Positions 1 to 33,084 of a stretch of 33,084 nucleotides of DNA are shown piece by piece. Source of the DNA: Chryseobacterium gleum (GTDB taxonomy: Bacteria; Bacteroidota; Bacteroidia; Flavobacteriales_D; Sanyastnellaceae); assembly GCA_943372555.1 (NCBI GenBank), contig CALRZB010000001.1, forward strand, positions 1-33,084, given 5' to 3'. Numbering within the stretch: the stretch's first letter is position 1; each line of letters begins with the position of its first letter. The notes beneath the pieces were generated by a model that made no database searches, was not told where the DNA came from, and worked only from the letters and a program-made list of their open reading frames with translations. Position numbers and translations under genes: made by a program.

Positions 1-1045
1 AAGTTTCGTACTCACATGGTAGTCTAAACAACTCATTATTCTTAGAAATAATATGATCTGATTCCGAAGGAAAAAGTTTATGAATTGCGTCAAGTTCTTT
101 GCGCGATGGTGCACGGAAATAATCGTTGCGCGGTCCGCGGCGAGTGGCGCGACCTTGGGATTGCCCTGCCTTTTGGAAAACAGCCGTGAAAAATCCTTCT
201 CCTTTTACACTGTGTGGTAAAAAACGGAAACACTGATACGCCTCAGTTTTCTCGCTTATTACATTTTCAAAAGAAACAGAATCAAAGAACACTCCGCGCC
301 ATTCTTCTGAATCTGTGATGAACTTGCATTGCTCTGTGTTCTCTTGGTCTGCAAAAGTGCAGGTGCTGTAAATGAGGTAACCTCCCGGAGCCGTGGCCTG
401 CATGGCAGATTCCAAAATGTCGCGTTGACGGGTAGCGCACATTTCTACGTTCGACAACGACCATTCTTCTCGAGCTACTTCGTCCTTTCTGAACATTCCC
501 TCGCCACTGCAGGGAGCGTCAATAAGCACAATATCGAAGAACTCGGAAGTCTCTTCAAAAGCCAATGGTTCGTTGCAAGTAACGAGAGTATTTGCAGCTC
601 CCCATTTGATTAGATTCTCTTTGAGGATTGCATTTCGTTGTTTCGATATTTCGTTCGATACCAAAAAACCTCTGTCGCCAATAATTTCAGAAAGAAGAAT
701 TGACTTACCGCCCGGCGCTGCGCACATATCTAGACCTCTAATGGAGGTTTGTCCTTCCAAAACACTACTTGCCAAAAGTCCTATAAACATAGAACTACTT
801 TCTTGCGAATAATACGCCCCAGCATGAAACAAGGGGTCTAAAGTAAAAACAGGCCTTGATTTCAAATAGCGACCATTCGGCCACCATTCCACCTTTTCTT
901 CTTCTTGAAAAGAAGTAGCGTTCTTCTTTGGATTGAGGTGAATGCTATTTATTACCGCTCGATCAAGCGACTCTAAAAAAACCGAATGTTCATTCGGGAA
1001 CTGTTTTTCTATTCTAGAAATAAACTCTTGCGGTAATGGCCTCAT
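1..1045 (-). CDS. rRNA (cytosine-C5)-methyltransferase, RsmB/RsmF (NOP2/Sun) family; 5' portion only, the C-terminus lies beyond the window start
   Basis: Not in the ORF track because it runs off the left edge. Manual minus-strand translation from the ATG at 1045..1043 stays open to base 1 (348 codons): MRPLPQEFISRIEKQFPNEHSVF... It contains the SAM-binding motif DMCAAPGGKS, motif IV DAPCSGEGMFRK and motif VI YSTCT, which are diagnostic of m5C RNA methyltransferases. The track ORFs at 282..812 are shadow frames of this gene. Confidence 0.85.
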   Translation of the reverse strand, partial: MRPLPQEFISRIEKQFPNEHSVFLESLDRAVINSIHLNPKKNATSFQEEEKVEWWPNGRYLKSRPVFTLDPLFHAGAYYSQESSSMFIGLLASSVLEGQTSIRGLDMCAAPGGKSILLSEIIGDRGFLVSNEISKQRNAILKENLIKWGAANTLVTCNEPLAFEETSEFFDIVLIDAPCSGEGMFRKDEVAREEWSLSNVEMCATRQRDILESAMQATAPGGYLIYSTCTFADQENTEQCKFITDSEEWRGVFFDSVSFENVISEKTEAYQCFRFLPHSVKGEGFFTAVFQKAGQSQGRATRRGPRNDYFRAPSRKELDAIHKLFPSESDHIISKNNELFRLPCEYET

Positions 1046-1061
1046 GTTGCAAATATCGCAA

Positions 1062-3707
1062 CTACTCCTTTTCCTGAAGCCATTTCGGTAATTTCTTTCC
1101 TTTTGTCGTCTCTTTCGAATTGTCTTGACCCTTTGGAGTCTCGGGCTGAGAAAGCTTTGGTTTAGGCTTCTCCTCTTGTTCCACAGGTGCCGCAGGATCA
1201 TTCTCCTCCCACTGAATTGTAGTAGTAGACTCTTGAACTGCAGGTTTCTCTTGGTAGGCACCAATAGTATTATCATTCTTAAATAGCCCGAATTCTTGTT
1301 TCAACAAGGCTTTCATATTTTGCTTTTCAGCAGCTATTTCCTCTTTTCTGATTTCCTTCGAAGCCTCCTTATCTATGCCGAATTCTGGCTTATCTGTTGT
1401 ACCGCGCATGTAGATGTAAAGCAATTTGCCCAACCCATCGTCTTGCTCTTGCCAATCTTGTGACTTCTTCACCAGAATATCGCGAAGTCTAAAACCAATG
1501 GTATAATCAATCACGTTATCGAATGTGTGCGTTCCAGAAGCAGAAATATCAAGCGCAGAAGACCGAATATCCATAAGAGGAATGTTGATCTTTCTGTCTT
1601 TGATCTCAATAATGTTTTCCAAATTAGAAAACTTGATATCCTTCATTCGCTCGGCAAACTTATCCTCATCCACAAATGGGGCTATAAGTTTGTTGCTCTT
1701 CAAATACTGCGCAATCTCTTGCAAAGATTCAAGACCAATCAACTGACCATTGGCAATACTGATGTCTATGATACTGTAAATATTATCTGTCTGAATGCGC
1801 AATTCCTTGCTCACTGGGGCTTTGAACTCAATGGATGCCGTGGCCTTACCGCGAAGATTTTGATCTGTAATAAACGTTTGACCGAAATTATCAAATTGAT
1901 AAAACATCTTCTGAATATTGATCTGATCAAACTTAGCAAAACAGGTTAAACCAAAACTATTGTCCGCTCGCTGAGCCAATTCTATCTGTGATAAAAATCC
2001 TCCTTCCGAAGTGTTAAACGAAACTGGGTCAATCCTGAACACTTGATTTTGTAATATCGCAACACCTGTAACATCAGTGGCTTCAAACTTCCCGAACATG
2101 AATTTTTTCACCTTCGTTTGAAGAGAGAAGTCTATAAATTCAGGTAGACTAAAGCTGTAATCACGATTGGAGTTGGTGCTCTCTTCTGTTTCCACAAGCT
2201 GTGTAAAGTCAATCAAATTAGAATTCAAAGTCGCTTCAACATTCAATCTTTCACTTCCACCAGCGATAAACGGAATCAAGTTTCGCAACGCCCCATTGAT
2301 AATAAAATCACTACCATTCACCTTGCCGTGCAGTCGTTGAACAACGGCATCTTTATTACTAAAAACTACTGTGGTAGCAAGATCCGTAAAGTCACGATTG
2401 GAGTTCTTTAGTTTCAATCGAGCTTGTGTGATTTCGCCTTTCCCATTCATATCGACAGAACCCAGAGGACCTTTAAAATCAGCCTGTGCATAGACACGAC
2501 CTTCGCAAACTTCGAGTGTATCCCAATTGAAAAACTTACTCAACTCGCTCATGCCTACATCCAATTTCAAATGCAAATCGGTATACGGGTTGTCCAAATG
2601 ATCGATTGTTCCATTCGCTTCTATCACGCCTCCTTCTAAAGATGCGCTGAACTTATCTAACTTCAATTGATCGTTTGAAGTTCCACGCAAATAGCTACCA
2701 TCAAATGTTATGGATGACAACGACACTCCCGTTTCATTGTGTTTCAAATTGCCTTCTTGAATAGAAAAATTGGCTTTGATATCAGGAGTCTTGCCTTCTC
2801 CTGCCAAGCCTTTCAGCGTGGCGTTGAACGACACTGTGCCGTCGGCATCGTAAACAGAAAGTTGGTCTCTATTCTCTCGCGGGAGTTTTGAAATGACATC
2901 AGACAAAGTCAAATTATCTCCTTCTATTCGAAGATCCATGTACGTCTGTTCGCTCACCGCTAAACTTCCGCCAAGAATGAAAGGCAGTTCATCAATAGAA
3001 ATCTTACATTCATTGATTGAGTACTTTCCCTCTTTGGTTTGCGCGTCAATCAAGGTTTCCAAGTCCACCTTTCTATTCGCAGCATATTCTGTTGAACCGC
3101 TTATCAGACTATTCACTTGGGCCTCCATATCGAGCTCAAGTTCAAATTGTTCAGACTCAAAACTGCCGCCTGCCTCGCTCTTGCTTGTTACCAAATCAAT
3201 GAAGAATTCTGATGATCGATCTTCGTAAACGATGTTGGCATTTTCAATTTCAATATTCTCTAAAGCCATTTTGAAACGGCTAGTATCGGATTCTTCTTCT
3301 TTTAGAAAGTGCCAGTTGTCCTCGCCTTTCTTATTCACCTTCATATAAGCTTTTGCTTCTTCCGCGCTGATTTTTTTGATGTCATAATTCCCCGAGAAAA
3401 CATCCATCAAGTCGAAGGACAGATATACCTTTTGGGAAAAAAACAGCGTGTCTTTTTCAGGAAATGTTTCTTGGATATAGACATCGGTGAATCGAATTGA
3501 GGCTTTTGGAAAGGTGTCCCAAAAGGTTAAATCCGCAGAACCGACGTTGGCTTTGGTTTTCAAACGATCGTTTAGCTTCGTTAAAGCATAACCTACTACA
3601 TCATCTTCATAGTAGCGTATAATTACGAAACCCGCGCCAATCAACAAGATTAGCACGATCAATAGGCCCAAAGCCACCCTTTTCGTTATGCGCCAGAACT
3701 TCTCCAT
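1062..3707 (-). CDS. AsmA-family-like large envelope protein with an N-terminal membrane anchor and a charged low-complexity C-terminal tail
   Basis: 881-aa ORF with an ATG at 3707. It has one N-terminal TM helix (VALGLLIVLILLIGAGFVII), then a long beta-rich body, then the tail KPKPKLSQPETPKGQDNSKETTKGKK. It ends 16 bp upstream of the rsmF-like ATG on the same strand. The family call rests on architecture, not on a diagnostic motif. Confidence 0.55.
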   Translation of the reverse strand: MEKFWRITKRVALGLLIVLILLIGAGFVIIRYYEDDVVGYALTKLNDRLKTKANVGSADLTFWDTFPKASIRFTDVYIQETFPEKDTLFFSQKVYLSFDLMDVFSGNYDIKKISAEEAKAYMKVNKKGEDNWHFLKEEESDTSRFKMALENIEIENANIVYEDRSSEFFIDLVTSKSEAGGSFESEQFELELDMEAQVNSLISGSTEYAANRKVDLETLIDAQTKEGKYSINECKISIDELPFILGGSLAVSEQTYMDLRIEGDNLTLSDVISKLPRENRDQLSVYDADGTVSFNATLKGLAGEGKTPDIKANFSIQEGNLKHNETGVSLSSITFDGSYLRGTSNDQLKLDKFSASLEGGVIEANGTIDHLDNPYTDLHLKLDVGMSELSKFFNWDTLEVCEGRVYAQADFKGPLGSVDMNGKGEITQARLKLKNSNRDFTDLATTVVFSNKDAVVQRLHGKVNGSDFIINGALRNLIPFIAGGSERLNVEATLNSNLIDFTQLVETEESTNSNRDYSFSLPEFIDFSLQTKVKKFMFGKFEATDVTGVAILQNQVFRIDPVSFNTSEGGFLSQIELAQRADNSFGLTCFAKFDQINIQKMFYQFDNFGQTFITDQNLRGKATASIEFKAPVSKELRIQTDNIYSIIDISIANGQLIGLESLQEIAQYLKSNKLIAPFVDEDKFAERMKDIKFSNLENIIEIKDRKINIPLMDIRSSALDISASGTHTFDNVIDYTIGFRLRDILVKKSQDWQEQDDGLGKLLYIYMRGTTDKPEFGIDKEASKEIRKEEIAAEKQNMKALLKQEFGLFKNDNTIGAYQEKPAVQESTTTIQWEENDPAAPVEQEEKPKPKLSQPETPKGQDNSKETTKGKKLPKWLQEKE

Positions 3708-3808
3708 TTTAGTTGCGTGAAAATAGAACTGCTTTCTTGCTCTAAAATTTCATGCCGCTCTTAAAAACTGACATTCACTTGTTCATCTTAAATCCGTAGA
3801 TTAGCTTC

Positions 3809-4543
3809 ATGAACAAAAGAGAATTTCTTAAAACTGCAGGCATCCTCTCCGCGGGTGTGATGCTAAGTCCATTGGTGAGTTGTGCTTCAAAAACAATTCT
3901 TCCAGGCGGGCTGGCGGCAACAGTTTCTGAATTCCAACTTCCGGCATTGGGTTTCGCTTTCAATGTTCTTGAACCAAACATTGATGCGATGACCATGGAA
4001 ATTCACCACGGAAAGCATCACCAAGCTTATATAACGAATCTCAATAAGGCCATTGCGACCAATCCGGCTTTTCAAAATCTTTCAATAGAACAAGTTTGTA
4101 ATTCTGTATCGAGCGCAGACACTGCGATTCGAAATAACGGCGGCGGGCATTACAACCACTCTAAGTTCTGGACTTGGATTACTCCAGGCGGCGCTAAAGC
4201 TCCTACTGAGGCAGTAAACGCAGCCATTGTCTCTTCCTTTGGTTCTTTTGATGAATTCAAAAAACAATTCTCTGACGCCGCTAAAACACGCTTTGGAAGC
4301 GGATGGGCTTGGCTTTGTGTAGGTGCCGATAACAAACTCTTTGTTTCTTCCACTCCAAACCAAGACAATCCGTTAATGGGAAACCTTGTGGATAAACCTG
4401 GTACTCCAATTTTAGGTCTTGATGTTTGGGAACATGCATATTATCTGAATTATCAAAACAGACGTCCAGATTACATTACTGCTTTCTTTAATGTGATTAA
4501 CTGGACACAAGTAGCCAGCGATTTCGAAGCAGCTACAAAGTAA
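3809..4543 (+). CDS. sodA: Fe/Mn-family superoxide dismutase (Mn-type signatures) with a Tat-like, lipoprotein-type N-terminal signal
   Basis: Metal-ligand motifs are HHGKHH, GGGHYNHSKFW and DVWEHAYYLNYQNRR. NQD and GSGWAWL fit the Mn type. The N-terminus MNKREFLKTAGILSAGVMLSPLVSC resembles a Tat motif (KREFLK) followed by a lipobox (LVSC). Confidence 0.92.
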   Translation: MNKREFLKTAGILSAGVMLSPLVSCASKTILPGGLAATVSEFQLPALGFAFNVLEPNIDAMTMEIHHGKHHQAYITNLNKAIATNPAFQNLSIEQVCNSVSSADTAIRNNGGGHYNHSKFWTWITPGGAKAPTEAVNAAIVSSFGSFDEFKKQFSDAAKTRFGSGWAWLCVGADNKLFVSSTPNQDNPLMGNLVDKPGTPILGLDVWEHAYYLNYQNRRPDYITAFFNVINWTQVASDFEAATK

Positions 4544-5761
4544 CTACGAAGCCCACGCGAATCTTCGCATCAAACTTCCTACAAGTCCCACGGAGAAAAG
4601 TGTTCCGACGATAATAACAGTGAAGAATATTCCTGTCACGTCCCACCATTTGATGACTACTGGGTAGTATTCTACCATGGCGCCTTGCATAGAAACAAGG
4701 CCAAAAGTTTGTTGTGCCCAGCACAACAAAAGTCCTGCTGCGGTGCCTGTTACCGCGCCTACTAGATTGATAAAAATACCTTCGTAAATAAACACGCGTT
4801 GAATAGTCGTGCGCGTTGCTCCTAGGCTTTCCAGCAAATAGATGTCTTTCTTCTTTTCAATAATCAACATGGTCAAAGACGCGATGATATTGAATGAAGC
4901 GATTACTAGAATAAAAAACAAGATCAAAAAGGTGAACCATTTTTCCGACGCGTTCGTTTTGTAAACAAGAGCGTTTCGGTCGTAGCGTGTTTGTACTTTT
5001 AATCCCGCTGGCAATACTTTCTCAAGCTCTGCCTTCACTTCAGCCTCATCTGCGCCTTCTTTCAATTTGAATTCTATCGCAGAAATTTCATTTTCCATTC
5101 CGAATAATTCGCGCGCGAAATCGATTGGAACGATGATATACTTCACATCCAGTTCTGCATTAACAGAAAATGCTCCACTAGCCATGATGTGCATTCTATT
5201 GAATGTATTCTCCCCAAATCGAGAAAGTTTCCGGCCACGGATTGGAGCATTGATTCCTACAACTGGAGGTTCGGATTCCGGGCGCGGCAGCCTTAGTTCA
5301 CTATATACACCAAGCCCCATTACGGCATAATTCAAACTATCTTCTTTCAAAACAAAAGATCCAAAAAAGATCATACTGTCAATCGGAGAAAGCTCCGCAT
5401 AGTCGCTCTGCACGCCCTTTACAGTGGCTACTACATTATAATCCGAATATTGCAACCATGCATCTTCTTCAATAATGCGGCTAAAGCGATCAACGCTTTT
5501 TACATTTTTCAAAGTTGAATCTACAAGCAGACTATCCGCAAATGTTTTCCCCTCAACAGGAATAACAGTGAGTGGTGCGTCAAAATTGGAGAATAATGTT
5601 TGGACTAAATCCTCGATTCCGCTGAAAGCGCTCATCACGCAAATCATCGCCGCGGCAACAAATGCCACTACGGTCATCGAAATCATCGAAATAATATTAA
5701 TGATGTTTCGCGATTTTTTCGCGAATAAGTAACGCCGCGCTATGTATAACGAGACATTCAA
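4544..5761 (-). CDS. FtsX/MacB-family ABC transporter permease, LolC/LolE-like
   Basis: 405 aa. The N-terminus MNVSLYIARRYLFAKKSRNIINIISMISM is typical of LolC/E-type permeases. There is a large periplasmic domain between TM1 and TM2 and three C-terminal TM helices (the FtsX domain). The start codon is TTG at 5761. The stop codon abuts the sod stop with 0 bp between them. Confidence 0.8.
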   Translation of the reverse strand: MNVSLYIARRYLFAKKSRNIINIISMISMTVVAFVAAAMICVMSAFSGIEDLVQTLFSNFDAPLTVIPVEGKTFADSLLVDSTLKNVKSVDRFSRIIEEDAWLQYSDYNVVATVKGVQSDYAELSPIDSMIFFGSFVLKEDSLNYAVMGLGVYSELRLPRPESEPPVVGINAPIRGRKLSRFGENTFNRMHIMASGAFSVNAELDVKYIIVPIDFARELFGMENEISAIEFKLKEGADEAEVKAELEKVLPAGLKVQTRYDRNALVYKTNASEKWFTFLILFFILVIASFNIIASLTMLIIEKKKDIYLLESLGATRTTIQRVFIYEGIFINLVGAVTGTAAGLLLCWAQQTFGLVSMQGAMVEYYPVVIKWWDVTGIFFTVIIVGTLFSVGLVGSLMRRFAWAS

Positions 5762-5768
5762 TATTGTA

Positions 5769-6575
5769 CTATTTCCAAGCCTTTACGATCAATCCTGTGC
5801 CTGTCTCATGGACATTATTGCTATCCATGTAATTTAGAACTAAAGCAAAAGGCATCACAATTAAGTAATAGACTGGTAAGATGATAAAAAATACTTTTGA
5901 GAAATTAAGCATGCGCATCGGGATACTCATTGAAAGTCTCCAAGAAATTTGGCCTGGTTTACCATAACTGTAAAGCAGTTCACATTTTTCAAAACCCGCC
6001 ATCTTCAACTTATCCTTCATCTCTTGCATGCCGTAACCATTGCGCACGTGCTCTTCAATGAAACTTGAATCGTCATCATCATGAGCATCGCTTCCTCCTT
6101 GATCACTTGGAGTTGAAATCAAGAGCATACCGCCTGGTTTCAAACTCGCATTGAAATTCTTCAATACATCCACATCTTCAAGAATATGCTCCATCACGTC
6201 AACACACAATACAAGATCATAGGTGTTTTCCTTTTTGAAAATAGTCAAATCTCCTACTTCAAATTTTGCATTATTTCGACCACTCGCTTTAAAAAATTGA
6301 TTGCAATCAGCCACTTGGTCATCCTTCACATCCACGCCAAGCAAATTGAATTTGCTGCTCATTTTGCTCATATAAAAACTATACTGACCAAAGCCTGAAC
6401 CTGCATCAAGAATTTGAGAGTTCTCCGAAGCCGACTTTTTCCATAAGCGCAATTCTCTGTGAATATGCCATGTGCGCAGCAAAAGAATATCTAGAAGATT
6501 ATAAAAAAGCTTGCGAGTCCAGGTTGCCTGGTTGAACACATTGCCTAATGTTTTCTTAATCGGATCGTAATGCAT
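5769..6575 (-). CDS. class I SAM-dependent methyltransferase with a C-terminal hydrophobic segment
   Basis: 268 aa. Motif I is ILDAGSGFGQY, followed by the acidic loop GVDV and post-I/II elements (DLVLCVDVMEHI, LKPGGMLLIS). The C-terminal hydrophobic stretch is FFIILPVYYLIVMPFALVL. The substrate is unknown. Confidence 0.75.
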   Translation of the reverse strand: MHYDPIKKTLGNVFNQATWTRKLFYNLLDILLLRTWHIHRELRLWKKSASENSQILDAGSGFGQYSFYMSKMSSKFNLLGVDVKDDQVADCNQFFKASGRNNAKFEVGDLTIFKKENTYDLVLCVDVMEHILEDVDVLKNFNASLKPGGMLLISTPSDQGGSDAHDDDDSSFIEEHVRNGYGMQEMKDKLKMAGFEKCELLYSYGKPGQISWRLSMSIPMRMLNFSKVFFIILPVYYLIVMPFALVLNYMDSNNVHETGTGLIVKAWK

Positions 6576-6594
6576 ATCAAAGAAGAGGTGTCGT

Positions 6595-6933
6595 CTATTT
6601 TTTAAGTAAGCGGTCTATTTCCTCGAAATAATCGAGAGAATCGTCGATATAAAACTGAAGTGCTGGCACTTTTCTCAATTGCTTTCCCACTACTTCACCC
6701 AAAAGTTTGCGGATGTGGGCATTCTTTTCATTGACCAACAAAAGACCTTCATGCTTCTTTTCTGTAGGGAAAAAACTCAAATAGACCTTGGCCATACTTA
6801 AGTCTGGAGCGACACGAGCACTTGTAACGGTAATCATCAGACCGTCAAACATTGTGCGCATGTTTTGCTGGAAAATAATACTGAGTTCCCTTTTAATCAG
6901 TGAACCCATTTTTTCTAACCGAATACTTGACAT
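6595..6933 (-). CDS. rbfA: ribosome-binding factor A
   Basis: MSSIRLEKMGSLIKRELSIIFQQ...VTSARVAPDLSMAKVYLSFF is the RbfA signature. I prefer the ATG at 6933 over the track's TTG at 6969, because a perfect TAnnTTTG box (TACCTTTG) lies 4 nt upstream of 6933. Confidence 0.9.
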   Translation of the reverse strand: MSSIRLEKMGSLIKRELSIIFQQNMRTMFDGLMITVTSARVAPDLSMAKVYLSFFPTEKKHEGLLLVNEKNAHIRKLLGEVVGKQLRKVPALQFYIDDSLDYFEEIDRLLKK

Positions 6934-6937
6934 GCGG

Positions 6938-6945
6938 CAAAGGTA
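6938..6945 (-). promoter_or_regulatory. Bacteroidota -7 promoter box TACCTTTG (TAnnTTTG), 4 nt upstream of the rbfA ATG
   Basis: The minus strand reads TACCTTTG-CCGC-ATG. It is an exact match to the established Bacteroidetes -7 consensus TAnnTTTG. Confidence 0.55.
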
Positions 6946-6976
6946 GTCAAACCCAAATGAATAGACCAATTCCCAT

Positions 6977-6984
6977 TACTTTTG
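6977..6984 (+). promoter_or_regulatory. Bacteroidota -7 promoter box TACTTTTG, 4 nt upstream of the GNAT ATG
   Basis: The plus strand reads TACTTTTG-CCCT-ATG (ATG at 6989). It is the divergent partner of the rbfA box. Confidence 0.55.
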
Positions 6985-6988
6985 CCCT

Positions 6989-7480
6989 ATGTCTAACACC
7001 ATTGAGATTAGAGAAGGGCAGCAAACTGATATTCCGGCAGCACTCGACTTGATTCGAGAGTTGGCGATTTATGAAAAGGCGCCAAACGAAGTCATTGTTA
7101 CCGAAGCCGATATGATCCGCGATGGATTCGGCCCCACGCCGCTATTCCATTTCTACGTAGCCACTTTAGATAATGAGGTCATTGGCATTGCCCTCACCTA
7201 TATCCGCTATTCCACCTGGAAAGGTCCAATGCTCTACCTCGAAGACCTCGTTATTCGCGAAGCGCATCGCGGCAAAGGCATCGGAAAACTTCTTTTCGAA
7301 AAATGCATGAAACGCGCTTCTGATCTTAATTTCGAAGGCATGATTTGGCAAGTACTCGATTGGAACGAACCAGCAATTCGATTCTACGACAAATACCAAT
7401 CAAACTATAGTGGTGAATGGCTAAATGGAAAATTGACCAAGACACAAATTGACACTTTTTTTCAATCAGAAAATGTATAA
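6989..7480 (+). CDS. GNAT-family N-acetyltransferase (diamine/spermidine acetyltransferase-like)
   Basis: 163 aa. The acetyl-CoA motif A is RGKGIGKLLFEKCM. The YLEDLVIREAHRG and WQVLDWNEPAIRFYDKY pattern is typical of SSAT-like GNATs. Confidence 0.85.
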   Translation: MSNTIEIREGQQTDIPAALDLIRELAIYEKAPNEVIVTEADMIRDGFGPTPLFHFYVATLDNEVIGIALTYIRYSTWKGPMLYLEDLVIREAHRGKGIGKLLFEKCMKRASDLNFEGMIWQVLDWNEPAIRFYDKYQSNYSGEWLNGKLTKTQIDTFFQSENV

Positions 7481-8732
7481 AGTATTCAAATTCGGTGGTG
7501 CATCCGTGAAAGATGCTGGAGCAGTTCGCAACGTGGCATCAATCATTACACGTTTCAAAAATGAAAAATTAGTTGTAGTGGTTTCCGCAATGGGAAAGGT
7601 GACGAATGCACTCGAGGAACTGCACAAAGCGCGTTTTCACAAAGGAAATACGGCTGAAGTAATTGCCCAATTAAAAGGCTATCACGAAGGAATTGGTCAG
7701 GATTTATTTGGAAATAAATACGACGAATGTATGTCTCCAGTCTTCGATCTTTTTGAAGAAATGGAAGAAAAAGTAATGATGCCTTTGAGCAGCGATGAGG
7801 ATTTGGAATACGATCAAATCGTTAGCTACGGTGAACTATTTTCCACAGCTATTGTTCACCAATACCTTGTATTGCAAGGGTTCTCAACCGGTTTTTCGGA
7901 TGCACGTCAAATTGTAAAAACAGATAATCGTCACCGTGATGCGCGAGTTGATTGGGCGAAAAGCGCATTAGGCGCGGAAAAGCTCAAATCGCAATTGGAA
8001 AAATACGATCAGGTTATTATTCAAGGTTTCATAGGAAGCGGAAATAATGGTGTTACCACCACACTAGGTCGCGAAGGAAGTGACTTCACTGCAGCAATTG
8101 TTGCCTACCTGCTGGATGCAGAAAACGTAACGATTTGGAAAGACGTTCCCGGTATGTTGAACGCCGATCCGAAAGTTTTTAAAGAGACCGTAAAACTGGA
8201 TAAGATTTCATTCCGTGAAGCAATCGAATTGGCTTACTATGGTGCAAGTGTTATTCACCCGAAAACAGTAAAGCCATTACAAAATAAAAACATTCCTCTT
8301 TACATAAAGTCTTTCATAGAGCCCGATGCAGAAGGTTCTGTGATTCAAGAAAGCGCAGAGTTCGACAATCTCGTTCCTTGTTTTATTCAAAAATCAAATC
8401 AAGTACTCTTGAGCATTACACCAAAGGATTTCTCTTTTGTAGTAGAAGATAATTTGAAAGAAATTTTTGAAATGTTGAGTGAAATCGGCATTCGAATTCA
8501 CATGATGGAAAACAGTGCTTTGAACTTTTCTATCTGTACAGATAAGGACGAATACAAGCAAGAAAAATTGATATCAATGTTGAAGAATAAATACAATATT
8601 CGATACAATGAAAACATGCAATTGTTGACCGCGCGTCATTACAACGACGACAACATTAAGATGCTTACAAAAGACAAAGAGATACTACTGGAACAACGCA
8701 ATAGACAGACAGTACGATTTATTGTACGATAG
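7473..8732 (+). CDS. lysC: aspartate kinase (monofunctional, with C-terminal ACT-like region)
   Basis: MYKVFKFGGASVKD is the aspartokinase N-terminal KFGG motif. Also present are GREGSDFTAAIVA and VIHPKTVKP. I prefer the ATG at 7473, which overlaps the GNAT stop by 8 bp, over the track's TTG at 7449. Confidence 0.9.
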   Translation: MYKVFKFGGASVKDAGAVRNVASIITRFKNEKLVVVVSAMGKVTNALEELHKARFHKGNTAEVIAQLKGYHEGIGQDLFGNKYDECMSPVFDLFEEMEEKVMMPLSSDEDLEYDQIVSYGELFSTAIVHQYLVLQGFSTGFSDARQIVKTDNRHRDARVDWAKSALGAEKLKSQLEKYDQVIIQGFIGSGNNGVTTTLGREGSDFTAAIVAYLLDAENVTIWKDVPGMLNADPKVFKETVKLDKISFREAIELAYYGASVIHPKTVKPLQNKNIPLYIKSFIEPDAEGSVIQESAEFDNLVPCFIQKSNQVLLSITPKDFSFVVEDNLKEIFEMLSEIGIRIHMMENSALNFSICTDKDEYKQEKLISMLKNKYNIRYNENMQLLTARHYNDDNIKMLTKDKEILLEQRNRQTVRFIVR

Positions 8733-8734
8733 AA

Positions 8735-9277
8735 CTACTGCGGTTTCCAAGGAATTTCTTCTGCGTTGAATTCAACAGTAAGTTTTCTAGAAAGTACAAA
8801 AAGATAATCCGACAATCGGTTCAAATAATGCATGATTAAGTCATCCACTTTTTCATGATCATTAAGTGCAGCTACGCAACGTTCCGCTCTACGGCAGATG
8901 GTGCGTGCGATGTGACAATGCGATACAACCACATTTCCTCCAGGAAGAATAAAATTACGCATCGGTTCGAGCGACTCATCCATTGTATCCATGGCAGTTT
9001 CTAGAGCAGTAACATCCGCTTCATGAATTTCCGGAAGTTTCATTTTTCCTTCATGCGAAGGGTCCACTGCAAGATGGCTGCCTAGGGTGAATAATCTATC
9101 TTGAATGAAAAGAAGAATGTCTTTGTGGGCTGGCGCAAGGTCGCGAAGAAGACCGAGGTAAGAGTTGAGTTCATCAACAGTACCATATGCCTCAATTCGC
9201 AAGTGATGCTTTGGAACGCGCGTACCGCCGAGTAATCCCGTTGTTCCGTCGTCGCCTTTCTTTGTGTAAATTTTCAT
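8735..9277 (-). CDS. ATP:cob(I)alamin adenosyltransferase, PduO type
   Basis: MKIYTKKGDDGTTGLLGGTRVPK is the canonical PduO-type N-terminus, and SDYLFVLSR lies near the C-terminus. I prefer the ATG at 9277 over the extended track start at 9307. Confidence 0.9.
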   Translation of the reverse strand: MKIYTKKGDDGTTGLLGGTRVPKHHLRIEAYGTVDELNSYLGLLRDLAPAHKDILLFIQDRLFTLGSHLAVDPSHEGKMKLPEIHEADVTALETAMDTMDESLEPMRNFILPGGNVVVSHCHIARTICRRAERCVAALNDHEKVDDLIMHYLNRLSDYLFVLSRKLTVEFNAEEIPWKPQ

Positions 9278-9367
9278 AAGCTCATTCTTTTCGAGTGCAA
9301 GATGCACAAGTTTTAGCGAAACAAAATCAAATTACGGTGAACACCGCGGGTAAATGCTCAATCAAAC

Positions 9368-9472
9368 CGACGACTAGTGACCAACGACTAGTGACTAGTG
9401 ACTAACGACTGGTGACTGGTGACCAACGACTAGTGACTAGTGACCGACGACCAGTGACCAATGATTAATTAC
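9368..9472. repeat. Tandem heptamer array, 15 units, consensus YRRYGAC (TAGTGAC / CAACGAC), with a 21-bp higher-order period
   Basis: It reads cgacgac tagtgac caacgac tagtgac tagtgac taacgac tggtgac tggtgac caacgac tagtgac tagtgac cgacgac cagtgac caatgat taattac. One -ACGAC unit is followed by two -GTGAC units, repeatedly. Confidence 0.95.
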
Positions 9473-9590
9473 TGAGGGAAGTTCTTTTAAATAAAATATT
9501 TCTCTCTGTGTAACTCTTTTATTCTCCTAAATCTCTGTGGCTAGAAAATGGGAAAATGAGAAAGAGAGGAAATGAGAAAGTGTAGAATCA

Positions 9591-9614
9591 CACCAACTAT
9601 CAAACTACCAAACT
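9591..9614. repeat. Short degenerate octamer array (caccaact atcaaact accaaact), the counterpart of the long ACCCCACT array in the inverted module
   Basis: It contains AACTATCAAACTACC (9595..9609), whose exact reverse complement occurs at 11514..11528. Confidence 0.7.
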
Positions 9615-9754
9615 AACTCACGAACCTCCTTCAATTCCTCTGAATAAATAGTAATTCGATCGCCAATCTCCAAAGGAAACGGACTCCAATCCTGCTGCCC
9701 AATAGACACATTCGACAACACAAGAAAACAAAACGATAAGAAAAGGTGTTTCAT
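9605..9754 (-). CDS. small ORF (49 aa) with an N-terminal signal peptide; either a secreted peptide or a gene remnant
   Basis: It is below the ORF-track length cut-off. The minus strand gives MKHLFLSFCFLVLSNVSIGQQDWSPFPLEIGDRITIYSEELKEVRELVW*. A perfect -7 box TATCTTTG lies 4 nt upstream of its ATG. The stop codon lies inside the degenerate octamer array. Confidence 0.35.
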   Translation of the reverse strand: MKHLFLSFCFLVLSNVSIGQQDWSPFPLEIGDRITIYSEELKEVRELVW

Positions 9755-9758
9755 GAAT

Positions 9759-9766
9759 CAAAGATA
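9759..9766 (-). promoter_or_regulatory. Bacteroidota -7 box TATCTTTG, 4 nt upstream of the small-ORF ATG
   Basis: The minus strand reads TATCTTTG-ATTC-ATG. Confidence 0.45.
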
Positions 9767-9768
9767 AC

Positions 9769-9810
9769 TACTGGTTACTGGATACTGGTTACTGGATACT
9801 AGTTACCCCA
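9769..9810. repeat. Tandem heptamer array TACTGGW, 6 units (14-bp alternation of tactggt and tactgga)
   Basis: It reads tactggt tactgga tactggt tactgga tactagt tacccca. It resembles the reverse orientation of the GTCACTG-type heptamers. Confidence 0.9.
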
Positions 9811-9858
9811 CGAACTCCCGACCCCTCGACCCCTCGACCCCACGACCCCTCGAACTTA
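9811..9858. repeat. Tandem octamer array CGACCCCT, 6 units (C4 tracts on the plus strand, G4 tracts on the minus strand)
   Basis: It reads cgaactcc cgacccct cgacccct cgacccca cgacccct cgaactta. It directly abuts the heptamer array on one side and the redoxin -7 box on the other. Confidence 0.9.
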
Positions 9859-9859
9859 C

Positions 9860-9867
9860 TATATTTG
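9860..9867 (+). promoter_or_regulatory. Bacteroidota -7 box TATATTTG upstream of the redoxin gene
   Basis: Exact TAnnTTTG match, 17 nt upstream of the ATG at 9885. Confidence 0.45.
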
Positions 9868-9884
9868 ACAAAATAAACGACAAC

Positions 9885-10523
9885 ATGAAAAAAGCACTCT
9901 ACATCTTCGGTGTGTTGGCAATTGGAATTGCTGCATACTCCTTTACTGTTGCTGATCCTGAAACATTGGCTATTGGTGCTGCTGCGCCTAAGACTGATCT
10001 TAAAATGGACGGTATCGATGGAAAATCAGTTTCACTTACCGACTTGAAAAAAGCAAACGGTCTTGCCGTTATTTTCTCAAGCAACACTTGTCCATTCGTT
10101 GTAGGCGCTGAAGGCTACGGCGAAGGCTGGGAAACACGTTATCTTGGTTTGCAAAAAGCAGCTGGAACATACAACGTTGGACTCGTTCTTATCAATAGCA
10201 ACGAAGCAAAACGTGCGAGTGGTGAAAGCATGGAAGACATGAAAAAAAGAGCTACAGAAAAGCGTTTCTCTAACGTGGCTTACCTACTTGACAAAAACTC
10301 TGAACTAGCAAACGCTTTCGGAGCGCGCACTACACCTCACGTATTCTTGTTTGATAAAGACATGAAATTAGTTTACCGTGGTGCTATCGACAACAACAAT
10401 GAAAGCGCTGCAAAAGTGACTGACTCATACCTGGAAAAAGCAATGATTAATCTTTCTCAAGGAAAAGCCATTAATCCAGCTGAAACTAAAGCAACAGGTT
10501 GCGGAATTAAGCGAGTTGGCTAA
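9885..10523 (+). CDS. secreted thioredoxin-fold (redoxin/AhpC-TSA-like) protein
   Basis: 212 aa. The signal peptide is MKKALYIFGVLAIGIAAYSF. The thioredoxin-fold pattern is VIFSSNTCPFV...ARTTPHVFLFDKDMKLVYRGAIDNN...GCGIK. Only one Cys is present at the usual CxxC position. Confidence 0.75.
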   Translation: MKKALYIFGVLAIGIAAYSFTVADPETLAIGAAAPKTDLKMDGIDGKSVSLTDLKKANGLAVIFSSNTCPFVVGAEGYGEGWETRYLGLQKAAGTYNVGLVLINSNEAKRASGESMEDMKKRATEKRFSNVAYLLDKNSELANAFGARTTPHVFLFDKDMKLVYRGAIDNNNESAAKVTDSYLEKAMINLSQGKAINPAETKATGCGIKRVG

Positions 10524-10531
10524 TCTGGGAC

Positions 10532-10539
10532 TATTTTTG
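10532..10539 (+). promoter_or_regulatory. Bacteroidota -7 box TATTTTTG, 4 nt upstream of the truB ATG
   Basis: The plus strand reads TATTTTTG-CCCC-ATG (ATG at 10544). Confidence 0.5.
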
Positions 10540-10543
10540 CCCC

Positions 10544-11281
10544 ATGATTCCTGTACCTAATTCTTTTGAATCGATAGAAGACATCCTCCAAGGAAGTGTT
10601 ATTATAGTTGACAAACCCCTTGAATGGACCAGTTTCGACGTTGTCGGAAGGTTGAAGTGGTTGATTCGCAGATATGGCAAAGCGCCCAAATTCAAAATTG
10701 GTCACGCAGGAACTCTAGATCCCTTAGCTAGCGGTCTTTTGGTAGTTTGCACCGGCAAATGCACCAAACAAATTCAAGACATACAAGGTGGAATGAAAGA
10801 GTACACAGGCACTATTCGCCTGGGACAAACAACACCGAGTTATGATCTAGAAACCGCACCAGAAGGCGATTTCCCTTACGAACATTATACAGAAGCCGAG
10901 CTCCTTGGAGTTGCGGCTTCTTTTATTGGTGAGCAATTGCAAACGCCTCCCATTTACTCTGCAAAACTCATCGATGGCAAACGCGCCTACGAATCTGCAC
11001 GTGCAGGAGTAGAAGTAGTAATGCGTCAGGCGCTTATTACGATCCATGAATTCGAGTTGACTCGCATTGCGCTCCCAGACATCGATTTCAAAATTCGATG
11101 CAGCAAAGGCACCTACATTCGGTCCATTGCACATGACTTCGGACAAAAACTAGGCGGCGGTTCGCACCTTGTGGCCTTACGCAGAACAGAATCAGCCCCA
11201 TTCCGCATCGAGAATGCATACGCTATGCAAGACCTCGAAGAAAAAATTCGCTCAATTTCTCCCTCAAAATCAGAGGATTAG
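10544..11281 (+). CDS. truB: tRNA pseudouridine(55) synthase
   Basis: It contains the catalytic Asp motif KIGHAGTLDPLASGLLVVCTG, plus YSAKLIDGKRAYE and GTYIRSIAHDFG. Confidence 0.93.
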   Translation: MIPVPNSFESIEDILQGSVIIVDKPLEWTSFDVVGRLKWLIRRYGKAPKFKIGHAGTLDPLASGLLVVCTGKCTKQIQDIQGGMKEYTGTIRLGQTTPSYDLETAPEGDFPYEHYTEAELLGVAASFIGEQLQTPPIYSAKLIDGKRAYESARAGVEVVMRQALITIHEFELTRIALPDIDFKIRCSKGTYIRSIAHDFGQKLGGGSHLVALRRTESAPFRIENAYAMQDLEEKIRSISPSKSED

Positions 11282-11386
11282 AAAAAACTTTTTTGAGAAC
11301 GTAACCTTAGGCCTTACAAACACCGTTAAAGACCCTGTAAGTTCTCATGTAGAGATATTAGATAGTTTAATTGTTTTCATTTATTA

Positions 11387-11418
11387 CCAAAAGGCCGCTC
11401 AACGGAGTGGCCTTTTGG
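11387..11418. terminator. Strong hairpin (14-bp stem with one G-U pair, 4-nt loop) with A4/T4 arms; candidate bidirectional intrinsic terminator downstream of truB
   Basis: It reads ccaaaaggccgctc-aacg-gagtggccttttgg. The T-run forms part of the 3' arm. Confidence 0.6.
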
Positions 11419-11423
11419 TATTG

Positions 11424-11527
11424 GGGGTAGTGGGGTAGTGGGGTAGTGGGGTAGTGAGGTAGTGGGGTAGTGAGGTAGTGGGGTCGTGGGGTAGTGGGGT
11501 AGTGGGGTAGTGGGGTAGTTTGATAGT
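11424..11527. repeat. Tandem octamer array GGGGTAGT, 12 units plus 1 degenerate unit
   Basis: ggggtagt x4, gaggtagt, ggggtagt, gaggtagt, ggggtcgt, ggggtagt x4, ttgatagt. This array generates the spurious PTTPLPHY ORFs in the track. Confidence 0.95.
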
Positions 11528-11532
11528 TAAAA

Positions 11533-11572
11533 CAAATGAACACAAGTGAACACAAATGCACCCAAATGAAAA
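11533..11572. repeat. Four tandem decamers CAARTGMAMM
   Basis: It reads caaatgaaca caagtgaaca caaatgcacc caaatgaaaa. Confidence 0.8.
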
Positions 11573-11578
11573 GAATCC

Positions 11579-11669
11579 GTCGTAGCTCACTAGTCACTGG
11601 TCGTTGGTCACTGGTCACTGGTAGTCGGTCGTCAGTCACTAGTCACCAGTCACCGGTCGTTAGTCCTTG
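11579..11669. repeat. Tandem heptamer array GTCRYYR, 13 units; the reverse complement of the 9368..9472 array type
   Basis: It reads gtcgtag ctcacta gtcactg gtcgttg gtcactg gtcactg gtagtcg gtcgtca gtcacta gtcacca gtcaccg gtcgtta gtccttg. Confidence 0.95.
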
Positions 11670-11736
11670 ACATTCGCTTTTAGATGTTGTACCTTCGCCC
11701 CCCAATTTTCTAAATCATAATACATTGATTTCAACC

Positions 11737-12789
11737 ATGAAGCTGGGTCAGTTTCGTTACAAACTGCCACCCGAACTAATTGCCCAGTACCCTGCAAAGC
11801 ATCGCGATGAGTCCCGCCTTATGGTGGTTCACAAGAGCACAGGTAAGATCGAGCACCGTATGTTCAAAGACATTCTCGATTACTTCGACGAAGGCGACGT
11901 AATGGTAAACAACAACACTCGCGTTTTCCCTGCTCGTATGTACGGCAACAAAGAGAAAACTGGTTCGATGATCGAAGTATTTATGCTCCGCGAATTGAAT
12001 GCTCAAAGCTTGCTTTGGGATACTGTTGTTGATCCAGCTCGTAAAATCCGTATCGGTAATAAACTTTACTTCGGTAAAAACGACGAACTCGTTGCCGAAG
12101 TCATCGACAATACTACTTCAAGAGGCCGCACATTGCGCTTCTTATTTGATGGTACACACGATGAGTTCAAAAAATTGATCTACGAACTAGGCGAAACTCC
12201 GCTTCCGAAGTACATCACTCGTCCTGTTGAACCTGAAGATGAATTCCGCTATCAGACAATCTACGCTAAGCACGAAGGTGCTGTAGCTGCGCCTACTGCT
12301 GGTCTTCACTTCAGTCGTGAGCTCTCAAAACGCCTTGAAATCAAGGGTATCAACATGGCAGAACTTACACTTCACATCGGACTCGGAACATTCCGCACCG
12401 TAGAAGTAGAAGATCTTACTAAGCACAAAACAGACAGCGAACAACTTATCATCCCTGCAGAAACTGCGGATATGGTAAACGAAGCGAAAGCAAATGGTCG
12501 TCGTGTATGTGCAGTTGGAACTACCGTTGTACGCGCCTTTGAAAGCAGTGTGAGCACAAATAATTTGCTTAAGCCATTCGACGGATGGAGCAGCAAATTC
12601 ATTTTCCCTCCATACGATTTTCAAATTGCAGATAGCTTGATCACGAATTTCCACGAACCAGAAAGTGTCTTGTTAATGACCACTACTGCTTTTGGAGGAT
12701 ATGATCTTGTGATGCAAGCATACCAAGAAGCTATCAAAGAAAAGTATCGTTTCTTCTGCTACGGAGATGCGTTGCTTATCTTGACCTAA
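11737..12789 (+). CDS. queA: S-adenosylmethionine:tRNA ribosyltransferase-isomerase
   Basis: [30 protein letters not shown] is the QueA N-terminus. Also present are AAPTAGLHF and [15 protein letters not shown] prefer the ATG at 11737 over the track's TTG at 11725. Confidence 0.93.
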
Positions 12790-12817
12790 TATTATTCTAC
12801 ATACAATACCAAAGAAC

Positions 12818-13222
12818 ATGAAAGCTGCGTCTATTCGCCTTTGCGTGACTTTGGTATTGTTTTTTTCTCTCAGTCACATCGCGATTTCTCAGTCGAGAAA
12901 ATCCGATCTCACTCTCGTTGGTAAAGCTCTATTCAAAGAAACAGTTGAAGGCAATCTTCAACCGAGAGCGTATGTTGCCACACATCTCAATAAAGACAAT
13001 CCAAGACTTGTTGCCATTGCGTTAGACGTATCGCTCGGCATCTTCGGCATGCACCGCATCTACCTCGGCACCGACGCCAAAGTTCCCGTGTTCTATACAT
13101 TGACACTAGGCGGCGGAATGGTGCTCTGGATCGCGGATCTAGTGCTCCTAATTACCACAGAGGACATCACTAAATTCATGAACAACCCGAATGTGTTCAT
13201 GTGGAATGAGAAGAAGCACTAA
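12818..13222 (+). CDS. TM2-domain membrane protein with an N-terminal signal peptide
   Basis: 134 aa. The two-helix segment GIFGMHRIYLGTDAKVPVFYTLTLGGGMVLWIADLVLLI matches the TM2 domain pattern (G.HRFYLG...D). Confidence 0.7.
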   Translation: MKAASIRLCVTLVLFFSLSHIAISQSRKSDLTLVGKALFKETVEGNLQPRAYVATHLNKDNPRLVAIALDVSLGIFGMHRIYLGTDAKVPVFYTLTLGGGMVLWIADLVLLITTEDITKFMNNPNVFMWNEKKH

Positions 13223-13230
13223 GTACGAGG

Positions 13231-15192
13231 TCAGCCCACATTCCGTAATAAAATCTCCCCTTTACCCTCTAACCTTTCCCCTATACAATCTCCCCTCTCC
13301 CCTTTACCCTCTACCCTATGCACAAACCCCTTGTGGTCTATGTACCCGCACCAACCTGTTACCAACCAACCATCATTGAATATTCGCTTTCCACCCTCAA
13401 TATTTTGATCCAATACTGCTGGTCCTTTTATTAATATCTCTCCCACTTCTCCACTTGGTAACTCAACCGAATAATCATTCGGTTTGCAAATCTTCACCGC
13501 CACACCTGGCAATGGCTTACCAATCGAATCGGCATCGCTAGCCTCCTGAAACAGCGGACGACCAACAATATCACTGGAATTGATGTTGAGCAAATTCACA
13601 GCAAACACTGACGACGATTCATTCAACCCAGCGCATGTCAACACTGATATACCTCTATTATTCAACGATTGTACTGTGGCATTCAACGGATGAATATCTG
13701 CTGTGAATATGTGTGTCAACTCTGCAATATTTCTCTTCTCCGCCAACGCGCTCACCGCTGTCAACTGCCCCGGACTCGCTATCACCAACTGGTGTGAACT
13801 ACCTGTCAAAGTGTTCGCAAACTGCTCGTCAGTCGCGCCGTTTGGAAGCATCTCTACCGAAAAGTCTGACATCAAGGGAAGCAAAAACTCTAACACAAAA
13901 CCAAAAGAATTATGCATCTCTAAATCACACAACATCGAACTTCCTTTATCAAAATGATACACCTGACGCAAACCAATAATCACCGCATTGATCTGCTGCT
14001 GATATACAGGAATCGCTCTTACCAACTCTCTTTTTTCTTTTTCAAAAAATAATGCAACTGGCAACTCGGCCTTCACTGAAGTGAACAATGACATCACTCG
14101 CTTGCGCGCCACTTTCAAATTCTTGCAAATCACATTCACAGGAACTCCTTTCTCCATCGACGCTTCCAACTCATCGATAAACACCACGGCATTCTCTGTC
14201 GGTGCCCAATGACTAAAATTGATGTCTTTCGTAGTAATCAATAACCCCGCATTCGAGCGATTGATCGCAAACAAACGCTGTTCGTTCGTCCAATTCGGAT
14301 CGATTGGAACAGTGGTTTTCTTATTCATCAATAACCACAAATAAATCAACATCGACTGTGGGCCTTTTGGCAATAAAACAGCCACTGTAGTTTCTTTCTC
14401 CAACGATTTTCCAAGGGCAGCGCCGAGCTTCGACAATTGCTCTGGCAAATTAGAATACGCATGTTTCTTTCCTTCATATTTCCAAAAACCAACAGGCTCA
14501 TTGCTCAACACGCGACCAATGCGATTGCTAATCGTTGGCTGATCCATCAAACGTTTCGAGAAATTCTCTACTTCCAATTCTTTGATGCATTGACGCAATG
14601 CAAATGCACTCACTCCACCTTTAATCGGCACACCCACGTTGATTCTCACTTTTCTGCGAAGCGTAGAAAAAGAAAAACGCAACATGTGCTTGCGACCAGC
14701 GCGATATGAAAACGGAGTTCCAGAAACATTATCAAAATGAATAGGAACAACTGGTCCGGTAATAAGCTTTGAAAGATGCTCAACACCTTTTTTAAACTCC
14801 AAAATTTGTCCTGTTCTAGAAACAGTGCCCTCAGCGAAGATGGCTACCAAGTATCCAGCATTCACTTGTTCCGAAACAGCTTTATTAAATAACTCGAAAT
14901 CGTTCTTGCCTGTGCGAGGAGAAATAGGAACGCAATTGAGCGCTTTCAATAAAGGACGTAGAAAAGGCTTTTTGTAGATATCGGCATTCATCACAAAACT
15001 CACCGGACGGGAATTAAGACATACCATCAATACGAAGTCCATGTAGCTAGTGTGATTGCCCACCAATAGCGCTCCTCCCTCTGAAGGGATGTTCGAAGCA
15101 CCAGTGATGCGAAGTCGATAGATGACTCTTCCTAGAAGTTTTACAAACGTTCTAAGGAATGCGGCTAGTAGGGTGATCATTATTGTTTTCAT
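13231..15192 (-). CDS. Aas-like fusion: an N-terminal lysophospholipid/1-acylglycerol-3-phosphate acyltransferase (PlsC family) joined to a degenerate, C-terminally truncated ANL (acyl-AMP-forming) domain
   Basis: The HX4D motif is GNHTSYMDF and a second acyltransferase block is FAEGTVSRTG. The C-terminal half shows ANL-like blocks GEVGEILIKGP and GWLVTGWCGYIDHKGF but no P-loop. I prefer the ATG at 15192 (MKTIMITLL...) over the TTG at 15225. The last ~25 codons lie in a repeat array. Confidence 0.75.
   Translation of the reverse strand: MKTIMITLLAAFLRTFVKLLGRVIYRLRITGASNIPSEGGALLVGNHTSYMDFVLMVCLNSRPVSFVMNADIYKKPFLRPLLKALNCVPISPRTGKNDFELFNKAVSEQVNAGYLVAIFAEGTVSRTGQILEFKKGVEHLSKLITGPVVPIHFDNVSGTPFSYRAGRKHMLRFSFSTLRRKVRINVGVPIKGGVSAFALRQCIKELEVENFSKRLMDQPTISNRIGRVLSNEPVGFWKYEGKKHAYSNLPEQLSKLGAALGKSLEKETTVAVLLPKGPQSMLIYLWLLMNKKTTVPIDPNWTNEQRLFAINRSNAGLLITTKDINFSHWAPTENAVVFIDELEASMEKGVPVNVICKNLKVARKRVMSLFTSVKAELPVALFFEKEKRELVRAIPVYQQQINAVIIGLRQVYHFDKGSSMLCDLEMHNSFGFVLEFLLPLMSDFSVEMLPNGATDEQFANTLTGSSHQLVIASPGQLTAVSALAEKRNIAELTHIFTADIHPLNATVQSLNNRGISVLTCAGLNESSSVFAVNLLNINSSDIVGRPLFQEASDADSIGKPLPGVAVKICKPNDYSVELPSGEVGEILIKGPAVLDQNIEGGKRIFNDGWLVTGWCGYIDHKGFVHRVEGKGERGDCIGERLEGKGEILLRNVG
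13255..13313. repeat. C-tract-rich array containing an exact 17-bp direct repeat CTCCCCTTTACCCTCTA (13255..13271 and 13297..13313), 42 bp apart
   Basis: Read directly from the sequence. The minus strand is G-tract rich (ggg/gggg every ~8 nt). It encodes the duplicated EGKGE in the tail of the Aas-like ORF. Confidence 0.85.
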
Positions 15193-15343
15193 GGAGCAAA
15201 TAACATTCACGCCTTCTCGCTCCAAAAGTCTTCTTTCAAAATAAACGTAGTTTTACTTTTTCCTTAAAATATCCCATAAATACTGTAATAAATATCTTTT
15301 CTTCCTATATTCATCTTTCAAAACGTAGTTTAAAAAGCACTAA

Positions 15344-16807
15344 ATGGACTATCTCGAATCTAGTATTTCGCTGATGGATGAGCCTTCAAAAAAGAGTTTT
15401 CGCGCCTATCTGCAGCGCGTAAAACTCTCTGAACGAACGCTTCAACTCTTCGAGCTCATCAGCGCCAACCCCGAGACCGACGGCCAAACGCTCGCCCAAA
15501 AGCTCTATAAGCCCGTTAATCTGAACGCTTATCATAGTTTGAGAAAAAGTCTGCTATCGCAAATAGAGGAGTTCATTACCCTTCGGGAAATAACCAACAC
15601 GGAACACAATCCCCAACGTGTGCTTTCCATGGCCAAGTATTTTCTCGAAAACAACGACCGCGAATCTTCGAGCAGTTACTTGAAAAAAGCTGTACTGCTC
15701 GCCGAAAAGAATCACGACTATCAAATGCTCGATGCCATCTATCTTTTACAAATTGATAAAGCGCACGAACTCCACATCGATCCAGAAAATGTGATAGAAA
15801 AATGGGGACAAAACAAAAACAAGCTTGTCCTTCAGCAAAGACTTTCGGTGGCCAATAGTATTCTTAGAAAAAAATTATCGGAAGCGCGAAAGTCAGGCAC
15901 AATGCTCGATCCACAAGAGATCACAGATGAGGTATTGCAACTTTTCGATCTCCGTGGCGACGAAGCACTCATCGCTGAATTCATGCTTAAAGCGGTGCAA
16001 ATGATTCGAAGTGCAGTGGTAAGTTCCAAAGATTATTCGCGCTTCGAACCTTTCATACGCCGCGTCTATCAACGACTTGAGAGCGCAGGCGCATTCACAA
16101 AACAAAATGAAACCACGCGACAGCAATTCATCTACATGATTGCACACACGTGCTATAGAACAAGAAAACTAAAAGAATCAAACGCACTTCTCGAATCCAT
16201 TTCCAATTATTCAAACACTTTGAAATCGCGCTTTGTGCAACTGAACGCTGCAGTGTTAAGCTTTTCAGGCAACAACGAGCGTGGAATCGAAATACTCCGC
16301 GAAGCACTGAAATCAAGGGATACACGATTCTCCATCGAGGATCGATTAAACATGCGACTCAATTTGGTGGTGTTTTATTTTCAATCTGAAGAATTTAAAA
16401 AAGCCAATATCGAAATGCTCCTCATCAATCACAGCGATTCGTGGATTGAAAAAAGAATGGGAAAGGAGTGGCGATTCAAAAAAAGTATGATCGATGTAAT
16501 TCTTCAATGTGAGCTCGGAAATACCGATCTCGCTTTTTCAAGAATAAAAAACATGGAAAAATATTTCGTAGGCTTCTTCCAACATCCCGCATATCAGCGC
16601 GCTTTGATATTTATGCGCTTTGTAAAAACCATCATCGAACAGCCGGAGCGAGTTGCTATACCGGAGTTTGCCATTGAAGTGGAAAAGGCCAATATGGCTT
16701 GGCCAGACTACAAAGAAGACACTCAGGCCATCACGTTTTTCTGCTGGCTCAAATCAAAAATGATCCGCCGACCCTACTACGAAGTCCTACTCCAAGCGAT
16801 GAATTGA
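15344..16807 (+). CDS. hypothetical all-helical protein; possible N-terminal HTH followed by TPR-like repeats
   Basis: 487-aa ORF with an ATG start. The N-terminal ~80 aa (SERTLQLFELISANPETDGQTLAQKLYKPVNLNAYHSLRKSL) look HTH-like. The rest is helical repeat-like (e.g. AKYFLENNDRESSSSYLKKAVLLAEKNHDY). I recognised no diagnostic motif. Confidence 0.6.
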   Translation: MDYLESSISLMDEPSKKSFRAYLQRVKLSERTLQLFELISANPETDGQTLAQKLYKPVNLNAYHSLRKSLLSQIEEFITLREITNTEHNPQRVLSMAKYFLENNDRESSSSYLKKAVLLAEKNHDYQMLDAIYLLQIDKAHELHIDPENVIEKWGQNKNKLVLQQRLSVANSILRKKLSEARKSGTMLDPQEITDEVLQLFDLRGDEALIAEFMLKAVQMIRSAVVSSKDYSRFEPFIRRVYQRLESAGAFTKQNETTRQQFIYMIAHTCYRTRKLKESNALLESISNYSNTLKSRFVQLNAAVLSFSGNNERGIEILREALKSRDTRFSIEDRLNMRLNLVVFYFQSEEFKKANIEMLLINHSDSWIEKRMGKEWRFKKSMIDVILQCELGNTDLAFSRIKNMEKYFVGFFQHPAYQRALIFMRFVKTIIEQPERVAIPEFAIEVEKANMAWPDYKEDTQAITFFCWLKSKMIRRPYYEVLLQAMN

Positions 16808-16862
16808 TAATTTCATAGTCACAATTAAGCAACCTACACCCTCTATGCCCGTCACACTAGTG

Positions 16863-16870
16863 TACATTTG
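16863..16870 (+). promoter_or_regulatory. Bacteroidota -7 box TACATTTG, 4 nt upstream of the lipoprotein ATG
   Basis: The plus strand reads TACATTTG-CCAT-ATG (ATG at 16875). Confidence 0.5.
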
Positions 16871-16874
16871 CCAT

Positions 16875-17375
16875 ATGAAGAACCTTAACCTCATCCTGGC
16901 TGCTTCTATACTGTTTATTTTCAGTTCTTGTGCTCGAAAGGCAGAGGAAGCAGCAGAGTACAACGATATTATCATTGAACATCAAAAGAAGATCATTGCT
17001 TCTTTCGATCGTTTCGACTCTACATACGTGGATTCCGTAGCTTCCAAAGACATGGTCGAATTCTCTTATGTCGACATGCAATCCACCATCAAACGCAGTA
17101 TTATCGCCCTAGACAGCATTGGCCCATTTGAAAACGATCCCATTCTTCAAAATGCAGCACGCAGTCTTTTCAAGACCTACGATTCGCTTGTCACAGCTGA
17201 TTATAAAAAGCTTTTAGATATCAAATTACTTGACGAAAGCGCCATCTCTCCAGCAATGGTAGATACCAGCTTCGCGGCGCAAATTCGAATTCACGACACC
17301 TCTAAAGAAGCACAAGATCAATTCTTGAAAATGCAAGAGGATTTCGGAAAGAAATACAATCTTGTATTCGAATAG
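16875..17375 (+). CDS. hypothetical lipoprotein
   Basis: MKNLNLILAASILFIFSSCARK is a signal peptide with a lipobox (FSSC). The mature part is helical and its function is unknown. I prefer the start at 16875 over the track start at 16845, on the basis of the signal peptide and the -7 box. Confidence 0.65.
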   Translation: MKNLNLILAASILFIFSSCARKAEEAAEYNDIIIEHQKKIIASFDRFDSTYVDSVASKDMVEFSYVDMQSTIKRSIIALDSIGPFENDPILQNAARSLFKTYDSLVTADYKKLLDIKLLDESAISPAMVDTSFAAQIRIHDTSKEAQDQFLKMQEDFGKKYNLVFE

Positions 17376-17408
17376 CAACTAATCAGGGTTTCTCTCGTAG
17401 AAATCCAC

Positions 17409-17897
17409 ATGACACTCAAAACCCTAATTGCTTCGGCTTCATTGCTATTGACTTCTATTTGTGTGAATGCACAAGTTGGAATGCTCGAATACGCCGTGGG
17501 CGCGCGTCTTGGATCTGGTACCGGGATCTCGGGACAGTACTTCTACACAGATCATCACGTTTTTGAAGGCATCGTTTTCACACGATGGAAAGGCTTTAGT
17601 GTTACAGGTCTATACGAACATCACATGCAAATCCAGGATGTCAAAGGCCTCAAATGGTACATGGGTGTTGGTGGACACACATCATTCTATCCAATCGCAA
17701 GCACACACCCCGACTTGGGAAAATCCATCGCAGGAAATGCCTACTTCTTCGGTGGCGATGCAATACTAGGACTCGAATACTTCTTTAGATCAATACCAAT
17801 TCAAATGTCGGTCGACATCAAACCGGAATACAACTTCGGAATCATTGATCGTTTGGATATGACCAATGGCGGAATTAGCCTTCGCTATCGGTTTTAA
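17409..17897 (+). CDS. small outer-membrane beta-barrel protein (about 8 strands)
   Basis: 162 aa. The signal peptide is MTLKTLIASASLLLTSICVNAQ. It has alternating hydrophobic and aromatic strands, glycine-rich turns and a C-terminal ISLRYRF ending in Phe, as in OMPs. Confidence 0.65.
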   Translation: MTLKTLIASASLLLTSICVNAQVGMLEYAVGARLGSGTGISGQYFYTDHHVFEGIVFTRWKGFSVTGLYEHHMQIQDVKGLKWYMGVGGHTSFYPIASTHPDLGKSIAGNAYFFGGDAILGLEYFFRSIPIQMSVDIKPEYNFGIIDRLDMTNGGISLRYRF

Positions 17898-18655
17898 AAG
17901 TCGAGCCAAGACTTAAATTCTGAAGTCCGATGGCGCGATACAACCACCTCTTCTGAAAAATCTGGACTCACGTTCAATAGCAATCTGTTATTGGTATATG
18001 GCTCTATCCGGGCGATACTGCCCGTAGAGACAATCATTTTTCTATTTATTCTAAAAAATTCTGTTGGATCCAATTGAGACTCCAACTCCTCAAGCGTACT
18101 CTCGAGTAGATAACGCTCATTCTGTGCATTTACAATGAAAGTCACGCCTTCTTCTGAGAAAAAATAGGCGACCTCAGACGCAGGAACAAACGCTAATCTT
18201 CCAGCGGTCTTCACCAAAAAACGCTTTCTAAAATGTGCCTGTTCCAATCGAACAGATTCCACTATTGCACGCAAATCTTCATTGTTATCTTTCAGATTTC
18301 CTTTCATCAATTCATACTTTTCCACCGCACCTTTCAAGTCTTCATCTGAAATTGGTTTGAGCAAATAGTCGATTGAATTTACCTTGAAAGCCTTGATGGC
18401 GTAATGATCATACGCTGTTGTAAAAATAACTGGTGCGGGAACATTTGTTGATTTGAAAATATCAAAGCTCAATCCATCTGCAAGTTGAATATCCATAAAA
18501 ATCAAATCCACCTCTGGATTCTGTTTGAAGCACTCAACAGAATCTTCTACTGAATCCATGCGCTTTAATATCTCAATGCCAGGCTTCAATTCCTTGAGCA
18601 TGCGCTCGAGTCGATTTGCCGCAGGGGTCTCGTCTTCTATTATAATTACCTTCAT
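17894..18655 (-). CDS. LytR/AlgR-family response regulator (REC + LytTR DNA-binding domain)
   Basis: The REC domain reads MKVIIIEDETPAANRL...DLIFMDIQLADG...TAYDHYAIKAF. The LytTR-like C-terminus contains FFRINRKMIV. The start overlaps the kinase stop (ATGA). Confidence 0.9.
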   Translation of the reverse strand: MKVIIIEDETPAANRLERMLKELKPGIEILKRMDSVEDSVECFKQNPEVDLIFMDIQLADGLSFDIFKSTNVPAPVIFTTAYDHYAIKAFKVNSIDYLLKPISDEDLKGAVEKYELMKGNLKDNNEDLRAIVESVRLEQAHFRKRFLVKTAGRLAFVPASEVAYFFSEEGVTFIVNAQNERYLLESTLEELESQLDPTEFFRINRKMIVSTGSIARIEPYTNNRLLLNVSPDFSEEVVVSRHRTSEFKSWLDF

Positions 18656-19743
18656 TTTTCTTCAATATTTTCAAGTGGAACCCTAACACCGAATGTTTGT
18701 TCGGTTACATCCACAATAATATTTCTATCAAAAATCAACTTGTTGCGATTATCAATATTCTTCAAACCAGTTTTCGTCCCATTCTGCTCCTGCGGTTTTG
18801 GTTGAAATTCATTTTCTACCAACAACTCTGTATCATCAGATTTAATGAGGATTGCAAGCGGTTTCTTCATTGAAATAACGTTATGCTTAATGGCATTCTC
18901 AACCAAGATTTGCAGTGACATTGGAACCAAGAATTTCTCCAAATCCTGATCGCGAATTTCGTACACCACTTTTAGGTTTTCCGGAAATCTTGTTTGAACC
19001 AGAAACAAATAATCTTTCAACGATTCCAATTCTTCGCGCAGTGTCACAACCTGGCGTTGATTCAAATCAAGGATATTTCTATACACTGTGCTCATTCGCT
19101 GTACAAATTCAACCGCCTTTTTTTGGTCCTCTGGAATAATGCTTGCGAGAGTATTTAGACTATTAAACAAAAAGTGTGGATTCACTTGATTTTTCAAGGC
19201 TTCCAACTGAGAACTCAATCTCTCCTTTTTCAACTTTTCTGTTTCTGCTATAGACTCTTTCCACCGCGTAAAAAAGTAAACTGCCTCATAAAGAGTCACC
19301 ACAAAAATGGTAGCAGAAAAACTTATTAAGAAAGTTTGAAAAAGCCCCTTACCCTCCACCTCGTTTTCAGTAAAAGCGCCGGTGTAAGATTCAATTGCGC
19401 CAATAATGAACGACATTGAAAACGTGAAAATGATAGTTACTACAAGCTGTTTAAGCAATCGCTTCGTCAAATCAGCATGCGACGGAAACATTCTCCTATA
19501 GAAAATAGTAATCTGTCTGTTGCCCATCCAAAACAATCCTGTGAAAACAACTGACCAAATTCCATCGTGGAAAAAGCAAGCACAAGCCTCTTGAAATGTC
19601 AATCCCATAAATAAGATAGGCATTGAAAAACCAAGCACAGGCACACCAATCAAGATAAGGGGCCAATCGCGAAAACCGAGCAACTTTTTGTCACTCGGCT
19701 TTTCGCAATAATTCTTCTTTATATTTTCAATCTGACTTTTCAA
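18652..19743 (-). CDS. LytS/YehU-type sensor histidine kinase, membrane-embedded sensor region without a large extracytoplasmic domain
   Basis: About 4 TM helices are followed by a coiled coil and the H-box NPHFLFNSLNTLASII. The C-terminal ATPase-like region contains LVENAIKHN. The apparent start is TTG at 19743, 19 bp after the TonB-receptor stop. Confidence 0.85.
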   Translation of the reverse strand: MKSQIENIKKNYCEKPSDKKLLGFRDWPLILIGVPVLGFSMPILFMGLTFQEACACFFHDGIWSVVFTGLFWMGNRQITIFYRRMFPSHADLTKRLLKQLVVTIIFTFSMSFIIGAIESYTGAFTENEVEGKGLFQTFLISFSATIFVVTLYEAVYFFTRWKESIAETEKLKKERLSSQLEALKNQVNPHFLFNSLNTLASIIPEDQKKAVEFVQRMSTVYRNILDLNQRQVVTLREELESLKDYLFLVQTRFPENLKVVYEIRDQDLEKFLVPMSLQILVENAIKHNVISMKKPLAILIKSDDTELLVENEFQPKPQEQNGTKTGLKNIDNRNKLIFDRNIIVDVTEQTFGVRVPLENIEEK

Positions 19744-19762
19744 ATCTCAAAACTATTATTCT

Positions 19763-22111
19763 TTAAAAGTATACAGAATAAAGGAAAACCGGAAAAAATC
19801 CAGTTTGATAAGTAGTCTCGATCTCCCCACTTCTTGTGCTATAATTCGACATAAATACATTTTGTTGATTGGTGATATTTCGAATGTCAAATGCTATGCT
19901 TTGCGCAAACTTCTTGAAGTTCATGCGGTATCCAATTTTGAAATCAAATCGGATATAGGGATCGTATTGAGCACCATAACTCAATTCTTCTGGGCGAATC
20001 TCTTCACCCGCAGCGCGAGAAGCTTCTAGATTAATTGGTGTATAGCGTCTTCCGCCAGCAATCGAAGCTTTGGTATCAAGTGTCAAACTCTGATTTTTTC
20101 CAATTTTAAACTCTTTACCAGCCAATAAATTCACCACATAATTTCCATTAAACGCGGTGTTTCTCTCTACACCATCGCTTCCTTCATATTTACTTTGAAA
20201 AACAGAAGTAGTAAGCAAATAATAAAATCCTTTATTCAAGAAACGCTCTACTGTAAGTTCCACCCCATAGTTCTCTCCCTTGCCTTCATTTACCAAGTCA
20301 CCATTATTTGGGAAAGTAAAATCAGCTCCAGTGTTCAACACTGAAAAGGCAGAACTGCGGCGGTCTACAGCGATATTATACAAGTACTGATAATAAGCCT
20401 CCATCTTGATTCTCACATTTTCATTCAACTGAATATCATAACCCACAACAGCGTGCGCTGCCTTATTGTAATCGAGTTCTTTATTGTTTGAAACAATATC
20501 TCCATTGTCCAATTCTTCGCGACTGAAATAGGTTGGAATAGGTTGCAACTGACTATGCAAACCAACACCGAAATTCAAGCTTTGTCCAGGCTTCGTCGCG
20601 AAACGCGCACCAAGCCTTGGTTCCACGGCAATACTATTGTTCAACAAAAACATCTGTCCGTGTAATCCAGAATTAATCGTCCATCTATCTGTTGGACGAT
20701 ACTGCCAAAGCATATACCCTTGTGCTAAACCTGCATCGCCTTTAAAATCATTTTGTCTGAAAAAATAGGTGCTTTCATACAGCACGCTATCACGCAATTC
20801 AAAGAAGTATTGATCATACATGATACCCGCTTTAATCGTGTTTTTCGCATTGCGTTTTGAGTTGACGAAATAGTGCGCACTTGCTTTATTCTGTCTTTGA
20901 AACACCCCATAGAAACGATGTGCATTATCATTGACATCGAGCGTATCAGTGAAACCTTCTGTTCCACCAGTTGAGGTGGCTAACACCAATTTTCCAAAAG
21001 TTTTCTCATTGAAAAAATAAGTATGCGAAACGCCAAGAACCCCTGTAGAGCTCGTGAATTGCTGGTTTTGACGATCATCAGAATATAAATTTCCCTCTTC
21101 AGAATCCGTTCCTTTGAAATCAATAAAGCTTGTTCCTCCAATTCCAAAGACCGTGAATTTTCCAGCTTTTTTAGTAGGAAAATCCAAACGCACAGATAAA
21201 TCTTGATACTCTGGAATGGCTGATCCTGTCCCGAAATCAATACCCAATGATGACATTATTCCCAAAAAAGAATAACGCCCGTTTATCAAGTAAGTCGCGC
21301 TAGCGCCCTTTTTAAAAGGCCCTTCAGCACCAAGCTCAAATCCATTGAAACCCATCTGGGCCATGTACTCCCTCTTGTCCTGATTACCGCTTCTCATGCG
21401 CAAATCAAAAACGCCTCCCAAAGCATTTCCGTAATCAGCAGAGAATGCACTCGTTGCAAAATCGCTATTCGATAAATTATTAATATTCAATAAAGAAATC
21501 GGACCACCAGTGGTACCAACTGTTGCGAAGTGATTCGGACTTGGAATGTCAATACCCTCTAATCTCCAAAGCACTCCCGTTGGGCTATTTCCACGAATGA
21601 TAATGTCGTTTCTATCATCGTTTGCGCTGCTCACACCTGCATAGTTCTGCGCCATCCGCGATGGGTCTTGCAGCGTTCCGCTATAACGCATCGCCTCATC
21701 AATACTAAATGAGCGAGATGATATAGATGACATTTTATTAATAGATTCCGACTTGCTTTCCTCGGCTACAATCTCTACTCCATCAAGAAGCAAAACATTT
21801 TCTTCCATTTGAATATTCAATTCCAAATCTTTACCTGAATTCAATAACAAATTTGAAAATGCTTGCGGGTTATATCCTGTGAATTTCACTTGAACACTCA
21901 CACGTCCCACTGAAACATTAGTAATGCGAAAGTGTCCGGTTGCATCCGTTACAGCTCCTATTATTGGATCAGTATTGACCACAGTTACTGTAACTCCCTC
22001 CAGAGGAAACTGACTTTGCTTGTCTACAATAGTTCCTCGAATATTGCCCGTTTGAGCAATTGACGTTGCACTGATCAGCGCAAGAGTGAATAGGGATAAA
22101 AACTTTTTCAT
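19763..22111 (-). CDS. TonB-dependent outer-membrane receptor with an N-terminal carboxypeptidase-regulatory-like domain
   Basis: The signal peptide is MKKFLSLFTLALISATSIAQ. The CarbopepD_reg-like segment is GNIRGTIVDKQSQFPLEGVTVTV. The plug-like segment is IIIRGNSPTGVLWRLEGIDIPSPNHF. A long barrel ends in the aromatic terminus LYSVYF. I prefer the ATG at 22111 over the track's TTG at 22204. Confidence 0.85.
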   Translation of the reverse strand: MKKFLSLFTLALISATSIAQTGNIRGTIVDKQSQFPLEGVTVTVVNTDPIIGAVTDATGHFRITNVSVGRVSVQVKFTGYNPQAFSNLLLNSGKDLELNIQMEENVLLLDGVEIVAEESKSESINKMSSISSRSFSIDEAMRYSGTLQDPSRMAQNYAGVSSANDDRNDIIIRGNSPTGVLWRLEGIDIPSPNHFATVGTTGGPISLLNINNLSNSDFATSAFSADYGNALGGVFDLRMRSGNQDKREYMAQMGFNGFELGAEGPFKKGASATYLINGRYSFLGIMSSLGIDFGTGSAIPEYQDLSVRLDFPTKKAGKFTVFGIGGTSFIDFKGTDSEEGNLYSDDRQNQQFTSSTGVLGVSHTYFFNEKTFGKLVLATSTGGTEGFTDTLDVNDNAHRFYGVFQRQNKASAHYFVNSKRNAKNTIKAGIMYDQYFFELRDSVLYESTYFFRQNDFKGDAGLAQGYMLWQYRPTDRWTINSGLHGQMFLLNNSIAVEPRLGARFATKPGQSLNFGVGLHSQLQPIPTYFSREELDNGDIVSNNKELDYNKAAHAVVGYDIQLNENVRIKMEAYYQYLYNIAVDRRSSAFSVLNTGADFTFPNNGDLVNEGKGENYGVELTVERFLNKGFYYLLTTSVFQSKYEGSDGVERNTAFNGNYVVNLLAGKEFKIGKNQSLTLDTKASIAGGRRYTPINLEASRAAGEEIRPEELSYGAQYDPYIRFDFKIGYRMNFKKFAQSIAFDIRNITNQQNVFMSNYSTRSGEIETTYQTGFFPVFLYSVYF

Positions 22112-22215
22112 AGTTGGATCATTATGCCGGCAAAAGTCCATTGACAATTTCATTAAATAAAGTGGAATGGGTTGAATTACCTTTTTTGCGACTTGAATTG
22201 TCAAACATTAAAATT

Positions 22216-22223
22216 CAAAAGTA
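22216..22223 (-). promoter_or_regulatory. Bacteroidota -7 box TACTTTTG about 105 nt upstream of the TonB-receptor ATG
   Basis: The minus strand reads GAGTACTTTTGAATT, an exact TAnnTTTG match. Confidence 0.35.
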
Positions 22224-22329
22224 CTCTTTTAGGCTGCGCTTGTTAAAAGTCGTTAAGCCACACTCGATAAACCATTTTAACAAATGACATTGTTCCGTTA
22301 CTTTGTGGCAAACTCGCCAAACACGGAAT

Positions 22330-23814
22330 ATGAAGTCCAAGTACCTATGGTCCCTTATTGTCCTCAGCACCATTGCTGTGGCTGGGCTTATTGTGCTTCA
22401 AGTATATTGGGTAAACAACACCTTCATTCTTCGTGAGCAAGATTTCAGTAGCAATACCACCAAGGCTTTAATCAAAGTAGCCAGCATACTCGAAAAAGAA
22501 GAGGCTCAGAAAATTGCCCTGGCTCAATCTAGCAACCCTTCAATTAGCCTATCTGGCGCGGCAGATAGTTCAATAGTCCTCAGTCACGGCAAGCGCGATC
22601 ACAATGTAATCAGCAGCAATCTCGACGAAAGTCGGGATTCAGCTTTCTACAATCAACTTGGTGAATCGGGCGTCAATCAACGCAAAATACTCAAGCAATC
22701 CGGTATTCTTGAAGACATTCTCGATGGTCTCTTCGATTTGGATATCATGGAAACCATTCATACACGAATAGATACTGCCCATGTGGATAGCTTGATCAAA
22801 AGTGAATTAGAGGCTTTTGGTATTAAAGCAAAATATCATTTCGGTGTTTTCAATCGCTATCAGCAGCCTGAAATCATCAATGAACAAGACGTGCCTTTCG
22901 TTGATTACTTCTTTACCGAAGGCTATAAGGCACAACTCTTTCCAAATGATCCCATTTCAGACGTGAACTATCTCCGCGTTTGGTTCCCAAATCAACGCGG
23001 CTATTTGATTAGTTCGATGTGGACCATGCTTGCCACTTCAGGAGTCTTGCTCATCGTTATCATGTTGTTGTTCTCCTATTCGATTGGAACAATTTACCGT
23101 CAGAAAAAATTGAGTGAAATTAAAACAGATTTCATCAACAACATGACACATGAGTTGAAAACTCCTATTACCACGATCTCTCTGGCGTGCGAAGCGATGA
23201 ACGATCCGGATATGCAACAAAGCAAAACAGCGATGTCGACCTATATCGGAATGATCAATGAAGAAAATAAAAGATTGGGTGTGCTCGTTGAAAACGTTTT
23301 GCGTACTGCAATTTTCGAGCAAGGAGATATGCAGTTGCGAATCAATAAAATCAATACGCACAGCATCATTGAGCAGGTTATTCGTAACATTGAAATTCAA
23401 GTTAAAAAGAAGAAGGGAGTTATTGTTCAGCATCTCGATGCGAGCAATCCAACAATAGAAGGAGATCATCTTCACATCACCAATGTGATTTATAATCTCA
23501 TCGATAATGCGATCAAATACAGTGAGATTTCTCCCACCGTGGAAATCTACACTCGCGATGAAATGGACGGAATTGCCATCGCATTCAAAGACAACGGTAT
23601 CGGAATCTCAAGAGAAAATCAAAGAAAAGTTTTTGATAAACTATATCGCGTACCCACAGGAAACGTGCACAACGTTAAGGGCTTCGGCCTTGGTTTAAGC
23701 TATGTAAAAGGCGTAGTAGAAAAACACGGCGGCACAGTTGACGTGGAAAGCGAGGTAAAAAAAGGAAGTACATTCACCATACACATCCCTAGAAGGCATG
23801 AAAAAGAATCTTAA
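22330..23814 (+). CDS. sensor histidine kinase (HisKA + HATPase_c) with two TM helices flanking a periplasmic domain
   Basis: The H-box is FINNMTHELKTPITTISL, the N-box is LIDNAIKYS, and the G-boxes are DNGIGIS and GFGLGLSYV. I prefer the ATG at 22330 (MKSKYLWSLIVLS...). Confidence 0.9.
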   Translation: MKSKYLWSLIVLSTIAVAGLIVLQVYWVNNTFILREQDFSSNTTKALIKVASILEKEEAQKIALAQSSNPSISLSGAADSSIVLSHGKRDHNVISSNLDESRDSAFYNQLGESGVNQRKILKQSGILEDILDGLFDLDIMETIHTRIDTAHVDSLIKSELEAFGIKAKYHFGVFNRYQQPEIINEQDVPFVDYFFTEGYKAQLFPNDPISDVNYLRVWFPNQRGYLISSMWTMLATSGVLLIVIMLLFSYSIGTIYRQKKLSEIKTDFINNMTHELKTPITTISLACEAMNDPDMQQSKTAMSTYIGMINEENKRLGVLVENVLRTAIFEQGDMQLRINKINTHSIIEQVIRNIEIQVKKKKGVIVQHLDASNPTIEGDHLHITNVIYNLIDNAIKYSEISPTVEIYTRDEMDGIAIAFKDNGIGISRENQRKVFDKLYRVPTGNVHNVKGFGLGLSYVKGVVEKHGGTVDVESEVKKGSTFTIHIPRRHEKES

Positions 23815-24493
23815 AGTTTTATTGTGCGAGGACGATCCAAACCTCGGAACACTTTTGTCAGAATACCTGAAAGCAAAAGGTTTTGAAACAGATCTTGGAA
23901 CTGATGGAGCAGAGGGCAGTAAGCTTTTCAAGCGAAATACGTATGACTTCATCATACTCGATGTGATGATGCCAGTGAAAGACGGTTTCACTTTAGCTGC
24001 AGAAATTCGTGAAGATGACAAGCACGTTCCAATCCTTTTCCTCACCGCAAAAAGCATGAAGGAAGACACACTTGAAGGTTTCAAAGCTGGTGCAGATGAC
24101 TACATGACAAAACCATTCAGCATGGAAGAATTACTTGTTCGTATGAACGCTATTCTGCGCCGTACATCAGCACTTCCAGAGGATGGAGAAGAGGTGAACG
24201 AATTTACAATCGGCCGTTATCACTTCGATTACAACAAGCAAAAACTTGCTGTTGATACCCAAGAATTCAAACTCACCACAAAAGAGAATGAACTGCTTTA
24301 CTTGCTTTGTAAAAACAAGAATGGCGTAATGGAAAGAAGCTACGCTTTGAAAGCAATTTGGGGTGATGATAACTATTTCAATGGACGTTCAATGGACGTT
24401 TATATTGCCAAGCTGCGCAAGCACTTGAAAGAAGACACAAGTGTTGAAATCCTCAACATTCACGGACGCGGTTTCAAGCTGCTAGACAATTAA
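23798..24493 (+). CDS. OmpR/PhoB-family response regulator (REC + winged helix)
   Basis: It contains KVLLCEDDPNLG...DFIILDVMMPVKDG...LTAK, and a C-terminal ...LTTKENELLYLL...YIAKLRKHL...IHGRGFKL. It overlaps the kinase gene by 17 bp. Confidence 0.92.
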   Translation: MKKNLKVLLCEDDPNLGTLLSEYLKAKGFETDLGTDGAEGSKLFKRNTYDFIILDVMMPVKDGFTLAAEIREDDKHVPILFLTAKSMKEDTLEGFKAGADDYMTKPFSMEELLVRMNAILRRTSALPEDGEEVNEFTIGRYHFDYNKQKLAVDTQEFKLTTKENELLYLLCKNKNGVMERSYALKAIWGDDNYFNGRSMDVYIAKLRKHLKEDTSVEILNIHGRGFKLLDN

Positions 24494-24515
24494 TTAGGGT
24501 TGTCGCTGCTTTAAC

Positions 24516-24523
24516 TATATTTG
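24516..24523 (+). promoter_or_regulatory. Bacteroidota -7 box TATATTTG upstream of the small membrane protein/uppP pair
   Basis: Exact TAnnTTTG match, 20 nt upstream of the ATG at 24544. The same ACTATATTTG decamer occurs at 9858..9867. Confidence 0.4.
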
Positions 24524-24543
24524 CCTTCAAAGACATTTAGAAT

Positions 24544-24804
24544 ATGAGTGCTCAATCAAAACCAACTTTTGCTTTCGAAAAAAGAAACTTTCAGCTAATG
24601 CTTATCGGCATTGGTATATTGATTCTTGGATACACATTAATGACAGGCGGCGGCTCTCCCGATCCAAACGTTTTTGATGAAGAAGCACTTTTTGGCGCAA
24701 GACGCACTACTATTCCAGCATTCATCGTAGTGGTGGGGTATGCATTTCTTATTTATGCGATTATGTACCGCAGCAAAAAATCGAGCTCTGAATTACAAAA
24801 ATAA
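24544..24804 (+). CDS. small two-TM membrane protein (DUF3098-like)
   Basis: 86 aa with two hydrophobic helices (NFQLMLIGIGILILGYTLM and IPAFIVVVGYAFLIYAIM). Its position directly upstream of uppP is the usual place for DUF3098 genes in Bacteroidota. The family assignment is from memory of that synteny. Confidence 0.5.
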   Translation: MSAQSKPTFAFEKRNFQLMLIGIGILILGYTLMTGGGSPDPNVFDEEALFGARRTTIPAFIVVVGYAFLIYAIMYRSKKSSSELQK

Positions 24805-24819
24805 TTTGGAGGATAGATT

Positions 24820-25611
24820 TTGACCCTGATCCAAGCCATCATCATTGCCATCGTAGAAGGCCTTACAGAATTTCTACCTGTGTCTAGCACTGGGCATATG
24901 ATTATTGCTCAAAATCTGCTTGGTGCTCCCAATGATGAATTCACCAAAATGTTCATCATCACTACGCAGTTCGCAGCAATTCTCAGCGTTGTTGTTCTCT
25001 ATTGGAAGCGCTTCTTCCAATCGATGGATTTCTATTTCAAATTACTTGTAGCCTTTATTCCTGCCGCGATTCTCGGCGTGTTACTCGACGATTATATCGA
25101 TACACTTCTCGAAAGTGTAACTGTTGTGGCCTGGACACTTCTCATCGGAGGGATTGTACTTATTTTCATTGATAAGTGGCTCAACCCATCTCGCGAAGTC
25201 GAAGTCACTTACCCAAAAGCCTTTAAAATCGGACTATTCCAGTGCATCGCAATGATTCCCGGAGTTTCTCGATCTGCTGCCTCTATCATTGGCGGCATGA
25301 CACAAGGATTGACGCGCAAACAGGCCGCAGAATTCTCTTTCTTCTTGGCTGTGCCTACAATGTTCGGCGCATCGGTTTTAAAGCTCTACAAGGGCCTTAA
25401 AAACTCTCCAGATGTATTTACTTCGGATAATATCTCCATCCTCGTAGTAGGAAACATTGTGGCATTTGTTGTTGCCGTCATCGCAATCAAAGGATTTATT
25501 TCTATTCTCAATAAATACGGTTTCAAAGGATTCGGATACTATCGCATTATCCTTGGTGCTGTATTGCTCATTCTCCTCGCAAAAGGAGTGGAATTGCAAT
25601 TGATCGATTAA
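24820..25611 (+). CDS. uppP: undecaprenyl-diphosphate phosphatase
   Basis: It contains the BacA/UppP motif [14 protein letters not shown] and the second motif [13 protein letters not shown]. It is 263 aa with a TTG start at 24820. Confidence 0.92.
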
Positions 25612-25622
25612 GATCATCCAAC

Positions 25623-26387
25623 ATGAAAAAGCCACTTACAGCTACCATCATTACTTTCAACGAAGAAAGAAATATCGAACGCTGTCTGCTTTCACTTCAA
25701 GGCGTAGCCGATGAAATTGTAGTTGTAGATTCATTCTCAAAAGACAGAACACGTGAAATATGCGAACGATATAATGTGCGCTTCATTGAGAACGCTTTTG
25801 CCGGTCACATCCAACAAAAAAACTTCGCAATAGATCAATCATCCAACGATTGGATTCTCTCACTCGATGCCGATGAAGCGCTGACAGATGATTTGAAAAA
25901 ATCTATTCTCGACGTCATGAATAGCCCGCAAGGCGTGGCCTACAGATTCAATCGCCTCACTAATTATTGCGGCACTTGGGTCAAACACAGCGGATGGTAC
26001 CCCGACACAAAAGTGCGATTGGTGAATAAAAATCACGCGCGATGGACAGGAGTGAATCCGCATGATCGCCTTGATACCATTAGCGGAGAAAGCACTACGT
26101 TCATTGACGGAGATCTCCTTCATTACAGCTATTACACGAGAGAGGATCATCTAAAACAAATAGAATATTTCTCTTCCATCGCTGCAAAAGAATTGTTTGC
26201 ACAAGGAAAAAAAACAGGCTCACTTCTTATCTACTTAAAAGTGTGCGTGCAGTATTTAAAAAATATTCTTTTCAAAGCAGGCTTCCTCGACGGCCGCGCT
26301 GGATGGACCATTGCGCGACTTTCAGCTTACGCTACATATCGCAAATACACCAAACTTCAACAACTCAACAGAGGTGAAAGTATCTAA
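25623..26387 (+). CDS. glycosyltransferase family 2 (LPS-core-type, WaaE/KdtX-like)
   Basis: It contains TATIITFNEERNIERCL, VVVDSFSKDRT and the LSLDADE (DxD) motif. It is 254 aa. Confidence 0.85.
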   Translation: MKKPLTATIITFNEERNIERCLLSLQGVADEIVVVDSFSKDRTREICERYNVRFIENAFAGHIQQKNFAIDQSSNDWILSLDADEALTDDLKKSILDVMNSPQGVAYRFNRLTNYCGTWVKHSGWYPDTKVRLVNKNHARWTGVNPHDRLDTISGESTTFIDGDLLHYSYYTREDHLKQIEYFSSIAAKELFAQGKKTGSLLIYLKVCVQYLKNILFKAGFLDGRAGWTIARLSAYATYRKYTKLQQLNRGESI

Positions 26388-27354
26388 ACATATTATCATC
26401 TCACGCACAGATAGCATAGGCGACGTCATGCTAACGCTGCCTATTTGCGGCGTGCTCAAAAAACATTTTCCCGAAATAAAAATCACATTTCTCGGAAGAT
26501 CCTATACCGAAGCCATTATCAAATCATGTAGTCACGTTGATCAATTCATCAACTGGGACAACCTTTCCAAGGAGAATGATGAAACACAAATTGCACAATT
26601 CAAAGCAATTGGTGCCGATACAATCATTCATGTTTTCCCAGATAAAGAAGTAGTTAGCCTTGCAAAAAATTCTAGAATACCCAATAGAATCGCCACTGGT
26701 AGAAGATGGCATACATTGATGAATTGCAATCACCCTGTTTTTTTCTCAAGAAAAAACTCGGACTTGCATGAGTCTCAACTCAATATCAAATTACTTCAAC
26801 CACTTGGCATAACTGACATTCCTACACTTGCTGAAATGCCTAATCTATATGGCTTTCATGCGAATGGAACTGTTCCAGAAAAACTTCTTTCTATTCTAAA
26901 TAATGGAAAGAAAAATATCATTCTCCATCCATTATCCAAAGGAAGTGCTGTCAATTGGAGCATGAGTAAATTTCAAGAGCTCGCTGCACTATTAGAAGAA
27001 AATAACTTCAATGTTTTCGTCAGCGGCACACAAGCAGAAGGTGATAAAATCAGGACGTTATTTTCATTTGAAAAAGAGAATGTTCATGATATCACAGGCA
27101 TGCTCAACCTCAATGAATTCATCGCATTCATCAGTCACTGCGATGCGTTAGTTGCGGCAAGCACCGGACCTCTGCACATCGCATCAGCATTAGGTTTGAA
27201 AGCAATAGGCCTCTACTCCCCAAAGCGCCCTATACATCCTGGACGTTGGGCACCCATCGGCAAAAACGCCCAATACCTAGTAGCTCCCTCTCATCCCGAA
27301 CAAGGTGAGTTGGAGATTTCGGCGAAGGAAGTGCGCAGAGCGCTAGAAGTGTGA
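26374..27354 (+). CDS. glycosyltransferase family 9 (LPS heptosyltransferase-like)
   Basis: The N-terminal IIISRTDSIGDVMLTLP and the C-terminal ALVAASTGPLHIASALG are GT9 hallmarks. I prefer the GTG at 26374 (a 14-bp overlap with the GT2 gene) over the track start at 26311 (a 77-bp overlap). The exact start is uncertain. Confidence 0.8.
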   Translation: MKVSKHIIISRTDSIGDVMLTLPICGVLKKHFPEIKITFLGRSYTEAIIKSCSHVDQFINWDNLSKENDETQIAQFKAIGADTIIHVFPDKEVVSLAKNSRIPNRIATGRRWHTLMNCNHPVFFSRKNSDLHESQLNIKLLQPLGITDIPTLAEMPNLYGFHANGTVPEKLLSILNNGKKNIILHPLSKGSAVNWSMSKFQELAALLEENNFNVFVSGTQAEGDKIRTLFSFEKENVHDITGMLNLNEFIAFISHCDALVAASTGPLHIASALGLKAIGLYSPKRPIHPGRWAPIGKNAQYLVAPSHPEQGELEISAKEVRRALEV

Positions 27355-27405
27355 AGTATGAAGTGTGAGGTTTGATGTAAAAGTTAACGACTGGTGACAA
27401 GTGAC
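27348..27405. repeat. Heptamer-phased array (agtgtga agtatga agtgtga ggtttga ...) ending in one 21-bp unit TAACGAC-TGGTGAC-AAGTGAC of the 9368-type repeat
   Basis: Read directly from the sequence. The first unit contains the GT9 stop codon (27352..27354). TAACGACTGGTGAC is identical to part of the 9368..9472 array. Confidence 0.8.
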
Positions 27406-27417
27406 AAATTCCATTTT

Positions 27418-29046
27418 CTATTTGTGTGAAACTCCTCGGTCCCCGAGTGTCTCGCCGCAGGCGAGATGTATCGAGGGGAAGTACCTCACCAAAAACGAAC
27501 TAAAAAACGCGAAGAACATGACGCCTGCTTGGGTTTCTAGAGTGTCTTCTGTTAGACAAGAAATCAAAAACAACAAACCGAAACTCAGGTAAATCACATT
27601 GCTTCGATTTGATTTTTTGAAGAATGGATAAAGCACTAAGCCTAGAAAAATCAACCCTCCTACTGTACCGTATGTAATAAACATCGTCAAATACTGCTGA
27701 TGCGCACGGAGGCGATTGCCCTCCTCTAATTTACTATTCTGTCGAGCATACATTTCTTTAAACGAACTCTTCAAATCACCAGTTCCGACCCCTAGTATAG
27801 GATGTTCATGATAAATCGCTAAACCTGTTTTCCAAAACTCTAGTCTTTGAAAAACAGAATGACCATTCGGTGAACCGCCATTGCGATAATTATCTAGTTC
27901 AAAAAAGATACGATCAAGCCTTTTGTTTAATCCCCTTTTATCTTTTGAACAATAAGAAGTCGTTCCTTCTTCGATTAATCTAATTTCATCATCTGTTAGC
28001 TGAGCCATACCATCAGCGTCTTTTCTCAATCCCTTTGATGTCAAATACCTTGCAAGCGTGCCTTTGATTGGATTGCCTTTTCTATCAAGTGAATCGATAG
28101 GAATAGTGCTGCGACTTTCCCACGATTGCTTCAGCTCGCCCCATGCCAAATACAATAAGATGTAATTGCCGTTTTCGAGCAATTTATTTTCTGGAAAATG
28201 CTCATATCTCTCTCCACGTGAAGTGAATTCATCCAGCTTTGAAATCTCAATAGGTTCTACCGAAAAATAATCGTTATAGGCATTGTGAACGTAGTAAATA
28301 GCGCCAACTAAAACACTAAGTGAAAGCACAACGACAACTGCGCTTATCCATTTTTTTGGATGAGCGAAAACATAGCGAAACACGACTATTGCAGCCCAGA
28401 CAAACAGCATGATCACAGCGGTCATGGATTCCATGATCCATAAGAAGCCCAGGAACAATGAGGCGATAGCAGCCTCTCGCCAAGGCAAGCCACCCTTGCG
28501 GTAGGCCGAAATAGATAAAACGATAATACCGAATACCAGTAGAATACTAAATCGGATGTGGGAAATGAAAATCGAAATATCCCTGAAATTACGAACCTTA
28601 TGTGAGGTGTGTCCGAGATAAACTCTGAAACAAAAAAAGACGGCAATCAATAAAGCCGAAATAAAAACCCACATAAGGCTTTCCAACATCTTAGTGCCCA
28701 TTGGACGCATTGTAGCCACCAAGAAGGGCATAAACAATATCGGAAGCTTCATTCTAAGGTCCCAGCCGGCGAAGCCAAATTCAGAGCTCCACAGAAGTCC
28801 GAGAAGAGGTAAGAAATAGATTGCTGAAATGGCAATGTAACTGCGGTCTGATAAAAAAGGCTTGAAAAAGACACGAACCTCTTCGCCTGAATAATGTGCA
28901 TTAAGCAAATTGAGTAGCCAAGCACCCACCATCCAAAATGAACCAAACGACATGAAAAAATTAGAGAATGGCAAGGCCGCCAAAACAATGGCAAAGCCCA
29001 TCCATTGGAGTACATCCAATATTTGGTGGCGTTGGGAGGCAGTCAT
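27418..29046 (-). CDS. O-antigen ligase/polymerase-like (Wzy_C-type) polytopic membrane protein with a large soluble loop
   Basis: 542 aa. About 8 N-terminal TM helices are followed by a ~190-aa hydrophilic domain, then AHQQYLTMFITYGTVGGLIF (H..YL....G..G, typical of Wzy_C/O-antigen ligase) and terminal TM helices. It neighbours the GT9/GT2 genes. Confidence 0.7.
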   Translation of the reverse strand: MTASQRHQILDVLQWMGFAIVLAALPFSNFFMSFGSFWMVGAWLLNLLNAHYSGEEVRVFFKPFLSDRSYIAISAIYFLPLLGLLWSSEFGFAGWDLRMKLPILFMPFLVATMRPMGTKMLESLMWVFISALLIAVFFCFRVYLGHTSHKVRNFRDISIFISHIRFSILLVFGIIVLSISAYRKGGLPWREAAIASLFLGFLWIMESMTAVIMLFVWAAIVVFRYVFAHPKKWISAVVVVLSLSVLVGAIYYVHNAYNDYFSVEPIEISKLDEFTSRGERYEHFPENKLLENGNYILLYLAWGELKQSWESRSTIPIDSLDRKGNPIKGTLARYLTSKGLRKDADGMAQLTDDEIRLIEEGTTSYCSKDKRGLNKRLDRIFFELDNYRNGGSPNGHSVFQRLEFWKTGLAIYHEHPILGVGTGDLKSSFKEMYARQNSKLEEGNRLRAHQQYLTMFITYGTVGGLIFLGLVLYPFFKKSNRSNVIYLSFGLLFLISCLTEDTLETQAGVMFFAFFSSFLVRYFPSIHLACGETLGDRGVSHK

Positions 29047-29064
29047 AATGGTTAAAAGAAGTTC

Positions 29065-30747
29065 TTACTTCTTTCCACTCAATGGACCAGTAATCAATGT
29101 CGAATAATTCGAACTGAAAACTTGAAGAGCACGTTTGGTTACAGGGTCTTGAGGAAGAGAAGCTTTGAGTCTTCCATCTTGGTAATAGTACCTGGAAACG
29201 ATCTCACTCTCCAGATATTCTGTGATCTGCTTTTTAAATTTCATCAGATCTTGATTCTTATTTGGTTCAATGCGCGCAAACAATTGATCAAACTCTTTCT
29301 CAGCACCTTCATAGTACTTCTCATCTTTCGCAGCATCTTTCAATTTCTTATACAATTCTTCTGTATTCGTGTTGTATTCAAATTTTTGTTGAACAGCATA
29401 GTTCACGAAATCATTGTAGTCATTGTCACTTAATCTGAATGTTGCAGCGCTATCAATCGTGCTATGCTTTGCAGCATAAATACTCGCCCAATTGAAAACA
29501 ACATAATGATTCATCAATCCCGCAAGAATATTGCTCGCATCATCGCGCTTCACCTCAACATCTGGGGAAATACCGCGACCGTCAAATACTGTTCTTCCAT
29601 TCTTTGTTTTAAATGGTTTAATCAACGAATCACTCACCGCTTTTACTGTGCCTGTTTGATCATCACGATGCGAATAATCCAATCGCTGAATACAACGACC
29701 ACTTGGAGTGTAGTACTTCGCAACAGTCAATTTCATTTTTGAATTGTAAGCCAAATCTTTCGTTTGTTGCACAAGACCTTTTCCATAAGACTCTTCACCT
29801 AGCACCACTGCTCTGTCCAAATCTTGCAAGCTACCGCTCACAATCTCTGATGCAGATGCAGACATACCGTCCACCAAAACAATCAATGGAATCTGTGTGT
29901 CCAAAGGCTCGTTCAGCGCAGTATACGTTTTATTCCACTCCTCAATCTTTCCCTTCGTTCTCACAATCTCAGTGCCCTTTGGAACAAAGAAGTTCACGAT
30001 GTTTATCGCTTCGCGAAGCAATCCACCTCCATTTCCTCTAAGGTCGAGCACACATTGCGACATGTTCTTCTTCTTCAAATCTGTAAACGCTGCGCGCACT
30101 TCTGCGCTTGCTGTTTGCGTAAATCCATCGAGTTTGATATAGCCAGTTTTGCCATCTTCTATCATAGCGAAATAAGGCACGTCTTTCATTTTAATTTCTT
30201 CACGTGTCACCTTCACATTCACCGGCGCTGGATCGCCCACACGTGTGATGGTGAGTTCAACAACAGAACCTGGTTGACCCATCAAAAGATCGGTAATGTC
30301 TTCGTAGTTTTTTCCTTCTACAGATTTACCCGCCACTTTAGTGATCACATCTCCTGCTTTCAATCCCGCTTTCACTGCTGCAAAACCTTGGAAGGTTTCC
30401 ATGATAGTAATCTTCCCATCAATTGTACCCACAGACGCTACAATGCCACCGTACTGGCCAGTTTGCATAAATATCGCATCCTCGATTTTCGACTCAGGAT
30501 AATATACCGTATACGGATCAAGTGAGCGCAACATGGCGTCAATTCCCGTTTTCATCAAGGTGCCTGGCTTTGTGTCATCTACATAATAGATGTTCAACTC
30601 TTTGTAAAGAGATGTGAAAATTTCTAGGTTTTTTGAAATCTCAAAATACTCATCGGTTAAAACAGTAGCCGAGCTCAACACCGCGATTAGCAATGCAGAA
30701 GCAATCCATGTCTTTGGTTTTTTGAGAAGTGATTTTATTCTTTTCAT
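29065..30747 (-). CDS. S41-family carboxyl-terminal processing peptidase (PDZ-containing), paralog 2
   Basis: The PDZ segment is AAVKAGLKAGDVITKVAGKSV. The S41 core is LDLRGNGGGLL...DGMSASASEIVSG...SYGKGLVQ...YYTPSGRCIQ (Ser/Lys dyad context). Its ATG overlaps the rnpA stop (ATGA). Confidence 0.9.
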   Translation of the reverse strand: MKRIKSLLKKPKTWIASALLIAVLSSATVLTDEYFEISKNLEIFTSLYKELNIYYVDDTKPGTLMKTGIDAMLRSLDPYTVYYPESKIEDAIFMQTGQYGGIVASVGTIDGKITIMETFQGFAAVKAGLKAGDVITKVAGKSVEGKNYEDITDLLMGQPGSVVELTITRVGDPAPVNVKVTREEIKMKDVPYFAMIEDGKTGYIKLDGFTQTASAEVRAAFTDLKKKNMSQCVLDLRGNGGGLLREAINIVNFFVPKGTEIVRTKGKIEEWNKTYTALNEPLDTQIPLIVLVDGMSASASEIVSGSLQDLDRAVVLGEESYGKGLVQQTKDLAYNSKMKLTVAKYYTPSGRCIQRLDYSHRDDQTGTVKAVSDSLIKPFKTKNGRTVFDGRGISPDVEVKRDDASNILAGLMNHYVVFNWASIYAAKHSTIDSAATFRLSDNDYNDFVNYAVQQKFEYNTNTEELYKKLKDAAKDEKYYEGAEKEFDQLFARIEPNKNQDLMKFKKQITEYLESEIVSRYYYQDGRLKASLPQDPVTKRALQVFSSNYSTLITGPLSGKK

Positions 30748-31196
30748 ACTTTTCCGGAAGAATCAGTTTTGTCAAATTGAGCGTTGAATCTTTTGAGTAA
30801 TTCAAATATTTTGCCGTGAACGTAAGCGCTGTTTGGCTGCTGACGTCCAGTAAAAATAAATAGAAAGGCCGCCTGCTTTTTCTGCTCCGTGAGCGAAGAA
30901 TAAACAATGTGCTTCTGCTTTCTATAGGCTTCACGAAGAAGTCTTTTCACTCTATTGCGATCATGCGCACGTTTGAAAATACGCTTGCTCACCGTAAACA
31001 ACGCCTGCGCAGGAAAGGTCTCGGGCAATTCCGTGAAGTGATACACCATCACAATGGCCGGCGTTTTCACGCTCATTCCATTCTTATGGGTATCCTCGAT
31101 GAGCTTTTTTCTAGTGAGTCTTTCTTCTTTGCGAAGCGTCTCACGAGTCAAATCCCACGACTTCTTTTCTACATCAGATGTTTCGTTCAAACTCAA
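30744..31196 (-). CDS. rnpA: ribonuclease P protein component
   Basis: It contains the RNR-type motif FTVSKRIFKRAHDRNRVKRLLREAYR, preceded by EERLTRKKLIEDTHKNG. The longest ORF starts with TTG at 31196, so the exact start is uncertain. Confidence 0.85.
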   Translation of the reverse strand: MSLNETSDVEKKSWDLTRETLRKEERLTRKKLIEDTHKNGMSVKTPAIVMVYHFTELPETFPAQALFTVSKRIFKRAHDRNRVKRLLREAYRKQKHIVYSSLTEQKKQAAFLFIFTGRQQPNSAYVHGKIFELLKRFNAQFDKTDSSGKV

Positions 31197-31201
31197 TTCA
31201 C

Positions 31202-32866
31202 CTAGTGTTTGTTCTGAGCAATTTTAACAGATCCTTTCGAAACCTCCATTGCTTTTTTGAAGTCCTTGTCTGATTCCAAAAGAACTTGATACATCGTATT
31301 GTCATCATACAGGTGCCTCGCCAATTGAGCCTTCACTCTGTTTTTCAATTCAGCCGAAAGCTTTTTCTGATTGGCCGAAGTCACTGCAATTCCTTCTGCT
31401 TTTGCCATGCCCAACAATTCTGTTACCATCGCATCGCTCACTTGGAATTTCTTCACAAACTCTTTACCGTCCTTGTATTTTTCAAACTCTTTGCGTTTTA
31501 CATCAATGTAATTGAATGAATACTGACGAATAATTCCGGTATAAGTCAATTCTCCAAGAATCGCATTCAAATACGTTGAATCTAGTGGTACAAAAACATC
31601 TGGTGTAATACCTCCACCGCCATATACCACGCGGCCTCCAGGAGTAACAAACTTCAATGAATCAGGGTAGTGCGTGCTATCAGCCACGGTCAATTCTCCA
31701 TTTACAAGACGGTTGTGAAAATCTCCTGCGTAATCAATGGAGTCGCCGTAAGGCTTCTGAATACACCTTCCTGTTGGCGTGTAATAACGCGCCACAGTAA
31801 GTCGCAAAGCACTTCTATCTGGAAGTTCTACCTCATGTTGAACCAAGCCTTTACCAAATGAGCGGCGACCCACTGTAGTCGAACGATCCCAATCTTGCAA
31901 TGCACCGGCAACGATTTCACTTGCTGATGCAGAACCTTGGTCGATCAATACCACTACCTCCATATTGATAAATTCACCGCGCTTCGATGATTTGATAATT
32001 TCTTTTTTAGAATGTCTTCCTTCGGTATAAACAATAGTTTTATCTTTTGGTAAAAACTCTTCGATCATTTGAGTTGCTTGATCCAATAGTCCACCGCCAT
32101 TGCCGCGTAGATCAAGTACAAGCTTTTTACAACCTTTGTTTTCTAATGTTTTTGTCGCCTCATAAAACTCATCGTACGTAGTTTGAGCGAAGCGTTCTAC
32201 TTTCACATAACCGGTAGTATCATTCACCATGAAAGATGCAGAAACACTTTCGATTGGAATGCTTCCACGTGTGATGGTGAATGGCAAACTCTTTTCATTT
32301 CCGCGACGTGCCACGGCTACTACCACCTCAGAACCACCTTTGCCTTTCAATAATTTTTGTGCTTTATCGCTATCCAATTCTTTTCCAGAAATGGCTTTGC
32401 CTTCTACCTCAACAATTCTGTCTCCCGCTTTCAATCCGGCCTTTTCAGAAGGTCCACCTGGAACAGTTTTTACCACCACGAGAGAATCTTTGTAAATCAT
32501 AAACTCCACACCGATGCCTTCAAACTTGCCTTCAAGCTGCTCTTGCGCTTGTGCCAAATCTTCTGGATCCATGTAGTAACTATGTGGGTCGAGATTTTTT
32601 AGGATACTTCCGATGGCATCGTCAATCAATTTTTTCTTGTCAACGCTATCCACGTAATGGTCCTCGATGTAATCGATGAGACTCACCAGCTTGTTCGGAT
32701 TTTCTTCCGTTCCAGTCTTTACTTGAAAGAGATTTCGGTCACCCAGATTGGTCCCGATAAACATTCCAACAATTAAAGTTCCTGCAAAAAATAATGGTTG
32801 CAGTGCAGATGGCTTGCGGTTGGCAGCCTCTGTGGTTTCAAATTTCTCCAGACTTTCGTTCTTCAT
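31202..32866 (-). CDS. S41-family carboxyl-terminal processing peptidase (PDZ-containing), paralog 1
   Basis: The N-terminal anchor is LQPLFFAGTLIVGMFIG. The PDZ segment is SEKAGLKAGDRIVEVEGKAI. The S41 core is LDLRGNGGGLL...DQGSASASEIVAGALQD...SFGKGLVQ...YYTPTGRCIQ. Confidence 0.9.
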   Translation of the reverse strand: MKNESLEKFETTEAANRKPSALQPLFFAGTLIVGMFIGTNLGDRNLFQVKTGTEENPNKLVSLIDYIEDHYVDSVDKKKLIDDAIGSILKNLDPHSYYMDPEDLAQAQEQLEGKFEGIGVEFMIYKDSLVVVKTVPGGPSEKAGLKAGDRIVEVEGKAISGKELDSDKAQKLLKGKGGSEVVVAVARRGNEKSLPFTITRGSIPIESVSASFMVNDTTGYVKVERFAQTTYDEFYEATKTLENKGCKKLVLDLRGNGGGLLDQATQMIEEFLPKDKTIVYTEGRHSKKEIIKSSKRGEFINMEVVVLIDQGSASASEIVAGALQDWDRSTTVGRRSFGKGLVQHEVELPDRSALRLTVARYYTPTGRCIQKPYGDSIDYAGDFHNRLVNGELTVADSTHYPDSLKFVTPGGRVVYGGGGITPDVFVPLDSTYLNAILGELTYTGIIRQYSFNYIDVKRKEFEKYKDGKEFVKKFQVSDAMVTELLGMAKAEGIAVTSANQKKLSAELKNRVKAQLARHLYDDNTMYQVLLESDKDFKKAMEVSKGSVKIAQNKH

Positions 32867-32893
32867 GTGCTATGCGCCGATAGGCTTCGGCAA

Positions 32894-32932
32894 GATACAC
32901 GCAAATTAAACGCTTAAACGCCCGCGTGTATC
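32894..32932. other. 9-bp perfect inverted repeat GATACACGC/GCGTGTATC enclosing a tandem TTAAACGC x2; intergenic structured element between the dCMP deaminase and S41 genes
   Basis: Read directly from the sequence: the arms are 32894..32902 and 32924..32932, and the tandem octamer is at 32906..32921. A second small hairpin, gccga-taggct-tcggc, lies at about 32870..32890. Confidence 0.4.
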
Positions 32933-32946
32933 AATATTTGGAAAAA

Positions 32947-33084
32947 TTATACTTGTGAGATTTGTACGACTTGAAGTCCGGCTTCATTCAGAAAATCAAC
33001 GCCGGTTCTGTCTTTGTATTCGTCGATATACACCATGCGCGTGATTCCCGCTTGCAGTATGAGTTTGCAACATTCCTTGCAAGG
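32947..33084 (-). CDS. dCMP/CMP deaminase family zinc enzyme, C-terminal 45 codons only (the N-terminus lies beyond the window end)
   Basis: Not in the ORF track because it sits at the window edge. The minus-strand translation is PCKECCKLILQAGITRMVYIDEYKDRTGVDFLNEAGLQVVQISQV*. PCxxC followed by aGI.rvvY is the second zinc-ligand motif of ComEB-type dCMP deaminases. Confidence 0.75.
   Translation of the reverse strand, partial: PCKECCKLILQAGITRMVYIDEYKDRTGVDFLNEAGLQVVQISQV

Follow-up and report, generated by a model that had tools for sequence, protein, structure and literature searches.

Composite heptamer, decamer and octamer repeats as inverted copies of one cassette on either side of a redoxin–truB gene pair in an uncultured Flavobacteriales bacterium

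The window analysed here, a stretch of 33,084 nucleotides from an uncultured freshwater Flavobacteriales bacterium, contains a redoxin–truB gene pair enclosed by two modules of short tandem repeats, L and R. Comparison with contigs of sister strains shows that these modules are inverted copies of one composite cassette made up of heptamers, four to five decamers of the form TTCAYTTGKG, and octamers. They are repeats of a kind known in cyanobacteria and a few Bacteroidetes. We regard it as reasonably probable that they are slippage-driven long simple-sequence repeats (STRR/LSSR-like, some of them G-quadruplex-capable) and represent recombination-prone spacer DNA for which no dedicated function is required.

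The genes and fixed elements around the arrays are as follows.
8735–9277, minus strand: pduO-type cobalamin adenosyltransferase gene, 'pduO2' (Pfam PF01923, E = 7e-62)
9861–9868, plus strand: TATATTTG, directly after the arrays, conserved in all strains
9885–10523 and 10544–11281, plus strand: redoxin and truB, the pair enclosed by the modules (Pfam)
11298–11423, plus strand: non-coding element 'E' between truB and module R (conservation, fold)
11666–11737, plus strand: queA upstream region (CTTGAC...TACCTTCG...), conserved in relatives

The start codon of pduO2 is likely to be the ATG at 9277, and its 5′ end is turned towards the heptamer end of module L. It shares 69% DNA identity with the pduO gene of a relative (contig L144), and about three-quarters identity in protein, judged by eye from the translations. 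Element E closes with a symmetric terminator hairpin at 11385–11420 (fold z = −3.9 for E) and is 89–91% identical in species whose TruB proteins are 64–76% identical, some 85 nt being invariant; it matches no Rfam family and is the fixed anchor across all rearrangements. The octamer TATATTTG fits TAnnTTTG, the Bacteroidetes −7 promoter box, and is a candidate promoter element. The named TruB homologues nearest to the window gene are from Flavobacteriales, Crocinitomicaceae and Lishizhenia.

Tandem-repeat finding (TRF), unit parsing and alignment resolved the following elements.
9365–9476, plus strand: module L heptamers, GAC-Y-R-(GT/AC), 13 perfect and two or three degenerate end units (TRF, unit parsing)
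9477–9594, plus strand: AT-rich non-repetitive stretch with degenerate GAAAATGR octamers at 9543–9582 (TRF, alignment)
9595–9626, plus strand: AACTAYCA-type octamers AACTATCA, AACTACCA, AACTAACT and CACGAACC (TRF, unit parsing)
9605–9754, minus strand: 49-codon ORF with a signal-peptide-like start, inside block X (ORF list)
9769–9806, plus strand: TACTGGW heptamers, 5.4 copies, first half of a third compact module at 9769–9853 (TRF)
9805–9853, plus strand: six ACCCCNCG octamers, second half of the third module (TRF)
11424–11528, minus strand: module R octamers, 12 GGGGTAGT units on the plus strand plus TTGATAGTT (TRF score 171)
11529–11578, minus strand: module R decamers, four TTCAYTTGKG units on the minus strand (TRF, 3.9 copies at period 10)
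11575–11665, minus strand: module R heptamers, GACYRRY on the minus strand, 10 perfect and two or three degenerate (TRF, parsing)
13248–13319, plus strand: TCTACCC-type heptamer array (TRF)

The arrays are far above chance, with TRF scores of 139 for the L heptamers, which have a higher-order period of 21 nt, and 171 for the R octamers. The heptamers, the GGGGTAGT/ACCCCNCG octamers and the AACTAYCA octamers lie where the preliminary description had placed them; it had missed the third module and the array at 13248–13319. In module L, the heptamers are followed by GGGAAGTTCTTTT. The GAAAATGR octamer type is the reverse of an array of 16 CCCATTTC units in contig L137, and AACTATCA, AACTACCA and AACTAACT span 9595–9618. 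The spacer of module R, read on the minus strand, opens GGATTCTTTT. Its octamers, 12 GGGGTAGT-type units and one degenerate unit, are placed right after the terminator, and its heptamer array adjoins the conserved queA upstream region. The third module sits directly upstream of redoxin, its octamers 32 nt from the redoxin ATG and its heptamer end towards the start of the 49-codon ORF, for which a Pfam scan gave no match. Of about 25 spacers in the window only three carry arrays, which are therefore not a uniform property of the genome. All arrays lie between called genes, with the exception of that at 13248–13319, which forms the 3′ tail of an acyltransferase ORF, encoding its last 29 residues, and is absent in L001 and L143.

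The relationship between L and R was initially read from an exact 15-nt inverted match, 9595–9609 against 11514–11528, and from their near-equal lengths of 247 and 246 bp. The match exists and is the longest between the two modules, all others being 13 nt or shorter, and it falls within the AACTAYCA octamers at 9595–9626. The claim that it is not expected by chance does not hold: the expectation, N²/2/4^15, is about 0.5, and a second, unrelated match occurs at 3037/25307. It consists simply of two units of the AACTAYCA octamer family, met again three times in L126 and once in L137; what is informative is only its position at the same junction in both modules. The equality of length is a coincidence, module R being some 60 nt shorter in L001.

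The L heptamers at 9382–9464 are 78% complementary to the R heptamers at 11587–11669 over 83 nt, and the ACCCCNCG octamers of the third module are the inverted partner of the R octamers, with 76% complementarity over 58 nt (9804–9861 and 11452–11509). The spacers of L (128 nt) and R (50 nt) in the window are not homologous, giving a local alignment score of 8 against 7.3 ± 1.4 for shuffled sequences; module L in the window no longer has the decamers that form the diagnostic core of the cassette. The 63-nt core of window R, ATTCTTTT...AAACTACC, matches the L copy of L003 at 60 of 63 positions, and among sister-strain contigs the core is 95–100% identical between the L and R sites. The R copy of L001 is the L copy of L139 and L126, bar one extra decamer. 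In none of the strains was the decamer core present at both sites together, and the core may have moved between sites rather than having been duplicated and then lost.

The stacks obey a strict grammar. Wherever heptamers and octamers co-occur, the order on the GAC strand is heptamers, optional decamers and C-rich octamers, as the preliminary description had proposed in the form heptamer, spacer, octamer. This order holds across several octamer types, such as the 16 CCCATTTC units in L137 and ACCCCNCG in the window, and the heptamer end points to the 5′ end of a gene in five of five modules. Within the heptamers, GAC is 83–97% invariant and positions 4–7 vary almost entirely by transitions; positions 6–7 are GT or AC, never GC, and the units are not independent. 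The most frequent tails are TAGT, TGGT, CAAC and CGGT, GACCAAT accounting for about two of 114 counted units. Neutral slippage alone predicts neither the strict 7, 10, 8 polarity, with the heptamer end towards the gene start in all five modules, nor the binary heptamer pattern of invariant GAC and GT/AC.

Beyond the window, a cassette with the same order is present at L137 573–773. Ordered decamer variants with the AACTAYCA junction occur at at least three loci (L, R and L137), related blocks are found in L127 and L132, and the cores are 69–100% identical. In L135, an unrelated contig, an array of TGTGTTCAYT decamers immediately precedes a gene whose product, on a by-eye reading, resembles a ribbon-helix-helix protein. 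The GACYRRY heptamer class gave more than 120 database matches in filamentous cyanobacteria, Bacteroidota, Acidobacteriota, Planctomycetota and others. More than half were in filamentous cyanobacteria, mostly as GACCAAT or GACTAAT, and 84 of the 95 scorable heptamer arrays were intergenic. The reading of the composite stacks as a lineage-specific intergenic repeat family with a preferred order is supported, as had been suggested.

The related contigs derive from at least six different metagenome samples, and since these are independent assemblies the arrays are not an assembly artefact. Variation in unit number, which the preliminary description had put forward as a check, was found between strains about 96% identical, with values of about 95–98% in their flanking genes: there are 12 R octamers in the window versus six in L001, about 12 heptamers versus about 10, and four decamers in L003 and window R versus five in L139 and L126. 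All three array-bearing spacers are sites of strain-level insertion, deletion or replacement. In the L spacer, block X (about 9466–9768) occurs in the window, L001 and L126 but not in L003, L139, L140 and L141; L001 departs from the window left of about 9545 and has a different left neighbour. The R spacer is replaced in L140 and L143 by 5.9 kb together with a frameshifted pduO, 90.8% identical to the L144 gene. Two additional OMP genes lie in the TM2/acyltransferase spacer of L001, separated from TM2 by (TGATGGA)7. Every structural strain difference at the locus has an array at its edge, and the remaining compared DNA is collinear.

GACYRRY, decamer and AACTAYCA arrays are all absent from relatives whose TruB identity is 76%, 69% and 64%. 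Gene order in the relatives is queA<pduO<|redoxin>truB>|<AAK, with the queA upstream region following the pduO stop codon, and this is the ancestral order. Relative to the anchors AAK and E/queA, the pduO/redoxin/truB arrangement is opposite in four related species. Such a reversal, and the two nested inverted pairs that flank the segment (heptamers, 78% over 83 nt; octamers, 76% over 58 nt), would be expected if recombination between inverted arrays flipped redoxin–truB, with or without E, and this were the role of the modules or their chief consequence; by reasoning, a two-step inversion from an L126-like allele gives the window layout. We nevertheless consider an invertible segment very unlikely. 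In this small sample, taken at contig level, the roughly seven same-species contigs show no orientation polymorphism (window, L001, L003, L126, L139, L140, L141 and L143 are informative), and L140 and L141 share the redoxin–truB orientation although they have no module R. The relatives with opposite order are without these arrays, and the species difference also requires relocation of pduO, so that it is not a single L/R inversion. RecA-type recombination usually needs an exact match of about 25 bp; the longest L/R match of 15 nt falls below this and counts against inversion. The promoter travels with redoxin–truB, and a flip would therefore not switch expression. The inversion of the 1.8-kb segment envisaged earlier is thus suggestive only. 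Assignment to the site-specific invertons or shufflons was likewise dismissed, there being no adjacent recombinase and a single orientation in about seven contigs.

The modules had also been described as something other than a classical mobile element, and this agrees with the gene content: Pfam scans found no transposase, integrase or recombinase among all 29 large ORFs of the window, Pfam and NCBIfam scans found no invertase or recombinase in the two ORFs of the 5.9-kb insert that lack annotation, and no transposase was found across the window (about 33 kb) and about 60 kb of related contigs. The recurrence of ordered decamer variants with the AACTAYCA junction at three or more loci, with cores 69–100% identical, could reflect a non-autonomous element, the 7/10/8 cassette being copied in one piece by a factor whose gene lies elsewhere. 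We consider this very unlikely. The ends of the cassette are open arrays that vary in length, with no terminal inverted repeats or target-site duplication; the comparison offered no clean empty site, and conversion between arrays that share units can explain the spread. As a MITE-like transposon the modules were rejected, the ends being open arrays and the relatives holding replaced sequence rather than empty sites.

The preferred reading remains that of slippage-driven simple-sequence repeats. Head-to-tail arrays of 7-, 8- and 10-nt units would have spread into a few spacers that follow terminators or precede promoters, and replication slippage would lengthen and shorten them. As units are common to different spacers, the arrays could provide short patches of homology at which deletion, insertion and gene conversion take place. 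An L126-like mosaic allele would yield the L003 allele by a deletion between two direct heptamer arrays, and the window allele by one between two direct octamer arrays. Conversion or template switching between the arrays at its flanks may have carried the unique decamer core, inverted, from site to site. Neither a dedicated enzyme nor a cellular function would be needed. The arrays at the breakpoints could be scars of repair rather than causes.

A motif scan of the whole window found four G-quadruplex motifs, all within arrays, at 11423–11515 on the plus strand and at 9806–9849 and 13292–13316 on the minus strand. Those of the R octamers are on the sense strand; those of the ACCCCNCG octamers and the 13248–13319 array are on the minus strand. 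Each meets the pattern of at least four tracts of at least three G with short loops, from which the potential is predicted. The R octamer array gives 0 kcal/mol in a hairpin folding model, and in single-strand folds z is close to zero for the heptamers (+0.1) and octamers (0) of module R, +1.6 for the decamers and clearly negative, at −2.6, only for the L heptamers. G-rich heptamers form G-quadruplexes; they follow stop codons on the sense strand or, on the antisense strand, precede ORFs (PMC4692102). The GGGNATC and GGGGAYT repeats of Xanthomonas and Nostoc (Rehm et al. 2015, PMC4692102) resemble the arrays in having four or more G-tracts, in extensive length variation between relatives and in placement, 11424–11519 lying sense after a terminator and 9805–9853 antisense less than 50 nt upstream of an ORF. 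They differ in that the arrays here consist of octamers, which have G4 tracts separated by 4-nt loops and are stacked with non-G heptamers and decamers. That study reported higher genomic stability near its repeats, whereas here the arrays mark variable points.

This placement, the confinement of all G-quadruplex motifs in the window to arrays, the polarity towards gene 5′ ends in all five modules and the invariant GAC core with binary flanking positions would suit a cis element, either a platform for a heptad- or decamer-polymerising protein or a G-quadruplex element, that tunes or insulates transcription of pduO, queA and redoxin. The L135 decamer array upstream of the ribbon-helix-helix-like gene points the same way, as does the Nostoc recO gene, where deletion of the upstream (GACYAAT)8 is reported to alter the LexA and NtcA response in reporter assays (preprint 10.1101/2022.06.06.494920). 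Against this, unit numbers halve or double and whole arrays appear or vanish among strains that carry the same genes, the orthologous spacers of related species function without arrays, the neighbouring genes have unrelated housekeeping functions, and no candidate binding protein was identified; neither of the two studies (PMC4692102; 10.1101/2022.06.06.494920) could assign a function. A functional cis element is therefore unlikely, and under slippage-driven repeats the G-quadruplex potential beside terminator and promoter may incidentally modulate transcription.

In REP elements the unit is an imperfect palindrome, about 35 nt long, that RAYT transposases mobilise. REP/BIME elements of enterobacteria and pseudomonads, with which the modules had been compared, are similarly lineage-specific and intergenic, can be composite and can promote rearrangement. 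The units here, however, are 7–10-nt direct head-to-tail repeats rather than palindromes, and there is no RAYT gene among the window genes. Membership was rejected, as there is no palindromic stem–loop unit of 20–40 nt and fold z is mostly near or above 0. CRISPR arrays (23–50-nt repeats with unique spacers) were also rejected, the units being 7–10 nt long and following one another without spacers.

The modules are properly compared with long simple-sequence repeats, the cyanobacterial STRR heptamers and G-rich G-quadruplex repeats. STRR are short tandemly repeated heptamers, for example TTGGTCA, the complement of GACCAAT, and their hosts are mostly filamentous cyanobacteria, with hundreds of copies per genome. 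The GACYAAT arrays of Nostoc, Microcoleus and Scytonema share the class GAC-YRRY with the modules and often adjoin G-rich or inverted arrays. Here, by contrast, the host belongs to the Flavobacteriales, the tails are mostly TAGT, TGGT, CAAC and CGGT instead of CAAT or TAAT, and octamers and decamers are part of the stack; the polarity is opposite, the cyanobacterial G-rich array preceding GAC on the same strand.

Heptamers are the commonest class of long simple-sequence repeats, for which an origin by slippage has been proposed (Mrazek 2007, as summarised in PMC4679880). The modules agree with that summary in their head-to-tail 7–10-nt units, dominance of heptamers, intergenic location, sporadic taxonomic distribution and unit numbers that differ between close relatives. 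They likewise consist of tandem units within the 5–11-nt range, above chance, polymorphic in number and mainly non-coding. What sets them apart is the stacking of several unit families in fixed polar order, with one stack copied inverted into a second spacer. Assemblages of TAACTGA and other heptamers in Beggiatoaceae, cyanobacteria and five Bacteroidetes (MacGregor 2015, PMC4679880) are likewise intergenic and of mixed heptamers, are missing from close relatives with the same synteny, and break contigs within arrays; a tie to gene rearrangement was also suggested there. Their unit sequences are different, and the arrays here do not directly precede start codons; that work describes neither the composite 7/10/8 order nor the inverted duplicate.

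A tandem-repeat search placed five short-period arrays within 9.3–13.3 kb of the window, with just one further array in the rest of the 33 kb, a short heptamer run of three copies at 27346–27368. The arrays, the gene calls around them and one conserved non-coding element are as follows.

8735–9277, minus: pduO-type adenosyltransferase gene
9365–9476, plus: module L heptamers, 13 perfect GACYRRY units with degenerate ends
After these heptamers, plus: GGGAAGTTCTTTT, then AACTATCA AACTACCA AACTAACT at 9595–9618
9769–9806: TACTGGW heptamers of a third, compact module, followed at 9805–9853 by ACCCCNCG octamers, directly upstream of redoxin
9885–10523, plus: redoxin gene
10544–11281, plus: truB
11298–11423, plus: element E (in related species on minus: L144 9075–9201, L145 5075–5201, L148 5086–5212, L151 5928–6026)
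11424–11528, minus: module R octamers, AACTATCA then 12 units of ACTACCCC type
11529–11578, minus: module R decamer block, 50 nt, four TTCAYTTGKG
11575–11665, minus: module R heptamers, 10 perfect and 2–3 degenerate units
About 11738–12789, plus: queA
Between queA and the acyltransferase gene: TM2-domain gene
13248–13319: fourth site, TCTACCC heptamers
13231–15225, minus: acyltransferase/AMP-binding gene

Modules L and R lie where the preliminary description had placed them, and the observation is real. As it had also stated, the window encodes no transposase, integrase or recombinase (Pfam on 29 ORFs). Rfam searches of the window (gathering threshold) and of 9250–11800 (E-value scan) gave no family, only sub-threshold matches on the terminator hairpin, and a tRNA/tmRNA scan of the window found none. 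The exact 15-nt inverted match between L and R was confirmed. It had been considered beyond chance, yet about 0.5 such matches are expected in 33 kb, and an unrelated second one occurs at 3037/25307; the matching sequence is just two AACTAYCA-family units and recurs three times in the same-species contig L126. Within the window the L and R spacers are dissimilar (alignment score 8 versus 7.3 ± 1.4 for shuffles), and the R octamers find a better inverted partner in the ACCCCNCG octamers of the third module, with 76% identity over 58 nt. Chance was nevertheless rejected as the origin of the modules: the 15-nt match alone is not significant, yet the arrays and their homology in sister strains are.

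That homology was found in contigs from other metagenomes in which TruB or PduO is identical or 99% identical, and the flanking genes 95–98% identical, to those of the window. In L003, L139, L140 and L141 the pduO–redoxin spacer runs from heptamers to ATTCTTTT with four to five decamers, then AACTAYCA AACTACC and finally TATATTTG, which we take to be a putative redoxin promoter box. The decamer core at this L site is the reverse complement of the window R spacer; the window R core matches the L copy of L003 at 60 of 63 positions, and the R copy of L001 equals the L copy of L139 and L126, bar one extra decamer. The homology of the core across sister strains establishes that the composite module is real and is inverted between the two sites. 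In the L copy of the window the decamer block is gone and there is an extra 300-nt segment, block X (about 9466–9768), with a 49-codon ORF. This ORF (9605–9754, minus) has a signal-peptide-like N-terminus and no Pfam match, and may be a truncated-gene remnant. Of the four contigs that contain both spacers, L140 and L141 have the core at L and the window and L001 have it at R; none has it at both. These structures recur in independent assemblies, with junctions that differ from any simple chimera of window sequences, and an assembly artefact was therefore rejected. The best-supported reading is that one stack, including its unique decamer core, was passed between spacers 2 kb apart in inverted orientation; arrays with units in common would probably have mediated the transfer through conversion or template switching.

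The stack has a consistent grammar. On the GAC strand, heptamers precede octamers, with the decamers, where present, between them, in every case in which heptamers and octamers co-occur: three times in the window, in L001, in L003, L139, L140 and L141, in the three stacked modules of L126 and twice in the metagenome contig L137. The heptamer-then-octamer order first described is thus borne out. The octamers are C-rich on the GAC strand across four different octamer families, and the heptamer end points every time towards a gene start (that of pduO, of queA, of the 49-codon ORF and of two L137 genes). A tally of about 104 distinct heptamer units (114 counted, one L137 array having been entered twice) is descriptive only, the units being non-independent; GAC is 83–97% invariant, positions 4–7 are almost purely binary, Y-R-R-Y, and positions 6–7 read GT (44), AC (21) or AT (6), with no GC among them. 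The heptamer arrays also show higher-order periods of 14, 21 and 28 nt. All four G4 motifs found by a motif scan of the 33-kb window fall in arrays, and (GGGGTAGT)4 and (AGGGGTCG)4 are predicted as candidate quadruplex repeats.

When metagenomes were scanned with 20 nt of the decamer core, 15 matches came back. Of these, 10 are unrelated to the stack and comprise a promoter region of high GC, three contigs that are nearly identical, a decamer array in L135 and two single matches due to chance. The stack occurs at another locus in L137 (573–773), in the same order, between the end of a carboxyltransferase gene and the start of the next gene; L137 also carries GACYRRY heptamers followed by 16 CCCATTTC octamers, and one heptamer-only array. 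Related decamer–octamer blocks are found in L127 and L132. The L135 array (872–955) consists of 8.4 copies of ATGAACACAA, the same decamer unit as in the core, and lies directly upstream of a small gene (MSKTITVRPSDAILNALNELAAKENRS...) whose product is by eye a candidate ribbon-helix-helix (CopG-like) protein, a layout like that of an operator or iteron.

Comparison of the strains reveals extensive instability at the arrays. Module R has 12 octamers in the window versus 6 in L001, and the heptamer and decamer numbers differ too, so that the near-equal lengths of L and R, to which the preliminary description had drawn attention, are a coincidence. L126 is a mosaic of the form [7a][block X][7b][8b][7c][10x5][8c]. 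A simple deletion turns it into the L003 allele if it joins the direct heptamer arrays 7a and 7c, and into the window allele if it joins the direct octamer arrays 8b and 8c. L001 follows the window leftwards only as far as about 9545, within the degenerate octamer run, and beyond this point has a different neighbour gene. In L140 and L143 module R is absent, and the gap from the terminator to the conserved region upstream of queA holds 5.9 kb, comprising two unknown ORFs, a PAS histidine kinase and a response regulator, none of them a mobile-element gene by Pfam and NCBIfam, together with a frameshifted pduO. This second pduO (L140 7946–8487, L143 6770–7311) is 90.8% identical to the pduO of L144, a related species, and only 68% identical to the resident gene, values on which a recent duplication was rejected. 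Most simply, it looks like a gene acquired by recombination from an L144-like lineage, in the place of module R. In L140 the redoxin gene is internally deleted (1183–1483), leaving fragments of 59 and 35 codons, so that at least one strain can do without redoxin.

At the fourth site, the TM2/acyltransferase spacer contains TCTACCC heptamers in the window, (TGATGGA)7 and two extra OMP genes in L001, and neither in L143. The two outer-membrane β-barrel genes of L001 (3724–5506) have (TGATGGA)7 on the TM2 side and a 13-nt repeat opposite. The last 29 codons of the acyltransferase/AMP-binding ORF come from the array, giving the tail RVEGKGERGDCIGERLEGKGEILLRNVG (13231–13330), and since the C-terminus in L001 and L143 is L(A/V)AKEGECKER(K/R)VA instead, a simple-sequence array has here rewritten a protein C-terminus. 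The remaining compared DNA is collinear. All three array-bearing spacers, and only those, are thus structurally variable, and each indel, replacement and gene-order change at the locus has an array at its edge.

By its TruB homologues the organism belongs to uncultured Flavobacteriales, the nearest named relatives being Crocinitomicaceae and Lishizhenia (58–59% identical). Closer relatives were taken by TruB identity: L144–L147 (76%), L148–L150 (69%) and L151/L152 (64%). They share the gene order TM2< queA< pduO< | (redoxin>) truB> | <AAK, whereas the window species has AAK> <pduO | redoxin> truB> | queA>. Redoxin–truB is therefore reversed relative to AAK and queA in the window species, with pduO on the other side. 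In the relatives, pduO and redoxin/truB flank element E, which in the window follows truB; because E stays on the queA side, the window order, which is derived, needs more than one event. The preliminary description had pointed to the pduO/redoxin/truB/queA spacers of related species, and there GACYRRY, decamer and AACTAYCA arrays are absent from all relatives compared. L144 and L145 have other heptamers directly after E, GATTCTC facing GAGAATC, and L148–L152 have none; the content of the 'same' spacer is thus species-specific. In L145 (4967–5056) an inverted pair with a 30-nt loop is made up of GATTCTC x4.4 and the reverse-complementary GAGAATC x4, and in L144 (8740–8985) a palindromic insertion of about 250 nt separates the two arrays.

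Element E is about 125 nt of non-coding DNA ending in a symmetric A-tract/hairpin/T-tract terminator. It is 89–91% identical, with about 85 nt invariant, across species in which TruB is only 64–76% identical, a conservation well above that of the flanking genes. Rfam gave no match for it, and it may be a small RNA gene or a conserved leader; its opposite strand has an 11-codon ORF, MKTIKLSNIST.

The inverted placement of L and R had suggested an inversion switch, and this is a weak explanation. About seven same-species contigs show one orientation only, which is unchanged in strains without module R; no exact L/R match exceeds 15 nt; a recombinase gene is absent; and the promoter would travel with the genes it serves. 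A single L–R inversion was likewise rejected as the source of the species difference, E and pduO being displaced too and the R-less strains identically oriented. Of the earlier interpretations, that of a lineage-specific composite repeat family stands, that of a REP/BIME-like element does not, and an inversion device is improbable.

Tandem arrays with short units of 7–10 nt abound in some bacterial lineages; to our knowledge, no function for them has gained acceptance since they were described in cyanobacteria. A scan for (GACYRRY)4GAC in one genome per species returned at least 120 loci. Among the matches listed, most are in filamentous cyanobacteria (Microcoleus, Nostoc, Scytonema and others), with Bacteroidota, Acidobacteriota, Planctomycetota, Gemmatimonadota, Verrucomicrobiota and a Vibrio also represented; 84 of 95 scorable arrays are intergenic, and many adjoin G-rich or inverted arrays. 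Composition among these matches follows genome GC (GACCGGC in Streptomyces and Gemmatimonadaceae, GACTAAT in cyanobacteria). With a crude ORF caller, no general strand preference emerged across phyla among the matches listed (30 versus 22); in their co-directional spacers GAC-sense arrays lie near the downstream start (median 26 nt) and GTC-sense arrays near the upstream stop (median 4 nt). Heptamers are the commonest prokaryotic long simple-sequence repeats, and slippage has been proposed for them (Mrazek 2007, as cited in PMC4679880). Five Bacteroidetes carry heptamer assemblages that relatives of the same synteny lack, and a role in rearrangement was suggested as possible (PMC4679880). G-rich heptamers form quadruplexes and lie on the sense strand after stops or antisense within 50 nt upstream of ORFs (PMC4692102), a placement rule that the window arrays match. 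The arrays belong with these LSSR/STRR-type repeats, here as a variant in Flavobacteriales, and the best-supported explanation is that they are slippage-driven simple-sequence repeats with a lineage-specific polar grammar, acting as recombination-prone spacer DNA.

Neutral slippage predicts neither the polarity nor the constrained unit pattern, and the arrays may instead be a functional platform, as a protein-binding or G4 element. We consider it unlikely that the stack is a defined polar cassette copied between spacers without a transposase, or a GAC-heptad platform for an unknown protein. Consistent with copying, the L and R cores are identical bar one unit, and each informative strain has the cassette at either L or R. 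Gene conversion or template switching guided by the arrays could copy it, and a cassette copied via its own arrays would be the agent of the breakpoints at the locus. Alternatively, the cassette, with arrays such as (GACTAGT)n or (TTCACTTGTG)4 as candidate binding sites, could be the platform of a protein that reads GAC heptads. In both cases it would be a genome-shuffling element of a new class in Flavobacteriales, independent of recombinases and guided by repeats, and might offer a mechanistic lead on the STRR arrays of cyanobacteria, which are unexplained.

The locus is a compact natural experiment, in which several strains and four related species can be aligned and the array grammar is clear. 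The arrays account for the breaking of metagenome contigs of this organism at these points. If the link between arrays and breakpoints is causal, such arrays would generate local changes in gene order and mosaic alleles in uncultured freshwater bacteria.

Follow-up and report, generated by a model that had tools for sequence, protein, structure and literature searches.

What is a tandem array of G-rich octamers, with the sequence capacity to form quadruplexes (G4s), doing between truB and queA, and does that capacity matter? The array lies in a window of 33,084 nt (the whole stretch of DNA that was analysed) from a freshwater Flavobacteriales MAG that is fragmented and 2.43 Mb in size. The array is the first of several repeat modules that follow truB on the + strand:

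10544..11281, + strand: truB (tRNA pseudouridine synthase B), an ORF with Pfam matches to TruB_N (1.2e-45) and TruB_C_2 (5.1e-10) and a TAG stop at 11279-11281
11385..11420, + strand: terminator-type hairpin (RNA fold), 16-bp stem with A-tract/T-tract extension, loop AACG, T-run at 11413-11416
11424..11519, + strand: array of 12 octamers, G-rich strand the truB sense strand (Tandem Repeats Finder (TRF), sequence, G4Hunter)
11520..11531, + strand: non-G4 octamers of degenerate sequence, then the junction TTGATAGTTAAAAC into decamers (sequence)
11532..11570, + strand: 3.9 units of the decamer ACAAATGAAC, the second mosaic module (TRF)
11579..11665, + strand: heptamer arrays GTCACYR/GTCGTYG, module 3 of the mosaic (TRF)
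11725..12789, + strand: queA (S-adenosylmethionine:tRNA ribosyltransferase-isomerase; Pfam Queuosine_synth, 3.3e-134), downstream of the mosaic

The hairpin behind truB folds at -26.9 kcal/mol (z = -7.46, with 0 of 200 shuffles equally good) and has the marks of an intrinsic terminator, namely a G+C-rich stem-loop with a T-run after it at the 3' end of a gene; it was not listed by a simple terminator scan and is visible on folding. The octamer array itself is no intrinsic terminator, having no hairpin of its own and lying downstream of the T-run. Nor does it qualify as a phase-variation (contingency) locus, whose repeats switch expression by their unit number from within a reading frame or from between promoter elements, as it sits past the terminator and 205 nt ahead of queA. 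The initial annotation let the array begin 6 nt after the hairpin, which holds when counted from the T-run, the distance from the extended stem being 3 nt. TRF describes 11424-11519 as 12.0 copies of period 8 (93% matches, score 171, consensus GGGGTAGT), and the units are nine of GGGGTAGT, two of GAGGTAGT (units 5 and 7) and one of GGGGTCGT (unit 8). Twelve G4 tracts had been claimed: the twelve-unit array is real, but only 10 of the 12 units carry GGGG, the other two carrying GAGG, and the ten tracts fall into blocks of 4 + 1 + 5 with loops of 4 nt. Two separate canonical quadruplex motifs result (11423-11451 and 11480-11515), and RNA folding with quadruplex energies (ViennaRNA) predicts two four-layer G4s at a minimum free energy of -140.8 kcal/mol, against -112.8 kcal/mol without them.

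Two further G-rich arrays occur in the window, one upstream of a redoxin gene and one at the end of an Aas-like gene. The surroundings of the former are as follows:

8735-9307, - strand: cobalamin adenosyltransferase gene (Pfam)
9372..9458, unstranded: heptamer array GACTAGT/GACCAAC, on the 5' side of that cobalamin adenosyltransferase gene (TRF)
9595..9615, - strand: non-G4 octamer array AACTACCA, on the minus strand GGTAGTTT (TRF)
9617..9755, - strand: remnant of an esterase gene, about its first 45 codons (blastn)
9769..9806, unstranded: heptamer array TACTGGT/TACTGGA (TRF)
9805..9853, - strand: second G4-type octamer array, minus-strand units GGGGTCGA/GGGGTCGT/GGGAGTTCGT (TRF period 8/16/24, G4Hunter)
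9860..9867, + strand: TATATTTG, a putative -7 box (sequence)
9885..10523, + strand: thioredoxin-fold (Redoxin/AhpC-TSA) gene (Pfam)

A G-rich minus-strand array had been announced at 9811..9858 and was indeed found, at 9805-9853, with C-rich units on the + strand (TRF). It lies directly upstream of the redoxin gene, so placed that the coding strand is the C-rich one. Its unit number varies, with 11 units in the relative L002 against about six here, and in G006 it has three C3-4 tracts only, below the four needed for a quadruplex. The motif TATATTTG, whose sequence agrees with the Bacteroidetes -7 promoter consensus TAnnTTTG, is kept right 3' of the array in both L002 and G006; the spacing around this putative box is unchanged because the array sequence is periodic, and the array, being upstream of the box, does not behave as a phase-variation element either. 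The neighbouring non-G4 array at 9595..9615 borders a segment that is deleted in comparison with L002; homology to L002 restarts at 9617, and in L002 the esterase gene is whole (1362-2171, minus strand; Pfam Esterase 1.9e-24).

The third array concerns the following two features:

13231..15225, - strand: Aas-like acyltransferase + AMP-binding gene (Pfam)
13254..13317, - strand: third G-rich array, heptamers GGGTAGA/GGGTAAA/GGGGAGA on the minus strand (TRF periods 14/21/35, G4Hunter)

This array, first noted at 13255..13313, is G-rich on the minus strand as described, but it is built of heptamers (periods 14/21/35) and holds no octamers. It lies inside the called Aas-like ORF and codes for about its last 20 residues. 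Truncation of the gene by the array can be rejected, as relatives' frames are 640-650 aa long and match up to residues 637-644 of the 664 of the query, where the relatives' Aas-like proteins end; judged from these reading frames, the array is a C-terminal extension of the ORF. It is present in G007, and G006 has non-repeat sequence at that place.

Mean G4Hunter scores are +1.89 for the truB array, -1.85 for 9805-9853 and -1.58 for 13254-13317, and in 25-nt windows across the 33 kb an absolute score of at least 1.5 is reached at these three arrays only. The pattern of three GGGGN4 units followed by GGGG has four matches in the window and 0.00 in 100 dinucleotide shuffles. The arrays are thus as conspicuous as the initial annotation had it, and they are strong predicted quadruplex candidates on which sequence rule and G4Hunter agree; the background against which they stand out, described as AT-rich, is only moderately so (G+C about 40-46%).

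Short tandem repeats are by no means confined to the window. Across the genome TRF delimits 599 clusters (1.2% of the 2.43 Mb), with period 7 (220 rows), 8 (102) and 10 (30), plus multiples, the commonest. Measured against crude longest-ORF calls, made with no gene finder, the 449 clusters of periods 7, 8 and 10 divide into 323 intergenic, 67 partly intergenic and 59 within ORFs, the genome as a whole being 92% coding. Among 99 octamer arrays, 26 are G4-capable, 72 are non-G4 and one is ambiguous, and slots of G4-capable octamers are also occupied by non-G4 units (e.g. GGTAGTTT and GGTAGTGT). Quadruplex motifs merge into 38 loci, of which seven are inside crude ORFs. At 29 loci the modules form an ordered mosaic, in which octamers lead into decamers and these into heptamers or an inverted copy; the junction TTGATAGTTAAAAC behind truB is found again at other loci, the pattern TAGTTAAAMCAAATGMAC having nine matches in the genome, and the decamer stretch 11532..11570 has some 25 genomic copies (blastn). 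Among 41 relatives searched, the mosaic junction occurs in G000, G006 and G007, plus a single match with one mismatch in G009; the three genomes with the mosaic reach a completeness of 69-85% and consist of 266-370 contigs each. When four public runs were consulted as contigs, none of the contigs spanned an array and unitigs broke within arrays, and summed contig depth in the bin of the G4 array was about ten times that of the adjoining truB bins, because copies exist elsewhere.

The mosaic has a polarity. At core loci with a called gene on its 5' side, that gene is on the same strand in 17 of 26 cases, and the element therefore trails the gene's 3' end. This would suit a module acting at the RNA level in 3' UTRs and spacers, with the octamers as a single-stranded GU-rich platform, the heptamers or facing decamers as a transcript-ending or transcript-stabilising hairpin (by analogy with REP/BIME action in enterobacteria) and the G4 variant incidental. 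Several folds point the same way. The heptamer arrays at 11579..11665 form an imperfect RNA hairpin (z -3.28 against shuffles) and beat shuffles as RNA alone, since G-U pairs are used; a DNA hairpin is ruled out there (DNA z -0.07). Decamer arrays that face each other between convergent genes make long hairpins (z -10.6, -9.6, -6.0, -3.7, -2.3 and -1.4 at six loci), and many arrays start within a few nt of a stop codon with no other hairpin in between. Yet two of the six facing hairpins are no better than shuffles (z > -2.5), at truB a canonical terminator already stands ahead of the mosaic, and the length and presence of the modules differ freely among relatives. Octamer and decamer pieces do turn up in RNA-library contigs, but they stem from other loci and may be DNA, and Rfam gives no match at E <= 1 across 9200-13500. 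We regard an RNA-level role as conceivable though doubtful.

Placement relative to genes was scored with a limit of 60 nt between array and gene end. At gene 3' ends, the G/T-rich strand of non-G4 arrays is sense in 43 cases and antisense in 10, and the G strand of G4-type arrays is sense in nine and antisense in four; at gene 5' ends, the G strand of G4-type arrays is antisense in all 11 cases and sense in none. Placement by strand and gene end is non-random, sense behind stops and antisense before genes, and the random distribution that would have spoken against the initial annotation was not seen. The positional rule is nevertheless stricter in the 72 non-G4 octamer arrays than in the G4 type. 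Upstream placement with the G strand antisense is relatively more frequent in G4-type arrays (11 of 20 placed arrays, against 12 of 55 for non-G4; Fisher p 0.01). A relation to replication strand gave no sign, the G strand coinciding with the strand of locally positive skew in 35 of 72 non-G4 and 15 of 26 G4 arrays, a rough measure on contigs this short. Of the 99 arrays, 52 have a sense-strand gene with its stop codon no more than 60 nt from the 5' edge of the array. Distances from stop to array are concentrated between -5 and +3 nt, and TAG is the stop codon of 36 of the 52 genes, whereas genome-wide it ends 376 of 1909 (p 1e-14).

Comparison between relatives indicates rapid turnover. The array is absent from all six other alleles that share the same 30-nt truB hairpin, so that its unit count is 12 here and 0 there, and four different sequences follow the identical hairpin. 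Heptamers in the truB-queA spacer number 20 units in L002 and about 11 here, and the slot after mutS holds non-G4 octamers in G007 and G4 units in this genome. A G4 array on contig C95 is kept between G000 and G006. Altogether a G4-capable array is kept in only 3 of 14 locus-by-relative comparisons, an opportunistic set of which six come from a single locus, with flanking genes 82-97% identical. Deviations within arrays affect G-tract and loop alike (29 and 33 of 368 cells each; Fisher p 0.69), and the commonest change within a tract is G>A, seen 17 times. From these sequences, quadruplex capacity does not appear to be conserved among relatives. At the array-bearing loci compared, the edges of arrays are also where close relatives differ by indels, deletions and breaks in synteny, which would fit the earlier suggestion of recombination hot spots.

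These data bear directly on whether the quadruplex is functional, that is, on whether DNA or RNA G4s might serve as transcription or replication barriers, as a backup of the truB terminator or as protection of RNA 3' ends. Such a role would be in keeping with the three arrays being the sole high-scoring sites of the window and with the two RNA G4s predicted at truB. It would also agree with the G-rich strand being sense behind stops and antisense before genes, as in a class whose members were shown by CD to form G4s in K+, and with the more frequent starting and stopping of Xanthomonas transcripts at G4-forming than at control repeats (both PMC4692102). There is also a small bump at four tracts, the minimum for a quadruplex: runs of 2, 3, 4, 5 and 6 G-tracts number 20, 7, 9, 5 and 2. 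The bump is, however, also present in the whole unit family (21, 23 and 5 runs for three, four and five units). The truB array sits behind an already strong hairpin, is missing from every other allele compared and has two of its twelve units already broken to GAGG. Non-G4 units take the same slots in 72 of the 99 arrays, and do so with the stricter placement, G-tracts are no better conserved than loops, and the capacity is so seldom retained between relatives that we consider a function of these predicted quadruplexes unlikely.

A different origin is suggested by the repetitive extragenic palindromes (REPs) of the genome, which have a GGTAG tail. The octamers (GGTAGTNN) could be a tandem amplification of that tail, moved by a Y1 transposase (RAYT), which would account both for their dispersal and for the conserved GTAG half-unit. 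Two Y1_Tnp genes are present, one of which (contig C9, 7073-7609) has inverted REPs on both sides that read GCCCC-N3-4-GGGGC and then G(C/T)ATTA(C/T)GGTAG. The GGTAG/CTACC tail belongs to 17 of 28 REP cores, 12 of the cores are within 60 nt of a repeat cluster, and at three places (C35 13270, C65 10713 and C152 3119) the tail continues directly into an octamer array. Y1_Tnp matches strongly in each of the three genomes with the mosaic, and GTAG, in which REPs end, is the motif cleaved by the RAYT of E. coli (PMC3733652). Against this, Y1_Tnp also occurs in four genomes in which the search gave no mosaic junction (G002, G008, G025 and G028); GTAG is in the consensus of only about 39 of the 102 period-8 TRF rows, the others having GTCG, GTTG, ATAG or ACAG; octamer arrays are non-palindromic; none of the window's arrays adjoins a REP; and the octamer units are shared with further phyla, beyond those examined for this REP. 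We therefore hold descent from REPs to be very improbable.

The spread of the units is wide. Of 19 loci found with the exact run (GGGGTAGT)3GGGG, 12 are in Microcystis; (GGTAGTTT)n occurs at 25 loci in Photobacterium, Chloroflexota, Flavobacteriales and others, and (GTCACYA)n at no fewer than, that is at least, 121 loci in many phyla. A special link to Microcystis, by transfer from bloom cyanobacteria, is weakened, as units are spread over many other phyla as well. Loss of mismatch repair as a driver of repeat growth was also considered and set aside: each of the 15 genomes examined, G000, G006 and G007 among them, has MutS1 and MutL scoring above the cut-off, and their loss is therefore not the cause.

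The explanation we favour, and think probable, is that the GGGGTAGT array belongs, as octamer module, to a short-tandem-repeat mosaic that is dispersed and specific to the lineage, the G4 of the array being a by-product and the placement of the array a matter of tolerance. The mosaic would occupy gene spacers throughout this Flavobacteriales clade, where slipped-strand replication and point mutation, the mechanism proposed in the literature, would lengthen and shorten arrays and switch their unit sequence; since related copies at 29 loci have the junction sequence in common, copying between loci would be involved too. The unit can be written YRGTKDGR, in which GGGG would be one allele of the variable half, and G4-forming ability would therefore be a by-product and not selected. 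Placement would be whatever a compact genome tolerates. TAG recurs every 8 nt on the G/T-rich strand, which therefore has stops in all three frames within 24 nt, and a sense-oriented array may thus sit on or just past a gene end and often provides that gene's stop codon; in front of genes, it would be the C-rich strand that faces the gene. Indels, deletions and synteny breaks at array edges would be a side effect. Two observations are not covered by this explanation: the relative upstream excess of G4-type arrays is left unaccounted for by it, and identical units across many phyla are not what slippage of arbitrary sequence would predict by itself. A role at gene ends may still exist, because the significant positional rule equals that of Xanthomonas and Nostoc as given in PMC4692102. 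One such possibility is that the mosaic is a functional gene-end cassette in which octamers supply three-frame stops, the last module an RNA hairpin and the G4 allele a stall for polymerases. We do not think this likely; if it were true, genes could be cut, joined and shuffled at cassettes without read-through, and the clade, with the phyla that have the same units, would possess built-in recombination and termination joints.

Arrays of this kind in Flavobacteriales are not described in the open-access literature that we found, but close parallels are known elsewhere (the statements on other systems follow excerpts of the papers cited). The closest are the G4-forming heptamers GGGNATC of Xanthomonas and GGGGA(C/T)T of Nostoc (Rehm et al. 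2015, PMC4692102), which lie no more than 50 bp downstream of a stop codon when on the sense strand and no more than 50 bp ahead of an ORF when on the antisense strand. Like them, the octamers are tandem G-tract units spread genome-wide, with an intergenic excess and a unit number variable among close relatives, and they follow a matching placement rule, here tested with a 60-nt limit (PMC4692102). The truB array has the tandem 6-9-nt unit with a run of three or more Gs (period 8, 12 copies), the four or more consecutive short-loop G-tracts (blocks of 4 and 5), the many genomic copies, the non-coding excess, the gene-end placement and the variable unit number of this class. In contrast to those heptamers, the unit is 8 nt long (a G4 tract and a 4-nt loop) in a Flavobacteriales host, G4 units are a minority allele of non-G4 octamers within an octamer-decamer-heptamer mosaic, no clear G4-specific preference for four units was seen, and array edges meet rearrangements where Rehm et al. 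report raised stability near repeats. Perfect quadruplex repeats of Microcystis aeruginosa, a G4Hunter outlier with (GGGGTGT)58 as an example (Bartas et al. 2019, PMC6539912), are likewise long perfect G4 arrays in a genome of about 40% G+C. Microcystis copies of the GGGGTAGT run also stand in mosaics with other octamers and CAGTNAY heptamers. The report differs in phylum and, in the part cited, gives no context analysis, and the common units are not specific to the pair.

Long simple sequence repeats with units of 5-11 nt (Mrazek et al. 2007, as summarised in PMC4679880) are similarly dominated by heptamers, longer than chance, scattered over phyla and attributed to polymerase slippage; unlike the present repeats they are, in that summary, a statistical class with no ordered mosaic or statement on G4s. 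The truB array belongs among them by its length, and periods 7, 8 and 10 are in genome-wide excess. Intergenic TAACTGA heptamers of Beggiatoaceae, Cyanobacteria and five Bacteroidetes (MacGregor 2015, PMC4679880) show the same identity of units in unrelated phyla, including Flavobacteriia and Microcystis, the same tie between orientation and adjoining ORFs and the same relatives whose spacers have no arrays; they differ, in the text cited, in lying mostly just upstream of start codons, in having 2-6 other units and in having no G-tracts. REP/BIME elements with RAYT are mosaics at gene 3' ends or between convergent genes, with a GTAG tag, for which roles in termination and in the stability of mRNA have been proposed (Di Nocera et al. 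2013, PMC3733652). The octamers are direct, non-palindromic repeats that do not flank a RAYT. Since a REP is a short imperfect palindrome tagged with GTAG or CGTC and often found beside a RAYT gene, the truB array is no REP/BIME; the RAYT on contig C9 has true REPs of a different family at its sides.

The arrays of the window can also be set beside the short tandemly repeated repetitive sequences (STRR) of heterocystous cyanobacteria, dispersed intergenic tandem heptamers that are hypervariable and used for strain typing. The array is alike in its working but no member, given its 8-nt unit and its Flavobacteriales host.

In sum, the truB array joins a class already described in other bacteria, and a function for its G4 is not supported. 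If the favoured explanation is right, gene-boundary G4 scores in such genomes call for caution, as they arise from the repeat family; non-G4 members behave alike, and high scores are therefore not to be read as regulatory quadruplexes. The arrays would explain the poor assembly of these lake Flavobacteriales. Of possible specialist interest are two further features, namely that arrays often supply the stop codon of the preceding gene, and that many phyla share identical units of 7 and 8 nt, for which slippage alone does not account.

The three G-rich arrays of the window are genuine and lie far beyond chance expectation: |G4Hunter| reaches 1.5 or more in 25-nt windows only at these three arrays within 33 kb, and three GGGGN4 units followed by GGGG are matched four times in the window versus 0.00 in 100 shuffles. 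The G4Hunter scoring proposed in the initial annotation gave means of +1.89 (truB array), -1.85 (redoxin array) and -1.58 (Aas-like array). The arrays and their neighbours are:

9805-9853, G-rich strand minus: second octamer (redoxin) array, directly upstream of a thioredoxin-fold gene (TRF)
11385-11420, + strand: stem of the hairpin before the truB array (-26.9 kcal/mol, z -7.46, 0 of 200 shuffles as good)
11424-11519, + strand: truB octamer array, consensus GGGGTAGT (TRF: period 8, 12.0 copies, 93% matches)
directly 3' of the truB octamers, + strand: junction TTGATAGTTAAAAC (sequence, TRF)
11532-11570, + strand: decamer array, ACAAATGAAC x3.9 (sequence, TRF)
11579-11665, + strand: heptamer arrays GTCACYR/GTCGTYG (sequence, TRF)
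11725, after the heptamers: start of queA
13254-13317, G-rich strand minus: third (Aas-like) array, heptamer-built (TRF periods 14/21/35)

The truB array had been credited with twelve G4 tracts. It does comprise 12 units, but a unit-by-unit reading gives nine copies of GGGGTAGT, two of GAGGTAGT (units 5 and 7) and one of GGGGTCGT (unit 8), with ten GGGG tracts in blocks of 4, 1 and 5 and two separate canonical quadruplex motifs (11423-11451 and 11480-11515). The array begins 6 nt past the T-run of the truB terminator hairpin, which lies 103 nt behind the truB TAG stop, and the equivalent array reported near 9811 is indeed made of octamers with G tracts on the minus strand. The third, first described as another phased G4-N4 octamer array, does have its G tracts on the minus strand but is composed of heptamers. 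With quadruplex energies included, ViennaRNA predicts two four-layer quadruplexes in RNA 11380-11730 (minimum free energy -140.8 versus -112.8 kcal/mol without quadruplexes), and on paper the arrays are strongly G4-capable.

The octamers recur throughout the source genome (2.43 Mb, 266 contigs, 40.2% G+C), whose TruB is 98-99% identical to proteins from lake and stream Flavobacteriales/Bacteroidota MAGs. TRF returned 920 rows, merging into 599 clusters (1.2% of the genome), with dominant periods of 7 (220 rows), 8 (102) and 10 (30) plus multiples; 449 clusters have these periods, 323 being intergenic, 67 partly intergenic and 59 within crude ORFs, which cover 92% of the DNA. The octamer units belong to a single family, YRGTKDGR, in which GGTAGTTT (18 TRF rows), GATAGTTT (15) and GGTAGTGT (12) are commonest, followed by GGGGTCGT-type (10), GGGGTTGT-type (6) and GGGGTAGT (5). 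Among 99 merged octamer arrays, 26 carry at least four tracts of three or more Gs, 72 do not and one could not be oriented; the G4 unit is therefore a minority allele of the unit's variable half. Several arrays sit at contig ends (C266 179-254, C258 49-92, C106 177-206 and C120 8073-8116), and unitigs from public runs break within arrays; the repeats are a probable cause of the fragmented assemblies.

Octamers are, in turn, one module of a larger mosaic. A blastn search with the junction plus decamers found the order seen behind truB repeated at 29 loci of the source genome, where the decamers lead into heptamers or, at some convergent gene pairs, into a short loop and an inverted decamer/octamer copy. 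The mosaic as a whole might act at the RNA level: the heptamer array 11579-11665 has a more stable predicted fold than its shuffles when modelled as RNA (-27.4 kcal/mol, z -3.28) but not when modelled as DNA (z -0.07), and facing decamer arrays between convergent genes are predicted to pair into long RNA hairpins at certain loci (z -10.6, -9.6, -6.0, -3.7, -2.3 and -1.4). An Rfam search of 9200-13500 returned no match, and we consider such a role conceivable, if unlikely.

Between relatives, the arrays change quickly. An identical 30-nt truB hairpin is present in six other alleles (the related stretches L001 and L002 and four metagenome contigs), and it is followed by a G4 array in none of the six and by four different sequences among them. 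L002 keeps the mosaic at truB without G4 units, with 20 heptamers versus about 11 in the window, and has 11 redoxin units where the window has about six. In the relative G006, only three C3-4 tracts of the redoxin array are left, with a full mosaic behind them, and non-repeat sequence replaces the Aas-like array, which is kept in a second relative, G007. The slot 3' of mutS holds four G-tracts in the source genome and GATAGTTT/GGTAGTGT units in G007; neither of the two arrays on contig C178 is matched by a G4-capable one in G007, and one on C95 is retained in G006. A G4-capable array is thus retained in 3 of 14 locus-by-relative comparisons, an opportunistic set of loci with relatives' DNA to hand, six of them from one locus, with flanking genes 82-97% identical. 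Within 16 G4-type arrays (92 units passing the register filter), deviations affect 33 of 368 loop cells and 29 of 368 G-tract cells (p 0.69), G>A within the tract being the commonest change (17 times). Runs of three, four and five G-tracts number 7, 9 and 5, a small bump at four that recurs in the whole unit family (21, 23 and 5). None of these turnover, deviation or run-length data indicates selection for quadruplex capacity. A further recurrent element, whose core resembles GGTYCCTGAG...ATCGAARGA, lies downstream of truB in other alleles (L082 630-850, L001 1300-1340, L085 700-760 and L068 7500-7540); the L082 copy consists of four units in tandem, about 45 nt apiece and each containing a CTTGCGAAGCAAG palindrome.

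The initial annotation had listed chance placement relative to strand and gene boundaries among the signs that would count against its reading; the arrays are in fact placed non-randomly. ORFs were re-called after repeat masking, and each octamer array was oriented by its G-rich strand, with a limit of 60 nt. Near gene 3' ends, the G strand of non-G4 arrays is sense in 43 cases and antisense in 10 (p 6e-6), and near 5' ends antisense in 12 and sense in one; G4-type arrays give 9 sense and 4 antisense at 3' ends (not significant) and 11 antisense and 0 sense at 5' ends. Local GC skew bears no relation to the G strand (35 of 72 non-G4 and 15 of 26 G4-type arrays). The positional rule is not G4-specific and is clearest for units unable to form a quadruplex, which, together with the 3 of 14 retained arrays and with G-tracts that deviate like loops, argues against a true G4 function. 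We consider such a function quite improbable and do not read the arrays as dedicated quadruplex devices at the three genes. The upstream/antisense class is relatively richer in G4-type arrays (Fisher p 0.01), which is left unaccounted for if G4 capacity is incidental to a fast-changing octamer family.

On the G/T-rich strand, TAG occurs once per 8 nt, so that none of the three frames stays open for more than 24 nt; the complementary strand is open and therefore yields a spurious 90-aa ORF at 11367-11639. In 52 of 99 arrays, a gene on the sense strand ends no more than 60 nt from the array 5' edge, and its stop is TAG in 36 of these 52 genes versus 376 of 1909 (20%) genome-wide (p 1e-14; e.g. 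C199 1589, C46 4670 and C253 2828), with stop-to-array distances bunched at -5 to +3 nt. From this excess and clustering, the array itself often provides the stop codon, in its first unit. Sense-oriented arrays would be tolerated on or right behind gene ends, and the opposite orientation would lengthen the protein, a cost illustrated by the Aas-like array, which adds about 20 residues (within 13231-13317, minus strand) to the acyltransferase/AMP-binding protein where relatives' proteins end at residues 637-644 of 664. The same extension is found in G007, and the G006 tail is shorter and non-repeat; in the search output, the reading frame of the G006 homologue (L092, contig C38 476-2357) is interrupted by three TGA codons and one TAA, and this gene may be a pseudogene or contain assembly errors.

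Array edges also coincide with rearrangements. L001 homology stops at 11422, one base ahead of the array-opening G-run, and L002 homology stops at 13228, beside the third array, and restarts at 9617, beside an AACTACCA octamer array. This array edges a deletion that has removed most of a putative esterase gene (Pfam PF00756), sparing roughly its first 45 codons (9617-9755, minus strand); the gene is intact in L002 (1362-2171). G007 departs immediately past the Aas-like array, the far side of the C95 array adjoins about 1 kb of additional genes in G006, and an inversion in G007 (L069, contig C70) relative to C46 1-4852 (genes about 88-91% identical) has one breakpoint at the octamer-decamer-heptamer mosaic C46 4670-4852. 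These cases fit the proposed recombination hot spots, the array-free spacers compared being only 20-28 nt and no proper control.

The mosaic junction occurs in 4 of 41 relatives searched (9 copies in the source genome, 4 in G006, 14 in G007, these three being fragmented MAGs, and 1, with one mismatch, in G009), and four phased G4N4 units in 6 of 41, matches in G016 being mostly poly-G runs. Stretches sampled from other genomes of the genus, partly biased to contigs already known to have matches, contain some heptamer/octamer arrays with different units. Outside the clade, exact (GGGGTAGT)3GGGG is found at 19 loci, 12 of them in Microcystis, where the runs sit in similar mosaics; (GGTAGTTT)n is found at 25 loci, including Photobacterium and Chloroflexota, and (GTCACYA)n at at least 121 loci of many phyla. 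Exact arrays of the latter two come from Dialister, Planctomycetes, Cyanobacteria, Photobacterium, Chloroflexota and others. Being present across many phyla, the units are cosmopolitan, which argues against a special Microcystis link.

Amplification of REP tails has to be weighed as an origin of the octamers. The source genome has two Y1-transposase genes (Y1 transposase/REP sites: C9 6700-8100; C131 1508-1846), one RAYT-like and located between inverted REPs, GCCCC-N3-4-GGGGC plus G(C/T)ATTA(C/T)GGTAG. Among 28 REP cores, 17 have the GGTAG tail, which is common to the octamers, 12 have a repeat cluster no more than 60 nt away and, at three loci, the tail continues into an octamer array. A REP survey describes only CGTC-tagged REPs for Bacteroidetes and GTAG-tagged ones for other phyla (PMC3733652). 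Y1 transposases are, however, also present in relatives that yielded no mosaic, and many octamer units have no GTAG. We treat a REP/RAYT origin as a lead only, and a very improbable one.

The nearest known description is that of the G-rich heptamers of Xanthomonas and Nostoc, which form quadruplexes in K+ by CD, are spread genome-wide with intergenic enrichment, lie up to 50 bp past the stop (sense strand) or up to 50 bp ahead of an ORF (antisense strand), differ in unit number between close relatives and, as described there, have no established function (Rehm et al., 2015; PMC4692102). Perfect quadruplex repeats have been reported in Microcystis (Bartas et al., 2019; PMC6539912), and identical heptamer arrays are common to Beggiatoaceae, Cyanobacteria and some Bacteroidetes (MacGregor, 2015; PMC4679880), a paper that also summarises the long simple sequence repeat survey and slippage hypothesis of Mrazek et al. 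(2007). The present arrays belong to this class as an octamer version from Flavobacteriales, and on balance we favour seeing them as fast-evolving members of a known repeat class without explained function, with G4 capacity as a by-product. To that class they add that non-G4 units occupy the same slots and obey the same positional rule, that modules follow a fixed order and that arrays often provide the TAG stop of the adjoining gene.
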